From: a virus
Reading direction: 5' to 3' (one strand)
IMG/VR virus record: IMGVR_UViG_3300015050_001142
Coordinates: 1-64,000 of that record
Length of the DNA stretch: 64,000 nucleotides
A program made the translations under genes and the position numbers. The notes beneath the pieces were generated by a model, which was not told where the DNA came from, ran no database searches, and was given only the letters and a program-made list of their open reading frames with translations. This document shows, one piece after another, positions 1 through 64,000 of the stretch. The stretch's first letter is position 1. Each line of letters opens with the position of its first letter.

Positions 1-202
1 CAACTCTTGCATTACGTATATCAAATACACCATGTTCTCCAATGTGTTGCCAACAATTACCACTGGCTGTAAATACATCTCCAGTTCTTGAATTAGTTGG
101 TGGCGTACCAAAATGATCAAAGTTAGAATATGCCCATTTTTTGTCTGATGTTTGTTGGTGTTGTATCATAAAAAAGATATAACTACCATCGTTTCTTAGC
201 AT
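1..202 (-). CDS. hypothetical protein, runs off the window edge (MLRNDGSYIFF...)
   Basis: ATG at 202 just downstream of the MazG-like gene; frame stays open to position 1 (hand translation). Confidence 0.6.
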   Translation of the reverse strand, partial: MLRNDGSYIFFMIQHQQTSDKKWAYSNFDHFGTPPTNSRTGDVFTASGNCWQHIGEHGVFDIRNARV

Positions 203-203
203 A

Positions 204-758
204 TTAATAAGATTTACCACCATGCATATACGCCCTGGTTTTATTGTACTTTAATTTCCACTCAACATGTTGAACAATATCGATCTGGTACCATTCGCAG
301 AATTTAACGATCGCTGATAATGCATATCCCCAATCTTTACCTGGATGAAGTTCTGTTTTCTCTTCAAAAGCAAGAAGAATGTACCAGTTCAATCGCAATA
401 CATCATGACCGAAGTTCTGCAGAGATTCTTTATCATAATTTTTCTCAAATAATTCCCAGGCAAATCCATATGCACAATCGAGTAATCGAATTACTGTATC
501 AGCCATTTCATCTTCAACAGTATCCTTACACCATTTCTCGAATACTCCCAAGAAGAAATCTCCTTGATTATGGGCTACAGGATTATATTCTTTATCATAT
601 CGTTTCTTTTTACGATCGGATTCAACCGCTTCACTTAACTCAGTGATGATAAGCATTACTGCCTCACCTTTGTTACGACCTTCAGGCCAGAAACCTTTAG
701 ATGTATTTGTCTCGAAAATATCCCGTTGAAAGGATAAAAGTTTATGGAATGTATTCAT
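204..758 (-). CDS. MazG-like nucleotide pyrophosphohydrolase (NTP-PPase)
   Basis: LIITELSEAVE...EDEMADTVIRLLD and C-terminal KLKYNKTRAYMHGGK, typical of phage MazG-like proteins. Confidence 0.85.
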   Translation of the reverse strand: MNTFHKLLSFQRDIFETNTSKGFWPEGRNKGEAVMLIITELSEAVESDRKKKRYDKEYNPVAHNQGDFFLGVFEKWCKDTVEDEMADTVIRLLDCAYGFAWELFEKNYDKESLQNFGHDVLRLNWYILLAFEEKTELHPGKDWGYALSAIVKFCEWYQIDIVQHVEWKLKYNKTRAYMHGGKSY

Positions 759-770
759 GATTTTAGATTT

Positions 771-802
771 AAAAAGCCTCTTACAATATGCAAGAGGCTT
801 TT
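771..802. terminator. bidirectional intrinsic terminator-like hairpin
   Basis: AAAAGCCTCTT-N9-AAGAGGCTTTT inverted repeat with A/T tails on both sides. Confidence 0.6.
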
Positions 803-826
803 ATTTACTTGTGCCGATCGACAGGA

Positions 827-955
827 TTATCCTTCGTTAACGGCGTCTTCATTTACGGTTTCTTCTGTAGTAGTTGTTTCTTCTGTTGGTTGTGTTTCTT
901 CAACAGGTGGTACAAATTCTTCAGTTTCTTCCGGTTTTACATTTGGATCTAACAT
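827..955 (-). CDS. 42 aa highly acidic peptide (not in ORF track)
   Basis: Hand translation MLDPNVKPEETEEFVPPVEETQPTEETTTTEETVNEDAVNEG*; fills the gap between flanking genes. Confidence 0.6.
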   Translation of the reverse strand: MLDPNVKPEETEEFVPPVEETQPTEETTTTEETVNEDAVNEG

Positions 956-981
956 GATCAGACTGGATTGTTAATGCCCAG

Positions 982-1791
982 TTATTTTAATAATCCTTCT
1001 TTGATAAGGATTAATTTTAATTTTTCCGTAAGTTCTTCGATCGTACCATCATTATTAACAATATAATCAAATTCAGCATTATCGAGAGATGTTTCTGAAG
1101 CATGAAGAGTGCCAATCATAGCATGTCCGTGTCTGCTTTTGAGCTGTAACATTTCAGTAGAAGCACGATTGATACGGATAGTAATGCCTTCACAATCTTT
1201 CACTGCTTTTAACTCATTGGGAAAACGAGTATCAGTAATGATCCAATTAGGCCATTGAAAATTACTAGCCCAATGTGTTGGATTTTCTCTTAAAGTACCA
1301 TCAAGATTATGCGTATATGTACCAGATTGTTGTGCTTTAGCTACATACCCATTCATCAACGCATTTACCCAGGCATTCTCATGCAAGCCATTTCTGATTG
1401 CATCTGTACCGAGCTTCTGCAAGAATTCACGGCCAGTCATTGACTTTGTTTCATAGATTACATCTTTACCATCCCAATCTTCAAGAAGTGTACCCCACTG
1501 TGCAGGTAACTTCATCTGTTTGAATTCATCAGTGTAAAGAAACTCTTCATCCATACCTAATAGTATGGCAGCAACTTTACGTAATGGTCCAGCCCATTTT
1601 TTGATCTGCCAAGGAGAACTACCTGACCAATTAGGAAATTCATTTCGCATTGAATTCCATTTCTCAAATGTATCAATAGAAATGCCATCAAAATTCTTAC
1701 GACAATCTTTATCAGTATTAGTGAGAAATTGTATGATAGATCCACATAAATCTTTACCACTACCGATGTAACCACTAAGGGATATTATCAT
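982..1791 (-). CDS. deoxynucleoside monophosphate kinase
   Basis: P-loop SGYIGSGKD, REFLQKLGTDAIRN, ITDTRFPNE, HASETSLD. Confidence 0.9.
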   Translation of the reverse strand: MIISLSGYIGSGKDLCGSIIQFLTNTDKDCRKNFDGISIDTFEKWNSMRNEFPNWSGSSPWQIKKWAGPLRKVAAILLGMDEEFLYTDEFKQMKLPAQWGTLLEDWDGKDVIYETKSMTGREFLQKLGTDAIRNGLHENAWVNALMNGYVAKAQQSGTYTHNLDGTLRENPTHWASNFQWPNWIITDTRFPNELKAVKDCEGITIRINRASTEMLQLKSRHGHAMIGTLHASETSLDNAEFDYIVNNDGTIEELTEKLKLILIKEGLLK

Positions 1792-2048
1792 TCGTTAACG
1801 AATTGTGCTCGATAAGTTACAATGAACCTGAGCTTGTTAATAGTAAATACTTTCTTTTTACTGTTGAGTACTTCCTTCAAAAGATCAATGTAAAGATTTG
1901 TAGCTGAAATAGCACCATTCATAGTTTTTTCTGAAGAGAGTATAGTACCAAAATCTTCTCCGCCTGGAGTAATTCCCACTGGCCATTCTCCATTGAATAG
2001 AAAGTATTGATAGTCTACCTCGCGGTAGCAAATGAAAAACTGATTCAT
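1788..2048 (-). CDS. hypothetical protein
   Basis: ATGA overlap with the dNMP kinase gene; tight gene packing. Confidence 0.55.
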   Translation of the reverse strand: MNQFFICYREVDYQYFLFNGEWPVGITPGGEDFGTILSSEKTMNGAISATNLYIDLLKEVLNSKKKVFTINKLRFIVTYRAQFVNE

Positions 2049-2548
2049 TATTCAAGATTAAAAAGATGAAACACAAATCCACGGATATCTTTCTTACCAG
2101 ATTTAACAGCAAGTTCAGCATATGTAGCTGCAGCTGTTGCGATCTCTAATTTAAGATCAGCTGGAAGATTGCTCATTGATAGTGGTGCTGCCTGTCCCAT
2201 AGTACGGGTATCAACTAGGAATTCCCTGTTCTCTTGAAAATACTTCAGATCCTTAAGTTCAGTGGCACGGCGATCATCTGATGTCTTACGGTACTGGCCA
2301 AACTCGCAGATAATAGCTTTAATGCTTTCTTCTGTACCTTCTTCAGCAATCCAGTTATATAGACCGTCAGCACGTTTAATAATACGATTAGTTTTCTGAA
2401 GAAAACCGCCGAGCTTGAAATCAGCACCAGCTTCATTGAGTTGCTTATAGATATCGAATGGTACACTAGGTTTTGCCACTTCTAATAATACCTTAGCATA
2501 CTTATCAATTGTTTCAGGTTTTAAACTACCTGCTTTTTCTGTTGCCAT
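2048..2548 (-). CDS. hypothetical protein (likely start MATEKAG at 2548)
   Basis: ORF 2048..2620; the internal ATG avoids a long overlap with the upstream gene. Confidence 0.65.
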   Translation of the reverse strand: MATEKAGSLKPETIDKYAKVLLEVAKPSVPFDIYKQLNEAGADFKLGGFLQKTNRIIKRADGLYNWIAEEGTEESIKAIICEFGQYRKTSDDRRATELKDLKYFQENREFLVDTRTMGQAAPLSMSNLPADLKLEIATAAATYAELAVKSGKKDIRGFVFHLFNLE

Positions 2549-2900
2549 TTTGTTGTTTTGATTTATGATGTTGAATAAAATCGTTTGACCACTTAAATAC
2601 ATTAGGATTAGTTCCTGCATTCTCTAAATGGGTTTGGTATATACCAGGTTCTCTTGCACCGCGAGGAAATTTACAAGAATTATTCATGAATTGTAATGCT
2701 CCAATACAAGGAGAATTTATAGCAGCTTTTGTAAGATCAGTTTTACCTTCATCATCATCATAATCAATAGCCATATGACATGGCATGATATGATATTCCA
2801 TTGGCTTAAGAAATTCCTCTGGTTGATGTGATAAAGTACCTAAATATCCCGGTGCGCTTTCTTTCCGGAATGGACATTCCTTACAAGGTTTTTTACACAT
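2526..2900 (-). CDS. Cys-rich DUF6283-like protein
   Basis: KPCKECPFRK...PCH...CIGALQF pattern. Confidence 0.65.
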   Translation of the reverse strand: MCKKPCKECPFRKESAPGYLGTLSHQPEEFLKPMEYHIMPCHMAIDYDDDEGKTDLTKAAINSPCIGALQFMNNSCKFPRGAREPGIYQTHLENAGTNPNVFKWSNDFIQHHKSKQQNGNRKSR

Positions 2901-2915
2901 AGTTATTAATTTAAA

Positions 2916-3171
2916 AAGTACCAGGTAGAGAGTTTTACACTCTCATCAGTCTTTATGTCTTGGATAGGACCGTTGGTGATCTATCCCAGGATTGTACTGT
3001 ACTATGTTATACAAAAGTAAATTGCGTCACCTGAATCGAGCTACTTAAAGCACAAACGTTGTTTCCTTTACTGTATAAGTATAATTGTTCGAGTTCCACG
3101 CTGATTACAGTTGGTCTACTTATGCTACACAGCATGTTCAACTATTGCCTTACGGCGAGTACCTGGTACTT
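2916..3171 (-). ncRNA. candidate structured RNA with tRNA-like closing domain
   Basis: 12 bp terminal inverted repeat AAGTACCAGGTA/TACCTGGTACTT, with a T-arm-like hairpin GAGAG-TGTAAAA-CTCTC next to the 3' strand; no ORF. Confidence 0.55.
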
Positions 3172-3173
3172 AA

Positions 3174-3953
3174 TTATTGTATGAGATTGTCTAATGGGAA
3201 TTGATTTCCTACATCATCGATCAATCTGGTTTTAAGCATTGGTTTATCTGAATGATTAGTACTTACAACAAATTGAATTTTATCCCAACCAAAATCAGAT
3301 CCATCAATAAAATAAGAAGATGGACAATCGGTAGATGATATAATTCCATTCCATGTAGAGAGTACTTTACTAAAGAAATCATATAATACATGAGCATCAT
3401 ATTTGCCATACAATCGTTCAGCCAAATTATAACCATAACGATATGCATTCTGAATTCGAGATTGATATACTTCTTTTTGATTCAGCAATTTCTTTGGGTA
3501 CTTGTTAATGAATTGAAACCAATATTCAGATAATACATTTTCAAGATTATAAGCATTGTCAATATATTTCTGATAAGGAATACCAATATCATGAATTGGA
3601 AATTGAGTATACTCTTCAGTAATTGCTTCTAAACATTGCCCTTGTGTATCTTCAAAGAATGTATATTGTCGATTACCTCTACGATATTCAAATACATCAA
3701 ATCCACAGGCGTTATGATACATCCATACTCTAATACCTGATGCTACCATTTCACCATAGATGTTACACATATTCTTATCTCTAAAATATCGCAACTTATC
3801 TTCAAACCAATGTTCAAATACGTCATGAAATATTCCTGAAGGTTCCCAAAATGCGTTGAACGGTGCATTAGCATTAAATGTTTCTATATGTGTAAAGCCA
3901 GTATCACCAGTTGAATCATCCTCAAATTTCTTAAGGGTTACAACGTATTTCAT
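3174..3953 (-). CDS. hypothetical protein (HDxxEH motif, possibly metal-binding)
   Basis: 259 aa ORF containing IFHDVFEHWFE. Confidence 0.7.
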   Translation of the reverse strand: MKYVVTLKKFEDDSTGDTGFTHIETFNANAPFNAFWEPSGIFHDVFEHWFEDKLRYFRDKNMCNIYGEMVASGIRVWMYHNACGFDVFEYRRGNRQYTFFEDTQGQCLEAITEEYTQFPIHDIGIPYQKYIDNAYNLENVLSEYWFQFINKYPKKLLNQKEVYQSRIQNAYRYGYNLAERLYGKYDAHVLYDFFSKVLSTWNGIISSTDCPSSYFIDGSDFGWDKIQFVVSTNHSDKPMLKTRLIDDVGNQFPLDNLIQ

Positions 3954-3957
3954 GAAA

Positions 3958-4266
3958 TTAATTTAAGATCTCATCTTCTGTGAGATAGTTACATAATTGA
4001 GTTGAATATTTGGGAAGGTACTTTTTAAGCGATTGCATAGTACCTGAAGTGAAACTGGCACTTGGATTAACTTGTAAGTATTGAGCAAGCTGAGATAAAT
4101 ACATTGAATCACCTTTAGTAAATCCAACTCCATTCTCAATCAAAGTGGTACCTGCATCTTGTTCCAATTCTTCCTGTTTCTCATACAGTTTAAGTAAACA
4201 CTTAATTCTGAATTCAGGATCAGATAAGATGCGAGCTTCGATGATTAATTTCTTTTCAGTATTCAT
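3958..4266 (-). CDS. phage hypothetical protein
   Basis: LYEKQ...EQ...T..ENGVGF..KYSTQL pattern resembling other phage small proteins. Confidence 0.7.
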   Translation of the reverse strand: MNTEKKLIIEARILSDPEFRIKCLLKLYEKQEELEQDAGTTLIENGVGFTKGDSMYLSQLAQYLQVNPSASFTSGTMQSLKKYLPKYSTQLCNYLTEDEILN

Positions 4267-4934
4267 CTGCGTTTAGGTTTTTTAAGATCGTCTTCTTCCT
4301 TCACTGCTAGCTCCATTGGATTCTTTAAACCGGCTTTCTTTAAACGATCTCTGATCTCACAATAATTTGCAAGCTTGATCATATGTTGTCGATTAGCTTC
4401 CTGGAATATTTCATCAGGATCAGGGTCCCATGTACCGGATTTATCATTTTTAGCCCAAGGACTAATGTGAAAGGTAATGGCGGGCATCTTGTCAATTTTA
4501 CCCCAACCATATTCCATAACAGCTTTTACCATCTTAGGATACTTTTCAAAGTGATCACCGCCCCATATTTCCAGTAATGTACAATCTCCCCAGGTTGGAT
4601 GTTCAATTACACCTACAGCTTTACGGTACTGTACCAGATCATAATCACTCCATCCTTCAAAACCACTACCATTATGTTTGAATCCTTGGCCCATGAAACA
4701 TTTACGGCTGTTACGTGGAGTAAATGTATCAATATTGTATTCTCCTTTCTTTGGATAAACACGATAGATTTCAATTTCTTGTTTAAGCATTTCAATTGCT
4801 TGGCGCTTAGTAGTACGTAAGATTTTATCATGTATTGCTGGACCAGTTATTGGTTCAGTTGGTAGGATTGATTTGATTAACTCATCTCTTTTTATTCCTT
4901 CTGGAGTACTATCTTTAAAATGAATTGATGGCAT
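4263..4934 (-). CDS. hypothetical protein
   Basis: 223 aa ORF, ATGA overlap with the next gene. Confidence 0.7.
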   Translation of the reverse strand: MPSIHFKDSTPEGIKRDELIKSILPTEPITGPAIHDKILRTTKRQAIEMLKQEIEIYRVYPKKGEYNIDTFTPRNSRKCFMGQGFKHNGSGFEGWSDYDLVQYRKAVGVIEHPTWGDCTLLEIWGGDHFEKYPKMVKAVMEYGWGKIDKMPAITFHISPWAKNDKSGTWDPDPDEIFQEANRQHMIKLANYCEIRDRLKKAGLKNPMELAVKEEDDLKKPKRR

Positions 4935-4946
4935 ATACTTTGAATT

Positions 4947-5171
4947 TTAAGTTTTTGTTTTGCGGGTAATTATCTCTGTACAATAAATGTATAACCAACC
5001 CAATAGATAAATGATAAATGCTATTGGAGTAAATACCCACAGAAGAATGTTGACTATAATGTTTTTTACAGTATAAGATTTTATTGGTTTGAACATGTGC
5101 ATACAACCAATACATTCTTTTACAGGGTTGTCATTGCCGCAATCAGGACATGGTTCGTGTTTTATTTTCAT
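4947..5171 (-). CDS. small Zn-ribbon plus transmembrane protein
   Basis: CPDC/CIGC pair followed by a hydrophobic segment. Confidence 0.55.
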   Translation of the reverse strand: MKIKHEPCPDCGNDNPVKECIGCMHMFKPIKSYTVKNIIVNILLWVFTPIAFIIYLLGWLYIYCTEIITRKTKT

Positions 5172-5254
5172 ATTAAGGGATTTAAAGTAAAAAGGAGCCA
5201 GATGAGAACATCAGCTCCGTAACTATTAACTGCTTATGTGGGAAGAGATTGCTT

Positions 5255-5333
5255 TGCAAAGAGAGATGGAATCGAACCACCGTACACCGAATATTACTAT
5301 CCGAGAGCTTACCGCTTGCTACTTTATCTCTCT
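5255..5333 (-). tRNA. degenerate tRNA-like element (possibly Tyr/GTA-derived)
   Basis: Minus strand: AGAGAGA/TCTCTTT acceptor-like stem and T arm GGTGG-TTCGATT-CCATC; D and anticodon arms are irregular. Confidence 0.45.
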
Positions 5334-5490
5334 ACCAATACTTAACGTTGCCAGCAACCCTAAAATCGCTTAAATTTGGAACTGGCAGATGTTTTTCCCT
5401 GCTTATTAAGTATTCCCTCTCAATCGTTTTTCTCCCTCTGAGGTTATGGGATAGATCTCCAATTGTCATGAAGACATATGATGATCAGTG

Positions 5491-5562
5491 TGATGAGACT
5501 GGGGATCGAACCCAGGACATACGCATTTGAAGTACGTTATTCTACCTCTGAATTATCTCATC
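5491..5562 (-). tRNA. tRNA with UCA anticodon (opal suppressor type)
   Basis: Full cloverleaf: GATGAGA/TCTCATC acceptor, ATTC-AGAGGTA-GAAT D arm, ACGTA-CTTCAAA-TGCGT anticodon arm, 5 nt variable loop, CTGGG-TTCGATC-CCCAG T arm, discriminator A, no encoded CCA. Confidence 0.9.
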
Positions 5563-5567
5563 AGTAT

Positions 5568-5719
5568 TCTACTAAGATACAAAATGCCTCTTATTTTTAA
5601 TGACCATGCAAAGAGTATCATGCTGCCATTTCTCGGCTCCCAATTTAATGGTACTGTAGTGGGGATTAGGTCAATCTCACCCCTCAAGTGGTATCTCAAC
5701 CAATTTTGTACTTAGTAGA
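5568..5719 (-). ncRNA. candidate structured RNA
   Basis: Ends pair on the minus strand (TCTACTAAG-TACAAAAT with ATTTTGTA-T-CTTAGTAGA); non-coding gap between the PTH2-like gene and the tRNA. Confidence 0.4.
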
Positions 5720-5724
5720 ATTAT

Positions 5725-6042
5725 TTACTCAAGCATTGGTAAGCTTGAAAAGATATTATGCTTATCTGTACAACAACTCATTGCTGTTTTTTGATTACCA
5801 ATACTAGGTTCCCTAAATGCAAATGATGCGATTGATCTTTGTGCGAGTTTTCTTTGCCATAACTTAATAGCATCCTCATTGGGTACCAGTAATAAAACTT
5901 TTGTATGCACTTCGGGTAAATCGTTAACACCATTTTTATAAAAGTAATTATCGCACCATAATTCAACCGCATGACATGCTTGTACAGCTCTCTGAGCATT
6001 ACTAAGATCCTGTCTGACCAAGATATACAGTTTCGGGGGCAT
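5725..6042 (-). CDS. PTH2-like peptidyl-tRNA hydrolase domain protein
   Basis: KLYILVRQDL...AVQACHAV...KVLLLV.NE...FREP.IGNQKTA. Confidence 0.75.
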   Translation of the reverse strand: MPPKLYILVRQDLSNAQRAVQACHAVELWCDNYFYKNGVNDLPEVHTKVLLLVPNEDAIKLWQRKLAQRSIASFAFREPSIGNQKTAMSCCTDKHNIFSSLPMLE

Positions 6043-6388
6043 AGCGTTTCAGGATTTCTTGTAAATATTGAGGGTTAATCTTTTCTGCTTGTTTGAGTGT
6101 AACTGCTGGCAGAAGCTTTGTATAACCACCATACTTGGTACGGAATTGATTATACGCGATGTACATATGCCTGAGATCTACTTTATTGATCTCAACCATA
6201 CGTGTTGCATCAGACGATTCTAACTTACGCAAACCAGTACCAAAGTTTACAGTCTTACGGTTTAATTTAATACAGGTTTGCTCTTCTGAGAGCCTTTTAA
6301 TGTCAGATTTGAATCTGTCTTTCTGCTGTTTGTACGCTTTCTGTGCAGCTAATACTTCTGGAGATAATTGTTGTTGATTAGTTTCCAT
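6002..6388 (-). CDS. phage hypothetical protein (RH..IAY motif)
   Basis: DLRHMYIAYNQFR; overlaps the PTH2-like gene. Confidence 0.65.
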   Translation of the reverse strand: METNQQQLSPEVLAAQKAYKQQKDRFKSDIKRLSEEQTCIKLNRKTVNFGTGLRKLESSDATRMVEINKVDLRHMYIAYNQFRTKYGGYTKLLPAVTLKQAEKINPQYLQEILKRYAPETVYLGQTGS

Positions 6389-6523
6389 GTTTGGAGATTT
6401 AGTTGTTCAAATAATAAATGATCGATTAGATTGAACATCATGGAGAACCTCTTGTTGATACTCATTTCATAGTGTAAGAGTTTTTGATGATCAAATGTAA
6501 GAAGTTGAATTGAATTAAACAAA

Positions 6524-6718
6524 AATGATAGCCTATCCACGTTATAGGATTACGGCTGGGTGGTATACCGGTCTCCCCGTCTTTTCAGGTCTCCGCACCT
6601 GCAAGGTCCTGCTATCAAGAAAATAAAAAGAACCAGATCCCTGGTTTTTAGAGCATTGCCAGCACTGGCTTTAGCATCCCAGCCAGGTAACGTCCTCTGG
6701 GCCTTGTCACTGATTCTT
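6524..6718 (-). ncRNA. two adjacent candidate structured RNAs
   Basis: GC-rich non-coding segment with closing stems AAGAATCAG/CTGGTTCTT and TGATAGC/GCTATCA plus internal hairpins. Confidence 0.35.
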
Positions 6719-6753
6719 CCAAAATTGTTGTATTTTTATTAAAATTATCGAAT

Positions 6754-7758
6754 ATGCCTGATCTAATCAAATTCGGTTCAACCGATAAAGCTGCAATACA
6801 GGATATCAAAACTAAGCTTAATGCATCAGGCAAATATGGTAAAATTGATGTAACCAATCCAGTATTTGATTTCGGTACTCTTGAAATTGTTAAACAATTC
6901 CAGAAAGATAATGGGCTTAAACCAGATGGTATTGTAGGCCCACTTACTCAAGCGAAATTGAATGCTCCAAAGAGTTGGGCAGTACCTGCAGATAAGCCGG
7001 TTAAGGCTTCTACTGATAATACACGAGTGGCTAAAGAATTGCATCCAGAAATGGCTACAAGCAATGATCAAACCGCTATTGGTAAAATATTAGCCGATGG
7101 TTTGCGTAAAGCAACACCTTTTGTGCCCAACAACGTTGGTAACTGGGCGCGAAAGAAAATGGGAATATCAACAGCCATGAATAATAATTCTATTAAGAAA
7201 ATGGATAAAGCGGCTCTTTACAAAATGGTTGATAATGCTATTAAACGTACTGGTAAATTATCAGGTACTACTGAATATGAAGATTACGAAACTACCCCTA
7301 ATGCAAAGAAAAAGATTATAGAAATTAAAAAGGGAAATCTTAATCCGTTGATTGGTGCTTATCTTGGCACTGTAGACCCAGCTTATAATATGGCTACAAC
7401 AGTAGGTAGAGGAAGTTACACTAAAGATCCTGTCACTGGTAATATTAAGTATACTGATAACTATGATTTCAAAAATAATTTTACGCAAGATTCTACTACC
7501 GGTAAATTGAAAGCCGGGTATATGAAAAATCGTGATGATTTTTATGGAATTGAACGTAGGAAACTTGCTGAAGAAGCTAACACAGAATCTCAAAGCAAAC
7601 GCCCCCCTGCACCGAACAAGATTCGTTTTGATCTATCTCCTAAAGATACAATAGGGTACCAAAAATTTCTTGATTCAAGGGGTGATATTGCTGGTTTATC
7701 ATCTAACAAATCTGCAGCGCGATCTCTTTACGATCGATATCATAAGAAGAGTAAATAA
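6754..7758 (+). CDS. peptidoglycan-binding domain protein with a virion/cargo-like C-terminal region
   Basis: N-terminal PG_binding_1-like motif (FDFGTLEIVKQFQKDNGLKPDGIVGPLT) closely matches the N-terminus of the endolysin at 23589. Confidence 0.8.
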   Translation: MPDLIKFGSTDKAAIQDIKTKLNASGKYGKIDVTNPVFDFGTLEIVKQFQKDNGLKPDGIVGPLTQAKLNAPKSWAVPADKPVKASTDNTRVAKELHPEMATSNDQTAIGKILADGLRKATPFVPNNVGNWARKKMGISTAMNNNSIKKMDKAALYKMVDNAIKRTGKLSGTTEYEDYETTPNAKKKIIEIKKGNLNPLIGAYLGTVDPAYNMATTVGRGSYTKDPVTGNIKYTDNYDFKNNFTQDSTTGKLKAGYMKNRDDFYGIERRKLAEEANTESQSKRPPAPNKIRFDLSPKDTIGYQKFLDSRGDIAGLSSNKSAARSLYDRYHKKSK

Positions 7759-7881
7759 GATGATAATCATCGATGGCATGATAATCACAAATAACCATAC
7801 GTTTAACGCTTCATAGGTTGTATGTAATTGAGCTGCCCAAAATTGTAGTGCTTCAACGCACCAATAGAACACTTTGTTCAT
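7699..7881 (-). CDS. small membrane protein
   Basis: TYEALNVWLFVII followed by a hydrophobic helix. Confidence 0.6.
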   Translation of the reverse strand: MNKVFYWCVEALQFWAAQLHTTYEALNVWLFVIIMPSMIIILFTLLMISIVKRSRCRFVR

Positions 7882-7903
7882 ATACTTGAATTTAGTAAAA
7901 AAT

Positions 7904-8256
7904 AAGATTGATTATAAGCCTCAGAAGTACGCTTCAGCCCAATGGCATCACCGTTTCGACCACGTTCTCTGATCAAGAGTTTTGTGCGGTACTTTATAAT
8001 CAATCTCTGCTCCCGGAAGAATATCACTACTCAACCGGGAATTCGTTGTGATGCGCCTACCTGCATTCACATTAAGACCGCAGGACAGTTTATGAAGATT
8101 TCTCTTCTCATGTTAGGCCGTTGTCAACGAAGGGTTTAGTAACCTCTGAAAATCACCAAGACCTAATTTAATCTCTCGATAAAAATGAGGCCAGGGTAGA
8201 AACTCCGGCCGTGATCTTTAAACGTTTGTATGGTCCTTATTTACTATCGAGGAGAT
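7904..8256 (-). ncRNA. cluster of structured intergenic elements
   Basis: 13 bp closing stem AGATTGATTATAA/TTATAATCAATCT (about 7904-8006), the repeated 30 nt hairpin at 8011-8040, and further hairpins. Confidence 0.45.
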
Positions 8257-8262
8257 AGTTAT

Positions 8263-8799
8263 TTAATGCAGTTTTGAAGCTGCAGCTGTTACTGTTTCAT
8301 TGAATCCTTGCTCACAGGTTTTAGCCATATCGAGTACTAATTCTGCTTCAGCAACCTGCTTGTTTTTAGCCAGTACCAATTCAATGGCATCATCTACCGC
8401 TGCTGTACGCTGCCCTTTCAGAATGGTCAGAGAACAACTGATGATCACATTCTGCAGGTTCATTGGGAATTGCATCAGAATACCAACAATCTCATTTTGT
8501 GCATCCTGTGGACGGCCATTGAAATCTTTGGATTTCTTGAATTCATGCAATTGACCAGCTACACTTTCCAGGTTCTTTTTGTAATCTTCAACCTGAGCTT
8601 TCAGATCATTTACATAACCATCACACACAATACTGTGACCTTCAGGTACCGGCTTCAAGTTCTGCTTAAGCTGTTTACTTGCTTTCTTTACTTCTTTTTC
8701 CAACTTGTTAATAGCTGCAGTTCTTACAACTTTCTTAGCTGATTTCTTCGGAGCCGGTAACTTCTTTACTGTTTTCTTCTTTGTTTTTGGCGTTGCCAT
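8263..8799 (-). CDS. Lys-rich N-terminus plus coiled-coil hypothetical protein (likely start 8799)
   Basis: MATPKTKKKTVKKLPAPKKSAKK...; the upstream extension of ORF 8263..9045 overlaps the next gene. Confidence 0.7.
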   Translation of the reverse strand: MATPKTKKKTVKKLPAPKKSAKKVVRTAAINKLEKEVKKASKQLKQNLKPVPEGHSIVCDGYVNDLKAQVEDYKKNLESVAGQLHEFKKSKDFNGRPQDAQNEIVGILMQFPMNLQNVIISCSLTILKGQRTAAVDDAIELVLAKNKQVAEAELVLDMAKTCEQGFNETVTAAASKLH

Positions 8800-9307
8800 T
8801 TTGTTTGGGTTGTGGTTTAGATAATTGCGTGGTACCAACATAGGTAGCCCGCGTTTCATTGTATAACTGGCCTGGATTATCGGTACCAGTAACTGATGCA
8901 TATAGGTATTTATTGCCATCAATATTTCCCATAAGAACCAGATCGATTGCCATCTCTTTGGTACGGATAACAGCACCCGGCCAGAGTGCTGTTTTATTAT
9001 CGAGGTAGACATAGCCTCTTGTGTAAACCTTTTGGTTAGGTACAACCTTGATCAATTTGCAGATGAATTGTTTCCATTTCGGAATCTTTTCAGGTACCGG
9101 CATATCAGCTTCAAACTTCATGATACGAATCTCCTGTGTTGGATCGAATGCAGTTTGCTTCTTTGGCTGTTTAAAGCGTTGGGGAGATTGTTGCTGCTTA
9201 TGATTCTTAATCATTTTATCCAGCTTACTATCTCTTTTTTCTCCAATAGCTAATCCTAACTGTTGGAGTTCTTCGGCTTCTTGTATTAAGTCTTTATCAT
9301 TACTCAT
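8735..9307 (-). CDS. hypothetical protein
   Basis: 190 aa ORF in the operon orientation. Confidence 0.65.
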   Translation of the reverse strand: MSNDKDLIQEAEELQQLGLAIGEKRDSKLDKMIKNHKQQQSPQRFKQPKKQTAFDPTQEIRIMKFEADMPVPEKIPKWKQFICKLIKVVPNQKVYTRGYVYLDNKTALWPGAVIRTKEMAIDLVLMGNIDGNKYLYASVTGTDNPGQLYNETRATYVGTTQLSKPQPKQNGNAKNKEENSKEVTGSEEIS

Positions 9308-9573
9308 GCTACTTTCCTCCCCATCTGCCGTGCGTACTTACGCTGTTTGTTTTGACTAAACATACTGTTACTCCGGCGTGATAACAGCCGATAAGGAATA
9401 GGTGCAGCACCACTCATCGATACAACCTCATGAAGTGGGCGATAAGATCCCATGTTTGATTTGTTACCTGTAAATGCAGGTGAGTTGCCTTGAGCACCGC
9501 TTCTGCGGTACCCAAAGATTCCAGCCACCATCGCAATAGCGGCAAAGAACATTTTGTTAAAACTGCGTCTCAT
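9304..9573 (-). CDS. small basic protein with N-terminal hydrophobic segment
   Basis: MFFAAIAMVAGIFG followed by an Arg/Lys-rich tail. Confidence 0.55.
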   Translation of the reverse strand: MRRSFNKMFFAAIAMVAGIFGYRRSGAQGNSPAFTGNKSNMGSYRPLHEVVSMSGAAPIPYRLLSRRSNSMFSQNKQRKYARQMGRKVA

Positions 9574-9607
9574 AGTTGGTTTAATTTAGACGGTGAAATT
9601 AATATTA

Positions 9608-10048
9608 TTACTTGAATTTTGATTCATCGATGTCAAGCTTCTTTCTACATTCTGGGCCAATACCGATAGTTAATGATAGAGCCTCAGTCAAGGATCTACC
9701 ACAATGACCGCATGTATCACTACGTAGGATCTCGATATAATCTGGTACTGCTTGCTTTTGGATTTTATCCCACATCCATCCGAATACTCTCATTGGATTA
9801 CCAAGTACCACTTCATTAGGTACATCAATACCCGATGAGAAATTACCTTCTGGGTTATTACCAGTGTAGATACTACCTAAGAAAGTTTTCTTTAAATTAT
9901 GGTGTGTAACAAACCAGGTATTATCAGAATCTTTCTTTGCTTTGATAAGATATGTAAATTGATTACCAGTTAATGTATTGTGGAATGTAACCATCGCTCT
10001 TCCAGCAAGCATATAATCCTTGGCATACTTCTGGTCTAATGCTTTCAT
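9608..10048 (-). CDS. DUF6011-like Zn-binding protein
   Basis: C-terminal CGHCGRSLT...SLTIGIGPECRKK. Confidence 0.8.
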   Translation of the reverse strand: MKALDQKYAKDYMLAGRAMVTFHNTLTGNQFTYLIKAKKDSDNTWFVTHHNLKKTFLGSIYTGNNPEGNFSSGIDVPNEVVLGNPMRVFGWMWDKIQKQAVPDYIEILRSDTCGHCGRSLTEALSLTIGIGPECRKKLDIDESKFK

Positions 10049-10392
10049 CTTTTAAGATTTTTGTGATCAAGCCATGAATCTCTCATCTCAACATAGTTAC
10101 CATCTCTCAATGGATGAAGATGAATATCGTTAGATTGAGATTTAAAACTACCTTGACTATAACATACAATATTATCTGTATGCTTATTGAGTTTATATAA
10201 TTCAATAAGTTGATAGAAAGTGAAATACGGGCCTACACCTTTGGAATTATTAAGATTACCAGGATGTAATACAAATCTCGCTTTCTTACGTCTTGTAGCA
10301 TACAAGAACATAATCATTGCAATAACAATAATACCACCAGCCAAATAAATGATTGGTAGCATACCGGGATTAATTACTTCGTTTCCGTTCAT
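10045..10392 (-). CDS. membrane-anchored hypothetical protein
   Basis: N-terminal TM helix followed by RRKK. Confidence 0.6.
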   Translation of the reverse strand: MNGNEVINPGMLPIIYLAGGIIVIAMIMFLYATRRKKARFVLHPGNLNNSKGVGPYFTFYQLIELYKLNKHTDNIVCYSQGSFKSQSNDIHLHPLRDGNYVEMRDSWLDHKNLKR

Positions 10393-10737
10393 AGAATTTC
10401 AGTTTAGGTGGTTTTAAAATAAAAAAAGTACCAGGCTTGAACTCACACCCAAGCACTGGTACATTACTATAGATTATCTCTGTGGTATTGAAACCACTTA
10501 ACCGGCCTTGAGATTGCAGGCTGTCTTTCGACTTTGCTCCAGATAACTATCACTGATTATTCTGGAAAGAGCAATATCATTCTTCGTGAATAATATATGT
10601 ATCTGCTCTTAGCTCCCGAAAGTATATCACTATACAATCGGGAATGGAAGGTCTGCCACTCAATCATTTTTCGGATAATGAATCTGACTAAGGATCTCGT
10701 CCATAGCCAGGAAGAACCCCATATGTCTTCTATTGCC

Positions 10738-11087
10738 AGTTACCTATGAACCTTGTCTCTGTTGCTAATGTAATGCATATCTTAGCTTCTCCAATTAATT
10801 CTCAATTGCATGGATAGTAAAACGTCAAGACACATCAAGACTTTAAATATTACAGTCAAGCAGTGATCAGTGTTACTAAAGAGATCGCTCCCGGAAAGAG
10901 ATTTCTCTCTAACCGGGATAGTTCAGCTTCGATCTGCCGAGGCAGTATATTCTAAGCGGAGAACTGTATGTTTAGTAAAGAGTGTGAGTAGCCTCTTACA
11001 AACTACAATACTTATCATCATTACACATTCCATGAATCACCTTTATACAGGAATTACATTCATAGCTCTCGACAAGAGATAGGTACT
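10738..11087 (-). ncRNA. candidate ~350 nt multibranch structured RNA
   Basis: Nested long-range pairings AGTACCTAT/ATAGGTAACT, CTTGTC/GACAAG, AATGTAAT/ATTACATT, TTACTAAA/TTTAGTAA; contains the repeated GNRA hairpin at 10889-10918. Confidence 0.6.
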
Positions 11088-11097
11088 GTTAAAAAAT

Positions 11098-11631
11098 TTA
11101 TGCTTCAGTGGTTGAAGCCGGCAATGAATTCAAATTACCAGTTGCCTGGTTGAGTTTCTTCTGCCACATGCTTTTCAGATCTTCTTTCTCGATGAATTGC
11201 TCGCCTTCTTTGATCAGTGCAGCCAATGCTTCGTGTGTTTCTTTCTGCAGGTTAATGCTAATACGCAGGTTAACATCGTGGTTCCAATCTTCGTAAGGAA
11301 ATCCTTCAATTGTAAAGATAGGTACACTCTTACCCTTCAATATAGGCAGACGGCTTACAGCTGCATCATAAGCTAATTTACGCTGGTATGCGCCGGCTTC
11401 CATGCAGATCAGATCTTCCAAAGGAATATTGATAGCATCCTTGTCTTTGATGTTAGCAAAACCATCACCATATTCACCATTGGTTTTCCACGGTGTTTCA
11501 GTGATTTTCTCAAGTGATGCTAATTGCTTTTTCAGGTCTTCTAATTGGGCCATAATACCATTACTGTTACCACTGCTTAAAATTTCTACTGCATCAGCAT
11601 TGCGCTGGAAATTGATCATTGTTGTTTTCAT
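11098..11631 (-). CDS. coiled-coil phage hypothetical protein directly upstream of the structured RNA
   Basis: PWKTNG...AYDAAV..L...F.IEG..YEDW..D..LRI pattern. Confidence 0.75.
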   Translation of the reverse strand: MKTTMINFQRNADAVEILSSGNSNGIMAQLEDLKKQLASLEKITETPWKTNGEYGDGFANIKDKDAINIPLEDLICMEAGAYQRKLAYDAAVSRLPILKGKSVPIFTIEGFPYEDWNHDVNLRISINLQKETHEALAALIKEGEQFIEKEDLKSMWQKKLNQATGNLNSLPASTTEA

Positions 11632-11652
11632 TTTGTTGATTGGTTTAAAAGT

Positions 11653-11949
11653 TTAATAAAGTTGAAAATGACATTGTTGATTGGTAATAAATTGATTACG
11701 TGGGAGAGACTTTTTAGCAATAATACAATTCCTAAGCCATAATTCTTGTTGTCTTGTTGCAGGACGTAATGGGCCAGCTAAATCAAATTTACCTTCTGCA
11801 AGATATAAACCTGAACTATCAAGACCAGTAGTTGGAAGTGTATAATTTCTTTTACCCTCTTGTCCTTTAAAACACCAGATAGTAAACAACCTCGGAGAAT
11901 GCTCGCACGTATAATACTTACCAATCTTAAGATCTTGTATTGTTAACAT
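11653..11949 (-). CDS. array protein 8 (C-terminus CHFQLY)
   Basis: DLKIGKYY, RPATRQQELWL, shared C-terminal motif. Confidence 0.75.
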   Translation of the reverse strand: MLTIQDLKIGKYYTCEHSPRLFTIWCFKGQEGKRNYTLPTTGLDSSGLYLAEGKFDLAGPLRPATRQQELWLRNCIIAKKSLPRNQFITNQQCHFQLY

Positions 11950-11951
11950 AA

Positions 11952-12257
11952 TTAGTAGATTGAGAAGTGAACATTACGCAAATCTGGTACATGCATTTCG
12001 ATCTTTACAGTACGTTCATGATTACGAATTGCTTTGAATAATTGAACCTGCTCTTTGTGGGTAGCCTTACGAAATTTATCATCTGCGAGATTTACACTAA
12101 ATTTTACCTGTAAATCTCCTAAAGCATCTAATGCATATGTGGCCCCTGAATCTACACTATTACCACGTTTATAAATAAAAATAATTGTTGCCGGTTTATT
12201 TCCAAAGATAAAATCAACAACATAATACTCATTCTCTTTGAGATCAGATATCTGCAT
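11952..12257 (-). CDS. array protein 7 (C-terminus VHFSIY; likely start MQISDLK)
   Basis: DLKENEYY, RKATHKEQ, shared C-terminal motif. Confidence 0.75.
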   Translation of the reverse strand: MQISDLKENEYYVVDFIFGNKPATIIFIYKRGNSVDSGATYALDALGDLQVKFSVNLADDKFRKATHKEQVQLFKAIRNHERTVKIEMHVPDLRNVHFSIY

Positions 12258-12258
12258 A

Positions 12259-12486
12259 TCAATAGATTTTAAAATGATGAGATTGTTTGAGTGGAATCCA
12301 TTGGCCGTTATCAAGGTAATCAAGAATTGAAATTACATTAAATCTACTGGAGCCACTTCTGGACCAGCTTACCATTGCAGTTAAAGTGTAAAGGTTTTCC
12401 CTAACATCAGTAATAATACCAAAATCTCCAACTCTTACACAATGCTTAATCTTCAATCCATTGATATTGTCTTTAGTATAGTGCAT
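12259..12486 (-). CDS. array protein 6 (C-terminus HHFKIY; likely start MHYTK)
   Basis: Shared C-terminal motif. Confidence 0.7.
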   Translation of the reverse strand: MHYTKDNINGLKIKHCVRVGDFGIITDVRENLYTLTAMVSWSRSGSSRFNVISILDYLDNGQWIPLKQSHHFKIY

Positions 12487-12808
12487 AGTGATTGGTTTTA
12501 GTATAATTAGAACACTTACCAATATCATCAGGATGAATATATTGTTGTGTTTTTTCACATGCAATGAAATGAACTCGTTCTGAAATTAGTGAATCAGTGA
12601 AAAAGTCTATTGAATTATTCTTTTCAGGGTCTAATGAGTTTTTTACTCCTTTATATTGGAACCAATTAGAAGTAGAACAAAGAAATGTAATCAGTTCGGG
12701 AGCAGCCGGTACTCTACCACTATGACGAAATACATATCTTGTACTGCCAGCTATAGCAGTATAGATCTCACCAGTTTTAAGATTTCGCCAATCTTTTTCT
12801 TGTAGCAT
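12473..12808 (-). CDS. array protein 5 (C-terminus NHYALY)
   Basis: NLKTGEIY, shared C-terminal motif. Confidence 0.75.
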   Translation of the reverse strand: MLQEKDWRNLKTGEIYTAIAGSTRYVFRHSGRVPAAPELITFLCSTSNWFQYKGVKNSLDPEKNNSIDFFTDSLISERVHFIACEKTQQYIHPDDIGKCSNYTKTNHYALY

Positions 12809-12810
12809 AG

Positions 12811-13167
12811 TTAATAAGTTGAGAAGTGATGAGATTGAGATACAGATATACTAGCAATTTCCTTCTCATTAAGTATCTTACCTTTTTCAACACATTTAAG
12901 CAATAAATTAATTTCGTATCGTGTTGCTTTACGATAATGAATAAAAGAAGAATTGCTATTTGTATTGAGATCAGAATAGACTCCAGGCGGATTGTAATCT
13001 TGTAATTTATCGTGAGTTATCCTAATATTCGCTACAGAATTCGTTCTATAAAGATCAGACCCTTTTAGAAATTGGAAAATATACTTTTCATTTGGCCAAT
13101 AAGTTCTATCAGCTATAACAGCATAAAACTCCCCAGGTTTAAGCTCTTCAAATTTGAGGTACTGCAT
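12811..13167 (-). CDS. array protein 4 (C-terminus HHFSTY)
   Basis: ELKPGEFY, RKATRYEINLLLKC, shared C-terminal motif. Confidence 0.75.
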   Translation of the reverse strand: MQYLKFEELKPGEFYAVIADRTYWPNEKYIFQFLKGSDLYRTNSVANIRITHDKLQDYNPPGVYSDLNTNSNSSFIHYRKATRYEINLLLKCVEKGKILNEKEIASISVSQSHHFSTY

Positions 13168-13169
13168 AG

Positions 13170-13832
13170 TTAATATAATTTAAAATGATGAATTGATTTA
13201 GAGGGTACCAACAGCTCGTGATATCTCCATATTCCAGGTGGATCGCATGAATAACCAGTTAAGAAATCAGCCCATCCTTCATGGTACATATGATTTGAAT
13301 CAGCACCTGGATTCTCAGCTCGATCAATGTAATGAATAACTCTGATTTGAGATTCAGCTTTTAAATGTATAGAAACACCAAATGGGCCTACAGGTATTTC
13401 AAACCAATCATCACTACATTCAATAAGAGTACCATCTTTTGGTGGACGAGAATCCTTATCATTCTTTCTCCATTTGTTCGGTGATATTATTGGAAGTCCA
13501 TATTGATCATACTGATCCCGATCATGCGGCATATACATTCCAGCTTCTTGTTGAGCGTTGAGAAGATCTTGAAGTTTCATTCGTGATTCAACTTCAGTTA
13601 ACCATTGACCATCCTGATATTGTTTTACTTGTTCACCAACACGAGATTGAGGAATACCTGATCGATCATAAATAAAATTTGCAGTTTGATCATGAATTTT
13701 TATAAACTCATTGATATCACCAGAACTAAAACATTCTTCAGGTGTTCTTGGGTACTCTCTACGCATTCTTTGAATAGCATTCATAAGAGGTCTTGCTTTC
13801 TCTTGAGCTATATCATAATGATTATTACCCAT
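13170..13832 (-). CDS. array protein 3 (C-terminus HHFKLY), with a terminase-like EYPRTPEE peptide
   Basis: 220 aa ORF; RREYPRTPEECF near the N-terminus. Confidence 0.75.
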   Translation of the reverse strand: MGNNHYDIAQEKARPLMNAIQRMRREYPRTPEECFSSGDINEFIKIHDQTANFIYDRSGIPQSRVGEQVKQYQDGQWLTEVESRMKLQDLLNAQQEAGMYMPHDRDQYDQYGLPIISPNKWRKNDKDSRPPKDGTLIECSDDWFEIPVGPFGVSIHLKAESQIRVIHYIDRAENPGADSNHMYHEGWADFLTGYSCDPPGIWRYHELLVPSKSIHHFKLY

Positions 13833-13834
13833 AA

Positions 13835-14077
13835 TTATGTGATTGAAAAGTGATGAGTTGAAGGTACCAGTTCATAGTTATCTGATGCAAACGTATAACC
13901 TTCACTTGATCTATCAGTATTTTTATGAGTTTTGAACTTTAAGTAGGTAAAGTTTTTACACCTTTCCCCTAAAGCTATAATAGTATCACTATCGCCCACT
14001 TTCATTGTACCTCTCTGCCCTTGTTGAAATCGTCTCACACGCATTCCAACCTTTGGTTCAATATTGTTTCTTAGCAT
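13835..14077 (-). CDS. array protein 2 (C-terminus HHFSIT)
   Basis: KOW/SH3-like KVGMRVR; shared C-terminal motif. Confidence 0.7.
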   Translation of the reverse strand: MLRNNIEPKVGMRVRRFQQGQRGTMKVGDSDTIIALGERCKNFTYLKFKTHKNTDRSSEGYTFASDNYELVPSTHHFSIT

Positions 14078-14080
14078 GGT

Positions 14081-14281
14081 TTAATAATTTAAAAAATGGT
14101 GAGTTGAATTAGGTAATCGCCAATGAGAATGATACCCGTAAATTACTCGGCCTTTAAACTTCTCCACCCATTGTGGCCAAGATAGTTTACCAGTTGCATT
14201 GCACCAATCACATTTCTCAGCCTTATGAAGCCAATGGTGCCCTCTTCCTTCGCACATTGTACAAATATACTTAGTACTCAT
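14081..14281 (-). CDS. array protein 1, DnaJ-type Zn finger (C-terminus HHFLNY)
   Basis: CTMCEGRG and CDWCNATG repeats. Confidence 0.7.
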   Translation of the reverse strand: MSTKYICTMCEGRGHHWLHKAEKCDWCNATGKLSWPQWVEKFKGRVIYGYHSHWRLPNSTHHFLNY

Positions 14282-14283
14282 GA

Positions 14284-14451
14284 TTAAGATGTTTTAGTAA
14301 ATCCAACAGCAATAAAAAATTGTATACAGATATAAGAACTTACTAAAGCACAACGATTCTCGAATCCAATATCTTTCCCATCTGCAATAAAGAGATAAAG
14401 GAGAATACACATTACTGTTGTAACAACATGCGTTATAATTTGTTTTTTCAT
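14284..14451 (-). CDS. 55 aa two-TM membrane protein (not in ORF track)
   Basis: Hand translation MKKQIITHVVTTVMCILLYLFIA...IQFFIAVGFTKTS*. Confidence 0.55.
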   Translation of the reverse strand: MKKQIITHVVTTVMCILLYLFIADGKDIGFENRCALVSSYICIQFFIAVGFTKTS

Positions 14452-14786
14452 AATTCTAATAATTTGGTTACAGTATCAAGTACCGGTAAAATGAGTTGAC
14501 CATCAGCTGGCCGTAATTGAATATACATTCCCCATTCAAATCCGGTGATACCTTGTGATTGAAGTTTTTGTACATCCTTATTACTCAGATCAACAAATGA
14601 ATTGAGTTCCATTCCAGGATATCGATCGCGTACATATTCTTGTAAGTATGCAAGTACCTTCTGCTGCATACCAGGCCCAGCCATATCAGCCATAGCCTGG
14701 TACACACCAAGAGGAATCTTATAGATATCATTGCGTGATTCTATTGTAAGATCATGAGAAGGATGAATGATTAATTCAGTTTTCAT
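14448..14786 (-). CDS. hypothetical protein
   Basis: ORF with ATGA overlaps at both ends. Confidence 0.65.
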   Translation of the reverse strand: MKTELIIHPSHDLTIESRNDIYKIPLGVYQAMADMAGPGMQQKVLAYLQEYVRDRYPGMELNSFVDLSNKDVQKLQSQGITGFEWGMYIQLRPADGQLILPVLDTVTKLLEL

Positions 14787-15319
14787 GGTAAGAGATAATC
14801 GGTTTTATCGTCTATATTGAAATCACCATTTACTAATACATTACAACAGATATTAGCGAGCTTTTCTTCAGTATTGAATCGATAAGGATGTCCATAAGAA
14901 CAATGTTCAAACTCATTTTCCATCCATTGCATAGATTTAAGAGAAAACCCCTTTAGATTATCACTATTTCCAAAACGCCGACAACTATCTGTAGAATCAA
15001 TGTCATTACCAAGTCTAATCTGAGACAGCATCATTAACCCTCTCTGACATACTTGACAATTCATTGATTTAAGCTGTTTGTTGAATACTCTTTGTAACTC
15101 TTTACTGGTACCTTCAACTCTTTGGAGATCCTCACTCCAGTATCCAGAATAATGTGCGAAAACTTGTTCTTTCAACACCATTTGTAATGCATCCCATGCA
15201 ATTTCTAATCGCTGAGATTGTGGATCAAGAGAATTGAAATGCTCATTACGCTCTTCAATTCCTTTAACTGTGTTTGGATACTTCGAGAGTACCGATTTGA
15301 ATGTTATGTTTGCTTTCAT
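14783..15319 (-). CDS. phage hypothetical protein
   Basis: QRLEIAWDAL...CQVCQRG...ICCNVLVNGDF. Confidence 0.7.
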   Translation of the reverse strand: MKANITFKSVLSKYPNTVKGIEERNEHFNSLDPQSQRLEIAWDALQMVLKEQVFAHYSGYWSEDLQRVEGTSKELQRVFNKQLKSMNCQVCQRGLMMLSQIRLGNDIDSTDSCRRFGNSDNLKGFSLKSMQWMENEFEHCSYGHPYRFNTEEKLANICCNVLVNGDFNIDDKTDYLLP

Positions 15320-15331
15320 TGTTATTGGTTT

Positions 15332-15631
15332 TTATACTGATAATTCAATTGCTTTCTCAAGCATTTTAATACGTGTACCCCATGAATGAGTCCAAGGCCC
15401 ATTTCGATCTACACTAATATGTTCAGGGCGTTGTTCCCATAATTCTGGTAGTTGTTTTTCAAACACTCTTCCAGAATAACAATCAATTTGAAATGCAGTA
15501 TGTAGCATGTAACAAAATCCATGATAGCATACACTGATAGAATATCCAAAATCTTCTTCTTTTAGTTGAGGATCTGTTGCTATCATATGCATCATTAGAT
15601 ATAACCAATGACGTTCTTGTTTAGTAAGCAT
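15332..15631 (-). CDS. hypothetical protein
   Basis: GFC...LPEL...RIKMLEKAIE. Confidence 0.65.
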   Translation of the reverse strand: MLTKQERHWLYLMMHMIATDPQLKEEDFGYSISVCYHGFCYMLHTAFQIDCYSGRVFEKQLPELWEQRPEHISVDRNGPWTHSWGTRIKMLEKAIELSV

Positions 15632-15729
15632 TGTTTTGATTTAAAAATGAACTACTACACGGTACCAATCGTGTCACCATTGTTATCTCATCGAGTACTC
15701 TAACTGATAACAAGAAAGTAGTTCAAAGA

Positions 15730-15990
15730 TTAAAACCGAAAATTATTATCCGGCTTATAAGTTAATTTGGGTTTGTTCATATCGCTGAGGATGGTACCTG
15801 CATGATGATAAAAATTATGTTGAATCTCAGCATAAGAATAATATTCAGTTTTCACTTCATCAGTATGTAAATGCTGACGAATAACTAATACATGATCTTT
15901 CATCTTAGCACCATATGGTTTTAAGAATGTGAATTTGAAATCATCAGTTACAAATGATAATCTTTCTGCTTTGAATAGTTCTTGTGGCAT
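15730..15990 (-). CDS. hypothetical protein
   Basis: ORF starting in an AATTCTATG context. Confidence 0.6.
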   Translation of the reverse strand: MPQELFKAERLSFVTDDFKFTFLKPYGAKMKDHVLVIRQHLHTDEVKTEYYSYAEIQHNFYHHAGTILSDMNKPKLTYKPDNNFRF

Positions 15991-15995
15991 AGAAT

Positions 15996-16298
15996 TTAAT
16001 TTTCAAGTACCGGCTCAAGACTATCCATCTTAATACCAAATACTCTGTTAGTATCAAGAGATCCCAATCCCATTGCAGCCATTGGCCCACCAACTCCAAT
16101 CTTTTCAACAGTAACAGTTACATCCTCAAGCTTACCAGATTTAGGTTCTTCGTAAGAGAATATAAAACATTGTTTCTTTGAATCTTTGAATTGGTATAAT
16201 TGTGTTGGTGGTAATAGTTCAATCGCGTCTTTGATTATTTGTGGGCGAGATTGATACCACTCTGATGATTTGAGTTCTTCAAATAATTTGTTATCCAT
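15996..16298 (-). CDS. hypothetical protein
   Basis: 100 aa ORF in the operon orientation. Confidence 0.65.
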   Translation of the reverse strand: MDNKLFEELKSSEWYQSRPQIIKDAIELLPPTQLYQFKDSKKQCFIFSYEEPKSGKLEDVTVTVEKIGVGGPMAAMGLGSLDTNRVFGIKMDSLEPVLEN

Positions 16299-16424
16299 AG
16301 AAATTAGTTTAATAAAAAGAAATGCCAGCCGATTTGAGTAGGTGTAGCTATCTCCAGCTGGCCCATTAATTTAATAACAGTGCACGATATTAGGTTACAC
16401 GCCTAAACACTGTGTTCAATTAGA

Positions 16425-16949
16425 TCACCACAAATCCTCGCTGCTTAAGCCTGGATTGAGGGATGGATCATAAAGATTTGGCATTAATAGCTGACCAGCG
16501 GCTTTAGCTATTGTGAATGCTTCTTTACGATCAACAAACTGACCATCACTGGTCATGAATCCGAATACACACATATCATTGTGATATGTACCTGTACCAC
16601 CCATTAAGGCTATAATAGATACACATTGATTGTGTCTACGTCCACAGATTACAAACCCAGTATCCACTGGTTGATTATCATATTCTTTACCATCTTGTAC
16701 ATGGATTGCTGAACACATAATACGTTGTGTAATCATTGTGTATTCAGTTTTGAGCCAATACTTTACAGCATTAGCCGGACTGCCATCATCTACGTTGATA
16801 GATCTATCTGAATATACACTTGCAAGGCGTATTGAACTATTCTCCAGTATTACTGGATACACATTAGGTTTCTCACCTTTTGTGGGTACTATTGGATGCT
16901 CATGATCTACATGAATCCAAGCTGCTTGTTTGTCAAAATTGTGATTCAT
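16425..16949 (-). CDS. phage protein (GRRH...GF.T..G.FVDR.EA...SEDLW type)
   Basis: Recognisable C-terminal domain; likely start MNHNF. Confidence 0.75.
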   Translation of the reverse strand: MNHNFDKQAAWIHVDHEHPIVPTKGEKPNVYPVILENSSIRLASVYSDRSINVDDGSPANAVKYWLKTEYTMITQRIMCSAIHVQDGKEYDNQPVDTGFVICGRRHNQCVSIIALMGGTGTYHNDMCVFGFMTSDGQFVDRKEAFTIAKAAGQLLMPNLYDPSLNPGLSSEDLW

Positions 16950-17067
16950 ATAAATGAGTTTAATTAATGATTTAAAAAGTACCGACAACAGTAGCTGCCG
17001 GTACATTGCAATTTTACATCCGCCAGGTCTTGGATAAGATGCCTGGGCTATCTATTATGCAATATTA

Positions 17068-17439
17068 TTAGTAATGCCATTTCAATCCATAGTCTTTTGA
17101 ATGCTCAAAGATCAATTTGTTGATTGAAGTAATTAATTGATCACGTTTCTTAATCTCTTCTTGAAGCTTAAGTAATTCAAGATCCATCACTTCAGCCAAT
17201 TTAATCATGGTATAATTATCCAGGAATATTGGCTTAGGTGGCAGATCAATCATTTTAGCAAGATTATCAATATCTTCAAATGATAAGATGGTACCTGCAT
17301 CAAATAATTCTTTCTCTTTAGCTGTAGGTACCAGAATATAAATATCATTAGTCTTAGCAATTGTATTGAGTAATGTTGTGGTACCTGAATGGCGCATTCT
17401 GGATACAAATGAATGAAATGTTCGTATAAGTTGTCGCAT
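17068..17439 (-). CDS. hypothetical protein with degenerate P-loop-like RHSGTT
   Basis: 123 aa ORF. Confidence 0.6.
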   Translation of the reverse strand: MRQLIRTFHSFVSRMRHSGTTTLLNTIAKTNDIYILVPTAKEKELFDAGTILSFEDIDNLAKMIDLPPKPIFLDNYTMIKLAEVMDLELLKLQEEIKKRDQLITSINKLIFEHSKDYGLKWHY

Positions 17440-17542
17440 AGAATTAATTAAAAGTTAAAGAGAGATACGTGGCAATAAGAATCATTCTTTCAAACTTCTT
17501 ACTCTACCGTCTGCCTTTCACCGATAGTTATCTCTCAATTAT

Positions 17543-17728
17543 TTATCGATCAGGATTCATTTCACCCTGATTACTGTATGGAATTTGTGTGTCGTTATCG
17601 CCATAAGGATCGTTGAATTGTGATTCTGTTTCATCACCAATAATCCAACCACATTCATCACAGTGATCTTCATCACATGGTTCACCACAAGATGGGCAAT
17701 GATATTCTTCTTCAGGTTCGTTGTTCAT
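17543..17728 (-). CDS. acidic Zn-ribbon small protein
   Basis: CPSC/CDEC pairs; D/E rich. Confidence 0.6.
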   Translation of the reverse strand: MNNEPEEEYHCPSCGEPCDEDHCDECGWIIGDETESQFNDPYGDNDTQIPYSNQGEMNPDR

Positions 17729-17973
17729 AAAAGTAATTTTTTCTGTTCCCAAGGAACAATATAGTTATCAATAAAATTCTTTGCAGTTTGTAATGTGTGT
17801 TCAGGAGATGTATATGGTTCAAATAATTGATTACCCCACTGATCTCTCTTACCCTTGATTAGAGTACCAATTCCATGCCTACGAACTTTGAATTTACCGG
17901 TAGATAATTTCTCAAAGATCTTGTAACAAGAACCAATAAGCTCGATAGTGTAACCATTGTATTCTTGTTTCAT
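17725..17973 (-). CDS. hypothetical protein
   Basis: 82 aa ORF. Confidence 0.6.
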   Translation of the reverse strand: MKQEYNGYTIELIGSCYKIFEKLSTGKFKVRRHGIGTLIKGKRDQWGNQLFEPYTSPEHTLQTAKNFIDNYIVPWEQKKLLL

Positions 17974-17987
17974 AGAATTTAAGATTT

Positions 17988-18105
17988 AATAAAGAGATAA
18001 GCACAATGGTAGTTTAGCACCTGCTTCTGGTTAAGCTAATTCTCAGACCAGTAACCGAAGTTCTAAAAGAGAATTGCTGTCGTTTTATGTGCTTATCTCT
18101 TTATT
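17988..18105 (-). ncRNA. candidate structured RNA with 18 bp closing stem and possible pseudoknot
   Basis: AATAAAGAGATAAGCACA/TGTGCTTATCTCTTTATT; internal AATTCTC/GAGAATT crossing CTGGT/ACCAG. Confidence 0.5.
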
Positions 18106-18106
18106 G

Positions 18107-18559
18107 TTAAGGAGTTTTAGGCCAATTAGTAATAATGTATCCAACTTCATTATCAGTACTGATATTAATAATTACTTCAGCACGAAATGGTAATTCACGA
18201 TCGTTGAGTAATAGAACAGCCAATTCATTGATCTTTTGTTGAATGGCAGCAGCTTTATTATCAGATAACAATAGTTTTTCAATTGCAGGATATTCAACAA
18301 TAAGATCTGATTCATCAAACCAGGATATCTCCCCATACTTATCGAATTTCAATCCGTATTGTTTATATCCATCGTCACCTTTAGAAAATTTCCAATCAGT
18401 TTCTGATTTCTCACCATAGGTGTACATTACAGTGGCTGTATCTTCAGTGAGATATGGCGCTGTATCAGTTTCCATGATTTTGCCATTCCCATCATTAGAC
18501 CACATACGATGGCCAATCTTGACTTTGACTCTGGTACCGTTTGGATATTTAGCTTTCAT
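18107..18559 (-). CDS. hypothetical protein (SH3/KOW-like N-terminus)
   Basis: KYPNGTRVKV...SWFDESDL. Confidence 0.65.
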   Translation of the reverse strand: MKAKYPNGTRVKVKIGHRMWSNDGNGKIMETDTAPYLTEDTATVMYTYGEKSETDWKFSKGDDGYKQYGLKFDKYGEISWFDESDLIVEYPAIEKLLLSDNKAAAIQQKINELAVLLLNDRELPFRAEVIINISTDNEVGYIITNWPKTP

Positions 18560-18567
18560 AGAATTAG

Positions 18568-18765
18568 TTAATTATGAGATTCATAATATCTTTCTGCAAG
18601 TATAGCGCCGAGTATTCCCCAAGCAAAGCCATGTATAAACATAAGCTCAGAAGGACAATCAGGTACATAACGATTGATTAATACTGCAGATAAGAGATTT
18701 AACCCAAATGCCGGGATTATACAGATGAGTATTGTTTTAATCCAGAGGATTAATTTCTTGTTCAT
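18568..18765 (-). CDS. small two-TM membrane protein
   Basis: Two hydrophobic segments; likely start MNKKL. Confidence 0.6.
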   Translation of the reverse strand: MNKKLILWIKTILICIIPAFGLNLLSAVLINRYVPDCPSELMFIHGFAWGILGAILAERYYESHN

Positions 18766-18775
18766 AAGATTGAGT

Positions 18776-19078
18776 TTAAAATGATTTACTATCTCCAAAT
18801 TGTTTCTGTACCCACTCACGGAATGGAGTGAATGCTTTCTGGATCTTTTTACAGTTATTATCTAATCCATAATTCTTGCTTTTACTAATTGGAATATTGT
18901 TCTCTTTCAAGTACCATTCCACAGTTTTCTTCATAAAATTATATGAAGTGATCTTAACTGGTTGACTTCGGCGTATAGATTCCCAACCAGCATGGCCCTG
19001 AAGATATAACCATATGCCATTGAAGGCTGTATCCTCACCGCCGTAACTATTACGTTCTTTGAATGATTTGTATGGCAT
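18776..19078 (-). CDS. hypothetical protein
   Basis: 100 aa ORF. Confidence 0.6.
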   Translation of the reverse strand: MPYKSFKERNSYGGEDTAFNGIWLYLQGHAGWESIRRSQPVKITSYNFMKKTVEWYLKENNIPISKSKNYGLDNNCKKIQKAFTPFREWVQKQFGDSKSF

Positions 19079-19111
19079 AAGATTGAGTTTAGTGTACCAG
19101 GAGATGGTACT

Positions 19112-19474
19112 TTACTTAGTTATAATTTCATTAGGCAATGTGTATACTTGTTGTATTTTATACCACCATCTGTAATTACGCATGGTACCTATAAGTATAA
19201 ATACTTTTCCATCTGAGGCTTTAGGTAATTCAGCCTTGTTGATAATATTATTCATTTGATCATACAACCAAGGAGAACTTGTTAATTCATCAGTAAACCA
19301 ACAATCAATAAGATTACGTGTTGGTCCTCCAAATGCTGATACAGAGAATAATAATATACACTTATAAGTTTTATTCTTAGTTGGTGCAAAATGCCCCCAG
19401 GTATTTTCTAATACGGCTTGTATATAAGGTTGATTAGCCGCAAGAGTTATCTCAGCGTAGCTATTTGATGGCAT
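19112..19474 (-). CDS. hypothetical protein
   Basis: NTWGHFAP...SSPWLYD. Confidence 0.65.
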   Translation of the reverse strand: MPSNSYAEITLAANQPYIQAVLENTWGHFAPTKNKTYKCILLFSVSAFGGPTRNLIDCWFTDELTSSPWLYDQMNNIINKAELPKASDGKVFILIGTMRNYRWWYKIQQVYTLPNEIITK

Positions 19475-19504
19475 AATTGTAGTTATTTGATGAAATAAGA
19501 TTGA

Positions 19505-20062
19505 TTAATGCGGTTTTCTTTTAAGAAATAAGTCCACTTGTTCAACTGCAGCTAAATACTCAGCTTCTGAGATGATATAAGGAATATCTTTTGCAAATAA
19601 TTGTTCAGATATCCAATTCTCACGCATATAGTAATCGTGAATATCATCGAAATAACCAAATTCAGTGTAAGTATCAACATTAATCTTGCTACATATATCT
19701 TTTTGTTCAGTAGCATATGTAAGAATGTTTTCAGCTGATTCTTGAGTACCATCAAATACACCTGGAGAATGTTTACCAAAGAATAATAGTTTAATGGTAA
19801 TAAGCTCACCACCAGTATCAGTCTTTCGTTCCATTTTAGATCTCACAGCTTTGTGAAACTGCAAAGTATAAATCTTTTGTTGAAGATGTAATCCAGTCAT
19901 TAGGTACAATACCTGTTGATCAATAGGATACACTTCTTTTAACTCATTTGTTACTTTGAGGTTTAAATCAGCCAATTCTTTATTAATAGTTGATATTCTG
20001 GTCTGTGATTCTTTGTATAATGCTGTGAGTTTATCCAATAAGGCGAATTGATGGTTGTCCAT
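19505..20062 (-). CDS. hypothetical protein (likely start MDNHQ)
   Basis: ORF 19505..20116 with an internal ATG. Confidence 0.6.
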   Translation of the reverse strand: MDNHQFALLDKLTALYKESQTRISTINKELADLNLKVTNELKEVYPIDQQVLYLMTGLHLQQKIYTLQFHKAVRSKMERKTDTGGELITIKLLFFGKHSPGVFDGTQESAENILTYATEQKDICSKINVDTYTEFGYFDDIHDYYMRENWISEQLFAKDIPYIISEAEYLAAVEQVDLFLKRKPH

Positions 20063-20357
20063 TGTGTAGTTATTAGGGTAAATAATTATTGTTTGAGGTA
20101 GTATCAGCCGTATCAATTGGGTACTGAATAACGGTGATATGGATCGTATAGAGAAATAGGATAGCAGGTTAGATTTAATTACTGGCTAATTAATTGAGAG
20201 AGAAATAGCTATTTATAGCATTTTGTGGATGGGAGTGGGGTGGTGGCTCGCCGCGTGAGCGATGCTCATCAACATTGAAAAATGTATGGTATATATATAC
20301 TGGACATTTTTGCCCAAGAAATTGGTCTGAGTACATGGTTTTGTCAACTGAACATAG

Positions 20358-20365
20358 TATATTTG
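20358..20365 (+). promoter_or_regulatory. Bacteroidota-type -7 promoter element TAnnTTTG upstream of the RepL-like gene
   Basis: TATATTTG about 50 nt before the ATG at 20415. Confidence 0.5.
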
Positions 20366-20414
20366 CCCAACAAATTGAACAAAATCATCATTCTCCATCA
20401 AAAACCGATACAAA

Positions 20415-20939
20415 ATGAGTAAAAAGACCCCAGAAACCAACCCTTTTGTACAAGCTCTTGAAATCAACAGTGTTTGGAAGCTCGAAATCGAGGAAATTAA
20501 CGTTGGAGAATCAGCTGGTGGTAAGATCACCCAGGCCAAAACCAAGATTATTGATGTGGATGATCGCGTATCGGTGTATTCAGCTGGCTTATTGGGCTGG
20601 TTCAAAGATCTGCCGGCCAGTGCCAAGGATATGTTCATGTATATCGGTGCGCACCTTGGTTGGGAGCGTGATATCATTGAAATGGATGAAGAGAAATATT
20701 GTAAGATGATGGATGTGAGCCGCAATACATTCTTTTCAGCTAAGACTGCGCTCACTAATCGATTGATTATACCACGCACGAGCCGTAAGAATACATATTG
20801 GGTGAATCCAGCTTATTTATTTAAAGGTAATCGTGTGACCTCGTACCCTGAACGAGTTGTTGAAACAAATACTAATCCATTGGATAATTTAAGATCAACT
20901 CCTGTTACTAAATCAGGTTATCGGTCAATAATGGAATAG
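20415..20939 (+). CDS. RepL-like replication/HTH protein
   Basis: HTH-like MMDVSRNTFFSAKTAL and YWVNPAYLFKGNR, as in plasmid and crAss-like RepL. Confidence 0.75.
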   Translation: MSKKTPETNPFVQALEINSVWKLEIEEINVGESAGGKITQAKTKIIDVDDRVSVYSAGLLGWFKDLPASAKDMFMYIGAHLGWERDIIEMDEEKYCKMMDVSRNTFFSAKTALTNRLIIPRTSRKNTYWVNPAYLFKGNRVTSYPERVVETNTNPLDNLRSTPVTKSGYRSIME

Positions 20940-20945
20940 ACAATC

Positions 20946-21269
20946 CTGTCCTTTTTCGCAACCAGTGTCCAATTTGAGGTCTGATGGACACTCACTGTCC
21001 TCGCCATGCGATGTATATTAAAGAAAGGATCATGCTGCTGGGTTTCCCAGTTTCAACAGTTATAGTCTGTTTCAGCTCGCGTTGATCCAGTAAAATATGA
21101 ACTCTCACAAGGTTATCATCCTTGCTGACATTGGCCACTGATGAATAGCTCTGTCCATGAGAGTTCAATAAGTTCAACCACCACGTTACGAGGCTCAGTA
21201 TTTATAATACTTCTGCTTACCGCTGAACCATTTAGGATCATGTGATGGACATGAAGTGGATTTCTGTCC
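20946..21269. repeat. cluster of TGTCC/GGACA repeats including an 8 bp inverted repeat
   Basis: Copies at 20947, 20966, 20986, 20996, 21152, 21247, 21265; AGTGTCCA/TGGACACT at 20964-20992. Confidence 0.5.
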
Positions 21270-21733
21270 CCAGTAACAACTGGATAATACAACTGCTATT
21301 GTAATTATACAAACGAGGAGTATTATTACTTTGTAGATTGATTTCATAGCTTGAAGTTTAGTGTAAATATAATAAAGACAAGAGTACCAGATGATATCTC
21401 AGGAGCCACAACTGAGATTAGCTGATTTATATAACCTGGTACTCTTGTATTATTAGTTGGACCACCATGTGACGAGCTGTGATAAAAACCAGTACCCTCT
21501 CCTGATGGATTAGGTACTGGCATTACTATTAGTGTGCGTTGTTTTCTCTGCCCGATATGATCCACAGTGACTTATTGCTAAGTATTGGTGTAACGCTCTC
21601 CTTGGGCTAAGCAGGAGTAATAGTAGTTAGTTGTTATCGAATTCCATTGCATCATCCAACGATACTCTCACACCGTTGATGAAGATAAATCCTGCGTATC
21701 TGGTCATGAACTTTTCCATAATACTGTGGTTGT

Positions 21734-21937
21734 TTAATGGTTAGGGAAATTCTTTGCCATGAAATCTTTATAGCAATCTTCATTGTAATAAGTGATTCCA
21801 CTGCATTTACAGTCTTTCACGTATTCATCATACGTTTTGTATTTGCCTGTTGTAAGCTTACCTGCAATTTCAGCATGGCTGAACATGTAATCAGGATTAC
21901 AGTTCATGTGAAACTTGAGCAATCTGTTACTGTCCAT
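21734..21937 (-). CDS. hypothetical protein
   Basis: 67 aa ORF. Confidence 0.5.
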   Translation of the reverse strand: MDSNRLLKFHMNCNPDYMFSHAEIAGKLTTGKYKTYDEYVKDCKCSGITYYNEDCYKDFMAKNFPNH

Positions 21938-22030
21938 ATAATTAGTTGTTGGTTACATTTAAAATAGTACCAACAGAATCAAATACGACTGCTCGTAAAC
22001 ATCTGTTGGTACTGTAATCAGGTAAGAAGT

Positions 22031-22615
22031 CTACGCTTTAGACTCTTCAGTAGCAGTCTCATCAACCGGTACAGTTTCTTCTTTAGGAAGGAACTCATCC
22101 ATGTTGAATGTTGTGCTGCCAAGTTCTTCAGCGCGTTGAACAGCGATGCTCGAAGGATCGAGTGTTAACAGGCTACCATTGTCTGTTGTAATCATTTCCA
22201 CTTTACCGGAGATTTCAACATTCTGTGATAACTTGTCTGCAACAGCAGATGGCAACAAGATAGCAAAGCTAAACTGTGTTGCATTCAGGTATTGACTGAA
22301 CAGCTCTGAAGCTTTATCAGTTTCACCTGCTTTCTCTGCGGCTAAGCCGTCAATGAATAACTGCTTTGTTCTGGCATTCTTCATACCAACTTCACTGTTG
22401 GCTTTGGTGTTGAAGATGATCTTCTGCAACAGTGTACCATCACCAGCAATGCTGGGAACAGGCTCACCTGCTTTGTTCTTCACGTCAACAACATTACCAT
22501 TACCCTGGATAGTAAGCAAGATGCGTTTACCAACTTGTCCTGCTAATACTAACATGCGTTTCTGCATGATTGACTTCACCGATTGGCTGGTGATTACCCT
22601 TGAATTTGTGCTCAT
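22031..22615 (-). CDS. hypothetical protein with acidic C-terminal tail
   Basis: 194 aa; first gene of the leftward block. Confidence 0.75.
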   Translation of the reverse strand: MSTNSRVITSQSVKSIMQKRMLVLAGQVGKRILLTIQGNGNVVDVKNKAGEPVPSIAGDGTLLQKIIFNTKANSEVGMKNARTKQLFIDGLAAEKAGETDKASELFSQYLNATQFSFAILLPSAVADKLSQNVEISGKVEMITTDNGSLLTLDPSSIAVQRAEELGSTTFNMDEFLPKEETVPVDETATEESKA

Positions 22616-22956
22616 TGAATTGAGGTTTATTGTGAATTAATAAGAGACGAGATAAGAAGCAATGGTTACTACGTGCAACCATTGCTTGTAATTGCTGTGA
22701 TGCTAATGCATCGATCTAAGGTTTAATATCTACTCTATCTAATGCCAATGTATTTGCGGAACGATTGCATATCCATGCATCCTGTCTACATTGGGTGAGA
22801 AGTCCTATTCGTGAAGGTATTTCTCATCAACTGTGAAGTTGACACCGGGTATTTCGATTGCAAAAGTTAGCGGGGGACTGGAAAGGGAAGTGGTTCCTCA
22901 CACCCGCGATCTCAACAAAAAATTTTAGAATATAAAAATTTTTCTATCTTCACACA

Positions 22957-23235
22957 ATGAAACTCAAAGAGCATTTCCTTTCAGTAGGATTCCGTGAAAC
23001 TTCAGTATCACATCAATTCGATGGAGATGCTTATCGCTTGGTTTACATAGGTGTAGATTCATACGGTGCTGAGTTATATAGTATTATCAATAAGCGATAT
23101 GATGAGAATGTATTCCGTGGCCGTATACCTAACGGTAAAGTATTCGATCGCTTATTCGTATTGGTACAGGAAGATTATAACATTGATAAAGAAACAATTA
23201 CCGAAATAGAAGAAATGGCTGATTTACTTGATTAA
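22957..23235 (+). CDS. hypothetical protein
   Basis: First ORF of the rightward block. Confidence 0.6.
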   Translation: MKLKEHFLSVGFRETSVSHQFDGDAYRLVYIGVDSYGAELYSIINKRYDENVFRGRIPNGKVFDRLFVLVQEDYNIDKETITEIEEMADLLD

Positions 23236-23244
23236 TTTATATCA

Positions 23245-23508
23245 ATGATACACGTACAACTCCCACGCGCTGAGAATAAACTCTACACTACCCGTTACAC
23301 AGAAGTTACTTTCTCTATCAAGAACTGGTACGATAGGGTACGTATTTTATTCGGTGGAATAATCAAATTCCATTTCAGTGTTACAATGGAAGCTGTCGGT
23401 ACACCTGCAAGTTTCAGGAAATCATCATGTGGGCCTAACAGTTTTAAGTTTAACTGGAAATACAATCCTAAGCAGGTAGCTCAAACTACAGTAAAGACAG
23501 AATTTTAA
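23245..23508 (+). CDS. hypothetical protein
   Basis: 87 aa ORF. Confidence 0.55.
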   Translation: MIHVQLPRAENKLYTTRYTEVTFSIKNWYDRVRILFGGIIKFHFSVTMEAVGTPASFRKSSCGPNSFKFNWKYNPKQVAQTTVKTEF

Positions 23509-23536
23509 CCTTTTTCTCATAATACCAATCATCTAC

Positions 23537-23567
23537 TCCCTGGATTTCTATCCGGGGATTTTTGTTT
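23537..23567 (+). terminator. intrinsic terminator
   Basis: TCCCTGGAT-TTCT-ATCCGGGGA followed by a T tract. Confidence 0.6.
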
Positions 23568-23588
23568 ACCTTCATAAAAACAATTACT

Positions 23589-24335
23589 ATGAATAATTAT
23601 CCCGGCCACCTTATAGAATTAGGAGATGATGATGCTCAATCAGTTAAGTTGATCAAACAACAACTCAATTCGGTATTGAAAGACTACCCATTACTTGATG
23701 TAACCAATCCACTATTCGGGCCGGAAACACTCAAACATGTAATCGCATTCCAGAAAGCTCATTCGTTAAATCCTGATGGAGTTATTGGATCTCTTACATG
23801 GAAGAAATTATTTGCTGATGATACGAGTCTACCTGTATTCCAGCCACCGGTACAATCACGGGTTTTAAGATACCATGCGCTGGAAGTGGCTAAATCTTTT
23901 CTGTGGGTACGGGAAAAGACTGGGCATAATGATGGTAAGGAAGTAGAAGGATTCCTGCACAATGTTGGATTGACCAAAGGATTTGCCTGGTGCATGGCTT
24001 TTGTGTATAGTAATTTTTTATCTGCAGCTCAAACATTGGGATTAGCTAATCCTGTACCAATGACTGCTGGTGTATTGGATTGTTGGAATAGGGTACCGGC
24101 GAGATTAAAGGTGAAAGATCCACAGAAAGGTGATCAGTTCATAATGGATTTTGGTTCTGGTCGTGGGCATACTGGTCATGTAACTGATGTGATTAATGGA
24201 TATGTTCACACTATTGAAGGGAATACTGGTGAAGATCCGGTACTGGGATCTAACTCTGATCGGGAAGGTGATGGAGTTTATGAGCGTTCACGTAAACTGG
24301 GAGTATTCAAAGGATTCATCCGGTACGAGGATTAA
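23589..24335 (+). CDS. endolysin: PG-binding domain plus CHAP amidase
   Basis: FQKAHSLNPDGVIGSLTW; WCMAFV, GHTG and TIEGNT catalytic motifs. Confidence 0.9.
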   Translation: MNNYPGHLIELGDDDAQSVKLIKQQLNSVLKDYPLLDVTNPLFGPETLKHVIAFQKAHSLNPDGVIGSLTWKKLFADDTSLPVFQPPVQSRVLRYHALEVAKSFLWVREKTGHNDGKEVEGFLHNVGLTKGFAWCMAFVYSNFLSAAQTLGLANPVPMTAGVLDCWNRVPARLKVKDPQKGDQFIMDFGSGRGHTGHVTDVINGYVHTIEGNTGEDPVLGSNSDREGDGVYERSRKLGVFKGFIRYED

Positions 24336-24342
24336 AATAATT

Positions 24343-24375
24343 TTTGTTTATATCAAGCTTTTGTATTTACATTTG
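24343..24375 (+). promoter_or_regulatory. Bacteroidota primary-sigma promoter (TTTG-N21-TACATTTG) for the glycosylation cassette
   Basis: Matches the -33 TTTG / -7 TAnnTTTG consensus with plausible spacing. Confidence 0.6.
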
Positions 24376-24393
24376 TTGAACTAACTCAAACAG

Positions 24394-25593
24394 ATGCCCA
24401 CACTACATATTATCCATCTGCCAGAGAGAACTGATCGGATGGAGCTGCTTCTCAAGGAATTACAGGAACAAGGTATTACTGATTATCGTATTTGGCCAGG
24501 TATTAAGGATGAAGCCAATCCCTGTCGCGGTATCTCTGCAGCGCACAAACAAATAGTAGCATATGCAAAAGCAAACAATCTTGAAGAGATCACTATCGCT
24601 GAGGATGATGTGTCTTTCACTGGGCCGCGAGCATGGGAATACTACCTCGCAAACAAACCAGGTACTTTCGATTTATATCTTGCGAGCGTTTATGTCTTAC
24701 ATGAAATCCGTGGGCATCACATTGAAAACTTCACAGGACTTACCCTGTATACCATTCGCGCCAGATTCTACGATACGTTCCTGTCTACATCTACCGAGGG
24801 TAACATTGATGTAAATCTGTATGGTAAGGGATGGTACGCCTTATGTTATCCATTTGCAGCTATTCAGCACGAAACTTACTCAGACAATTCCAAAGGATTA
24901 ATTAATTACCAGCAATATATTCGTGGTAAACTTCTCTATGGACAGGAGCCAGAGAAAACATTTCCAGTTAATTTATTCGTTAATTTCTATAAAGACTCAA
25001 ATGAAGATCGCTACAAAGAACTGGAGAAATGTCTCCGGTCAAACATTGCTAATCCACTTATTGATAAGGTATACGTGTTTTGTAATGAGCAGGATAGAGA
25101 CTTGGTACTGGGCTTTCCTGATCTTCATAAGGTAGGACTCATCATTAGAGAAGATCGACCAACTTATGGTGAGATGTTTGATGAAATCAATTCTCGTACC
25201 CGCGAATTTGAGGTTAATATTCTTTCCAATACAGATATCTATTTTGACGAATCACTCATTCATGTACATGGAATTAAAAATAATCAATGCTACGCTTTGT
25301 CCCGCTGGGAGTTTGGCATAGTTGAACAGGTACAGACCAGAGGAGATAGTCAAGATACATGGATCTTCCGTGGAAAGATCAGAGAATTAGCTTACACTCA
25401 TTTTACATTAGGTAAACTTGGATGTGATAATCGTATCGCGCATGAACTGGTACTGGCCGGCTATGAAGTAACAAATCCTTCACGTACAATTAAAACCTGG
25501 CATTTACATGAGTCAGGTATTCGTAATTACAATTCTACAGATGTTTCAGTACCTCAACCTTATTATAAAATCAAACCACACGAACTTGTATGA
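24394..25593 (+). CDS. two-domain glycosyltransferase (GT25-like plus GT-A-like)
   Basis: IIHLPERTDR, GISAAH, IAEDDV; second domain ILSNTDIYFD, ALSRW, DSQDTWIF, GCDNRIA. Confidence 0.75.
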   Translation: MPTLHIIHLPERTDRMELLLKELQEQGITDYRIWPGIKDEANPCRGISAAHKQIVAYAKANNLEEITIAEDDVSFTGPRAWEYYLANKPGTFDLYLASVYVLHEIRGHHIENFTGLTLYTIRARFYDTFLSTSTEGNIDVNLYGKGWYALCYPFAAIQHETYSDNSKGLINYQQYIRGKLLYGQEPEKTFPVNLFVNFYKDSNEDRYKELEKCLRSNIANPLIDKVYVFCNEQDRDLVLGFPDLHKVGLIIREDRPTYGEMFDEINSRTREFEVNILSNTDIYFDESLIHVHGIKNNQCYALSRWEFGIVEQVQTRGDSQDTWIFRGKIRELAYTHFTLGKLGCDNRIAHELVLAGYEVTNPSRTIKTWHLHESGIRNYNSTDVSVPQPYYKIKPHELV

Positions 25594-26498
25594 GAATACT
25601 TTATGTTGGAATGTGCACCGGAGAGAATGGATTTACTAAAGCGATGAAGAAACATGCAACGCAATACAGTGAAATGAATTGTGGTGAACCAATGCTTAAT
25701 GAATGTCTTGATATTGTAGCATTGGAGAATTGGGATATATTATTTCTTCAAGTACAAACACCAGGTATTATTGATCCTGAAAGAATCAGGAAGATTAAAG
25801 CTGTAGGCACCACAATATTCAACTTCACTGGAGATGTGCGAACTCCTCTTCCTGATTGGTATAAAGAACTCGCTCCGCATATCACCAGTACCATCTTCAC
25901 TAATATGAATGATGTGAAAGAAATGAAAGCATTTGGGTTTACTTCTGATTGGATGGAATATGGATTTGATCCTGAGATCTATAAACCAGAAGGCCCGATT
26001 AAACCGGTACCACCAATTGTATTCATGGGAAATAATTATGGCCCATCATATTTTCCATTAAGCAACGAGCGTATAGCAACTGTAATTGCATTGGAAAGAG
26101 AATTTGGTGCTGAGTTCGGTGTATATGGAAATGGTTGGACAAGAGCTACAGGTAATTTCAATCATTCACAAACAGAAGAAGCAGCTGCCTATCGTGGTGC
26201 TAAGATAGCTATCAACCTTTCTCATTTTGAATATGAGGATTATTCATCAGATCGACTATTAAGAATAATGGGTTGCGGTACAACGTGTTTAAGCAGATGG
26301 TACCCTGGGATACAAAAGATGCCAGTTACTTCTTATAAGACTATTGATGAGTTAATTGGTTTATGCAAGATTACTCTTAGAGAAGGCGATATACGTAAAT
26401 CTCTTGGTGCTTGCAGTAGTTTGTTCGCACATAATAATTTCACATTCGATCACATGGTACAAAATATAATAAAGCTATATGAAAAATACAAAGCCTAA
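25590..26498 (+). CDS. GT-B glycosyltransferase (CgeB / Glyco_trans_1_2-like)
   Basis: GFDPEIYKP, IVFMGN, YGNGW, AKIAINLS...SDRLLRIMGCG. Confidence 0.8.
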   Translation: MRILYVGMCTGENGFTKAMKKHATQYSEMNCGEPMLNECLDIVALENWDILFLQVQTPGIIDPERIRKIKAVGTTIFNFTGDVRTPLPDWYKELAPHITSTIFTNMNDVKEMKAFGFTSDWMEYGFDPEIYKPEGPIKPVPPIVFMGNNYGPSYFPLSNERIATVIALEREFGAEFGVYGNGWTRATGNFNHSQTEEAAAYRGAKIAINLSHFEYEDYSSDRLLRIMGCGTTCLSRWYPGIQKMPVTSYKTIDELIGLCKITLREGDIRKSLGACSSLFAHNNFTFDHMVQNIIKLYEKYKA

Positions 26499-27213
26499 AG
26501 TTATTGGTTACATACCGTTGATGTACGGTAAAGAATATCTTGATGCTTGTATTAGATCAATGGCACCATTCGTTGAAGTAATTCATATCTTCTATGTGAG
26601 TGAGCCATCACAAGGACACGCAGCTTCAGTACCATGCCCTGAATCAGAGCAGGAGTTACATGATATAGCTATTGCTGCTTCCGATAAAGTAGTATGGCAT
26701 AAATGTGCATTCGGTACTGAAGGAGAACACCGTGCAGAGATCTATAAGTATTCAGAAGGATATGACCTGGTACTCTCCCTGGATGCTGATGAAGTTCTTG
26801 ACCCAGAATTTGCAGAAGCAGCTTTACTTGATGCATTTAATGGTGATCGCAGATATTATGGTAGTTCAAGCTTCGTTAATTTCTGGCGTTCATTTAATGA
26901 GGTGTGTTATGATGGATTTCTCCCGGTACGTGTAATTAATTTACACAACGATAGTCCCTACACCGGAGCATTAGCTTTACCAATTTATCACTTCTCATGT
27001 GCTCAATCAGAAACAATCATTCGATACAAATGGGAAGTATCTGGCCATAAGGATGAACTTCGTCCAGGCTGGGTAGATAACATTCTATACGGTACCAGTA
27101 AGATTGATGTTCATCCTGTATCGCTTGGATTATGGAATGTATCACCGTTTAATCGGCATTCGCTTCCTGATATTCTTCAATTCCATCCAAACTTTAATAA
27201 AGAATCAATATGA
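26479..27213 (+). CDS. GT2-like glycosyltransferase
   Basis: EYLDACIRS; LSLDADEV (DxD motif). Confidence 0.75.
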   Translation: MKNTKPKVIGYIPLMYGKEYLDACIRSMAPFVEVIHIFYVSEPSQGHAASVPCPESEQELHDIAIAASDKVVWHKCAFGTEGEHRAEIYKYSEGYDLVLSLDADEVLDPEFAEAALLDAFNGDRRYYGSSSFVNFWRSFNEVCYDGFLPVRVINLHNDSPYTGALALPIYHFSCAQSETIIRYKWEVSGHKDELRPGWVDNILYGTSKIDVHPVSLGLWNVSPFNRHSLPDILQFHPNFNKESI

Positions 27214-27479
27214 TTAAACCAATTAGTATTCCAATCTTCCATCACACAGATCAAACAGCTAATCTTGAAGAAATGGGATTAGATGATAAAACATCTTTAG
27301 AAGATTGTGAAGAGCGTGATATGACATTCTATAATATCGATGCTACAGATTATTATCTTGAGAACGATATTAAGTATGGGTCTATTATCTGTGCTGGACA
27401 AGTATTTATTTCTCCTTGGGCAAAAGAACGTATTGATGATTTAATATTATTAATTAATTACACAAATATTCAATCATGA
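27210..27479 (+). CDS. hypothetical protein
   Basis: ATGA-coupled ORF inside the cassette. Confidence 0.6.
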   Translation: MIKPISIPIFHHTDQTANLEEMGLDDKTSLEDCEERDMTFYNIDATDYYLENDIKYGSIICAGQVFISPWAKERIDDLILLINYTNIQS

Positions 27480-28102
27480 AAAGAGGAATGGTTATAGTTG
27501 AGACACGTATCATACCTAATTTCAAAGAGGTACTAATGAACCATGTTAAGTACACTGGTTGGCCGTTAATGATTTGGCATAGTACTGCTAATGAAGCTTA
27601 TGTAAAACAATGCAGTAAGTATCTTAGCGTTGAAGTAACATTTGAAAATGTTGATCGTTGGTTCGATGATGGAATGCATGAATCAAATTATAATAAGCTA
27701 CTTACCGGTTATAATTTTTGGAATCAATTACCTTGGGATAAAGTATTAATATTCCAAAATGATTCATGGTTACTTCGTCCAGGTATTGAACAATATATGC
27801 AATATGATTTTATTGGCGCTCCTTTATATCATATTGACTTCCCTGCAATGAATGGTGGATTATCATTACGCGATCGTAGGGCAATGCTTGAGATAATTAA
27901 GAGTACTCCATATAATTCAAATGTTGGTAATGAAGATATTTATTTCTCAACCCGATGTAAAGAACAAAATTTACCAACATATGAAATAGCAACTACTTTC
28001 TCTGTAGAAACATGTTGGGGTTGGGGAAACTTTGGAGTTCACGCACTTGATAAATGGAAATCACCTGACGAATGTAAACTCATTTTAAATCAATACAAGT
28101 AA
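27476..28102 (+). CDS. DUF5672-like putative glycosyltransferase
   Basis: LIFQND, YDFIGAP, NGGLSLR, EDIYF. Confidence 0.8.
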   Translation: MKRGMVIVETRIIPNFKEVLMNHVKYTGWPLMIWHSTANEAYVKQCSKYLSVEVTFENVDRWFDDGMHESNYNKLLTGYNFWNQLPWDKVLIFQNDSWLLRPGIEQYMQYDFIGAPLYHIDFPAMNGGLSLRDRRAMLEIIKSTPYNSNVGNEDIYFSTRCKEQNLPTYEIATTFSVETCWGWGNFGVHALDKWKSPDECKLILNQYK

Positions 28103-28602
28103 TGGGACAGATGATTACTGGAGAATACACTTATGGTAATCCATCTCGCAGAGGAGAAGGAAATAATATTACTATAGGTAAGTTCTGTTCATTTGCACTG
28201 GGTGTAGTATTTGATTCAGGATTCAATCACAATTCATCATTCATATCTACTTACCCATTCCACACATTCAAATCTGAATTGCAAAGTAATATCGTTATTA
28301 AAGGTGATACTGTTGTTGGCAATGATGTGTGGGTTGGTGAACAGGCGATGATAATGAGTGGAGTTACGATTGGCGATGGTGCTGTAATTGGTATGCGTGC
28401 AATCATATCTAAAGATGTTAAACCTTATGAGATTGTTGTTGGCGCTCCGCAGAAAGTATTGCGTAAACGATTCACTGAAGAGCAGATTGAACAATTACTT
28501 TTAATCAAATGGTGGAATTGGTCTATTGAGAAGATATTGGAAAACACACACTTAATACAGAGTGATAATATAACCGAGTTTATTAACCTTCATAAAATAT
28601 AA
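28102..28602 (+). CDS. CatB/Vat-related hexapeptide O-acetyltransferase
   Basis: IGKFCSFA, ISTYPF, VGNDVWVG, SGVTIGDGAVIG, IKWWNW. Confidence 0.9.
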   Translation: MGQMITGEYTYGNPSRRGEGNNITIGKFCSFALGVVFDSGFNHNSSFISTYPFHTFKSELQSNIVIKGDTVVGNDVWVGEQAMIMSGVTIGDGAVIGMRAIISKDVKPYEIVVGAPQKVLRKRFTEEQIEQLLLIKWWNWSIEKILENTHLIQSDNITEFINLHKI

Positions 28603-28604
28603 TC

Positions 28605-29192
28605 ATGGAAACAAGAATTGAGCAAGAATTTAAATTACGTATTCAAACACCATCAGACATTAATGAATTACTTCCAGATCTTGCAAGTGCTGCAATTACG
28701 TGCCAGCACATTACAGAAATGGGAGTACGTAATCCCACAAGTACTTATGCATTTCTAAGAGGGTTGGAAGTACAGAAAGGATCTAAGAAACTTATTAGTT
28801 ACGACATTGGCCGGTACCCTGAAGTAGATTTAGTTGAACAGTTAGCAAGAGAAGCTAGTATTGATTTCACATTCATTCTTCAGGATGTGCTTGTTGCTGA
28901 TATTGAAGAAACAGATTTCTTATTCATAGATACATTCCATACTGCAACTCAACTTGAGAAAGAATTGGCATTACATGCTGGTAAAGTAAGAAAGTACATT
29001 GGCTTCCATGACACGACTACCTTCTGGGAGAATGGAGAACCATCATATGAATCAGTACAAGATAAGGGTACTAATTGCGGAAGAGGATTAAAATATGCGC
29101 TTGAACCTTTTCTGGAATCTCACCCGGAGTGGAAAATTGTACTACGCCGCGAATACAATAATGGTTTAACTATAATCGAAAGACAATCATGA
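28605..29192 (+). CDS. class I SAM-dependent methyltransferase (Methyltransf_24-like)
   Basis: EMGVR, DFLFIDTFH, YIGFHDT, NNGLTII. Confidence 0.8.
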   Translation: METRIEQEFKLRIQTPSDINELLPDLASAAITCQHITEMGVRNPTSTYAFLRGLEVQKGSKKLISYDIGRYPEVDLVEQLAREASIDFTFILQDVLVADIEETDFLFIDTFHTATQLEKELALHAGKVRKYIGFHDTTTFWENGEPSYESVQDKGTNCGRGLKYALEPFLESHPEWKIVLRREYNNGLTIIERQS

Positions 29193-29878
29193 AAATACTT
29201 GTAGGAATTCCTGTAATCACGGGAGCTGATCATTGCCGTAAAGCATTTGATTCAGTACTCAATCAAGAGAATATTGAATTACTCATCATTGATAATAACG
29301 CTGAACCGAAAGTGAAAGCATTGATTGCTGAGTACAAGGATAGATATAATGTTCATGTAACTGTTAATCCAAAGAACATTTACGTTAATGCTGCTTGGAA
29401 TCAGATCATGAATTACTTTTTGTGGTATAGTGATTGTAATTATCTTGTAATCATGAATTCTGATTTAATAATGCAGAATCAATGGGCAGAGATTTGTCGT
29501 AATAGATGGACTATTAATCCTGATGAGATAATTTTACCGGTGATACTTGAACACATTGAATTGTTTGATACAATTGCAACAAGTGTATTAGAGCCTGTTG
29601 TCGCTTACGCAGGTACACCGGGAGTATTTATTACATTAAATAGAAATCAGGCCAAGTTTGTTAATCCAATAAATAGGGAGTTAAAGATTTGGTTTGGTGA
29701 TAATTGGATCTTCGATACTCTACGTAGAAAAGGGTACCTTACTGTTATACCGAATAATCTTCAGGCTAAACATGCATGGAGTAGTACGATTAACCGGGTA
29801 CCTGAAGCTCATGAGATTATCGAACAGGATAAAATTGCTTGGGAGAAAATCAAACATTTAGTTTATGGAGAAGTATAA
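29189..29878 (+). CDS. GT2 family glycosyltransferase
   Basis: ILVGIPV, LIIDNN, NAAWNQ, MNSDL, WFGDNW. Confidence 0.8.
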   Translation: MKILVGIPVITGADHCRKAFDSVLNQENIELLIIDNNAEPKVKALIAEYKDRYNVHVTVNPKNIYVNAAWNQIMNYFLWYSDCNYLVIMNSDLIMQNQWAEICRNRWTINPDEIILPVILEHIELFDTIATSVLEPVVAYAGTPGVFITLNRNQAKFVNPINRELKIWFGDNWIFDTLRRKGYLTVIPNNLQAKHAWSSTINRVPEAHEIIEQDKIAWEKIKHLVYGEV

Positions 29879-30215
29879 AACTTCAGTCAAAGATATTCCT
29901 GAGTGTAATCAGAAACTAATTCATGAAGTAGCGAAGATGAATAAGGTTTCTCCTGCAAAAGCGAAAGATATTATGGATTTCGTTGGTACCTATATTGGTA
30001 ATGTTATCAAAAAAGGTCAGATGGAAACAGTAATGATTCCTAACTTTGGTAAATTCAAACCGAAACAGAGTTTATTGAAAGCATTACATTATTCAAAGAT
30101 CAATCAACCAATTCAAACAACGATATTCAAAATTCTTAAAGGTAAGAATGTAAAACTGGAGAACAATGACATTATTCGAGATAGACCAGGAGACGAACCT
30201 GGTGAAAATAAATAA
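29865..30215 (+). CDS. HU/IHF-like DNA-binding protein
   Basis: LIHEVAK...V.IPNFGKFKP. Confidence 0.7.
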   Translation: MEKYKTSVKDIPECNQKLIHEVAKMNKVSPAKAKDIMDFVGTYIGNVIKKGQMETVMIPNFGKFKPKQSLLKALHYSKINQPIQTTIFKILKGKNVKLENNDIIRDRPGDEPGENK

Positions 30216-30936
30216 ACCCTGGATTGGATTACATCCTGTTCTCAATGATTTGATCAAACGGGATAAGGGTGAACCACGTAAAGAAGCTGGTAAATCTATC
30301 CGGTTGCATCTTCGTGCGCGCAGAGAATTTACATTCATTTACTTTTATACTGATTTCGGTTCTCCACTATATGATTATGAAGATGATGAACGATTAAAAG
30401 AATCTCTTACTTATGCTGATCTTGAGGAAAAAGATTTGGATAAAGCTGTGTGGGCCGCGAATGCTGCATATGAAAGTTTAATGGTTAAAGCAGCGCGATC
30501 ACTACGTACATATAAAGCTCTTTGTAAGATGCTCAATGAAATGGATAGGTACATTGAAAATCTTGATATGACCAAGCTTACAAAAACTGGTGAGTTACAG
30601 AACAGCCCTGATCGTATTGCTAATCTGGTGGCTAAGATGGATAGTATGCATACAGCTGTTGAGAACTTCCGTAAGCGTGTAGATAATGAGTTGAAACAAC
30701 AAGGATCTATTCGTGGTGCAGCTACTCTTGGAGATAATGAGACAAAAGCTACACAACAATGGTCAGAAGCGGAGATTGCAGCAGGCTCACAGAAAGCAGC
30801 CGATGGTTCTAGTACCGCAGATATTAACAGCGGTAGAAGCATGGATCATTTGAGTAAACACTTACAAGATATTCCAATGGTTAATCTTGATGATGTATTA
30901 GGTGATGAGGAACCAGAAGAAGAAACAGAAAATTAA
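30166..30936 (+). CDS. protein upstream of terminase (possible small terminase subunit)
   Basis: L..RDK...A..EF.FIYF..D..SP pattern; position directly before TerL. Confidence 0.55.
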   Translation: MTLFEIDQETNLVKINKPWIGLHPVLNDLIKRDKGEPRKEAGKSIRLHLRARREFTFIYFYTDFGSPLYDYEDDERLKESLTYADLEEKDLDKAVWAANAAYESLMVKAARSLRTYKALCKMLNEMDRYIENLDMTKLTKTGELQNSPDRIANLVAKMDSMHTAVENFRKRVDNELKQQGSIRGAATLGDNETKATQQWSEAEIAAGSQKAADGSSTADINSGRSMDHLSKHLQDIPMVNLDDVLGDEEPEEETEN

Positions 30937-30957
30937 AGTCAACACCAAACAGAAAAG

Positions 30958-30986
30958 ATGCCGGGTAGAGATATCCGGCATTCTTA
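30958..30986 (+). terminator. terminator-like hairpin
   Basis: ATGCCGG-N10-CCGGCAT followed by TCTT. Confidence 0.45.
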
Positions 30987-30999
30987 TTAACTTACACTC

Positions 31000-33102
31000 A
31001 TGGCATTTCATAATTTAGTTAATACAAGATTATTCTCTGAAGCAGCAACAGATTGGAAATCTAATGGTGGAAGATATACGATGGCACCAAAAGGTTCTCG
31101 TGATTATTTTCAGTATTGGGAAGAACAGGAGAAGCGATGTAAGTTCGGATATAGTGTTGGTGATTTGTGGATACCCGGTCGGATGTATTTCTGGCTGAAT
31201 TTCTTTCCAATGTCAAGGGTACCAGATTCTGTATTGATGAAAGCACTTGATGAACGCAGAGATAAACGAGGTAAATTATCTGTAACTACTGCTGAGAAAA
31301 TAATATCATTTCCCGCATTCTGGGAAATCCACTATGAATGGTGGAGATTCAAACATATTTCCTGGTACGGCGGTGAATTCATGGGAATTAAATCAGATGG
31401 TGGTAAGCATCTTGGTTGTTTAAAAACCCGTGGTGCCGGTTTCTCTTATCTTGAAGCTTGTGATGGTGTATATAATTACAACTTCATTCCCGGTAGCAAA
31501 TCTTATTATTTTGCTGGCGCTGAACCATTCTTAGTTGGTGATGCGATTATGGATAAGGTACAAACAGCTCTTGACTGGATCAATGAATATTCTTCTTACT
31601 GGAAACAGAATAGGCAGAAGAAGTTCTCACTCATGCACCAGAAAGGTTCTTACATCGATGAATTCGGTGTTGAGCGCGGGAAAATGCCTGAGATCATTGC
31701 ACAGATCGTTGATAAACCTTCAAAGACTCGTGGTAAGCGTGGAAGAAAAGCTTCATTTGAAGAAGCAGGCTCATTTCCTAATCTGGAAGCAGCTCTTGAA
31801 GTATCGATGGGTTCTATGCGTGAAGGTTCTGTATATGTGGGCCAGATCTCAGTATTCGGTACCGGTGGTGAAGTTGGACCAGGTATTCAAGGTTTGGAGA
31901 ATATCTTTAATTCGCCTGAATCCTGGGATATGCTTGCGTTTCCTAATATTTGGGATGAAGGTATGTACGGAACTCAATGTGGATACTTTGTACCATGTTG
32001 GAGAGCTAACTCCTGGTTCATGGATGAAGATGGTAATGTTGATATGGAATCAGCTATTGCTGCAGATGATCGGGAACGGGAGAAAAAGAAAAAATCTGGC
32101 CGGCCGAAGGATTTGGATAGAAGAAAGGCTGAGTACCCACGAACTCCGGCCGAAGCACTGCAGCGTATTAGTGATAATGGATTCAATATCGCGGAGATTG
32201 ACGCACAGATATCCCGGATATTAACCAATAAATCTATCCAGGCTATGATCCGCCACGGTAAGTTGATTACCTCAACAACTGGTACTGGCGGAATTGACTT
32301 TGTACCGCAATCAAAAGCTGTAGCTAAACCTATTGAAGACTTCCCACATAAGAAAGGTGATGATTTAACTGGCTGTTTCTCTATTATTGAACGACCATTT
32401 ACTGATCAGAATGGATTGGTACCCAAAGGAATGTATGTGATCAGCGTGGATAGTTATTCAAAAGAAGAATCCGAGGATGTAACATCGCTGTTCTCATTTA
32501 AAGTGTGGAAACAGGAGAATACTATTGATCCGGCATATGCTGGATTACCGGTAGCCTGGTACGCGGGCCGACCAAAACGATTAGATGATAACCATGACAT
32601 ATTATTCAATGCATCTCAATACTTTAACGCTGATATACAAGGTGAAATAGCCGGCGGTGGCCAGATGATCGTCAATTATGCCCGTACCCATAAACTCATG
32701 CACCGGTTAAAGCATGAGCCGGATATGATTCACAATAAAGAATTGGCAAGTAAATCTGCAGGTAATTCTTATTTGATGAATATGTCAACTGAGCGTAAGG
32801 AAGTAGGACTTACCTATCTGGAAGATTGGCATGTACAGCCACGCGGATTAGACGACAAGGGTAATAAGGTACTGAATGTTCATAGGATCTATGATATTGC
32901 CTGGTTGAGAGAAATGAAGAAACATCACTCAAAATTAAACTGCGATCGTATCTCTGATGCGATTATTGCTATGTACGAATTAAAGGAAAGAATGGCTATT
33001 CTGGTACAGGCCAGAGCTGAAACCAGAGGCTTTTACTCAAATAAACGGGTATTATATGGTGGATCAGCTATGAATACTGGTGGCCGTACTACCGCATATT
33101 AA
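31000..33102 (+). CDS. terL: terminase large subunit
   Basis: LKTRGAGFSY Walker A-like motif, FEEAGSF Walker B, FGTGG, nuclease-domain ISVDSY and DRISD; crAss-type. Confidence 0.92.
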   Translation: MAFHNLVNTRLFSEAATDWKSNGGRYTMAPKGSRDYFQYWEEQEKRCKFGYSVGDLWIPGRMYFWLNFFPMSRVPDSVLMKALDERRDKRGKLSVTTAEKIISFPAFWEIHYEWWRFKHISWYGGEFMGIKSDGGKHLGCLKTRGAGFSYLEACDGVYNYNFIPGSKSYYFAGAEPFLVGDAIMDKVQTALDWINEYSSYWKQNRQKKFSLMHQKGSYIDEFGVERGKMPEIIAQIVDKPSKTRGKRGRKASFEEAGSFPNLEAALEVSMGSMREGSVYVGQISVFGTGGEVGPGIQGLENIFNSPESWDMLAFPNIWDEGMYGTQCGYFVPCWRANSWFMDEDGNVDMESAIAADDREREKKKKSGRPKDLDRRKAEYPRTPAEALQRISDNGFNIAEIDAQISRILTNKSIQAMIRHGKLITSTTGTGGIDFVPQSKAVAKPIEDFPHKKGDDLTGCFSIIERPFTDQNGLVPKGMYVISVDSYSKEESEDVTSLFSFKVWKQENTIDPAYAGLPVAWYAGRPKRLDDNHDILFNASQYFNADIQGEIAGGGQMIVNYARTHKLMHRLKHEPDMIHNKELASKSAGNSYLMNMSTERKEVGLTYLEDWHVQPRGLDDKGNKVLNVHRIYDIAWLREMKKHHSKLNCDRISDAIIAMYELKERMAILVQARAETRGFYSNKRVLYGGSAMNTGGRTTAY

Positions 33103-33104
33103 TC

Positions 33105-33112
33105 TATATTTG
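33105..33112 (+). promoter_or_regulatory. TAnnTTTG -7 element upstream of portal
   Basis: TATATTTG in the 28 nt intergenic gap. Confidence 0.5.
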
Positions 33113-33130
33113 TACATAAACTGAATTCTT

Positions 33131-35569
33131 ATGTCAAGAGAAACTGTTATAAATAATCGGGTTACATCCACTGGGAAACCCTTACAGGTAATCCCTTACA
33201 CTGAGAAAACACCGGACTGGTATAAGAATAATGTAGATTATTATATCATGCGATCGAACTTTAACTTCGGATCGAAAGATAATACTGGCCGCAAAGATTT
33301 ACGGGTACTTTATGAGGTTTACAACAACCAGTTTCCTCTTGATTGGTTTGCACACGTAACTGATCCTCTATCAGCTAAAGTTGAAGCACACAAAGCATTT
33401 CCAGCTAAAATAAGACCGGTAACTATTCTGCGTACAAATATTGATCTATTGTTGGGAGAATGGCCTCGCCGTCCATATGTATACAACGTAGAGAATCTTG
33501 GAGAAGGTGGATATAATAATTACATGGCCGCACTTGAAGAACAGTTGAAAACTAATATTACTCAACACTTTGTACAGGCAGCATTACAATCAGCCAAAGA
33601 ATCTGGGCAACAAATAACTCCAGAACAGGAACAGCAATTACAACAGAATCCACCTACCCCTGAAAAGATAAAAGAACAATTCCAACAAACATATAAAGAT
33701 GCTGTAGCAGTTAAAGGGCAGAAGTTTCTACGTAAGATGATCCGTGAGAAAGAGATTAAACAGAAGCAACATCAAATGTTTAAAGACTGGAATATTGCTG
33801 GTCAAGCTTATTCTTTTAAAGGTGTGATGAATGACGACCTGGTTTATCGCCGGGTTTCTCCATTATGTATTGATTACGATAAATCAGAGACTGAGAAACT
33901 TATTGAGAATGGGGAATGGGTAGTTAATCGTGAACTCTATGTTGTGAGCGATGTGGTTAATATGTTTTGGCAAGTATTAAATAAACAGAATCAAATTGAT
34001 ATTGATAACCGTCTTCCATTCGCTACAGCAGCGGGATTTTATTCAGCATTGAATGGTTTATATACTGATGAGAATGCGCGTAATAAAGTACCTGTTTACC
34101 ACGTACAATGGAAGGGTAGACGTAAGGTATTATTTTTGTCTTACCTCGATCCTGAAACATTTCAGTACGTTGAAGATGTAAAAGTTGATGAAGCTTATAT
34201 TCCTGATAAATCCCGTGGTGAAGTTGTTGAAGAACGTTGGGTAGATGAAGTTTATGAAGGTCATAGAATTGGCGATCAGGCTAATGCTATTTATGTAAAT
34301 CTTCAACCTGCAGCAGTACAGCGTGCACCAATGAATAATATGTCTGCGTGTAAGCTGAATTACAATGGACGTAAGTATTCTGATACCCATGCTGAGAATC
34401 TGTCGGTACTGGAGATGGGTATTCCTTTTCAGATCATGTACATCATTATCACGTACATCTTAGAGAAAACAATTGCCAAGAGTAAGGGTAAGATATTAAT
34501 GATTGATCAGAATGCTATTCCAAATGAAGGCGAATGGGATGATGAGAAATTCTTCTATTATTCTGAAGCACTTGGATATGCATTGCTTAATCGTAATCAG
34601 GTTGGCGTAGATAAGAGCTGGAACCAGTACCAGGTACTTGATATGAGCTTGTTTGATTCAATTCAACAGCTAATAGAATTACAAGCGCATACTAAACAGG
34701 AATGGGATGATTTGATTGGTATCAGCCGTCAGCGTAAAGGACAAACTTATTCCAGTGATGGTCAAGGTGTAAACGAACGTGCAGTATTCCAATCAACTGT
34801 AATTACTGATATGATCTTTATTGGCTTTGAAGAGTTTGTACAAAGTGAATTGCAAGGTATAATGGATTATGGTAAATTCCTTACAGCTAAAGGGCATAAA
34901 TCTATTTACAATGATGATGAATTTGGTACCATGTTGATGGAGATATTTCCAGAAGATTTTATTAATGAAGATCTAGGAGTATTTGTAGATAGTAGTTCTG
35001 AACATATTCATAAATTACAGCAGATGCAGGGATTGGCCCAGGCAATGGTACAGAACAATGCACGTATCTCTACTGTATTGGAAGTAATGGATGCAATTAA
35101 TGTGGCTGATCTTAAAGCTAAGATAAGGCGTATTGAAGAGATTGAAGATCAAATAGCAGCTTCACAAGGACAATCAGAACAGGAAGCTTTAGCAGCAGCC
35201 GATGAACGTAAAGAACGTTATGCTAAATATGAAAACATTCTTGATACATTATTCATGAATGATGAATATAATCGTAAAGAAGATATTGAGCATATCAAGG
35301 GTAGTTATCAATTAGAAGCAGCAGCTAAAGATGATAGTGTAAATGAAGATCCAAATGCTTCAGCTAACTTTGAGAAATTAATGCTTGAGCGTCAGAAGTT
35401 TGATGTCGATCGACAAGATAAATTAGCTGAACGGGATCGTAAAACTAAAGAATTACAATTACAGAAAACAGAACTAGAGCATAAGATGGAAACCGATCGA
35501 CAAAAATTAAAACTTGATGCTCGTAAGATAACAGTAGCAGCAAAAAAGAAAGCATCACCAACCAAGTAA
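33131..35569 (+). CDS. portal protein
   Basis: 812 aa between TerL and MCP; DLLLGE, VYHVQWK, W.DEVYEG, GISRQRKGQ resemble crAss-like portals. Confidence 0.88.
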   Translation: MSRETVINNRVTSTGKPLQVIPYTEKTPDWYKNNVDYYIMRSNFNFGSKDNTGRKDLRVLYEVYNNQFPLDWFAHVTDPLSAKVEAHKAFPAKIRPVTILRTNIDLLLGEWPRRPYVYNVENLGEGGYNNYMAALEEQLKTNITQHFVQAALQSAKESGQQITPEQEQQLQQNPPTPEKIKEQFQQTYKDAVAVKGQKFLRKMIREKEIKQKQHQMFKDWNIAGQAYSFKGVMNDDLVYRRVSPLCIDYDKSETEKLIENGEWVVNRELYVVSDVVNMFWQVLNKQNQIDIDNRLPFATAAGFYSALNGLYTDENARNKVPVYHVQWKGRRKVLFLSYLDPETFQYVEDVKVDEAYIPDKSRGEVVEERWVDEVYEGHRIGDQANAIYVNLQPAAVQRAPMNNMSACKLNYNGRKYSDTHAENLSVLEMGIPFQIMYIIITYILEKTIAKSKGKILMIDQNAIPNEGEWDDEKFFYYSEALGYALLNRNQVGVDKSWNQYQVLDMSLFDSIQQLIELQAHTKQEWDDLIGISRQRKGQTYSSDGQGVNERAVFQSTVITDMIFIGFEEFVQSELQGIMDYGKFLTAKGHKSIYNDDEFGTMLMEIFPEDFINEDLGVFVDSSSEHIHKLQQMQGLAQAMVQNNARISTVLEVMDAINVADLKAKIRRIEEIEDQIAASQGQSEQEALAAADERKERYAKYENILDTLFMNDEYNRKEDIEHIKGSYQLEAAAKDDSVNEDPNASANFEKLMLERQKFDVDRQDKLAERDRKTKELQLQKTELEHKMETDRQKLKLDARKITVAAKKKASPTK

Positions 35570-35587
35570 ACCACAAACAGTAATTAT

Positions 35588-36757
35588 ATGCAAAATTTGA
35601 TTAGACTTTTCCGCGATCCAAATCCAAATGACACGTCATTACCACCATCTCTTGTAGAATTGGAATCAGGTGTTGGTGCAGATGGTAAACCATTAATTAA
35701 ACCTTTACCGCTTGACAATCCACTACCACCAAAACCAGGTGAAGCGGGATATGTAGAACCAAAGTTTGGCGAAGAAGGTTACGTTCTTAAACCCGGTGAT
35801 GAAGGATACGAATTAAAACCGGGAGATGATGGCTACGAACCTAAACCCGGTGAAGAAGGTTATGTACCAAAAGAAGGAGAAGAAGGTTATGTAGCTCCTG
35901 AAGCCGGTACTGAACCACAATTCTGGGATGAGGTTGAAAAGATCACTGGACGTAAGGTTGAAATAACTTATCCTGATGGCATTGAAGCTGATACTCCTGA
36001 AGGTGCTGCATTCCGTGAAGAGTTTGTACGCGAAGAAGCAGCTATTGAATTTGAGAGTAAATTAGCTGAATCATCCCCTCGTGCTTATGCATTCTTTCTG
36101 CACATGGCCGCAGGTAAACCAGAAAATGAATTCTTTGGTGATACAGGTGCAAGTTTTTCGTTACCAGAACTATCAGCATTAGAAGCTTCAGTTGATCTTC
36201 AAACCAGTATGTACAAGCATGATTTAATCTCTCGTGGATTAGATGATGATGCAGCGCAAACCTTAGTGGATAAGGCTATCAAGGATAATAAGCTTAAAGA
36301 CCTTGCTGTAACTGCTTATAAGATTACTGATGCTGCACAGAAGCAGCAATTAGCGGATTTACAGAAAGAACAAGCAGCAGAAGAAACTAAATTCAATACT
36401 TCTGTACAAGCGATTTCTACCCGTATTGCAACTGCAATTAAAGAGGAACTGAGCTTTGTTGTACCTACTGCAAGAGAAGAAGAGTTTAAAACTTTTGTAG
36501 CCAATCATTTACAATATGATAAAGGCGAATTTTTCCTGGTACAGAAGGTAGCTTCTGATAAAGATTTCAAGAATCAACTGGAAAGTTTATTCTTTCAGTT
36601 CGTAAAAGGCGATTTAAGTACTGTTGTGAAAAAACAAGTAAAAACAGAAGCTGCACAGCGTCTTAAGTTAGTTGTGAAGAAGGCAGAAGCAGGTACCGGG
36701 GGTGGTCAACGTAGTGGAGATGATGGTACAAAGAATATACCTTTAGGCGATCATTAA
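35588..36757 (+). CDS. acidic scaffold-like protein with a Pro/Gly repeat
   Basis: Sits between portal and MCP; six K[PFE]G[ED]xGY units. Confidence 0.7.
   Translation: MQNLIRLFRDPNPNDTSLPPSLVELESGVGADGKPLIKPLPLDNPLPPKPGEAGYVEPKFGEEGYVLKPGDEGYELKPGDDGYEPKPGEEGYVPKEGEEGYVAPEAGTEPQFWDEVEKITGRKVEITYPDGIEADTPEGAAFREEFVREEAAIEFESKLAESSPRAYAFFLHMAAGKPENEFFGDTGASFSLPELSALEASVDLQTSMYKHDLISRGLDDDAAQTLVDKAIKDNKLKDLAVTAYKITDAAQKQQLADLQKEQAAEETKFNTSVQAISTRIATAIKEELSFVVPTAREEEFKTFVANHLQYDKGEFFLVQKVASDKDFKNQLESLFFQFVKGDLSTVVKKQVKTEAAQRLKLVVKKAEAGTGGGQRSGDDGTKNIPLGDH
35732..35896 (+). repeat. about six tandem 27-30 bp coding repeats (KPGEEGYxx)
   Basis: KPGEAGYVEP KFGEEGYVL KPGDEGYEL KPGDDGYEP KPGEEGYVP KEGEEGYVA. 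Confidence 0.85.
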
Positions 36758-36783
36758 TACTTCTAACCTAAAATCTAACCAAG

Positions 36784-38313
36784 ATGTCAAGTAACACTTT
36801 AGTTCCCCAGATGAAGTTCCAGGTACAGGAACAGATATTTGATGCTAAGAGTATGTTGGATGAAACCAACTTTTACCATCAGCGTCAAGGTATGCCGTCC
36901 GAGCTTACCAAAAAGTTAACCTATATCCTCGGATCTCAGAAACGTAACTATCCATTGTCACTTATGACTCTTGGTGCAGGTGGTTTCAACACTGATAACA
37001 AAGGTGGTGGATCAGCTATCGAGATCGATGATGTACAGTACACTTATCCGGTAATGACCCGCACCAACAAAGCATCAGTTATTTACTCAACAGAGTATGT
37101 AACCGGTGATAAGCCTGGTATTGGCCACGGTAAGTTCTACGCAACATTTACTGATAACTGGATCAAACGTTTCTATGTTCTCCAATCTACAGGTGGTACC
37201 CAAGCTTACGTACATAGCGATGGTGAACCGGTAGCAGGTGGTTACAGATATGAACTCCAGTTAGATCCGGCCGGCCCGACAGATTTCTGTCCTTTGGCAC
37301 AGCTTGATCCCGGTACTCGTTGGGTTGAATTACATACAGCAGTAGCAGAATCTGAATCCCGTTCAACTGAGAGCAAAATGGTTATGCCAGGTTTGTTCAA
37401 GAATCAGATGGGTTTCATGAGAGCTGGTATGAGCTGGGCAGGTAATTCAGCAAATAAAATGATGAGGATCACAGTTAAAACCGATAAAGGTGAGACTGAT
37501 ATGTGGATGGATTACTACATGTGGCAGATGGAAGAGCGTTGGGCTGAAGAGTGTGAGCACATGTATTGGTACAGCCGTTATAACAGACTCGTTGATGGTT
37601 CTATTCCATTGAAAGATATGTTCACCGGTAAAGTAATTCCGCGTGGTTCCGGTGTATTTGAACAGATCACAAACAAATCAACCTATGCCCGCCTTACTTT
37701 GAATGCTTTGACAAATAAAGTAGGTGATGCATTGTTTGGTCAGACTGATACTGGTGGAATGACTATTACCCTTATGACCGGTACTGGTGGTATGAGAGAG
37801 TTTGATCGTGCTTGTCGTGAGGCAGGTATTGCTAAACTTGGACCATTCGGTGCAGGTGATATCGCCAGCAAATTTGTATCTGGTACAGGATATAACTTGG
37901 CTTTGGGTGGATACTTTGATACTTTCTATCATATTGATGGATATACAATTAAAGTAAAACATAACCCGGTATTCGATACAGGTCGTGTTGCGCTGGCTTC
38001 TCCATTACACCCTGAAAGTGGTTTACCACTGGAATCTTACAGGATGTGTTTCCTTGATGATAGCGATGTTGATGGATCACCAAATATCCGTCACGTAGCA
38101 CAGAAAGGCCGTTCATTCCTGGATGGTGTTGTAAAAGGTTTAACTCCAATGCCACGTTCATTACAAATCTTGATCGGTTCTACCGGTGGTGCAGCTTCTA
38201 AAGATTTGGCAACTGTGCAGGATAAGAGTGAATACACAAGGTTTAAATCTGCAGGTATTCAGATCATGCGCGCTAACCGCTGCTTTGATCTCCAGTGTAT
38301 CGCAGGTCAATAA
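36784..38313 (+). CDS. major capsid protein
   Basis: 509 aa; GSGVFEQI, LMTGTGGMREF, GYTIKVKHNPVFD, HPESGLPLESYRM, as in crAss-like MCPs. Confidence 0.9.
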   Translation: MSSNTLVPQMKFQVQEQIFDAKSMLDETNFYHQRQGMPSELTKKLTYILGSQKRNYPLSLMTLGAGGFNTDNKGGGSAIEIDDVQYTYPVMTRTNKASVIYSTEYVTGDKPGIGHGKFYATFTDNWIKRFYVLQSTGGTQAYVHSDGEPVAGGYRYELQLDPAGPTDFCPLAQLDPGTRWVELHTAVAESESRSTESKMVMPGLFKNQMGFMRAGMSWAGNSANKMMRITVKTDKGETDMWMDYYMWQMEERWAEECEHMYWYSRYNRLVDGSIPLKDMFTGKVIPRGSGVFEQITNKSTYARLTLNALTNKVGDALFGQTDTGGMTITLMTGTGGMREFDRACREAGIAKLGPFGAGDIASKFVSGTGYNLALGGYFDTFYHIDGYTIKVKHNPVFDTGRVALASPLHPESGLPLESYRMCFLDDSDVDGSPNIRHVAQKGRSFLDGVVKGLTPMPRSLQILIGSTGGAASKDLATVQDKSEYTRFKSAGIQIMRANRCFDLQCIAGQ

Positions 38314-38347
38314 TATAACTGTTTGGGTTGGTTTATTCCAATCTATG

Positions 38348-38378
38348 AGTCCCGTCAGAAATGGCGGGATTCTTTTTG
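38348..38378 (+). terminator. intrinsic terminator after MCP
   Basis: GAGTCCCGTCA-GAAA-TGGCGGGATTC-TTTTT; followed by a TACATTTG promoter element at 38393-38400. Confidence 0.75.
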
Positions 38379-38423
38379 TCCTAAACTTCCCCTACATTTG
38401 TAAGACAATAAACCCATAACAGT

Positions 38424-39374
38424 ATGAAGACAACGGAAAAACACCTAAACAGTAAAACAGTCACCATCTTTCGATCAGGATCATTTCTGGCCCGCGCGCA
38501 GGGGCCGGCTATCCAGGATTATTTTGAATCAGCCAAAGTATCCATTGGTTCTTATTTTGAATCACAGAGTTCTACAATGATTGGTTCAGGATTAACCTTT
38601 GAAGAACAAAGGGTATTAATGCCGATATTAGTTGATGCTCCATTTGAGGATAGAGAGTTCAGGAAACTGGTACGTGACTACTTTTCAAATATTGATACGA
38701 AAGTACCACATGGTACCGGCTGTATTCTTGAGATTGGTTTAGCGAAAAATAATGCTGAACCAGTGAGTCTTGAAAATATGCCAATCTCTATCGTTGACTT
38801 TGTTCGGTACCGTCATGCTTATCATCACCCTTTTATGGCATTAAGTAAAGAAGAAGCGGATAGTAATCCTACCAAACAGTATTACATTTTTGATAAATCT
38901 CAATTACAGGAAAAGAATAAGAAAAATACTCAGGAAGCCGATGCTGCAATGGCATTGTACCTGGCTGTGAAGAAAGATGAATCTAAAGTGAATATGCTTC
39001 TTACATTACTTGGCCTTGATCCGCGTTCCTTTACAAGTGAGTCAGATAAAACTGATAAACTGAAAGAAATTGCAGTACAAACACCGGAGAAATTTACTGA
39101 GAAACATAACAGCGATGATTTCGATATCAGGTATTGGATTGAATCAATGAAGAATGTAAAAATTCTTTTGTTGATTGGGCAGAAATATATCAATGCTGAT
39201 ACCAAAAAAGTTATTGGTAACACATTGGAAGAAACTATCTACTTCTTCAAAGATGATGCGAATTCAGATGAGGTTGGTATCCTGAAAGCTAAGATGCAAG
39301 AGGCTTTACGTAATCCATTAGAAGCTCAGAAACGTGCAACCGCGCCGAAAGAAGGTACTGGTGCAACAAAATAA
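38424..39374 (+). CDS. crAss-like virion-module protein following MCP
   Basis: Synteny; 316 aa. Confidence 0.65.
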   Translation: MKTTEKHLNSKTVTIFRSGSFLARAQGPAIQDYFESAKVSIGSYFESQSSTMIGSGLTFEEQRVLMPILVDAPFEDREFRKLVRDYFSNIDTKVPHGTGCILEIGLAKNNAEPVSLENMPISIVDFVRYRHAYHHPFMALSKEEADSNPTKQYYIFDKSQLQEKNKKNTQEADAAMALYLAVKKDESKVNMLLTLLGLDPRSFTSESDKTDKLKEIAVQTPEKFTEKHNSDDFDIRYWIESMKNVKILLLIGQKYINADTKKVIGNTLEETIYFFKDDANSDEVGILKAKMQEALRNPLEAQKRATAPKEGTGATK

Positions 39375-39380
39375 TTTTGT

Positions 39381-40436
39381 ATGACAGTTAACGAAATGCA
39401 TATTGAATTAAGACAATCCGCTAATCAGATTGGTGCAAACAAAAGTCGTAAGTACGAACCTGAAGAATTGGATTGGATACTTAACAAGATGTATAATCGT
39501 TTTATACAATCAAAACTTAAACCAAAGAAAGACGGATCTGGTGGCTTTGAACTGGACCAGATCAGTGCAGACCAGATCCGTACTTTAATTGTTCCTTCAT
39601 ATGACTTGGTACCCTATGTAGATGATAGTAGAAGGTACCAATGTTTTCTCCCGGCTGATTACGCTTACCTGTTGTCTGATTGGTCAGCTACAACATTACT
39701 TTGTACTGGAGATACCATTACTGAAACAGCTGAGAATCTCTATATAACAGCGATCAGACAAGATTACTCTACCGGTGCTTCTCCAAGCGGATTCTATCGA
39801 ACATTGAAAGTATTGTTTCCTGATGCAACTGTAGAAATTCCAACTGATTTACCTTATGGTAATAATTATCAAGGATACACAAAGAAGACAGATATTTCAT
39901 TTCTGATTCCTTGGATTCGTGCTAAGGGCCAATATTACTGGGAAAGATTCGCTGATTTGTTTTATCCTGGCTATTACATCCATACCTCTTTAACTCCGGT
40001 CGCATCACCAATTCCTACGATTGGTATTACCATTGATGGAATTACTTACCATACATACCAATACGTGATCAAGAATCTGGTGAAACATACCGGTACCGGT
40101 CAGATAAGAGATAATCGGTTAACAGCTTCTAATAAAATCTCAGGCTTAAACAGCACCCCATTCTGGAAATCTTCTCATTATAGTCCTGTTTCCGAGCTTG
40201 GAAATGGAATTTTATATATTTACAGAGATAATAGCTTCACAGTAAATGGTGTGAGCATTTCTTACATTAGGAAACCTGTCCCAATCAGTTTAAGTTTGAA
40301 TACAAATTGTGAATTACCTGAAGAGTTTCATCAAACGATCTGTGATTTAGCAACTCAGTACATGGCCGGAAGGTTAAAAGATGGAGATGCTTACCAACTT
40401 GATAAAGATGATAACGACACCAGAGTAGTTCTATAA
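39381..40436 (+). CDS. ring/head-tail adaptor protein
   Basis: MTVNEMH...EELDWILN; C-terminal YIRKP..I...CELPEEFHQTI.DLA. Confidence 0.75.
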   Translation: MTVNEMHIELRQSANQIGANKSRKYEPEELDWILNKMYNRFIQSKLKPKKDGSGGFELDQISADQIRTLIVPSYDLVPYVDDSRRYQCFLPADYAYLLSDWSATTLLCTGDTITETAENLYITAIRQDYSTGASPSGFYRTLKVLFPDATVEIPTDLPYGNNYQGYTKKTDISFLIPWIRAKGQYYWERFADLFYPGYYIHTSLTPVASPIPTIGITIDGITYHTYQYVIKNLVKHTGTGQIRDNRLTASNKISGLNSTPFWKSSHYSPVSELGNGILYIYRDNSFTVNGVSISYIRKPVPISLSLNTNCELPEEFHQTICDLATQYMAGRLKDGDAYQLDKDDNDTRVVL

Positions 40437-40455
40437 CCCACTAAAAATTATTATC

Positions 40456-41376
40456 ATGGAAATGAATCGGTTCTTCTCCGCAACCCTCGGCGTACAAGCT
40501 GAATGTATTATCGCCCAATTTATTGACAATTCATCCCCCGGCCAGTCGCCTACACACAGAGCATTCGTTGATAACGCCTTAGCAGGTTCTATCGCTGTTT
40601 ACTTTGATGATACCAATCTGTTGGTACCTGCAGGTGGAACCAGTTTGGCCGCTAATGCAAATCGTAAATTCTTTTATGCCTGGAAACAAGCTGATGGCCG
40701 TGCGTTCCGAACAACCGGTTTCCCATGTCTTCCAACATATAAGCAGGCAGCTTACAATGCTGGTGTTGCACAAACAACTACTCTTACAGTAACTGGTACA
40801 GTAAGTACAACCCAGATATTGCATGTTCGTATTACTGATACAACTCCTACACAGGTACCGTATCCTACATACGAATATCAATCAACTGTATCTGTTGACG
40901 TTGCTACTTCATTAACTTCTATTGCTGCTCAAATTACTGCTGAAACCAATGAACCAATTGCTACAGCTACTTCTGCAGGATCAGTTCTTACTATCGTAGG
41001 ACTTTACAAAACCCGTACATTTACTGTAACAGCTTACTTGGAAGTTAGTGCAACACAAGCAACTGATCTCAGTATATTTACCGCAGTGAACACTGTTAAA
41101 GCAGTAGCTCCGGTAGGTACCATTGAAGATGTGCTGGCTTTTGATAAGTATGTGATCGAGCAAAATGGTGGTGTACTATACACAGAAGCTGGTACTTTAC
41201 CTGCTGAATTCCAGGCATGGGCCACAAATGCACTCAGCACAATTAACTATGGTTATCTGATTGTAAGTGCCAATAAACATGTTGTTGATGAAGGCGCTAC
41301 CAGAGCATATGACAAGAAATCATACATCATCGTAGCACTACCAACTGCACAAGTGGCAACACTGGCAGCTAACTAA
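40456..41376 (+). CDS. Thr/Ala-rich virion protein (possible auxiliary capsid protein)
   Basis: Beta-rich composition; followed by a terminator; synteny. Confidence 0.55.
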   Translation: MEMNRFFSATLGVQAECIIAQFIDNSSPGQSPTHRAFVDNALAGSIAVYFDDTNLLVPAGGTSLAANANRKFFYAWKQADGRAFRTTGFPCLPTYKQAAYNAGVAQTTTLTVTGTVSTTQILHVRITDTTPTQVPYPTYEYQSTVSVDVATSLTSIAAQITAETNEPIATATSAGSVLTIVGLYKTRTFTVTAYLEVSATQATDLSIFTAVNTVKAVAPVGTIEDVLAFDKYVIEQNGGVLYTEAGTLPAEFQAWATNALSTINYGYLIVSANKHVVDEGATRAYDKKSYIIVALPTAQVATLAAN

Positions 41377-41400
41377 CCGGCCATTCTACCCCATATATCA

Positions 41401-41429
41401 AAATCCCTCGGCTAACTACCGGGGGATTT
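41401..41429 (+). terminator. terminator-like hairpin
   Basis: AAATCCCTCGG-N7-CCGGGGGATTT. Confidence 0.6.
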
Positions 41430-41458
41430 GTATTATCTTTATTCCCAAATCTATCACT

Positions 41459-42124
41459 ATGCCGGCAGAAACTCTCAATACGATAACCACGGTCATAGCA
41501 TCGCACTTCGATCGTGAACAGGATGAACCATTCAAGCGATCACTTGGGCCGGCAGTAGATGCCTGGAGATCTAAGCTTGTAACCAACTCATTGGAGAAGC
41601 ACCCTGAGCAACGTAAATTTTTCAAGCAAACATTATGGGTACCAATGGAATCGGCAGCATCAGTTCCATGTCCAATGCCAATGACTCTATGTCCGGTAGC
41701 TAAATCTAAATTTGCTATCCCCAAACCATTAAGATTACAAGGAATTCTTTATGATTACGTTGGTAGCTACGATGGCCGGAACCCATTTAAGGAAGCAGCT
41801 CCCGGTACCCTTGAATTTCTACAATCAGGAAAGTATTCAGGTAATATAACTTTCTGGGAAAATGAAAATCAATATATAAAGATTGGTGATAATGCAAAAC
41901 TTCCCAAGATACGTGTTGATGGTGTATTTGATAAACCATTGGATGTAATGCTGATTAATTGCCAAAACAGTGGCGATTGTGATTACTGGGAAATGGAATA
42001 TCCTGCAACCGGAGATATTATTCAAATGATCATTCAATATATTTTACAGGTAGATTTCAATCGACCGAAATTACCTGATGCACCTGAGATTGAAGTAACT
42101 CCAACAGAACCAAAAAATCCATAA
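41459..42124 (+). CDS. ring/tail protein
   Basis: IRVDGVFDKP...C..W..EYP; synteny with crAss-like ring genes. Confidence 0.65.
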   Translation: MPAETLNTITTVIASHFDREQDEPFKRSLGPAVDAWRSKLVTNSLEKHPEQRKFFKQTLWVPMESAASVPCPMPMTLCPVAKSKFAIPKPLRLQGILYDYVGSYDGRNPFKEAAPGTLEFLQSGKYSGNITFWENENQYIKIGDNAKLPKIRVDGVFDKPLDVMLINCQNSGDCDYWEMEYPATGDIIQMIIQYILQVDFNRPKLPDAPEIEVTPTEPKNP

Positions 42125-42126
42125 GC

Positions 42127-42789
42127 ATGAAAGTAGAAGGCATTAAAGTACACACAATAAAACACATGTGGGAAGCTTATTCTAAAAAAATTGTAGAAGC
42201 CAATCCTGATTGTATTACTGTGTACCAAAATAACATTCATAATTTTTACATTTTCAAACCTAAGACCAGATCTAAAATAATTACAACTGTTTTCCCTTCG
42301 CGTACAAGTTATCGTAGAGAATATAGTATGGATGGATTAATCTTCAGCTATGAGATGTTTCGTAAAATAATAGATGATTATTTCATGAAAGCTCGTAAAG
42401 AAATCGTTGAAGGTAATGCCCTTCGTTTAAATACAATGGGAGTAATCTGCGGTAAGCGTGTAGAGAGAGATTATCGTAAATCAAAACAACGAATGATCAA
42501 TTGGCAGAAGACTAAGCTTCAACCTTTAGTTTATGATGAAGCACTTGGCCGAGATCGATATGAGAAAAAGATTTATTTTACTGGTGATGATTGGTGTCGT
42601 ATAGCCTGGTGTAAGACTGTGCCGGTTACAAATATGACTGTATATGAGTTTACTCCGACATCTTCAACATCTGGTCAAAGAAATGGATTTAAATCTCAAT
42701 TCACTGATGCACTTGCTTCTAACCCATTATTGAAATATCAATATTTATTTGAACCAATATATTATCCACCGATTAAGCCAACAGTATGA
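42127..42789 (+). CDS. IHF-like protein of the crAss-like tail module
   Basis: EIVEGN.LRL..MG...INWQKT...RIAW.K. Confidence 0.6.
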   Translation: MKVEGIKVHTIKHMWEAYSKKIVEANPDCITVYQNNIHNFYIFKPKTRSKIITTVFPSRTSYRREYSMDGLIFSYEMFRKIIDDYFMKARKEIVEGNALRLNTMGVICGKRVERDYRKSKQRMINWQKTKLQPLVYDEALGRDRYEKKIYFTGDDWCRIAWCKTVPVTNMTVYEFTPTSSTSGQRNGFKSQFTDALASNPLLKYQYLFEPIYYPPIKPTV

Positions 42790-43625
42790 TCTATACATCA
42801 ACAGGTATAAAAGAAGTCATTGGCCGTGTTATACGTAATACCCGTATTCAGGACAGTTCTTATATTTCTGATATGGTTGAATGGATACCGGAAGCAATGG
42901 GACTCATGCAAACCAAGATGGAATTAAAACCTGCTTATGAAGATATACGTGTGAATTTTCATATGGGCAAGCTTCCATGTAATCTTCGCTGGATCACTGC
43001 AGTTGAATGGAATGGTTGTCGTATACCTGAAAACAATTCAGCACGATCTGCAGCAAGTATTTCCCGCAGGCGTATTGATGCAGCATTAGGTACTGCTGAA
43101 GGTTTTATAACAGTACCCACTAAATGGGATACACCTACAGGTAATCAAATGTATGATACTGCACTGGTACAATTCAGTTCATTATGTGCTGATTCATGTG
43201 GAAGACTTCCTTGGAATCAGGCAGTATGGTACCAGGTAGAAATGGATTACTTACAGTTCTCAATTGCTGATACTGTAGTAAGGGTACATTACAAAGGAAT
43301 TCCATTAGATGAAAATGGATTCCCGTTAATTCCTGATGAAGAAAATTATAAGCAAGCTCTTTATTTCTATACACGGAAGATGATGATCGGTGCAGGATAT
43401 GAAGATAAAGTTTATACCATGTTACAGCTTGATGCTGAATTTGAAAAGTATGCTGGTCGTGCAATGGGAAAGATTCGGTACCCTTCTGTAGATTCAATGG
43501 ATATGAAAGTTGATCGAATGACAAGATTAATTGTTGATCCTAATTACTTCAATTCATTTTTCTCCGGTACTGGTCCAGAGAAATTTTATGGTTTACCAAG
43601 CAAAATAAACTATCCTAACTTATGA
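42786..43625 (+). CDS. tail tubular/ring protein
   Basis: EWIPEAM, GKLPC, HYKGIPLDENGFPLIPD. Confidence 0.75.
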   Translation: MIYTSTGIKEVIGRVIRNTRIQDSSYISDMVEWIPEAMGLMQTKMELKPAYEDIRVNFHMGKLPCNLRWITAVEWNGCRIPENNSARSAASISRRRIDAALGTAEGFITVPTKWDTPTGNQMYDTALVQFSSLCADSCGRLPWNQAVWYQVEMDYLQFSIADTVVRVHYKGIPLDENGFPLIPDEENYKQALYFYTRKMMIGAGYEDKVYTMLQLDAEFEKYAGRAMGKIRYPSVDSMDMKVDRMTRLIVDPNYFNSFFSGTGPEKFYGLPSKINYPNL

Positions 43626-46600
43626 AGCCAATAAAAGGAATACAAATGGATAATCGTCCCTCAGAGCAACCTGAAGGGACTTATCCGTTTGGTAAGAATG
43701 GTATTCAATTTGATTTGAATGGATCTGTATTCAATGAACCAGGGTTTAGAGCAATGACTGCAGTAGTACCTTATGCACTTAATGGTATAATCGAAACTGA
43801 TGATAAGCCAATATTATTCTCAACAAATAATACTAATTCAGCAATTGGTTTCTTTAATCCAAAGACTGAATTATATGAACCCATTATCGATGATGCAAAC
43901 TGGGCTTTAACAGGACAGTATCTTGGGTTTAAGATTGAAAATTATATTACCGGTGAATCTCAGCGTAATTATAAAGGAGAGATGGTAGTAACCTTTACTG
44001 ATAAGGTAACGTATCCAAAATATCTTAATTGTGATAATCCAAGCCTAGCATCAATTGATGATTTGAGATTATTCGCATATTTTCTTCCACCAACATTAAC
44101 TGTAGTACAAGCTCAAGGCGGTAAACTTTTACCCGGTACTTACTATGTTGCAGTTGGCTATGAAAGAAATGATGGTACTTCATCTCCTTATTCTGCAGTG
44201 AGTAATGGCACTTTTGTTACTCCGGGCGCTACTATTGGAGTAACAAATAAATCACTAAGCATTACAATCGATAATGCAGATACAAGTTATGATTCAATCC
44301 GTGTTGCAATTATATCTCGTATTGATGGTAAAACAACTGCAGTTGAATTAAATGATTTCTTACCCATTACAGGCGCTACAATTCAATTGACATATACAGG
44401 TGTAAATCCAAGTACTGATATTGCTATTGAATCAATATTAACTCCACCAGCTTTGTACAGTAAGGTTGGAACAATGGGACAATTAAATGATGCTTTGTAT
44501 TTGGCTGAACTTGAGAAAGAACCGGATTTAGATGATATGCAGCCTTATGCTGCTTCTGTTATTTTAGAATGGACTTCAGAATTAATGAATGCACTTAATC
44601 CGCCAGAAGAACATGTTACCGGGATCAAGAAATCTAATATGCACGAGGAAGTTTATGCTAGATATATTAGGTACCGTAAAGCTCGTGGTGGATTCACTAA
44701 ATGGTACGTTATTCCTGGACCGGTACCTGAAGCTGCAGATATAGCCGCATCATCAGAAGCTGCTGTAAGTGGATATACTGGCGGAAGTGTACCGAAATTT
44801 AAAGTAGAAGATACGATTCATTATTTCGATCCTGTTGCTAAAACGGGATCTTGTGGTGTTTGGGTAAATACAACTGAAAGATATCCAGACACAGTTGATT
44901 TCGATGCTACATCTATCGGCGGACCAAACCTGCGTAATCAATTGGTTCGTCACCATAAGATGCCATCTCTCAGATGGTGTAAAGCAAATCTTTATCAAAC
45001 AGAAGATGATTATGGTAAAACTAAACTCGATCTGCTTGGTGTGCGTGCATTAAATGTTCGTATTCCAGATAAATATATTGGAATTATTAATGGTTATGAA
45101 CTTGGATATGCATTACGTACAACAGGTAATATGACTGTACTTGGCCAAGGAGCATTAATGCATGGAGCTACTGATACACGTAATTATCAGCATGCATTAA
45201 ATACAATACCAATCTATACAACTGGTGGAAATTTTACCAGTGCCATATTTCATCCAACAGTAAACTTTTTTAGTTCGGATCGTGGTCCGTGGAATGATGA
45301 TGATGCATTACAGGATCTTAGACTGGATACAATGAGATTTCATGCGTTTGATTTATTATTCAATAAACCTGCGATATCTCCAACATTTATATCTGCACAG
45401 TTTAAGCTTCACAGAGATATTGGCTATCCTCAATACTTAGAAGATGGTACTCTTGACGATACAGTTCCTGGTGATGCACCATTAGGATTTTTAATTGATT
45501 ATACAATTGGATTGAAACCTGTACAAATTGCAACTGGAAAGAAACTTCGAGCTATTGGTTCAAGTTTCTATCTTGATAATACAGTTAATGTAAATCAGTT
45601 TGTAAATCTTAGACACGAGAATACATATGGTGGTACTTTATTAGGAACTCCCTGGAGTATTGTGTATGGTAATTCATCATTAAGAATGCGCCGTGGTAAT
45701 GCTACTGATTATACACTCGGAATGCCACCTTATGAAGAAACTTACCTCATCAATCTTCTTTCATTGAAGAATGACATCTATAATAATTTCTATTCTCAAA
45801 TGCTTGTATCATCCGGTACCGCAAAAAGTCTTTCTGATATAACTCCATTCTGGGGCGGCGATACATTTAATTGTGATTATACTTTTCATACTTATGGAAG
45901 ACATGATGCTGTAGATTCAGAAGGTGATGGATTTAGAGGAAAGAAAATAGTTCGTAGAATTATTTGTGAAAGCGTATCGAACATTGCAGTAAGATATGAG
46001 ATACCAGGAAATATTTATTCTAAGTGGTACCCACATAACTCTATTACAACAGGAGTACCTGAGCAATGTTATCCTACATTTCAATTAAGAACTGAAGATC
46101 CTAATCAATTTGGATACTCTAAAGATTTCAATGCATTGAATGATTTAATTGATGCAACAATATATTCTCCATTCAGAGAATATATTTATTCGTTTCCATT
46201 TCGTATTCATCGTGGTGGTAAGAATAATCGTCAAACAAGGCCACGTTCATGGAGAACATTTTTACCACTTGATTACTATGAATGCCAAAAGAATATGGGC
46301 CGGATAATTAATCTGGAAGGTTTAGATGATCACTTATTAATTCATCACGAAAATGCATTATTCCAAACTTTGGATAAATTAAAACTTGATGGGGATGTAT
46401 TATCTGTAACACTTGGTTCCGGTGATATATTTCAGTTTGAACCACAAACACCAATTGATGCTAAACTCGGCTATGCAGGTACACAGCATGATTTAGCATG
46501 TATTAAAACTCCAATGGGGTACTTTTTTGTTGATGCTAAACAAGGAGAAGTATATCTCTATAAATCTAATACTCCTCAAAATCTTAATGCGGGTGCAAAT

Positions 46601-48607
46601 ATTTTCTTACGTGAATTCTTAAAAATAACTGAGAAGAACACATATATAGGTAATGGTATCACTGTAGCATGGGATCAGAAATATAAAAGATTATTACTTA
46701 CAATTAAAAATAGAACTGTTGGAACTGGTGTAATTAAAATATTCCAGGATACAGATGAGTTTTGGGATTCACTTGAAGTTGGTGATGTTGTAAGTTATAA
46801 AGGTAGATTAGTTCAATTCAAAGGAAATAATGATACAATTTATTCCTGCCCAACTGTACCAACTCCTGAAGTATTGGTATGGACAAAGACTACTCCTTAC
46901 TGTACTCCAAATGATCGCAGTCCTGCGGGTAATAGCGGAATGAAAGCCTGGAGATATCGTACAAGAACTGGTGGAAGTCCTAATCCATATGTTGAATTAA
47001 ATACGCCTAACAGTGGATTGGGACCATACTTTCCACCTGAATATGATCCTGCGACATGCCCTTTACCAATCCCGGTTGTTGAATGGATTGGAATAAATCC
47101 TTATTGTGTTAAATCAGGTGGTGGAAGCCAGTGCCCTGTTGGTTGGACTCTTTCAGATGATGGTACATACTGTTATATGATCGATCAATACCCGGCAACT
47201 GCATCAACATCTCCAGCATCTGTATTGAGATTAGCACATTTTCAATACGAACATTATGGAGAAGTGGGTACTGTTGTACATAAACTTAATGGTTTCAATG
47301 CTGATGGTACTTGGGATACAGGTGATTCAGCTAAATGGCCAAATATTTATGCCCCTATAGCTTATCAAACTGTTTACAATCATGCTACTGTAATTGACTA
47401 TCCATCAGGAATGTGGAGAAATGCATTATCTAATTTAACTGATGGCAGACTAAATACAGCAGGTATATGGTTACAGGGGAATCAAAATTATAACGGTACT
47501 CTTGGATTTTCAAGGCAAGTAAATATTCCTGTTGCCGGTACTTATTACATTGGTGTTGGATCTGATGATTATGGTACTATTAAAGTCGATGGAGTAACTG
47601 TTGTAATGCAATCAGTAGCTACATTATCTGGTGTAAATTATTTGAATACGCCTGGTCAAGATTGTTTATTCAGACACTGGATATTATATCCAGTACAATT
47701 AACTGCAGGCCCACATATATTTGAATTGATTAGTACCAATACTGGTTCATTAGGCATTCTTGGAATGGAAATATATGTAGGTGATGAAGCAACTTTAATG
47801 GCTTTAACAAGTCTTGATGCCAGTCATTATTTATTTTCTACAAAAGATGAAATTGATGGAGATCCATTTGATGTTGGTAATTATAATTGTGATGCTTATC
47901 CTGGATATCAATTAGTAAATGATGGCGGTGTTTATTATTGCCGTAAAATAACAACTCAAGCGCCTGTAGCCGGTGAAACAAATACCGGATCAAAAGGATA
48001 TAACGATCGTGCACGAATAACTAATGGAGAACGCGATGGTTATGAAGAGCCTAATACATTGTTTGATGGACTAGGCACATACGTACCCCCAATTGTTGAT
48101 TATACAGCTTGTCCAGTAACATCTCCAGTGGCATCTCCGGCAGATCCGATAATTAGTGGTACTGTAACAAAGTTCTGCAGTGATGAAGGTTGTGCCGTAG
48201 AAGGGCATGTATCTTTATACCTTGAATTTGATCAACCGGTACCATTTGACTTGGTTTTATTAGTAGGAGAATTGATTACATTATTTGATGGACGTAAAGA
48301 ATATACAGGCAGTGATATCTTTACTCCACCACCAGGCGCAAGGCCGAATCAACTCTTTTATCAGGCAGGAGCTGGTAAGAATACTCCATTTGAAATCAAT
48401 ATCCCTGCAGGCGCAAGAGGTATTACTATTCCTGAAATCATTTATCAAGAAGGATACTTTGGGGTACCTTTCGCCGATTGGAGATGCAATAATTGTCAAT
48501 ATCCAATAAGTGATCTTTATTTCAAATTAAAACTACCTGAATCTGGGTACACTTTGAATTTACGTGGAGCAGAGAGTCCTGGAATAACTATTCATAATCA
48601 AAATTAA
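43622..48607 (+). CDS. tail stabilisation (muzzle) protein, N-terminal part, with appended Cys-rich/PA14-like domains
   Basis: KGIQMD..PSEQPEGTY, VRHHKMP, WGGDTF, SWRTFLPLDY, GYAGTQH, YFFVDAKQG. Confidence 0.8.
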   Translation: MKPIKGIQMDNRPSEQPEGTYPFGKNGIQFDLNGSVFNEPGFRAMTAVVPYALNGIIETDDKPILFSTNNTNSAIGFFNPKTELYEPIIDDANWALTGQYLGFKIENYITGESQRNYKGEMVVTFTDKVTYPKYLNCDNPSLASIDDLRLFAYFLPPTLTVVQAQGGKLLPGTYYVAVGYERNDGTSSPYSAVSNGTFVTPGATIGVTNKSLSITIDNADTSYDSIRVAIISRIDGKTTAVELNDFLPITGATIQLTYTGVNPSTDIAIESILTPPALYSKVGTMGQLNDALYLAELEKEPDLDDMQPYAASVILEWTSELMNALNPPEEHVTGIKKSNMHEEVYARYIRYRKARGGFTKWYVIPGPVPEAADIAASSEAAVSGYTGGSVPKFKVEDTIHYFDPVAKTGSCGVWVNTTERYPDTVDFDATSIGGPNLRNQLVRHHKMPSLRWCKANLYQTEDDYGKTKLDLLGVRALNVRIPDKYIGIINGYELGYALRTTGNMTVLGQGALMHGATDTRNYQHALNTIPIYTTGGNFTSAIFHPTVNFFSSDRGPWNDDDALQDLRLDTMRFHAFDLLFNKPAISPTFISAQFKLHRDIGYPQYLEDGTLDDTVPGDAPLGFLIDYTIGLKPVQIATGKKLRAIGSSFYLDNTVNVNQFVNLRHENTYGGTLLGTPWSIVYGNSSLRMRRGNATDYTLGMPPYEETYLINLLSLKNDIYNNFYSQMLVSSGTAKSLSDITPFWGGDTFNCDYTFHTYGRHDAVDSEGDGFRGKKIVRRIICESVSNIAVRYEIPGNIYSKWYPHNSITTGVPEQCYPTFQLRTEDPNQFGYSKDFNALNDLIDATIYSPFREYIYSFPFRIHRGGKNNRQTRPRSWRTFLPLDYYECQKNMGRIINLEGLDDHLLIHHENALFQTLDKLKLDGDVLSVTLGSGDIFQFEPQTPIDAKLGYAGTQHDLACIKTPMGYFFVDAKQGEVYLYKSNTPQNLNAGANIFLREFLKITEKNTYIGNGITVAWDQKYKRLLLTIKNRTVGTGVIKIFQDTDEFWDSLEVGDVVSYKGRLVQFKGNNDTIYSCPTVPTPEVLVWTKTTPYCTPNDRSPAGNSGMKAWRYRTRTGGSPNPYVELNTPNSGLGPYFPPEYDPATCPLPIPVVEWIGINPYCVKSGGGSQCPVGWTLSDDGTYCYMIDQYPATASTSPASVLRLAHFQYEHYGEVGTVVHKLNGFNADGTWDTGDSAKWPNIYAPIAYQTVYNHATVIDYPSGMWRNALSNLTDGRLNTAGIWLQGNQNYNGTLGFSRQVNIPVAGTYYIGVGSDDYGTIKVDGVTVVMQSVATLSGVNYLNTPGQDCLFRHWILYPVQLTAGPHIFELISTNTGSLGILGMEIYVGDEATLMALTSLDASHYLFSTKDEIDGDPFDVGNYNCDAYPGYQLVNDGGVYYCRKITTQAPVAGETNTGSKGYNDRARITNGERDGYEEPNTLFDGLGTYVPPIVDYTACPVTSPVASPADPIISGTVTKFCSDEGCAVEGHVSLYLEFDQPVPFDLVLLVGELITLFDGRKEYTGSDIFTPPPGARPNQLFYQAGAGKNTPFEINIPAGARGITIPEIIYQEGYFGVPFADWRCNNCQYPISDLYFKLKLPESGYTLNLRGAESPGITIHNQN

Positions 48608-48612
48608 TTACA

Positions 48613-49368
48613 ATGCCTGTACTTGGTTGTATGAATCCGAATGCTGTTAATTATAATCCTTCTGCAACTCAGGAAGATAATAGTTGTATATACCTGATTA
48701 GCCATGATTCTGAATGTAAAAAGTTTATTGATTACACAGATGTAATTGATCGATCATTTACTTTATCTTATTCAATCATGGGGAATTCATGGGTATTCTT
48801 TCATGATTATATACCGGATATGTACCTGCAAACAAGAGAGAATCTCTATTCAGTTAAGCAATCTGAAATTCGTAAACACCATGAAGGAGCACCAGGTAAT
48901 TATGACGGTACTATTAGCCCGTTCTTTATTGATATAATATTTAGAGCTGAATCAGACCTATTATTAGAATCAATTACCTGGATAACCGAATTCCTTGACG
49001 CTAATGCGAAAGATCAGGAATTCGATACATTAACTCATATTAGTATTTGGAATTCTACTCAACATTCAGGACGAATTGAACTTTCTCAAGTATTTGAGAA
49101 TTTAGAATTTCAGGTAAGACGTACTCAGGGATCATGGACATTCAACGATTTCCGTAATATCATTAAAGACAATGGAGTACAGTTCTTACTCGATCTTTTC
49201 CATAATTATCGTCTGGATACAGATCAAATAGATCCTAACCTTTCATGGTACGATAAAGCTTTACTTCAAGATAAGTGGTTTTGTATCAGATTTGAGTCTG
49301 ATAATATATCAGGAAAGAAAGTTATCTTGCATGATACAACGATCACAGCATTAAAATCTAACCGATGA
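48613..49368 (+). CDS. C-terminal part of the tail stabilisation protein, as a separate ORF
   Basis: SFTLSYS...WVFFHDYIPD, WNSTQHSG, W.FNDFR; N-terminal GCMNPNAVNYNPSAT.EDNSC. Confidence 0.7.
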   Translation: MPVLGCMNPNAVNYNPSATQEDNSCIYLISHDSECKKFIDYTDVIDRSFTLSYSIMGNSWVFFHDYIPDMYLQTRENLYSVKQSEIRKHHEGAPGNYDGTISPFFIDIIFRAESDLLLESITWITEFLDANAKDQEFDTLTHISIWNSTQHSGRIELSQVFENLEFQVRRTQGSWTFNDFRNIIKDNGVQFLLDLFHNYRLDTDQIDPNLSWYDKALLQDKWFCIRFESDNISGKKVILHDTTITALKSNR

Positions 49369-50348
49369 GTAAGTTATATAAACGATATGGAAACGGTGGG
49401 GATACTACAAAAATAAGAGTGCCTAAACTTAATATGGCAGAAGAAATTGCTGCTATTAATGCAGGTAAAAAAGGATTTAGTGATGTACAAAGAGATAGCA
49501 TTGCTGCAACATTTGATAGAAAATCATGGCTTCATACTGTTGATAAAGCTGGATTTGATACAACCAAAATTATAAATTCAAAAGCACCTATAAATACAAC
49601 TATAGTTAAACGAAGAATGGGTAATGGTGGAGATACAAGGTCTGCTGTTCTTGGTAATCAAATTGGTACTGCAGCTGGTGTCGGTGCGGGAGTCATTGAT
49701 GCATTTGATGGCGGAAATGATTTAGGGTACCAGGGAAAAGGTACAGTAATTGGTAAGAGTGTGCTGACTGGAGCTGCAACTGGAGCTATGTTTGGACCGA
49801 TTGGGGCCGGCGTTGGTGCTGTAGTTGGCGGTATTACCGGGATTGTTCGTGCCGGCCAACAAGCTAATGAACAAAAAACATTGAGATCCCGTATCAAGAC
49901 GAATAAATTCATGAATGATGCCGCTAATTCTCAAGCACGAATAGCAACTAATCCTGAACTTGTAACCGGTTCACAGAATGCTCAATACTTTGCTGATGGT
50001 GGTCAAATGAAAGCACCACTTACTGAAGCTTATATGAAAGGCGGTAATGCGAAACAATTATCATCAACCAATAGCGAACTTGAAGGTAATAGCCATGAAC
50101 AAGGTGGAATTGATGTACCTGCTGTAAATGCTAATCTGGAAGATGGCGAAACAACTGCAGGTACTTTTGTATTCAGTGAGAAATTAGGATTCGCTAAATT
50201 GCATAAGCCTATTGCCAGAGCGATCGGTAAGATTGAGGAGAAAGTACAAACTCCTGATCGTGTTGAAGCTATAAAACGATTGAAAGCAAGAGAACAGGAA
50301 TTAGCACAGAAACAAGAATTATACAAAAAGCTTTATAATATAAATTGA
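49365..50348 (+). CDS. cargo/ejection protein with glycine-zipper TM region
   Basis: GAATGAMFGPIGAGVGAVVGG; EGNSHEQGGI...EDGET...VFS; repeated xxGG motifs. Confidence 0.7.
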   Translation: MSKLYKRYGNGGDTTKIRVPKLNMAEEIAAINAGKKGFSDVQRDSIAATFDRKSWLHTVDKAGFDTTKIINSKAPINTTIVKRRMGNGGDTRSAVLGNQIGTAAGVGAGVIDAFDGGNDLGYQGKGTVIGKSVLTGAATGAMFGPIGAGVGAVVGGITGIVRAGQQANEQKTLRSRIKTNKFMNDAANSQARIATNPELVTGSQNAQYFADGGQMKAPLTEAYMKGGNAKQLSSTNSELEGNSHEQGGIDVPAVNANLEDGETTAGTFVFSEKLGFAKLHKPIARAIGKIEEKVQTPDRVEAIKRLKAREQELAQKQELYKKLYNIN

Positions 50349-50353
50349 TTTCT

Positions 50354-51427
50354 ATGAAACAATTATCTAAAGGATTTCGTAAGATGGCTTATGGCGGTGA
50401 TAATGATCCGTTCTCTGGTTCATCATCTGCATCTGTAAGTTCTACTCGTAAAAAGAAATGGAATCCAGATATTAAAGCTGCGCCACAATCTTTTATGGGT
50501 ACTGCTTTAAATCTTACGCCTAAGAAACGATTTACTGGAAGTACAGCAGATCCTGATTTGAAAAAACCTGGAGTTAGTGCAATTGTAGATAAGATATTGC
50601 CTTATGCAAGTAATATTGCTAATGCGTTTCGCCGTGCGCCAAAACCATCAGCTCCAATATTAAATGCAGCTCAGAAATTACAGAAGATTAATATGGATGA
50701 TGCGCGGTACCAAGTTGGTCGTGAGATAGGCGCTTCTAATACTGGAGCCGATCGTACACTCGATAGTAATACTGCAATGTCAGTTAAGTTATTTAATTCC
50801 GGTCGTAAGATTAATGAATTAGGAAAGATTAATGAATTCGAGAAGAATGCCAATGCGGGAATCTCTAATCAACAAGCAATGCTGGATTATCAAAATCAAG
50901 TTGGTAATAATGCAAAGCTTGATGAATTTAACAATACTATACTTGAAGGTAAGATTGCTGATAGCGCAAATCAATCTGCAAACTTTGCTAATGCTGCAGA
51001 TAAATATATTGCTATTGGTAACGAGAGAGCTAAAGGTCAACTCGATCTTGATAAGACAAAAACACTTTCAACAATGTTCTCAACAAATGGACCAGGGGGT
51101 GGGTTGTTTAATCGTGAAAGATTACGTATTGCAAAGACAGGTGCTGTTGATCCATTACTTGGCCGAGCATTAACTCCAATGGAAATAGCACAGATTGGAT
51201 ATACTAATGATGAACCAGTAGTTACCAGTACACCACCTGCAGTTCAACCTACCGCTGTTACGCCAGCACCGATAAGTTCCGATCGTATTCCTTATATGCC
51301 ACCACAAGCAAAAGGGTATCCTTACAGTAATACCACTTTACCAAAACAATTTTCAGTTCCAGCTAATCCACTGATACGTAAATCAAAGTTTCAATTGGGT
51401 GGACAAATGAGAAAAGTTAAATACTAA
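50354..51427 (+). CDS. cargo/ejection protein
   Basis: N/Q/A-rich helical region; RKMAYGG and KFQLGG motifs. Confidence 0.65.
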   Translation: MKQLSKGFRKMAYGGDNDPFSGSSSASVSSTRKKKWNPDIKAAPQSFMGTALNLTPKKRFTGSTADPDLKKPGVSAIVDKILPYASNIANAFRRAPKPSAPILNAAQKLQKINMDDARYQVGREIGASNTGADRTLDSNTAMSVKLFNSGRKINELGKINEFEKNANAGISNQQAMLDYQNQVGNNAKLDEFNNTILEGKIADSANQSANFANAADKYIAIGNERAKGQLDLDKTKTLSTMFSTNGPGGGLFNRERLRIAKTGAVDPLLGRALTPMEIAQIGYTNDEPVVTSTPPAVQPTAVTPAPISSDRIPYMPPQAKGYPYSNTTLPKQFSVPANPLIRKSKFQLGGQMRKVKY

Positions 51428-51430
51428 GCC

Positions 51431-53749
51431 ATGTCATTATACGATAGATTCCGTTTAAGCAATTCAACTGAGATCCCACGATATCAAGGATCAACTGGCC
51501 CTGAAGCAATTCAGGTAGGTAGTTATTTGCAAGGTAAGTACGATGTTGCTGAACAAGGTATTGGTACTATTGGTGATGCATCGATGAATATTATTAATAA
51601 TGCAGTACCTGAAGATCGTGAAGAAGCATTGAACTATCAAAGAGAAGTTAATAGTAAACTCGATGAATTCTCTAAACGTGGTGATCTTGAGAACCTGGTA
51701 CCTTCGGTTCAATCACTTGGTAGAAAGTTCTCAGCTAATTCTCAAGCATTCTATCAGCGTGCACAAGCTCAATCAGCCTTCCAAAAACAACTTGATGAAC
51801 AGGATAAGGGTAAACCTGAAGCATTAACTCCTGAACAAAAACAGATAGCAATGATGATGGCCAGAACAAATAATGGCTCAATCAAGAAAGATGCTAATGG
51901 TAATTACATGGGTACTTGGTCAGGAGATACTATTGCTCCAAACGTTGATACCAGTAAGATCGTTGATGATGCAATGAAAGAACGTGTAATCAGTAAACAT
52001 GGTTCAGAATGGTACGAGCGCCATAAGAATGATGCTACATTCAGTCGTGGTGCTGATGGAGAAATATGGATGAAACTTGGAAATAAAACTGAAAAAGAAT
52101 CTCTTGGTAAAATCCATGATATTCTTAACCCAGCATTATCTAATAATCAAGCTTATCAAGCAGCTAAACAACGCGAAGGAAAGTTTGCCACATTCTTAGC
52201 TGGTAACAAAATTAAAGATCCGTCTGATTTATCTGATACTGTAACTGTTGCAGGTAAACAAGTACCAAATCCTATTAAGCAACAGGCATTACAATTATCA
52301 AAAGAGAAAGGAATTCCATTTAAAGATGCTGTTGCATCTATTGCCGGTAATATGTCTGCACAACAATTTGAGGATAATGCTTATCAATACGCATACAATA
52401 AATACTTCCAGGATGATAAACATACAACTGTAGATATGACTGCAGATCCATTTGCATTAAAGGGTACCAGAGAAGGACCGGATGAGTTCCGTATCGCTGG
52501 TGTAGGCCCGAATACTGAAGCTGGATTTGTTGGTGGTAATGTTGACCATGATATTACGCAATCTCAGAAAGCTATAAGTGGATTACAAGATCAATTGAGT
52601 TTCAAACAAATTCAATTAGCTCAAGCTCAAAAGAATGGTCAACCTCTTGGTAATCTTGAGGCTGATATTGAAGCGTTACAAACTCAGATTAATGGTAATA
52701 CTGCAATCATGAATGCAGCTACTGAAAGGAAAAATCGTGTAGCTGATGCGGCTGTACAGAAAGCTAATATTGATGATGGTACTGGAAAACCAATTACATC
52801 TTATGTACAGTTATTGAAATCTGAATTACCGAAAGTAACTGGTGAGGTACGTAAGCTTTATCCTAAAGGATTATTTATTGGTGGAATGATTTTAAGTCCT
52901 GAGCAATTGGCTGATATTGCCATGAACAATAAAATTAAAACTATTGTACCTGCTGATGCCGGTAGTGGACCAGGAGCGATAAATTCAGCTAAAACTGCAA
53001 TACAATTACCAAATGGTAAAGTAGTAGAATTTGCTAATAATTCTGAAAGAGCGAAAGTATTGAACGGATTATTACATTTGAACACAAAAGTTCGTAATGG
53101 TGAAGTTACCAATCTTAATAAAGTAAATGAAGCTGCGAAGACTATTGATAAGACAGCATTGAAAAATTTTAGCATGACTCCAGATGCTGTTGGATTAAAT
53201 GAAGAAGAAGCTAAAGCAATCAGCCATTTTGGAATTGGCAGTGGTAAGGTTTATGAAGTACCAGGTACTATGCAGGAATATAAGAAAGCTGATATTCAGA
53301 AAATGATCTGGGAGCCTCAATCTTATAATATTCAAACTAATCGTATTCAAGGTAGGTTTAAAGATCCTGATAGTAAAGAATATACTTCTCCAATGGAAAT
53401 TGATATGCCATCGAATGTACCAAGTGAATTACGTACCCGTATTGCCAAACGCTCGAAAGGTGATCCTGCGTGGACTGGCATTGTAAAAGAGCTTGAATTA
53501 AATGGTAAAGATCCATTGAAATATATTCAACCAAATACTGGTATCACAGAACATCCAGGAAGTAAGCAACCATTGAAATTAACTGATGGTACAAAGGTTG
53601 AATTATTCCTTGATCATCGCGGAACAACTCCTGAATGGCAGGTAAGAATACCAGGCAGTGATAAACCGGTTCGTAAACCAGATGGAAGTATTTATCGAAC
53701 AACTAACCAGGCCATTGCACATTCATGGCTCGAAAGCTTAAGTAAATGA
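51431..53749 (+). CDS. large helical cargo protein
   Basis: 772 aa in the cargo block upstream of the vRNAP. Confidence 0.65.
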   Translation: MSLYDRFRLSNSTEIPRYQGSTGPEAIQVGSYLQGKYDVAEQGIGTIGDASMNIINNAVPEDREEALNYQREVNSKLDEFSKRGDLENLVPSVQSLGRKFSANSQAFYQRAQAQSAFQKQLDEQDKGKPEALTPEQKQIAMMMARTNNGSIKKDANGNYMGTWSGDTIAPNVDTSKIVDDAMKERVISKHGSEWYERHKNDATFSRGADGEIWMKLGNKTEKESLGKIHDILNPALSNNQAYQAAKQREGKFATFLAGNKIKDPSDLSDTVTVAGKQVPNPIKQQALQLSKEKGIPFKDAVASIAGNMSAQQFEDNAYQYAYNKYFQDDKHTTVDMTADPFALKGTREGPDEFRIAGVGPNTEAGFVGGNVDHDITQSQKAISGLQDQLSFKQIQLAQAQKNGQPLGNLEADIEALQTQINGNTAIMNAATERKNRVADAAVQKANIDDGTGKPITSYVQLLKSELPKVTGEVRKLYPKGLFIGGMILSPEQLADIAMNNKIKTIVPADAGSGPGAINSAKTAIQLPNGKVVEFANNSERAKVLNGLLHLNTKVRNGEVTNLNKVNEAAKTIDKTALKNFSMTPDAVGLNEEEAKAISHFGIGSGKVYEVPGTMQEYKKADIQKMIWEPQSYNIQTNRIQGRFKDPDSKEYTSPMEIDMPSNVPSELRTRIAKRSKGDPAWTGIVKELELNGKDPLKYIQPNTGITEHPGSKQPLKLTDGTKVELFLDHRGTTPEWQVRIPGSDKPVRKPDGSIYRTTNQAIAHSWLESLSK

Positions 53750-56700
53750 TAAACGATCTTAATGATATCTACGACCCACAACAAGTAGAGCAACCCAAAC
53801 CAGTACCAAAGACAGCCGGCCCCGGACCTAAAAAACCAGTGCCGGCTGCTCCTATTGTGGAAGGGCCGGGAACACGCGCACAAACATCTGGAACTGATGT
53901 ACCGGATTATGCTGGCTATATGCCTGAAGGTGTATACGATTCCAAAGGTGATTTAGATTTATTACGCGGTGAAAGACAATCGGGATTTGCTAAACTTGGG
54001 ATTCGTGCGGCTAATCTTATCCCCAATATGGCTGCATCTGTATTAGGTATGATCGGTTATACTGGTGCATTAGTAATGGATTGGGGAGATAACAGAGATT
54101 ATTCCAATGCTTTTACTCAGGCTGCTGATGAGATGAAAGATCCATTCGGTAAAACTTATCGCAGAAGTAATGATGTATTCGCATTAAGTGATCCTACATG
54201 GTGGATAGATAATATTGCCAATCTTACCGAGATGGCGGTACCCTTTGCAGGAGAAGCAGCCCTGGTTGGTAATCTTATGAGTAAGGTTGCATCTGGTGCA
54301 TCCAAATTGATGAGGCTTGGACAAACTGGTTCCCGTATAGCTCAGGGAGCTGCACAATTGGGTACTGCAGGCTTTACAGCTTATACAGAAGCTGCTATGG
54401 ATGGTGCTGGTGTATTCCAGAAAACTTATGATGCACAGGTTCAGAAATTACTTGGTAAAGGAGTGCCTGTTGATCAAGCGAAAGAACAGGCCAAACATAT
54501 CGCTGCTCAATCAGCTGCAACTACTGTACAACTCTCTACAGCAATGACAACATTGCTCAATTTATCATCTGTTGCTCCATTCTTTAAGAAATCCGAGGAT
54601 GTGGTTGCTGATGTGTTAAAGAACCAAATGAAAAGAGAAGTTGGTGAAACTGTTGAACAATGGGGAAAGAGAATTAAGAACTTACAAGCAACTCAATTCA
54701 AGGATAAATTATTTGGTAATACAAAATCAACTCTTGCGCGTGAAGCTGGTCAGGAAGGATTTGAAGAACTGGAACAATATTTCGCACAGCGTACAGGTGA
54801 AGAAGAAGGTGAGAAGGGCACTGTACATGGATTCCTCGATCAGTTTAAACAACTGGAACATTTCTTTGATCGTACAATGGATCAACAAGGTGCATTATCA
54901 TTTGCATTAGGTGCATTCGGTGGTGTAGCTCAAACTGCATTGATACATAGTATTGTTCCATCAAAATATTCTGAGATCAATCAGGATGGAAATAAAACTC
55001 AAGCTATTGATAAGGATGGTACACCAATGTTTGATAAGAAAGGTACCCCATTGTATGAGAGGAAATTAGTTACTCCTCGTACATATGATCAGTGGAGTAC
55101 TAATCAAACGTTCACTAATATGCGTGATGCATTAGCTACTGATATCACCAATTTCAGTAAGATGCAGAATGATTTTGTTACAGCATCGAAAGCCGGTAAT
55201 GCTGTTGAAGCAGATAAGATTCGTAATAAGATGTTCAATGTTGCTAATCTCCAGGCAATTAAAACTGGTATGGCTGAACCGTGGATTGGTACTTATAATG
55301 ATATTGCTTCTCTTGATAATACAGAATCAATTGATCCGGCTGATGAGAATGGCCCAACTGAAGCTATGCAACGTGGTTATGCAAAAGATCGTACTGATAA
55401 TGAGTATAAACAAAAAGCAACTAAGGCCGCAGGTGATATTGTAAAGTACCAGAATGAATATGATAAACTGGTTAAACGATACGGTGCTCAATATGAAGGT
55501 AATAAAGGATTGATGCCTGTTATTGATAACATCTTTGCGCGTAAGGTAGCTTTGATGTCTGATAATGATACGTTGACAGAGCATGAAGAGAAGCTCAAGG
55601 TAATGGAAGCTGAGGAGAATGAGATGGTACATGTCTCTAATCCAATTGATTTTGATGCATCTCTTGGTGATTATCAGAAACAAGCTGCAGCTGCGCAGGA
55701 AGTAAGTAAACGATTGATTGCTGATCATAAATTAATTGAGAAAGCATTAGCTGATAATGATGTGGTACTCGCTAAGAAATTAGTTGAGAAATATAAAGCT
55801 GTTGGTATCAATGATAGCGATTTAGTAAGTGCATTAAAAGATCTTTCAACTAAGATCCATAAAGGAAATGAATTGCAGCTTCACAAGATGCAGCAAGCTG
55901 AGGAGAAATTAATGAATTCATCTGGATACCTGCAATGGAAAGAACATAATCCAACAAAGGAATTCAAAGATTATCGTAATGAAGTAGAAAAGAAATATAA
56001 TCTTTCTGCAACTAATAATGCGTATCGTGCAAATATTGAAGAAGCTCGTGCTCAATATAATATTGCATCACAGAATTACAATGATATTGTGGCTGAGAAA
56101 TCAGTTCACAAATTTGTATCTAAAGCCAGTAATTGGTTGAATGTATTAGAAGCTAATACTGCACGCATCCAGGCTGCAGAGCGAGCTGAGTTAGCAATTC
56201 GTGCGAAGGATAAAGCTACAATGCAAACATTGAATGGTACTGCACCTGTTGCTACAAGTGTACCAGTTACAGAAGCTGTTGAACCAGAACAGGTTGCTGA
56301 GGAGCCTGATGAGATACCAGAACCAGAAGTTGCTGTGATCACAGATGATATTCAAGATAAATTAGAAGATATTCAAGAAAGGCAACGCAGTGATTTTGGT
56401 AATATGACTATTGCTCATCATTTAGCTCATGCACCTTTAACATCTGCAGATGGAAAGTTTGTTATAATTAAGGGTACCAAAGAGGAAGTTAAAGATCAAA
56501 TTTTAGCTTTTCATGCAGCTGAAATTGCAGCTTTAGGTTTACCTGATATAGTACCACCAGTTGTAACTGATAGTCCAATCATCGCATTACCAAATGATTC
56601 AATCGCTGAAGCCCTGCCTACAGAATTAGGAATGCACATGGGTAAGAAAACAGTTGATGTATTATCAATTGCAAACAGTACCATTGGCTATCATGAAGTA

Positions 56701-58467
56701 GAACGTAGTGGAAAGTATTATAAGATCACCGATAAAACCAAGCTCAATGAGAATACTAATCCTGATATTCTTACACCTGGCAGATTAAATTCCGGCCATC
56801 CAATAAGATTAGAAATTGATCGTGATTATGATGGTACTGTAAACATCGATGATGAATTGATCCAGGATGAGTATGGTGAGAGAATGCAACGTAATGAGAA
56901 TACTGATCAATATTTCAAAGATGATAAAGTTGTACCTCGTCCAGAGAATATTGGTAATGTACCCATTCGTATTATCGATGTAATAACCAATAAACCAATC
57001 GGATATGTACGTAGAGTTGATTGGGTACAGGCCAAGTATCCAAATACAACTGATTACAGAAATGTAGTTGATACATTATATGATAGTGAAGGGAATGCTA
57101 CTGATAATATCGGTAAGCAAACTGCTGCATTGATGGCATTACGAAATAAAGTTGTTGAACAGTACAATGCTGGTGGTAAGCCAACGGAAGCTAAACTCAG
57201 CGGTAAAGGAACAGGTACTTTAATAAGAAATTTATCTTTCAATGCGAATACTGAGAAAGCCAAATTAGAATTGGGTTATGCACGATCACGTAAAGAAGAG
57301 AATAGTTTATTACCTGATTTGAGTTTGCAATTAGCTATTGTCAATAATGGTACCGCATACGTTGGTAAAGATTATCCATTCAAAGGATCGAAAGGATATG
57401 AGGAAGTGAAGTTGAATGATGGTAATATAGTTGTAATGTTACCCGGTGCGAATGGTGAGCATTTATATGCACCATTAGTTGGACAGATGTTAGCAGAGGG
57501 TACCCGCAGATCTGCAGTAGTAACAGTTGCTAAGGCGATTGAATTATTTTTAACCAATGACGGGTCAAGAGGAGACGTAGTTGACGAAATAAAAGATTTA
57601 CAGAGTAACACCGGTTTTGATATATCCACTGAAGAAGGTTTACGGAATTTTATCAATCAATATTTTACTTACACAGAATCTTTTAAAGATGTTGATACAT
57701 CTCCGAATGCTACAGCTGGAGAGAAACGTGAAAGATTCTTATTCAGCATTGCAGATGCGATCGGATCTCAAACCAAAGGAAATATTAAACTGGGATGGGC
57801 TTACTCAGGTAGACCGATCATCCAGGCTAAGTTAATTGATGGTAAGATCAACCCGGAGTTCATAGAAGCTCTTGAGGAAGGATTCAATACCCGTGCCCGC
57901 GCGGTGAACTACACTAAACCCGGTCAAGGATTAATTGGTATCAATTCTATTGGTGAGTTCAAAGATGTGATCTTTACAGTTGATGGCAAACCACGGTATA
58001 CCAAGTATCCGAATTACAATGAGTATGTGAAATCATTCTCTAAAACTGCAGTGTATGGCCGCAACCAATTAAAGGATGGTACCTATGTATACACTGCCAA
58101 TCCAACAATGCCGATCGCTGTGGATACTGCAACTGAATTCCCAACACTGAATGTAACTGAGAATACAACAGGTACTGAACCAGTGGTTAATGGGCCAAAA
58201 ACTTACAATGAGCAGGCTGCTGATATCTTTGATCAATTATCCAATTTCTCTATAATTCAAGCACCACCTGTTATCAGCTCCCAAGAGATTGGTACTGGCC
58301 CAGAGAATTCAGTGCCCTTAACTGAACAGAGTCTGCAGGAATTGTATAACTTTACCCCAGAGGCAAACCGCAACGGCAAAACTGTACGCGAGGTCTATGA
58401 GCAACTGGCCAGCAATGGTCATACGTTCCTGGCTCAAGGTTACAATCCGTTTACCCGGTGCCTTTAA
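53746..58467 (+). CDS. giant cargo protein (RNAP-associated block)
   Basis: 1573 aa; RGERQS..AKLG, TM-like Gly/Ala segments, EAGQEGFEE. Confidence 0.7.
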   Translation: MINDLNDIYDPQQVEQPKPVPKTAGPGPKKPVPAAPIVEGPGTRAQTSGTDVPDYAGYMPEGVYDSKGDLDLLRGERQSGFAKLGIRAANLIPNMAASVLGMIGYTGALVMDWGDNRDYSNAFTQAADEMKDPFGKTYRRSNDVFALSDPTWWIDNIANLTEMAVPFAGEAALVGNLMSKVASGASKLMRLGQTGSRIAQGAAQLGTAGFTAYTEAAMDGAGVFQKTYDAQVQKLLGKGVPVDQAKEQAKHIAAQSAATTVQLSTAMTTLLNLSSVAPFFKKSEDVVADVLKNQMKREVGETVEQWGKRIKNLQATQFKDKLFGNTKSTLAREAGQEGFEELEQYFAQRTGEEEGEKGTVHGFLDQFKQLEHFFDRTMDQQGALSFALGAFGGVAQTALIHSIVPSKYSEINQDGNKTQAIDKDGTPMFDKKGTPLYERKLVTPRTYDQWSTNQTFTNMRDALATDITNFSKMQNDFVTASKAGNAVEADKIRNKMFNVANLQAIKTGMAEPWIGTYNDIASLDNTESIDPADENGPTEAMQRGYAKDRTDNEYKQKATKAAGDIVKYQNEYDKLVKRYGAQYEGNKGLMPVIDNIFARKVALMSDNDTLTEHEEKLKVMEAEENEMVHVSNPIDFDASLGDYQKQAAAAQEVSKRLIADHKLIEKALADNDVVLAKKLVEKYKAVGINDSDLVSALKDLSTKIHKGNELQLHKMQQAEEKLMNSSGYLQWKEHNPTKEFKDYRNEVEKKYNLSATNNAYRANIEEARAQYNIASQNYNDIVAEKSVHKFVSKASNWLNVLEANTARIQAAERAELAIRAKDKATMQTLNGTAPVATSVPVTEAVEPEQVAEEPDEIPEPEVAVITDDIQDKLEDIQERQRSDFGNMTIAHHLAHAPLTSADGKFVIIKGTKEEVKDQILAFHAAEIAALGLPDIVPPVVTDSPIIALPNDSIAEALPTELGMHMGKKTVDVLSIANSTIGYHEVERSGKYYKITDKTKLNENTNPDILTPGRLNSGHPIRLEIDRDYDGTVNIDDELIQDEYGERMQRNENTDQYFKDDKVVPRPENIGNVPIRIIDVITNKPIGYVRRVDWVQAKYPNTTDYRNVVDTLYDSEGNATDNIGKQTAALMALRNKVVEQYNAGGKPTEAKLSGKGTGTLIRNLSFNANTEKAKLELGYARSRKEENSLLPDLSLQLAIVNNGTAYVGKDYPFKGSKGYEEVKLNDGNIVVMLPGANGEHLYAPLVGQMLAEGTRRSAVVTVAKAIELFLTNDGSRGDVVDEIKDLQSNTGFDISTEEGLRNFINQYFTYTESFKDVDTSPNATAGEKRERFLFSIADAIGSQTKGNIKLGWAYSGRPIIQAKLIDGKINPEFIEALEEGFNTRARAVNYTKPGQGLIGINSIGEFKDVIFTVDGKPRYTKYPNYNEYVKSFSKTAVYGRNQLKDGTYVYTANPTMPIAVDTATEFPTLNVTENTTGTEPVVNGPKTYNEQAADIFDQLSNFSIIQAPPVISSQEIGTGPENSVPLTEQSLQELYNFTPEANRNGKTVREVYEQLASNGHTFLAQGYNPFTRCL

Positions 58468-58473
58468 TAATCT

Positions 58474-61400
58474 ATGGCATGTTCCCACCTGGCTCCCAAT
58501 GGAGAAAAATCACTGTTATATGATCAGTTAGAGCAGAAGTATGGTCCAGAGAAAGCCCATGAAATCTGGGATTTGGTACGTACCCAACAGTTTCTGAATA
58601 AACATGGGGACTGGAATGCCTATACTCCTGTTAAAACAGAATTATTTAAAGGTTTCTGGACAAGGGAACAGATTGAGAAGCAAACTGATAAGGTATTCTT
58701 GTTTGGAGATAATACAAATGATCGGATGCATACAAAGTATGTTCCAACTTCTACACAGGCTGTAATACGTGGTTTACCAAATGCAATTGGAATTGATACA
58801 AAAAGAGATAGAGGTACCACAAAAGCATCTTACTTTTCAGATAATGATTTAAATGTTTTTGAATTACAATTAGCTCAAGCTTTAAACAAAGCTATTGATA
58901 GTGGTAAAATTATTGTAATACCCGCAGATGGAATTGGTACTGGTAAAGCAATGCTTAAGGAAAAAGCTCCAAAGTTATTCGAGTATTTAGTTGATCAACT
59001 ACAAAAATTACAAACTTCAATATTAGATGCTAACGGTGAACCTACAATTGATTGGGTACAGAAAACTCTTAATCTAACTGAGCCAACTATTGAACAACAG
59101 AAAGAGATTATAGAAATATCTTTTGAACCAAAGGAGAATGAGAAAGCTAAGTACAGAAGTACAAGAGATTCAGAACAGATAATTTCTCAGAAGATCACAG
59201 ATTTAATTCTTACTGCAACAGATAATCCTAATAAGCAATATAAGTTTAATTACCTGTTCACTGAATCAGGAAGTTTAAAGAGTGGGTATACGGTTAAAGA
59301 ATTAGCGAATCTGATTGATCAATTTGATCTTCCATCGAATATTGTATTACCAGAAGCTTATCACAATCTGGTACGTAATTCTTCTAAGAGAATTATTGAA
59401 CAGTTTCAATCAAATACGCCTGTTGAATTTCTTAATAGAAACGAGGAAGCGTTACAACTGGATATTGCCCGTATACTGGTACCCAAAGTTGATGCTAATG
59501 GTAAAACTCAAGGATATTTTACACCGGTACAGTACCAGGAGATTACTGATTCAATTGTTTCAGGTGTTCAATTAATACTGAGACAAGATCCAAATCAAAA
59601 AGCTAATGCAGTAATTAAAGCTATATATGCATTTGATCAAGGTAGAAGAAAACTTGAATCACTAAATAGCAAACCAGAGTTACAAGAAACATTAGGATTT
59701 ATCCACAATCAGCGTGTAAGATTTGCTGAAGCTGCTATTAAACGATTATCTGATTATGGATTAAGTATTACTGATAAGAGTAAAGCCACGATCCTGAAGG
59801 CGGTACAATTGGTTCAACCATTAGCTGAACAACAGAAACAAGATTTCATTACAGCCAATCCAGGCATTGATGCAGATCAGATTGATGAAGCAACTGGTGA
59901 ATTTATTGAGGCGCAGGGCCGTGGATTAAAAGATTGGAATGATGTGGTGTTTGAACTCGATCCAAAGGATACAGCATCAGCCAGGATTAAAATGTTCATC
60001 GCTACACTACCGGAAACCGATCGCGGTATATATAATGTTGATAAAGATGGTGTAGAGATATTCCCAGCAGCGATCAGAGTTGGAGACAAAACCCTGGGCA
60101 ACTATATTGAAGAATTGGGTCCATCACTGGCATTTAACAAGTGGAAGCAATTGGATATCAATGGATTACAACGGACAATCCGTGAGACAAACAGAAAGAC
60201 TTTTTGGATGCAAAATGAAGAATTGTCTAAGGAATTTGCCAAGTTCTTAAACAATAATTTCCCAATGATCGCCAAAGAGAACTTCTTAGGCATGAAGAAA
60301 TTGGTTGATTTCGAGGCTACATTCGACAATCTGTTACAGCTATTGGCCGATAAAAAGGCTGATTTCGCCGATTATATGAAGACTCTGGAAGATTCAGGGA
60401 AACCAAATCTCCAGTACCTGGTCAATGAGATGCGTAATGCTGATCCTCAGCTACAGAAAGAGTTCATGAAGGTTATGACCAAACAGTACCAGAACTTCAC
60501 TATGGTACTCTTTAACCGTGATGCGGCCGGTTATACATTCAAGCTTCTCAATGCAAACAGGTACTCTCAAAAGAATAGTCTTATTAAGAATTGGCAGGAA
60601 GAGCAGAAACTTTCTGAGATGGTTATCATCAATGATCAGGGAGAACGTGTATTCGATGTAGAACGCGCACATGAACGTTGGATTCCAATGCTGGCCCGCG
60701 CACAACGTATTAACGATTGGGGAATAAAAGAGAATAAATCCTGGGCGATTAAATCGATGGGTAATATTCTTCGTGTATCAGGTATCGATATAAGCGAGGA
60801 AATGGTTACAGATCTGTTTGATAACATGGAGAAATGGACCAAGGGTACCACATTCACAGGCGGTATTGGAAGACAATTCTCTGTAACTCAAACCGGTGAA
60901 CCTAATGGCTTGTTTTCTGCATTCATTATGAAAGCTGCAGGAGTAAGCAATGTAAATGATCTTGATATCGATGAAGAAACAACTGCAAGAGCTGAACAGA
61001 ATAATCCTTTATACACTGAAAAAACTGCAATGCAGATATTAGCATCAGTTGTTGCTAAACATACCCCTGTATTACACTCATCAAATCACAAATCAGTTGA
61101 AGGTAAAAGTGTTTGGGATTTTGGTTTAAATACTAAGCTCTCACATAAGTTCCGTGATATGACTGAGAACTTTGAAGAATTCAAGAAGATTCAACTACAG
61201 ATTGATATTGCGAAAGATAGTTGGTTGTTGAATGCAATTAATAATACTCCAAAGTACCTGGAAAAAATGCAATTAGCTTATCTCGATGGAGTTAAACCTG
61301 AATGGTCTAAACGTGGAACTACTCGTTCTGATATGAGTGATCGTGAACAGTTATTAACTGCAGTTTCGTTATTTCAGAATAAAGGATATGGGTTCAATAA

Positions 61401-64000
61401 GATTCCAGTAGCAAACTATTTATCGCTTACTCATGCTGATAAAACTATGGCTCCGTTATATATGAATATGCCCAAATTGAATATGGGCGCATATGATTCG
61501 GTACCCGATACTATAACCGGTAAGATTGGATCAGCAATGTACAATGTATTCAGCAGTGAACATCAGCGTATTGTTAAGCAATCTAATATTGATTTCAACA
61601 GTAAACAATATGATCAGGGAAAAAAGTTATTCTATTTCTTACCTGAATTCAATTATGATTCAATGAAGGAATTAGCTCGTCAGGGAATTATATCTCAAGG
61701 CGAGTTTAAATCTTTATGGGTAGATGGTCAACGTGTATTGTCTCCTATCATCCGTGCTGATAAGGAGTTGATTGTAATCAATAAAATCATTCAGCGTCAT
61801 TTAGATTCATTAGTTGCTAATACATTACAGCAATGGAAAGATACTGGTATAGTTTCTGAAGAGGGTACCATGTTCGATAAGAAATATATCAAACAGGTAC
61901 TGTATGCTAACGGAATTAAATCAAGTAAGAAAGCTGCCAATGTTATTGAATCATTTACAGATAAGACAGGTAATAAACTTCATGCTAAACAAGTACAGGA
62001 TATTATTGTACAAACTGCAGCAAAGGATTTCGCATGGAATTATTTCTTATTCAATACAGCATTAAGTCAATTGATGTATGGTGATCCTGCGCTTACTTAT
62101 AAAGCTGCAAAAGGAAAGAATCTTACTGATATGGACCATGTGAATAGTACCATGAAGGAATATGCTAAAAGATTGGCCAAAGACATAGCGCCGGGGCAAG
62201 ATCCGTACTGGCTTCCGAATGAGAAAACTTATAATACTATTACTCTGGCCGATGTTAAGACAGCAGAGAAATACATGTATAAATTCAGTGAAAGCTTATA
62301 CGATTCCTATTCTGATGTTGAAGGCACAGATGCTCAGGAATTAACTACAGTTAAGGAACATATTCGTGTAATGCGAGCAATGGGTACCATCTCTGAAACA
62401 ACATTCAATGAGATGATGGATATTATCAATAAAGCCAAAGGTGGGTACTATGAATTCACTAAACCTGAACATCTGGCTATTGTATTACAACCAATGAAAC
62501 CAGTATACTCTGGTACACGTTTACCACAAAATGGTGCTCAACTTGAAGACTATATCAAGACTTCATCTTATCCATTATACCCACCATTAACAGCAGGATT
62601 GGAGATTGATAAGTTTCGTAAGTTGATGGAAGATACCAATATCGATCGTGCTAATTATGCATCAGGAAAGAAGATTGGATTACCAGCGCAGTCATTAGAA
62701 ATATTCACTCCAGAAGGAAAGTTTATCGATCCGGTTGGTGATGTAGTAGTTAAAGCAACTCAACAATTATCTCGTGATGGATTCCGTATTCAGCAAGAGG
62801 TACCCTATGATGAAAATAAGGAAGAGATCCGAACTGTATCTCAAATGAATAAGCTTATTGTTGAAGGTATTGGTGATATCAAAGGATTTGAAGTACCGGG
62901 ATATGGTAAGATGGATGGCACTCAAATTCGTGAATTGAAAGAGAATATTCGTAAGCAGATGATCAATATCGGCTATACGAATTTCAAGAATAAATTCAAT
63001 GTAGATCCTGTATCATTAGTTATTCAGAATAAGAACAAAGTATATGATATGCTTGCCGATGAAGCAGAAGCTAAAGGATATACTTTGAATGAACGCCAAG
63101 CATTACTTATCCGTGATAAGGATGGAGAATTGGCAATTCCACTCATTTACAATACTGCAGCTGATAAGCTTGAGAGTATGATGATGAGTTTGGTTAAGAA
63201 GATTGTTGATATTAAAGTACCCGGTAAATCATTTATTCAGGCATCTTCTGTTGGGTTTACTCGTGATAATATTCGTACTGAAGATTCAATTGATAAATCC
63301 CAGGTTGTTTGGCTTGATGGATATGATGGTACCGCATTGAAAACTGTTCATCTCGGTGAAGATGGTACAGTACAAGCCGCACAGGTATTGGTACCCTTTA
63401 ATTTTATGGATGAAGATGGTAATAGATTGAATGTACAGGACTTTATGATTGAACGTGATGGTCGTAAATACCTGGATACTGAACGTGTACCAAAAGAATT
63501 GATACAGATGATTGGTGCCCGTATTCCCAACCAGGGCCATAACTCTATGCTTCCAATCGAGATAGTAGGATTCTTACCAGCTAATGCTGGCGATCTTATT
63601 ATTGTACCATCAGCTATCACTAAGCAAATGGGTGCAGATTTCGATGTGGATAAATTATTCTGTTATCGTAGACCATATACATATAATCCTGAAACTAAAA
63701 TATTCTTACCTACTCGTGCAGAAGGTACTGAATATGAATTTGAAGACCAATTACAAACAGCTTATTTCGATGTACACTGGAGTATTCTTACTCATCCTGA
63801 AATGCTTGAGAAGGTATTGAAACCTCTTGATAAACCAGATCTAAAAGAAGAAGCAGCTAAGATTAAAGTTCCTCAACCGAATAATTACTACGATGTAATT
63901 ACTCAGTTGAGTGAATTCCAGTCCGGTAAAGATGCGAAAGCATTAGTTGGATTAACATCTCTTTCTGTAACATTCAATGCTGTAATTCAAGATAAAGGAT
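58474..64000 (+). CDS. virion-packaged RNA polymerase (crAss-like two-barrel type), runs off the window edge
   Basis: ATG at 58474 (MACSHLAPNG). RIPNQGHNSM at 63520 and catalytic GADFDVDKL at 63631-63657 are in the same frame. Absence from the ORF track fits an ORF with no stop inside the window (over 1800 codons). Confidence 0.9.
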   Translation, partial: MACSHLAPNGEKSLLYDQLEQKYGPEKAHEIWDLVRTQQFLNKHGDWNAYTPVKTELFKGFWTREQIEKQTDKVFLFGDNTNDRMHTKYVPTSTQAVIRGLPNAIGIDTKRDRGTTKASYFSDNDLNVFELQLAQALNKAIDSGKIIVIPADGIGTGKAMLKEKAPKLFEYLVDQLQKLQTSILDANGEPTIDWVQKTLNLTEPTIEQQKEIIEISFEPKENEKAKYRSTRDSEQIISQKITDLILTATDNPNKQYKFNYLFTESGSLKSGYTVKELANLIDQFDLPSNIVLPEAYHNLVRNSSKRIIEQFQSNTPVEFLNRNEEALQLDIARILVPKVDANGKTQGYFTPVQYQEITDSIVSGVQLILRQDPNQKANAVIKAIYAFDQGRRKLESLNSKPELQETLGFIHNQRVRFAEAAIKRLSDYGLSITDKSKATILKAVQLVQPLAEQQKQDFITANPGIDADQIDEATGEFIEAQGRGLKDWNDVVFELDPKDTASARIKMFIATLPETDRGIYNVDKDGVEIFPAAIRVGDKTLGNYIEELGPSLAFNKWKQLDINGLQRTIRETNRKTFWMQNEELSKEFAKFLNNNFPMIAKENFLGMKKLVDFEATFDNLLQLLADKKADFADYMKTLEDSGKPNLQYLVNEMRNADPQLQKEFMKVMTKQYQNFTMVLFNRDAAGYTFKLLNANRYSQKNSLIKNWQEEQKLSEMVIINDQGERVFDVERAHERWIPMLARAQRINDWGIKENKSWAIKSMGNILRVSGIDISEEMVTDLFDNMEKWTKGTTFTGGIGRQFSVTQTGEPNGLFSAFIMKAAGVSNVNDLDIDEETTARAEQNNPLYTEKTAMQILASVVAKHTPVLHSSNHKSVEGKSVWDFGLNTKLSHKFRDMTENFEEFKKIQLQIDIAKDSWLLNAINNTPKYLEKMQLAYLDGVKPEWSKRGTTRSDMSDREQLLTAVSLFQNKGYGFNKIPVANYLSLTHADKTMAPLYMNMPKLNMGAYDSVPDTITGKIGSAMYNVFSSEHQRIVKQSNIDFNSKQYDQGKKLFYFLPEFNYDSMKELARQGIISQGEFKSLWVDGQRVLSPIIRADKELIVINKIIQRHLDSLVANTLQQWKDTGIVSEEGTMFDKKYIKQVLYANGIKSSKKAANVIESFTDKTGNKLHAKQVQDIIVQTAAKDFAWNYFLFNTALSQLMYGDPALTYKAAKGKNLTDMDHVNSTMKEYAKRLAKDIAPGQDPYWLPNEKTYNTITLADVKTAEKYMYKFSESLYDSYSDVEGTDAQELTTVKEHIRVMRAMGTISETTFNEMMDIINKAKGGYYEFTKPEHLAIVLQPMKPVYSGTRLPQNGAQLEDYIKTSSYPLYPPLTAGLEIDKFRKLMEDTNIDRANYASGKKIGLPAQSLEIFTPEGKFIDPVGDVVVKATQQLSRDGFRIQQEVPYDENKEEIRTVSQMNKLIVEGIGDIKGFEVPGYGKMDGTQIRELKENIRKQMINIGYTNFKNKFNVDPVSLVIQNKNKVYDMLADEAEAKGYTLNERQALLIRDKDGELAIPLIYNTAADKLESMMMSLVKKIVDIKVPGKSFIQASSVGFTRDNIRTEDSIDKSQVVWLDGYDGTALKTVHLGEDGTVQAAQVLVPFNFMDEDGNRLNVQDFMIERDGRKYLDTERVPKELIQMIGARIPNQGHNSMLPIEIVGFLPANAGDLIIVPSAITKQMGADFDVDKLFCYRRPYTYNPETKIFLPTRAEGTEYEFEDQLQTAYFDVHWSILTHPEMLEKVLKPLDKPDLKEEAAKIKVPQPNNYYDVITQLSEFQSGKDAKALVGLTSLSVTFNAVIQDKG

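Follow-up and report, generated by a model that had tools for sequence, protein, structure and literature searches.

Organisation of the locus

The complete 95.6-kb genome of a divergent crAss-like phage, of which the window analysed covers 64,000 nt, carries an eight-gene glycan-building cassette at positions 24394–29878. The cassette and all of its features described below lie on the + strand, with an endolysin gene upstream (23562–24335, matching PHROG endolysin families) and a block of HU, TerL, portal and MCP genes downstream. From g1 to g8, successive genes overlap by 4, 20, 4, 4 and 1 nt, are then separated by a gap of 2 nt, and finally overlap by 4 nt. Since g8 also overlaps the HU-like gene (29865–30215) by 14 nt, the cassette is continuous with the HU/TerL/portal/MCP block, and translational coupling links its eight genes with one another and with this block. 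An earlier note on this DNA had described eight tightly coupled genes between the endolysin and the HU-terminase-capsid block, and all eight ORF positions were found exactly as given there.

The cassette had also been credited with its own promoter. Direct reading of the 58 nt that separate the endolysin gene from g1 did reveal a promoter-like motif of the Bacteroidota type, TTTG-N21-TACATTTG (24343–24375), 19 nt ahead of g1; however, a pattern search found the motif twice in the window where 1.4 matches are expected, and it is therefore not significant by itself. No terminator-like site was found between the endolysin gene and g1. A promoter belonging to the cassette is plausible, in the form of a motif.

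Predicted functions of the cassette genes

The product of g1 (24394–25593) comprises two glycosyltransferase (GT) domains. The N-terminal one, g1N (residues 1–172, 24394–24909), was assigned to the GT25-fold GT-A glycosyltransferases by structural comparison of an AF2 model (pLDDT 94). VIA comparisons matched it to the GT25 domain of human COLGALT1 (Z 18.2, rmsd 1.9 Å over 166 residues), to Mimivirus R655 (Z 16.8, 22% identity), and to the bacterial beta-1,4-galactosyltransferase 8xkd (Z 15.8). Its score against PF01755, 16.8 bits, was under the family cut-off, and 8 of the 19 g1N family members matched this model; HKQ and E70-D71-D72 are conserved, as judged from the invariant residues of the family alignment. 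The C-terminal domain, g1C (residues 187–399, 24952–25593), has a GT-A fold and belongs to a family without a Pfam model: its homologues fall into more than 100 protein clusters, in none of which a Pfam domain covers the g1C part. Residues 187–390 gave VIA Z scores of 12–13 to the fucosyltransferase WrtF, RmlT, ppGalNAc-T2, and SpsA. In other proteins, g1C occurs standalone or fused with PF13524, GT2, methyltransferase, or exostosin domains.

Three further genes encode glycosyltransferases. The g2 product (25590–26498) belongs to Glyco_trans_1_2 (PF13524, a CgeB-like GT-B half; E 8.8e-10, 39.1 bits, cut-off 25) and had no informative match among PDB sequences, while g8 (29189–29878) encodes a GT2 (GT-A) enzyme (PF00535, E 2.4e-11, 44 bits, cut-off 23.3) that matches phrog_29879, a galactosyl transferase, and carries N90-S91-D92, invariant across the family alignment. 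The g3 product (26479–27213) is a GT-A-like enzyme of about 245 aa with a D102-A-D104 motif, representing a phage-borne family without a Pfam model; no match was found in Pfam, PHROG, or NCBIfam. The family profile reached the GT2 domain of GmaR, the flagellin O-GlcNAc transferase, at E 5e-4, in an alignment spanning the DxD motif. A word-indexed search for g3 relatives yielded 181 clusters, and 147, 304, and 742 representatives were obtained at E ≤ 1e-30, 1e-10, and 1e-3, respectively. The g5 product (27476–28102), a core member of the cassette and a putative GT, is a DUF5672 protein (PF18922, E 7.5e-27, 94 bits), and its Atlas neighbours are DUF5672 clusters that are 80–100% viral; profile searches with g5 connected it neither to a GT nor to any solved structure. 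Of the five GT genes with about six domains counted previously, five domains (g1N, g1C, g2, g3, and g8) are thus confirmed by family or fold, but the sixth, g5, has no demonstrable GT link.

The two proposed capping activities were both borne out, the second by fold only. The g6 product (28102–28602), previously called an O-acetyltransferase, is a left-handed beta-helix (hexapeptide) acetyltransferase of the xenobiotic-acetyltransferase (CatB/Vat) type, with matches to Hexapep in Pfam (38.9 bits), PDB 5ux9 (E 5.5e-38), and phrog_16087 (1e-49); the Vat/CatB models of NCBIfam scored 141–146 bits, far under their cut-offs of 300–350. The g7 product (28605–29192) had no match in Pfam, and its AF2 model (pLDDT 93.7) displays the class I SAM-dependent O-methyltransferase fold of the cation-dependent type. 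The top Foldseek match was MeT1 of Mycobacterium hassiacum, a sugar O-methyltransferase acting on methylmannose polysaccharide (E 1e-8, TM 0.68), followed by CCoAOMT-like Mg-dependent O-methyltransferases; invariant residues are present in the g7 family alignment.

The remaining gene, g4 (27210–27479), which the earlier note left unexplained, encodes an acidic protein of 89 aa and forms ATGA overlaps at both ends. It is confined to the clade of this phage and its sister phages: a search of 5.8 billion clusters returned only two homologues, one 93% identical, from a contig of 91,801 bp, and one 74% identical, from a contig of 1,950 bp. None was found at other cassette loci, and g4 gave no confident fold (Atlas pLDDT 0.41).

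Spread of the cassette among uncultured phages

The cassette is absent from the nearest crAss relatives compared, whose TerL proteins are 53–61% identical to that of the present phage. Homologues of g3 were detected on 167 IMG/VR contigs and in none of 50,697 GenBank phage records. Among the 80 g3-bearing loci kept, g1C was found at 68, g2 at 73 (37–45% identity), g5 at 72, g6 at 10 (44–61% identity), and g7 at 16. The recurrent core is g1C-g2-g3-g5, with or without g6-g7-g8. L057 and L064 repeat the whole order g1C-g2-g3-g5-g6-g7-g8, as does L093 except for g6, while L072, L116, and L132 each contain six or seven of the genes, arranged almost identically. In L002, the g2 and g1C homologues are fused.

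In every annotated context, the cassette lies beside or within morphogenesis or packaging genes in the same orientation, and eight unrelated genomic contexts with co-oriented virion or packaging genes were distinguished. The largest group, defined by the L068-type MCP family, accounts for 37 of the 80 loci; here the cassette is inserted between the MCP and adaptor genes (TerL-portal-protease-MCP-cassette-adaptor-neck-terminator-major tail, as annotated in L068). Elsewhere it follows a protease and a capsid-like gene and precedes the portal gene (L132), or precedes TerL (L093 and L116; L057) or a tail fibre gene (L060), while in L002 a set of GT, pyruvyl, methyl, and acetyl genes stands between the capsid and tape measure genes. 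The MCP of the present phage had no match in five whole cassette-bearing records, which indicates that the module moves between lineages with its position kept. The cassette is a portable module, widespread in uncultured phages and not peculiar to crAss-like ones. A g1C homologue is also present on a giant-virus MAG contig (L004). The earlier note had missed the portability beyond crAss-like phages.

Candidate acceptors of the glycan

The family and fold assignments support stepwise assembly of an oligosaccharide, with acetyl and methyl decoration, by enzymes predicted to be soluble: no TM or signal segments were found in any of the eight cassette proteins, all of which look soluble. No ORF in the whole genome contains more than three hydrophobic segments, which leaves the phage without a flippase, polymerase, or Gtr-type enzyme of its own, and Epimerase and NTP_transferase, the two sugar-nucleotide families tested, had no match in the 95.6 kb. 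The reported lack of nucleotide-sugar, flippase, and polymerase genes therefore holds genome-wide as far as these two families and the hydrophobic segments go. We give a probability of roughly 0.45 to the reading that this portable module puts a capped oligosaccharide on virion proteins; without sugar-nucleotide genes, host pools would be needed whether virion or host envelope is the target.

The enzymes might instead modify lipid-linked intermediates of the host (LPS/LOS core, capsule, or another glycolipid) at the cytoplasmic face, relying on host flippase and export machinery, and so block superinfection or prevent progeny from re-adsorbing to lysing cells during virion maturation. Capping by acetyl and methyl groups is a typical feature of O-antigens, bacterial LOS beta-1,4-galactosyltransferases such as 8xkd are among the relatives of GT25, and g1C is similar to WrtF and RmlT, whose substrates are polysaccharides or teichoic acids. 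Moreover, in 'Gratiaviridae', Benler et al. proposed a role in capsule remodelling for a GT of the late region that lies between portal and MCP (PMC8008677). However, the phage lacks a priming phosphoglycosyl transferase as well as a flippase, polymerase, or Gtr-type membrane enzyme, and lipid-linked acceptors are host-specific, yet the core moves among unrelated phages with presumably different hosts. Coupling to the late block would probably give the surface little opportunity to turn over before a lytic cycle ends, and the MCP-adaptor site in the largest group is untypical for exclusion genes. The Gtr (GtrA/GtrB/Gtr-type) and Oac proteins of temperate phages are integral membrane proteins of prophages and act in the periplasm; these phage-encoded serotype-conversion systems likewise transfer sugar and acetyl groups to a glycan, whereas the cassette proteins all look soluble and the genome has no multi-pass membrane protein. 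Envelope remodelling is a possible but doubtful explanation.

DNA would be an acceptor common to all phages, as fits a mobile module, and sugar chains built on a modified base could serve restriction evasion. Phage GT clusters, some of which lie near structural and terminase genes, can add mono- to trisaccharides to 5hmC (Pyle et al., bioRxiv 10.1101/2023.12.21.572611), using GT-A/GT-B enzymes as in the cassette. However, the defining feature of those clusters is a thymidylate-synthase-like hydroxymethylase, or else 5mYOX together with a C5-methylase (Pyle et al. 2024), whereas the present genome has neither a thymidylate-synthase-type hydroxymethylase (the sole match, of 17 bits, lies inside a HATPase_c_3 protein) nor a detectable C5-cytosine methylase; a Tet/JBP search gave no match, but its control was silent as well. 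Twenty 6-bp palindromes, with up to 14 copies expected each, are wholly absent from the 95.6-kb genome, and such strong restriction-site avoidance is a signature of DNA open to restriction. The g7 fold is that of a small-molecule or sugar O-methyltransferase rather than a DNA methylase, and the cassette has five or six GT domains, more than the one to three sugars with which DNA is known to be modified. Of the two alternatives named in the earlier note, DNA hypermodification is thereby reduced to a very improbable one, while host-surface remodelling keeps a modest probability.

An unlikely, though less remote, reading is that the acceptor is a protein outside the virion, whether a factor of the host or the phage or g4 itself, or that the product is an oligosaccharide, free or linked to a small molecule, that serves in regulation, in protection, or as a decoy. 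Xenobiotic acetyltransferases and CCoAOMT-like O-methyltransferases often use small molecules, and the sister phage keeps g4 better (93%) than the enzymes (71–80%). However, g4 cannot be a general acceptor, since it is absent from all other cassette loci, and the constant placement in virion-gene blocks would be left unaccounted for.

Modification of virion proteins is supported by the combination of five GT domains, an acetyltransferase, and an O-methyltransferase fold in one set, and by soluble enzymes with no phage export machinery. The nearest structures to g1N, the protein-O-glycosylating COLGALT1 and Mimivirus R655, together with the proximity of the g3 profile to GmaR, may point the same way, although GT25 enzymes also make lipo-oligosaccharide and an acceptor cannot be read from a fold match. 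Gene position is circumstantial, and a module that hops between unrelated capsids requires either promiscuity in the enzyme that starts the chain or an acceptor shared beyond a single phage. The particular acceptors suggested earlier, the MCP and the 40456 protein, gained no backing: this phage's virion proteins, these two included, show no striking Ser/Thr tract, the 40456 protein being only moderately Thr-rich (14%), and the short conserved C-terminal tail of L068-type MCPs is not Ser/Thr-rich. The proposal of a decorated oligosaccharide on virion proteins is therefore upheld in its enzymology, while its target, which we infer, is strengthened by the cassette position in at least eight unrelated morphogenesis contexts.

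Virus-encoded glycan coats have precedents. The chlorovirus PBCV-1 proteins A064R, A111/114R, and A075L build capped oligosaccharides on virion proteins without the host secretory machinery. Like the cassette, PBCV-1 and Mimivirus (R655, R699) employ multi-domain GT-A enzymes and methyltransferase activity, and R655, whose GT25-like structure has been solved, ranks with the closest structural neighbours of g1N; these are, however, eukaryotic giant viruses, and the low sequence identity indicates a common fold, not orthology. In mycobacteriophages, capsid and tail-tube C-termini are reported to carry glycans (Freeman et al. 2023, Cell Host Microbe, cited in PMC12619734). The Che8 and Corndog types resemble the cassette in their soluble phage-encoded GT sets, an O-methyltransferase in some phages, the use of host sugar nucleotides, and capsid or tail decoration thought or shown to be cytoplasmic. 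Their glycans were demonstrated by mass spectrometry, whereas the present cassette is known from its genes; it is also larger than the systems described, with its five or six GT domains and its enzymes for acetyl and methyl capping, and forms a conserved mobile block, carried by phages of other hosts, in which most families have no Pfam model. The two are likened by description, not homology.

What is new here is a cassette absent from the crAss relatives compared, with a g3 family unmatched in GenBank phages, that recurs near the virion genes of unrelated phages. This recurrence within virion-gene blocks makes virion coating the most likely function. Late in infection, the soluble enzymes would act in the cytoplasm of the infected cell, drawing nucleotide sugars, acetyl-CoA, and SAM from host pools. 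Of the glycosyltransferases (GT25-like g1N, GT-A g1C, PF13524 g2, GT-A g3, GT2 g8, and perhaps DUF5672 g5), one would begin the glycan at a residue exposed on a virion protein of the capsid, decoration, or fibre kind and the others would each add one sugar, after which the CatB/Vat-like acetyltransferase g6 and the O-methyltransferase g7 would cap the chain. Late expression, acceptor, order of steps, sugars, and benefit are inferred in this scheme, the outcome of which would be a particle with a glycan coat, comparable to glycosylated mycobacteriophage virions and chlorovirus capsids, that may provide shielding, stability, or adhesion.

Layout and genomic setting of the cassette

The phage genome is a 95,585-bp IMG/VR record, rated as complete by CheckV, of which the window covers the first 64 kb. 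Judging from its sequence, the phage is a divergent crAss-like one; its TerL (31000–33102), portal and MCP genes match phrog_6681, phrog_6547 and phrog_11589, respectively, and the MCP shares only about 33% identity with crAss002, cr11_1 and other crAss-like phages in GenBank.

The region 24394–29878, downstream of the endolysin gene, is filled by eight plus-strand ORFs (g1 to g8, in gene order). At seven of the eight junctions the genes overlap by 1–20 nt, and the remaining junction is a 2-nt gap. Since the overlaps include that of 14 nt between g8 and the HU-like gene, the cassette is physically continuous with the HU–p256–TerL–portal–MCP block. The cassette had been credited in the earlier note with a promoter of its own, and this is borne out only in part: the TTTG-N21-TACATTTG motif is present in the 58-nt gap preceding g1, but its two matches in the window against 1.4 expected are indistinguishable from chance, and the motif is therefore suggestive solely through its location. 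No terminator-like hairpin was found between the endolysin gene and g1, and the GC content of the cassette is in line with that of the remaining genome. Shortly upstream of the endolysin gene, two small plus-strand ORFs (21737–21967 and 22353–22640) with two hydrophobic segments each could encode a holin or spanin, although the latter ORF is perhaps not real, because it is overlapped by a 194-aa minus-strand ORF.

The HU–p256–TerL–portal order is kept in the 18 loci nearest by TerL (53–61% identity), where the late block begins just one to three genes before HU. No homologs of cassette genes were detected in any of these 18 loci within up to 10 kb upstream; therefore, the 5.5-kb cassette is an insertion in a small clade. 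Two sister contigs of 91,801 and 91,392 bp carry homologs of g1 (71% and 63% identity) and g3 (80% and 58%), and also g4 (93%). Homologs of g1, g3 and g5 were absent from the crAss relatives fetched, the few matches obtained in searches of all 50,697 GenBank phage records included no crAss-like record, and a megablast search of the cassette against GenBank phages gave no match.

Predicted enzymes of the cassette

The 399-aa product of g1 was modelled by AF2 with a pLDDT of 94 as two GT-A domains. The N-terminal one (g1N, residues 1–172) superimposes over 166 residues, with an rmsd of 1.9 Å, on human COLGALT1 in its GT25 catalytic domain (Z 18.2); Z scores of 16.8 and 15.8 were obtained with Mimivirus R655 and a bacterial beta-1,4-galactosyltransferase, respectively. 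In addition to the GT25 catalytic-domain fold, g1N has an acidic metal/nucleotide motif, E70-D71-D72, invariant in 19 sequences of the family, as is an HKQ motif. The gathering cut-off of PF01755 (GT25), 24 bits, is missed by both the isolated domain (16.8 bits) and whole g1 (14.2 bits), and eight of the 19 family members match this model at E ≤ 0.01 (best 1e-4). Because the sequence score is below the cut-off, g1N is termed GT25-like by the fold of its model.

The C-terminal domain (g1C, residues 187–390) resembles WrtF, RmlT, ppGalNAc-T2 and SpsA, GT-A enzymes of the GT2/GT27 type (Z 12–13), and has a Rossmann-like fold with an acidic motif, N-T-D281, following strand 4 (274–279). No Pfam family matches it, and its own family of more than 100 clusters has no Pfam model. 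Relatives elsewhere are standalone or fused with PF13524, GT2, methyltransferase or exostosin domains. A homolog lies on a GVMAG contig (from a giant-virus MAG), and another, in Synechococcus phage S-SKS1 (33286–33996), is located immediately 3′ of a nucleotide-sugar epimerase gene. On a further viral contig (L001, 5631–13693), a 1,237-aa protein containing two g1C-like domains as well as GT2 domains and three separate SAM methyltransferases are encoded next to SLT and tail-fibre-like genes.

Among the other predicted or candidate glycosyltransferases, g2 belongs to PF13524 (Glyco_trans_1_2; 39.1 bits against a gathering cut-off of 25, residues 167–294) and g8 to GT2 (PF00535; 44.3 bits against 23.3), with an N-S-D motif, invariant in 10 family members, in place of DxD. 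The g5 product clearly falls into DUF5672 (94 bits), and its Atlas neighbours are mostly viral. No link of g5 to any glycosyltransferase was found: no second Pfam family turned up in 25 DUF5672 members, and hhalign showed no relation to the g1N and g3 profiles (probability below 1%). Searches of PDB profiles returned nothing informative for g2, g5 or g7. No match to g3 was found in Pfam, PHROG or NCBIfam. A 47-sequence g3 profile aligned with the GT2 domain of GmaR at an E-value of 5e-4, over a stretch scoring just 16.7 bits and covering D102-A-D104. In four much longer proteins (P0243 of 809 aa, P0283, P0358 and P0366), the g3-family part forms the C- or N-terminal portion; such fusions might reveal functional partners.

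The g6 product is assigned to the hexapeptide acetyltransferases of the CatB/Vat (XAT) type, with which it has both the hexapeptide fold and the His-containing loop in common. Assignment to the Vat or CatB resistance equivalogs was set aside, as the scores are far under the curated NCBIfam cut-offs (145.6 bits against 300 and 140.9 against 350, respectively), and therefore no resistance function is claimed. For g7, no Pfam match was obtained by sequence; its model (pLDDT 93.7) is closest in Foldseek to MeT1 (6g80; probability 1.0, E 1e-8, TM 0.68), a sugar O-methyltransferase of mycobacterial methylmannose polysaccharide, followed by Mg-dependent CCoAOMT-like O-methyltransferases (TM 0.58–0.61). 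The modelled fold is that of a cation-dependent class I O-methyltransferase.

The remaining gene, g4 (27210–27479), encodes an acidic protein of 89 aa with homologs in sister phages only (93% and 74% identity), occurs in none of the other cassette loci, and has no confident fold, an Atlas look-up yielding sub-threshold leads only. In one sister phage it is 93% identical, against 71% and 80% for the flanking enzymes g1 and g3. Its role may be that of a partner or regulator specific to this clade.

The earlier note had named degenerate catalytic residues as an outcome that would count against its proposal. All cassette proteins of the window retain every invariant column of their own family alignments, and thus there is no sign of catalytic decay. 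No transmembrane or signal segments were found in them. Four of the five families g1N, g1C, g3, g7 and DUF5672 have no Pfam model, and we know of no characterised member in any of the five.

Occurrence in other phages

Homologs of g3 were detected on 167 IMG/VR contigs. At E ≤ 1e-30, 147 of 1.84 billion representatives belong to the g3 family, which has no match in the 50,697 GenBank phage records. The GenBank phage matches to g5 and g1C are confined to huge-phage metagenomic records, plus Synechococcus phage S-SKS1 for g1C. In the 80 loci kept, g3 is accompanied by g2 in 73, g5 in 72 and g1C in 68, and by g7 (16), g6 (10) and g8 (10). The order g1C-g2-g3-g5-g6-g7-g8 is repeated in loci L057 and L064 and, minus g6, in L093; L072, L116 and L132 have six or seven of them and differ slightly in gene order or content. 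Identities are in the range of 36–63%. Since the window-phage MCP has no match in five complete or long carrier records, these carriers are other lineages. One record with the full cassette, L057, is a complete 73-kb DTR phage lacking a match to this MCP, and its TerL (16982–19189) matches phrog_6681 (2e-29), the PHROG of crAss-like TerL; by this protein, it may represent a distant crAss-related lineage.

The largest group of loci is of the L068 type, whose MCP family occurs in 37 of the 80. In the annotated L068 locus, g2, g3, g5, g1C and another glycosyltransferase gene are placed after TerL, portal, head morphogenesis, protease and MCP genes and before those for a head-tail adaptor, neck, tail terminator and major tail protein. 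The cassette follows a protease and a capsid-like gene and precedes the portal in L132, is followed by TerL in L093 and by TerL and portal in L116, and precedes a tail-fibre gene in L060. In L057 it lies between a primase/helicase gene and a further glycosyltransferase gene with TerL beyond; L064 has the same primase/helicase, cassette and further glycosyltransferase arrangement, with no identified virion gene in the flanks. In all annotated contexts apart from L064, the module runs in the same orientation as virion or packaging genes. An HK97-type phage (L002, 7787–13547) has, between capsid and tape measure, a distinct decorated-glycan set comprising two fusion proteins (GT1+GT2 and g1C+PF13524) along with a polysaccharide pyruvyl transferase, a methyltransferase and a GNAT acetyltransferase.

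The glycan-building cassette recognised in the earlier note is real and richer than was seen from the window: this module of uncultured phages is conserved, portable and for the most part unannotated, was acquired by one crAss-like clade, and is akin to the already known phage-encoded glycosylation clusters.

DISCRIMINATING the possible targets

The earlier note proposed stepwise assembly of a decorated oligosaccharide on virion proteins. A mobile module that recurrently lands in the structural operons of unrelated phages is best explained by virion glycosylation, and we give virion proteins as the target a probability of about 0.45. Chloroviruses and Mimivirus provide precedents for glycosylated virions. 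Another is mycobacteriophage virion glycosylation (Freeman et al. 2023, as cited in PMC12619734). The acceptors suggested in the earlier note, the Thr-rich 40456 protein or the MCP, did not gain support: the virion proteins of the window phage and the C-termini of L068-type MCPs showed no convincing Ser/Thr-rich tracts, the 40456 protein having 14% Thr and no low-complexity tract, and the L068-type MCP tails not being Ser/Thr-rich. Modification of some other soluble acceptor is unlikely.

Alternatively, the enzymes could remodel lipid-linked intermediates of the host and use host export to alter the cell envelope, exactly the role proposed by Benler et al. (PMC8008677) for a late-region glycosyltransferase of 'Gratiaviridae' as host-surface remodelling. 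No Wzx/Wzy/Gtr-type flippase, polymerase or priming transferase was detected, as a crude hydropathy scan of the 95.6-kb genome found no ORF of at least 60 aa with more than three hydrophobic segments, and no epimerase or nucleotidyl-transferase family was matched in the genome. On this gene content, a self-sufficient surface-polysaccharide or Gtr-type system can be considered excluded. Remodelling that relies on host export seems less likely than virion glycosylation, but more likely than a different soluble acceptor or DNA as the target.

Glycosylation of DNA is disfavoured and seems very improbable. Known DNA-sugar clusters require a ThyS-like hydroxymethylase, or 5mYOX together with a C5-methylase (Pyle et al., bioRxiv 10.1101/2023.12.21.572611), whereas the window phage has neither ThyS nor a C5-methylase (PF00145, zero matches). 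The single PF00303 match (79303–79608, 17 bits) is spurious and falls inside a HATPase_c_3 protein. This 952-aa replication-arm protein (minus strand, genome 78820–81678; 14820–17678 of L135, a part of the genome beyond the window) has an ATPase domain of the MORC/GHKL type. A Tet/JBP (PF12851) search gave no match, but the control was equally silent. Moreover, twenty 6-bp palindromes, with up to 14 copies each expected, are wholly missing from the 95.6-kb genome, including CCATGG (14 expected), TTCGAA (13.5) and GGATCC (11.6), which is a mark of restriction-exposed DNA. Across the whole genome, the observed/expected ratio of CTAG is 0.17, and GGTACC occurs in 105 copies.

Returning to virion glycosylation, one could tentatively hypothesise that g1C-g2-g3-g5 form the core, and g6-g7-g8 the optional part, of a 'virion glycocalyx' kit that is self-contained, moves horizontally and can glycosylate unrelated capsids of both the crAss and the HK97 type. 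A sizeable share of uncultured environmental phage particles, a crAss-like lineage included, would in that case bear a capped oligosaccharide coat made by still-unnamed enzyme families. To our knowledge, phage-particle glycans are almost unstudied beyond mycobacteriophages and giant viruses, and the cassette offers a concrete, testable gene set for the question of whether phage particles are commonly glycosylated. Such a coat would have a bearing on how stable the phage particles are, on their adhesion to mucus or to other particles, on their recognition by host defences and by immune systems, and on the interpretation of viromes; within Crassvirales, it would count as an accessory trait of a particular lineage.
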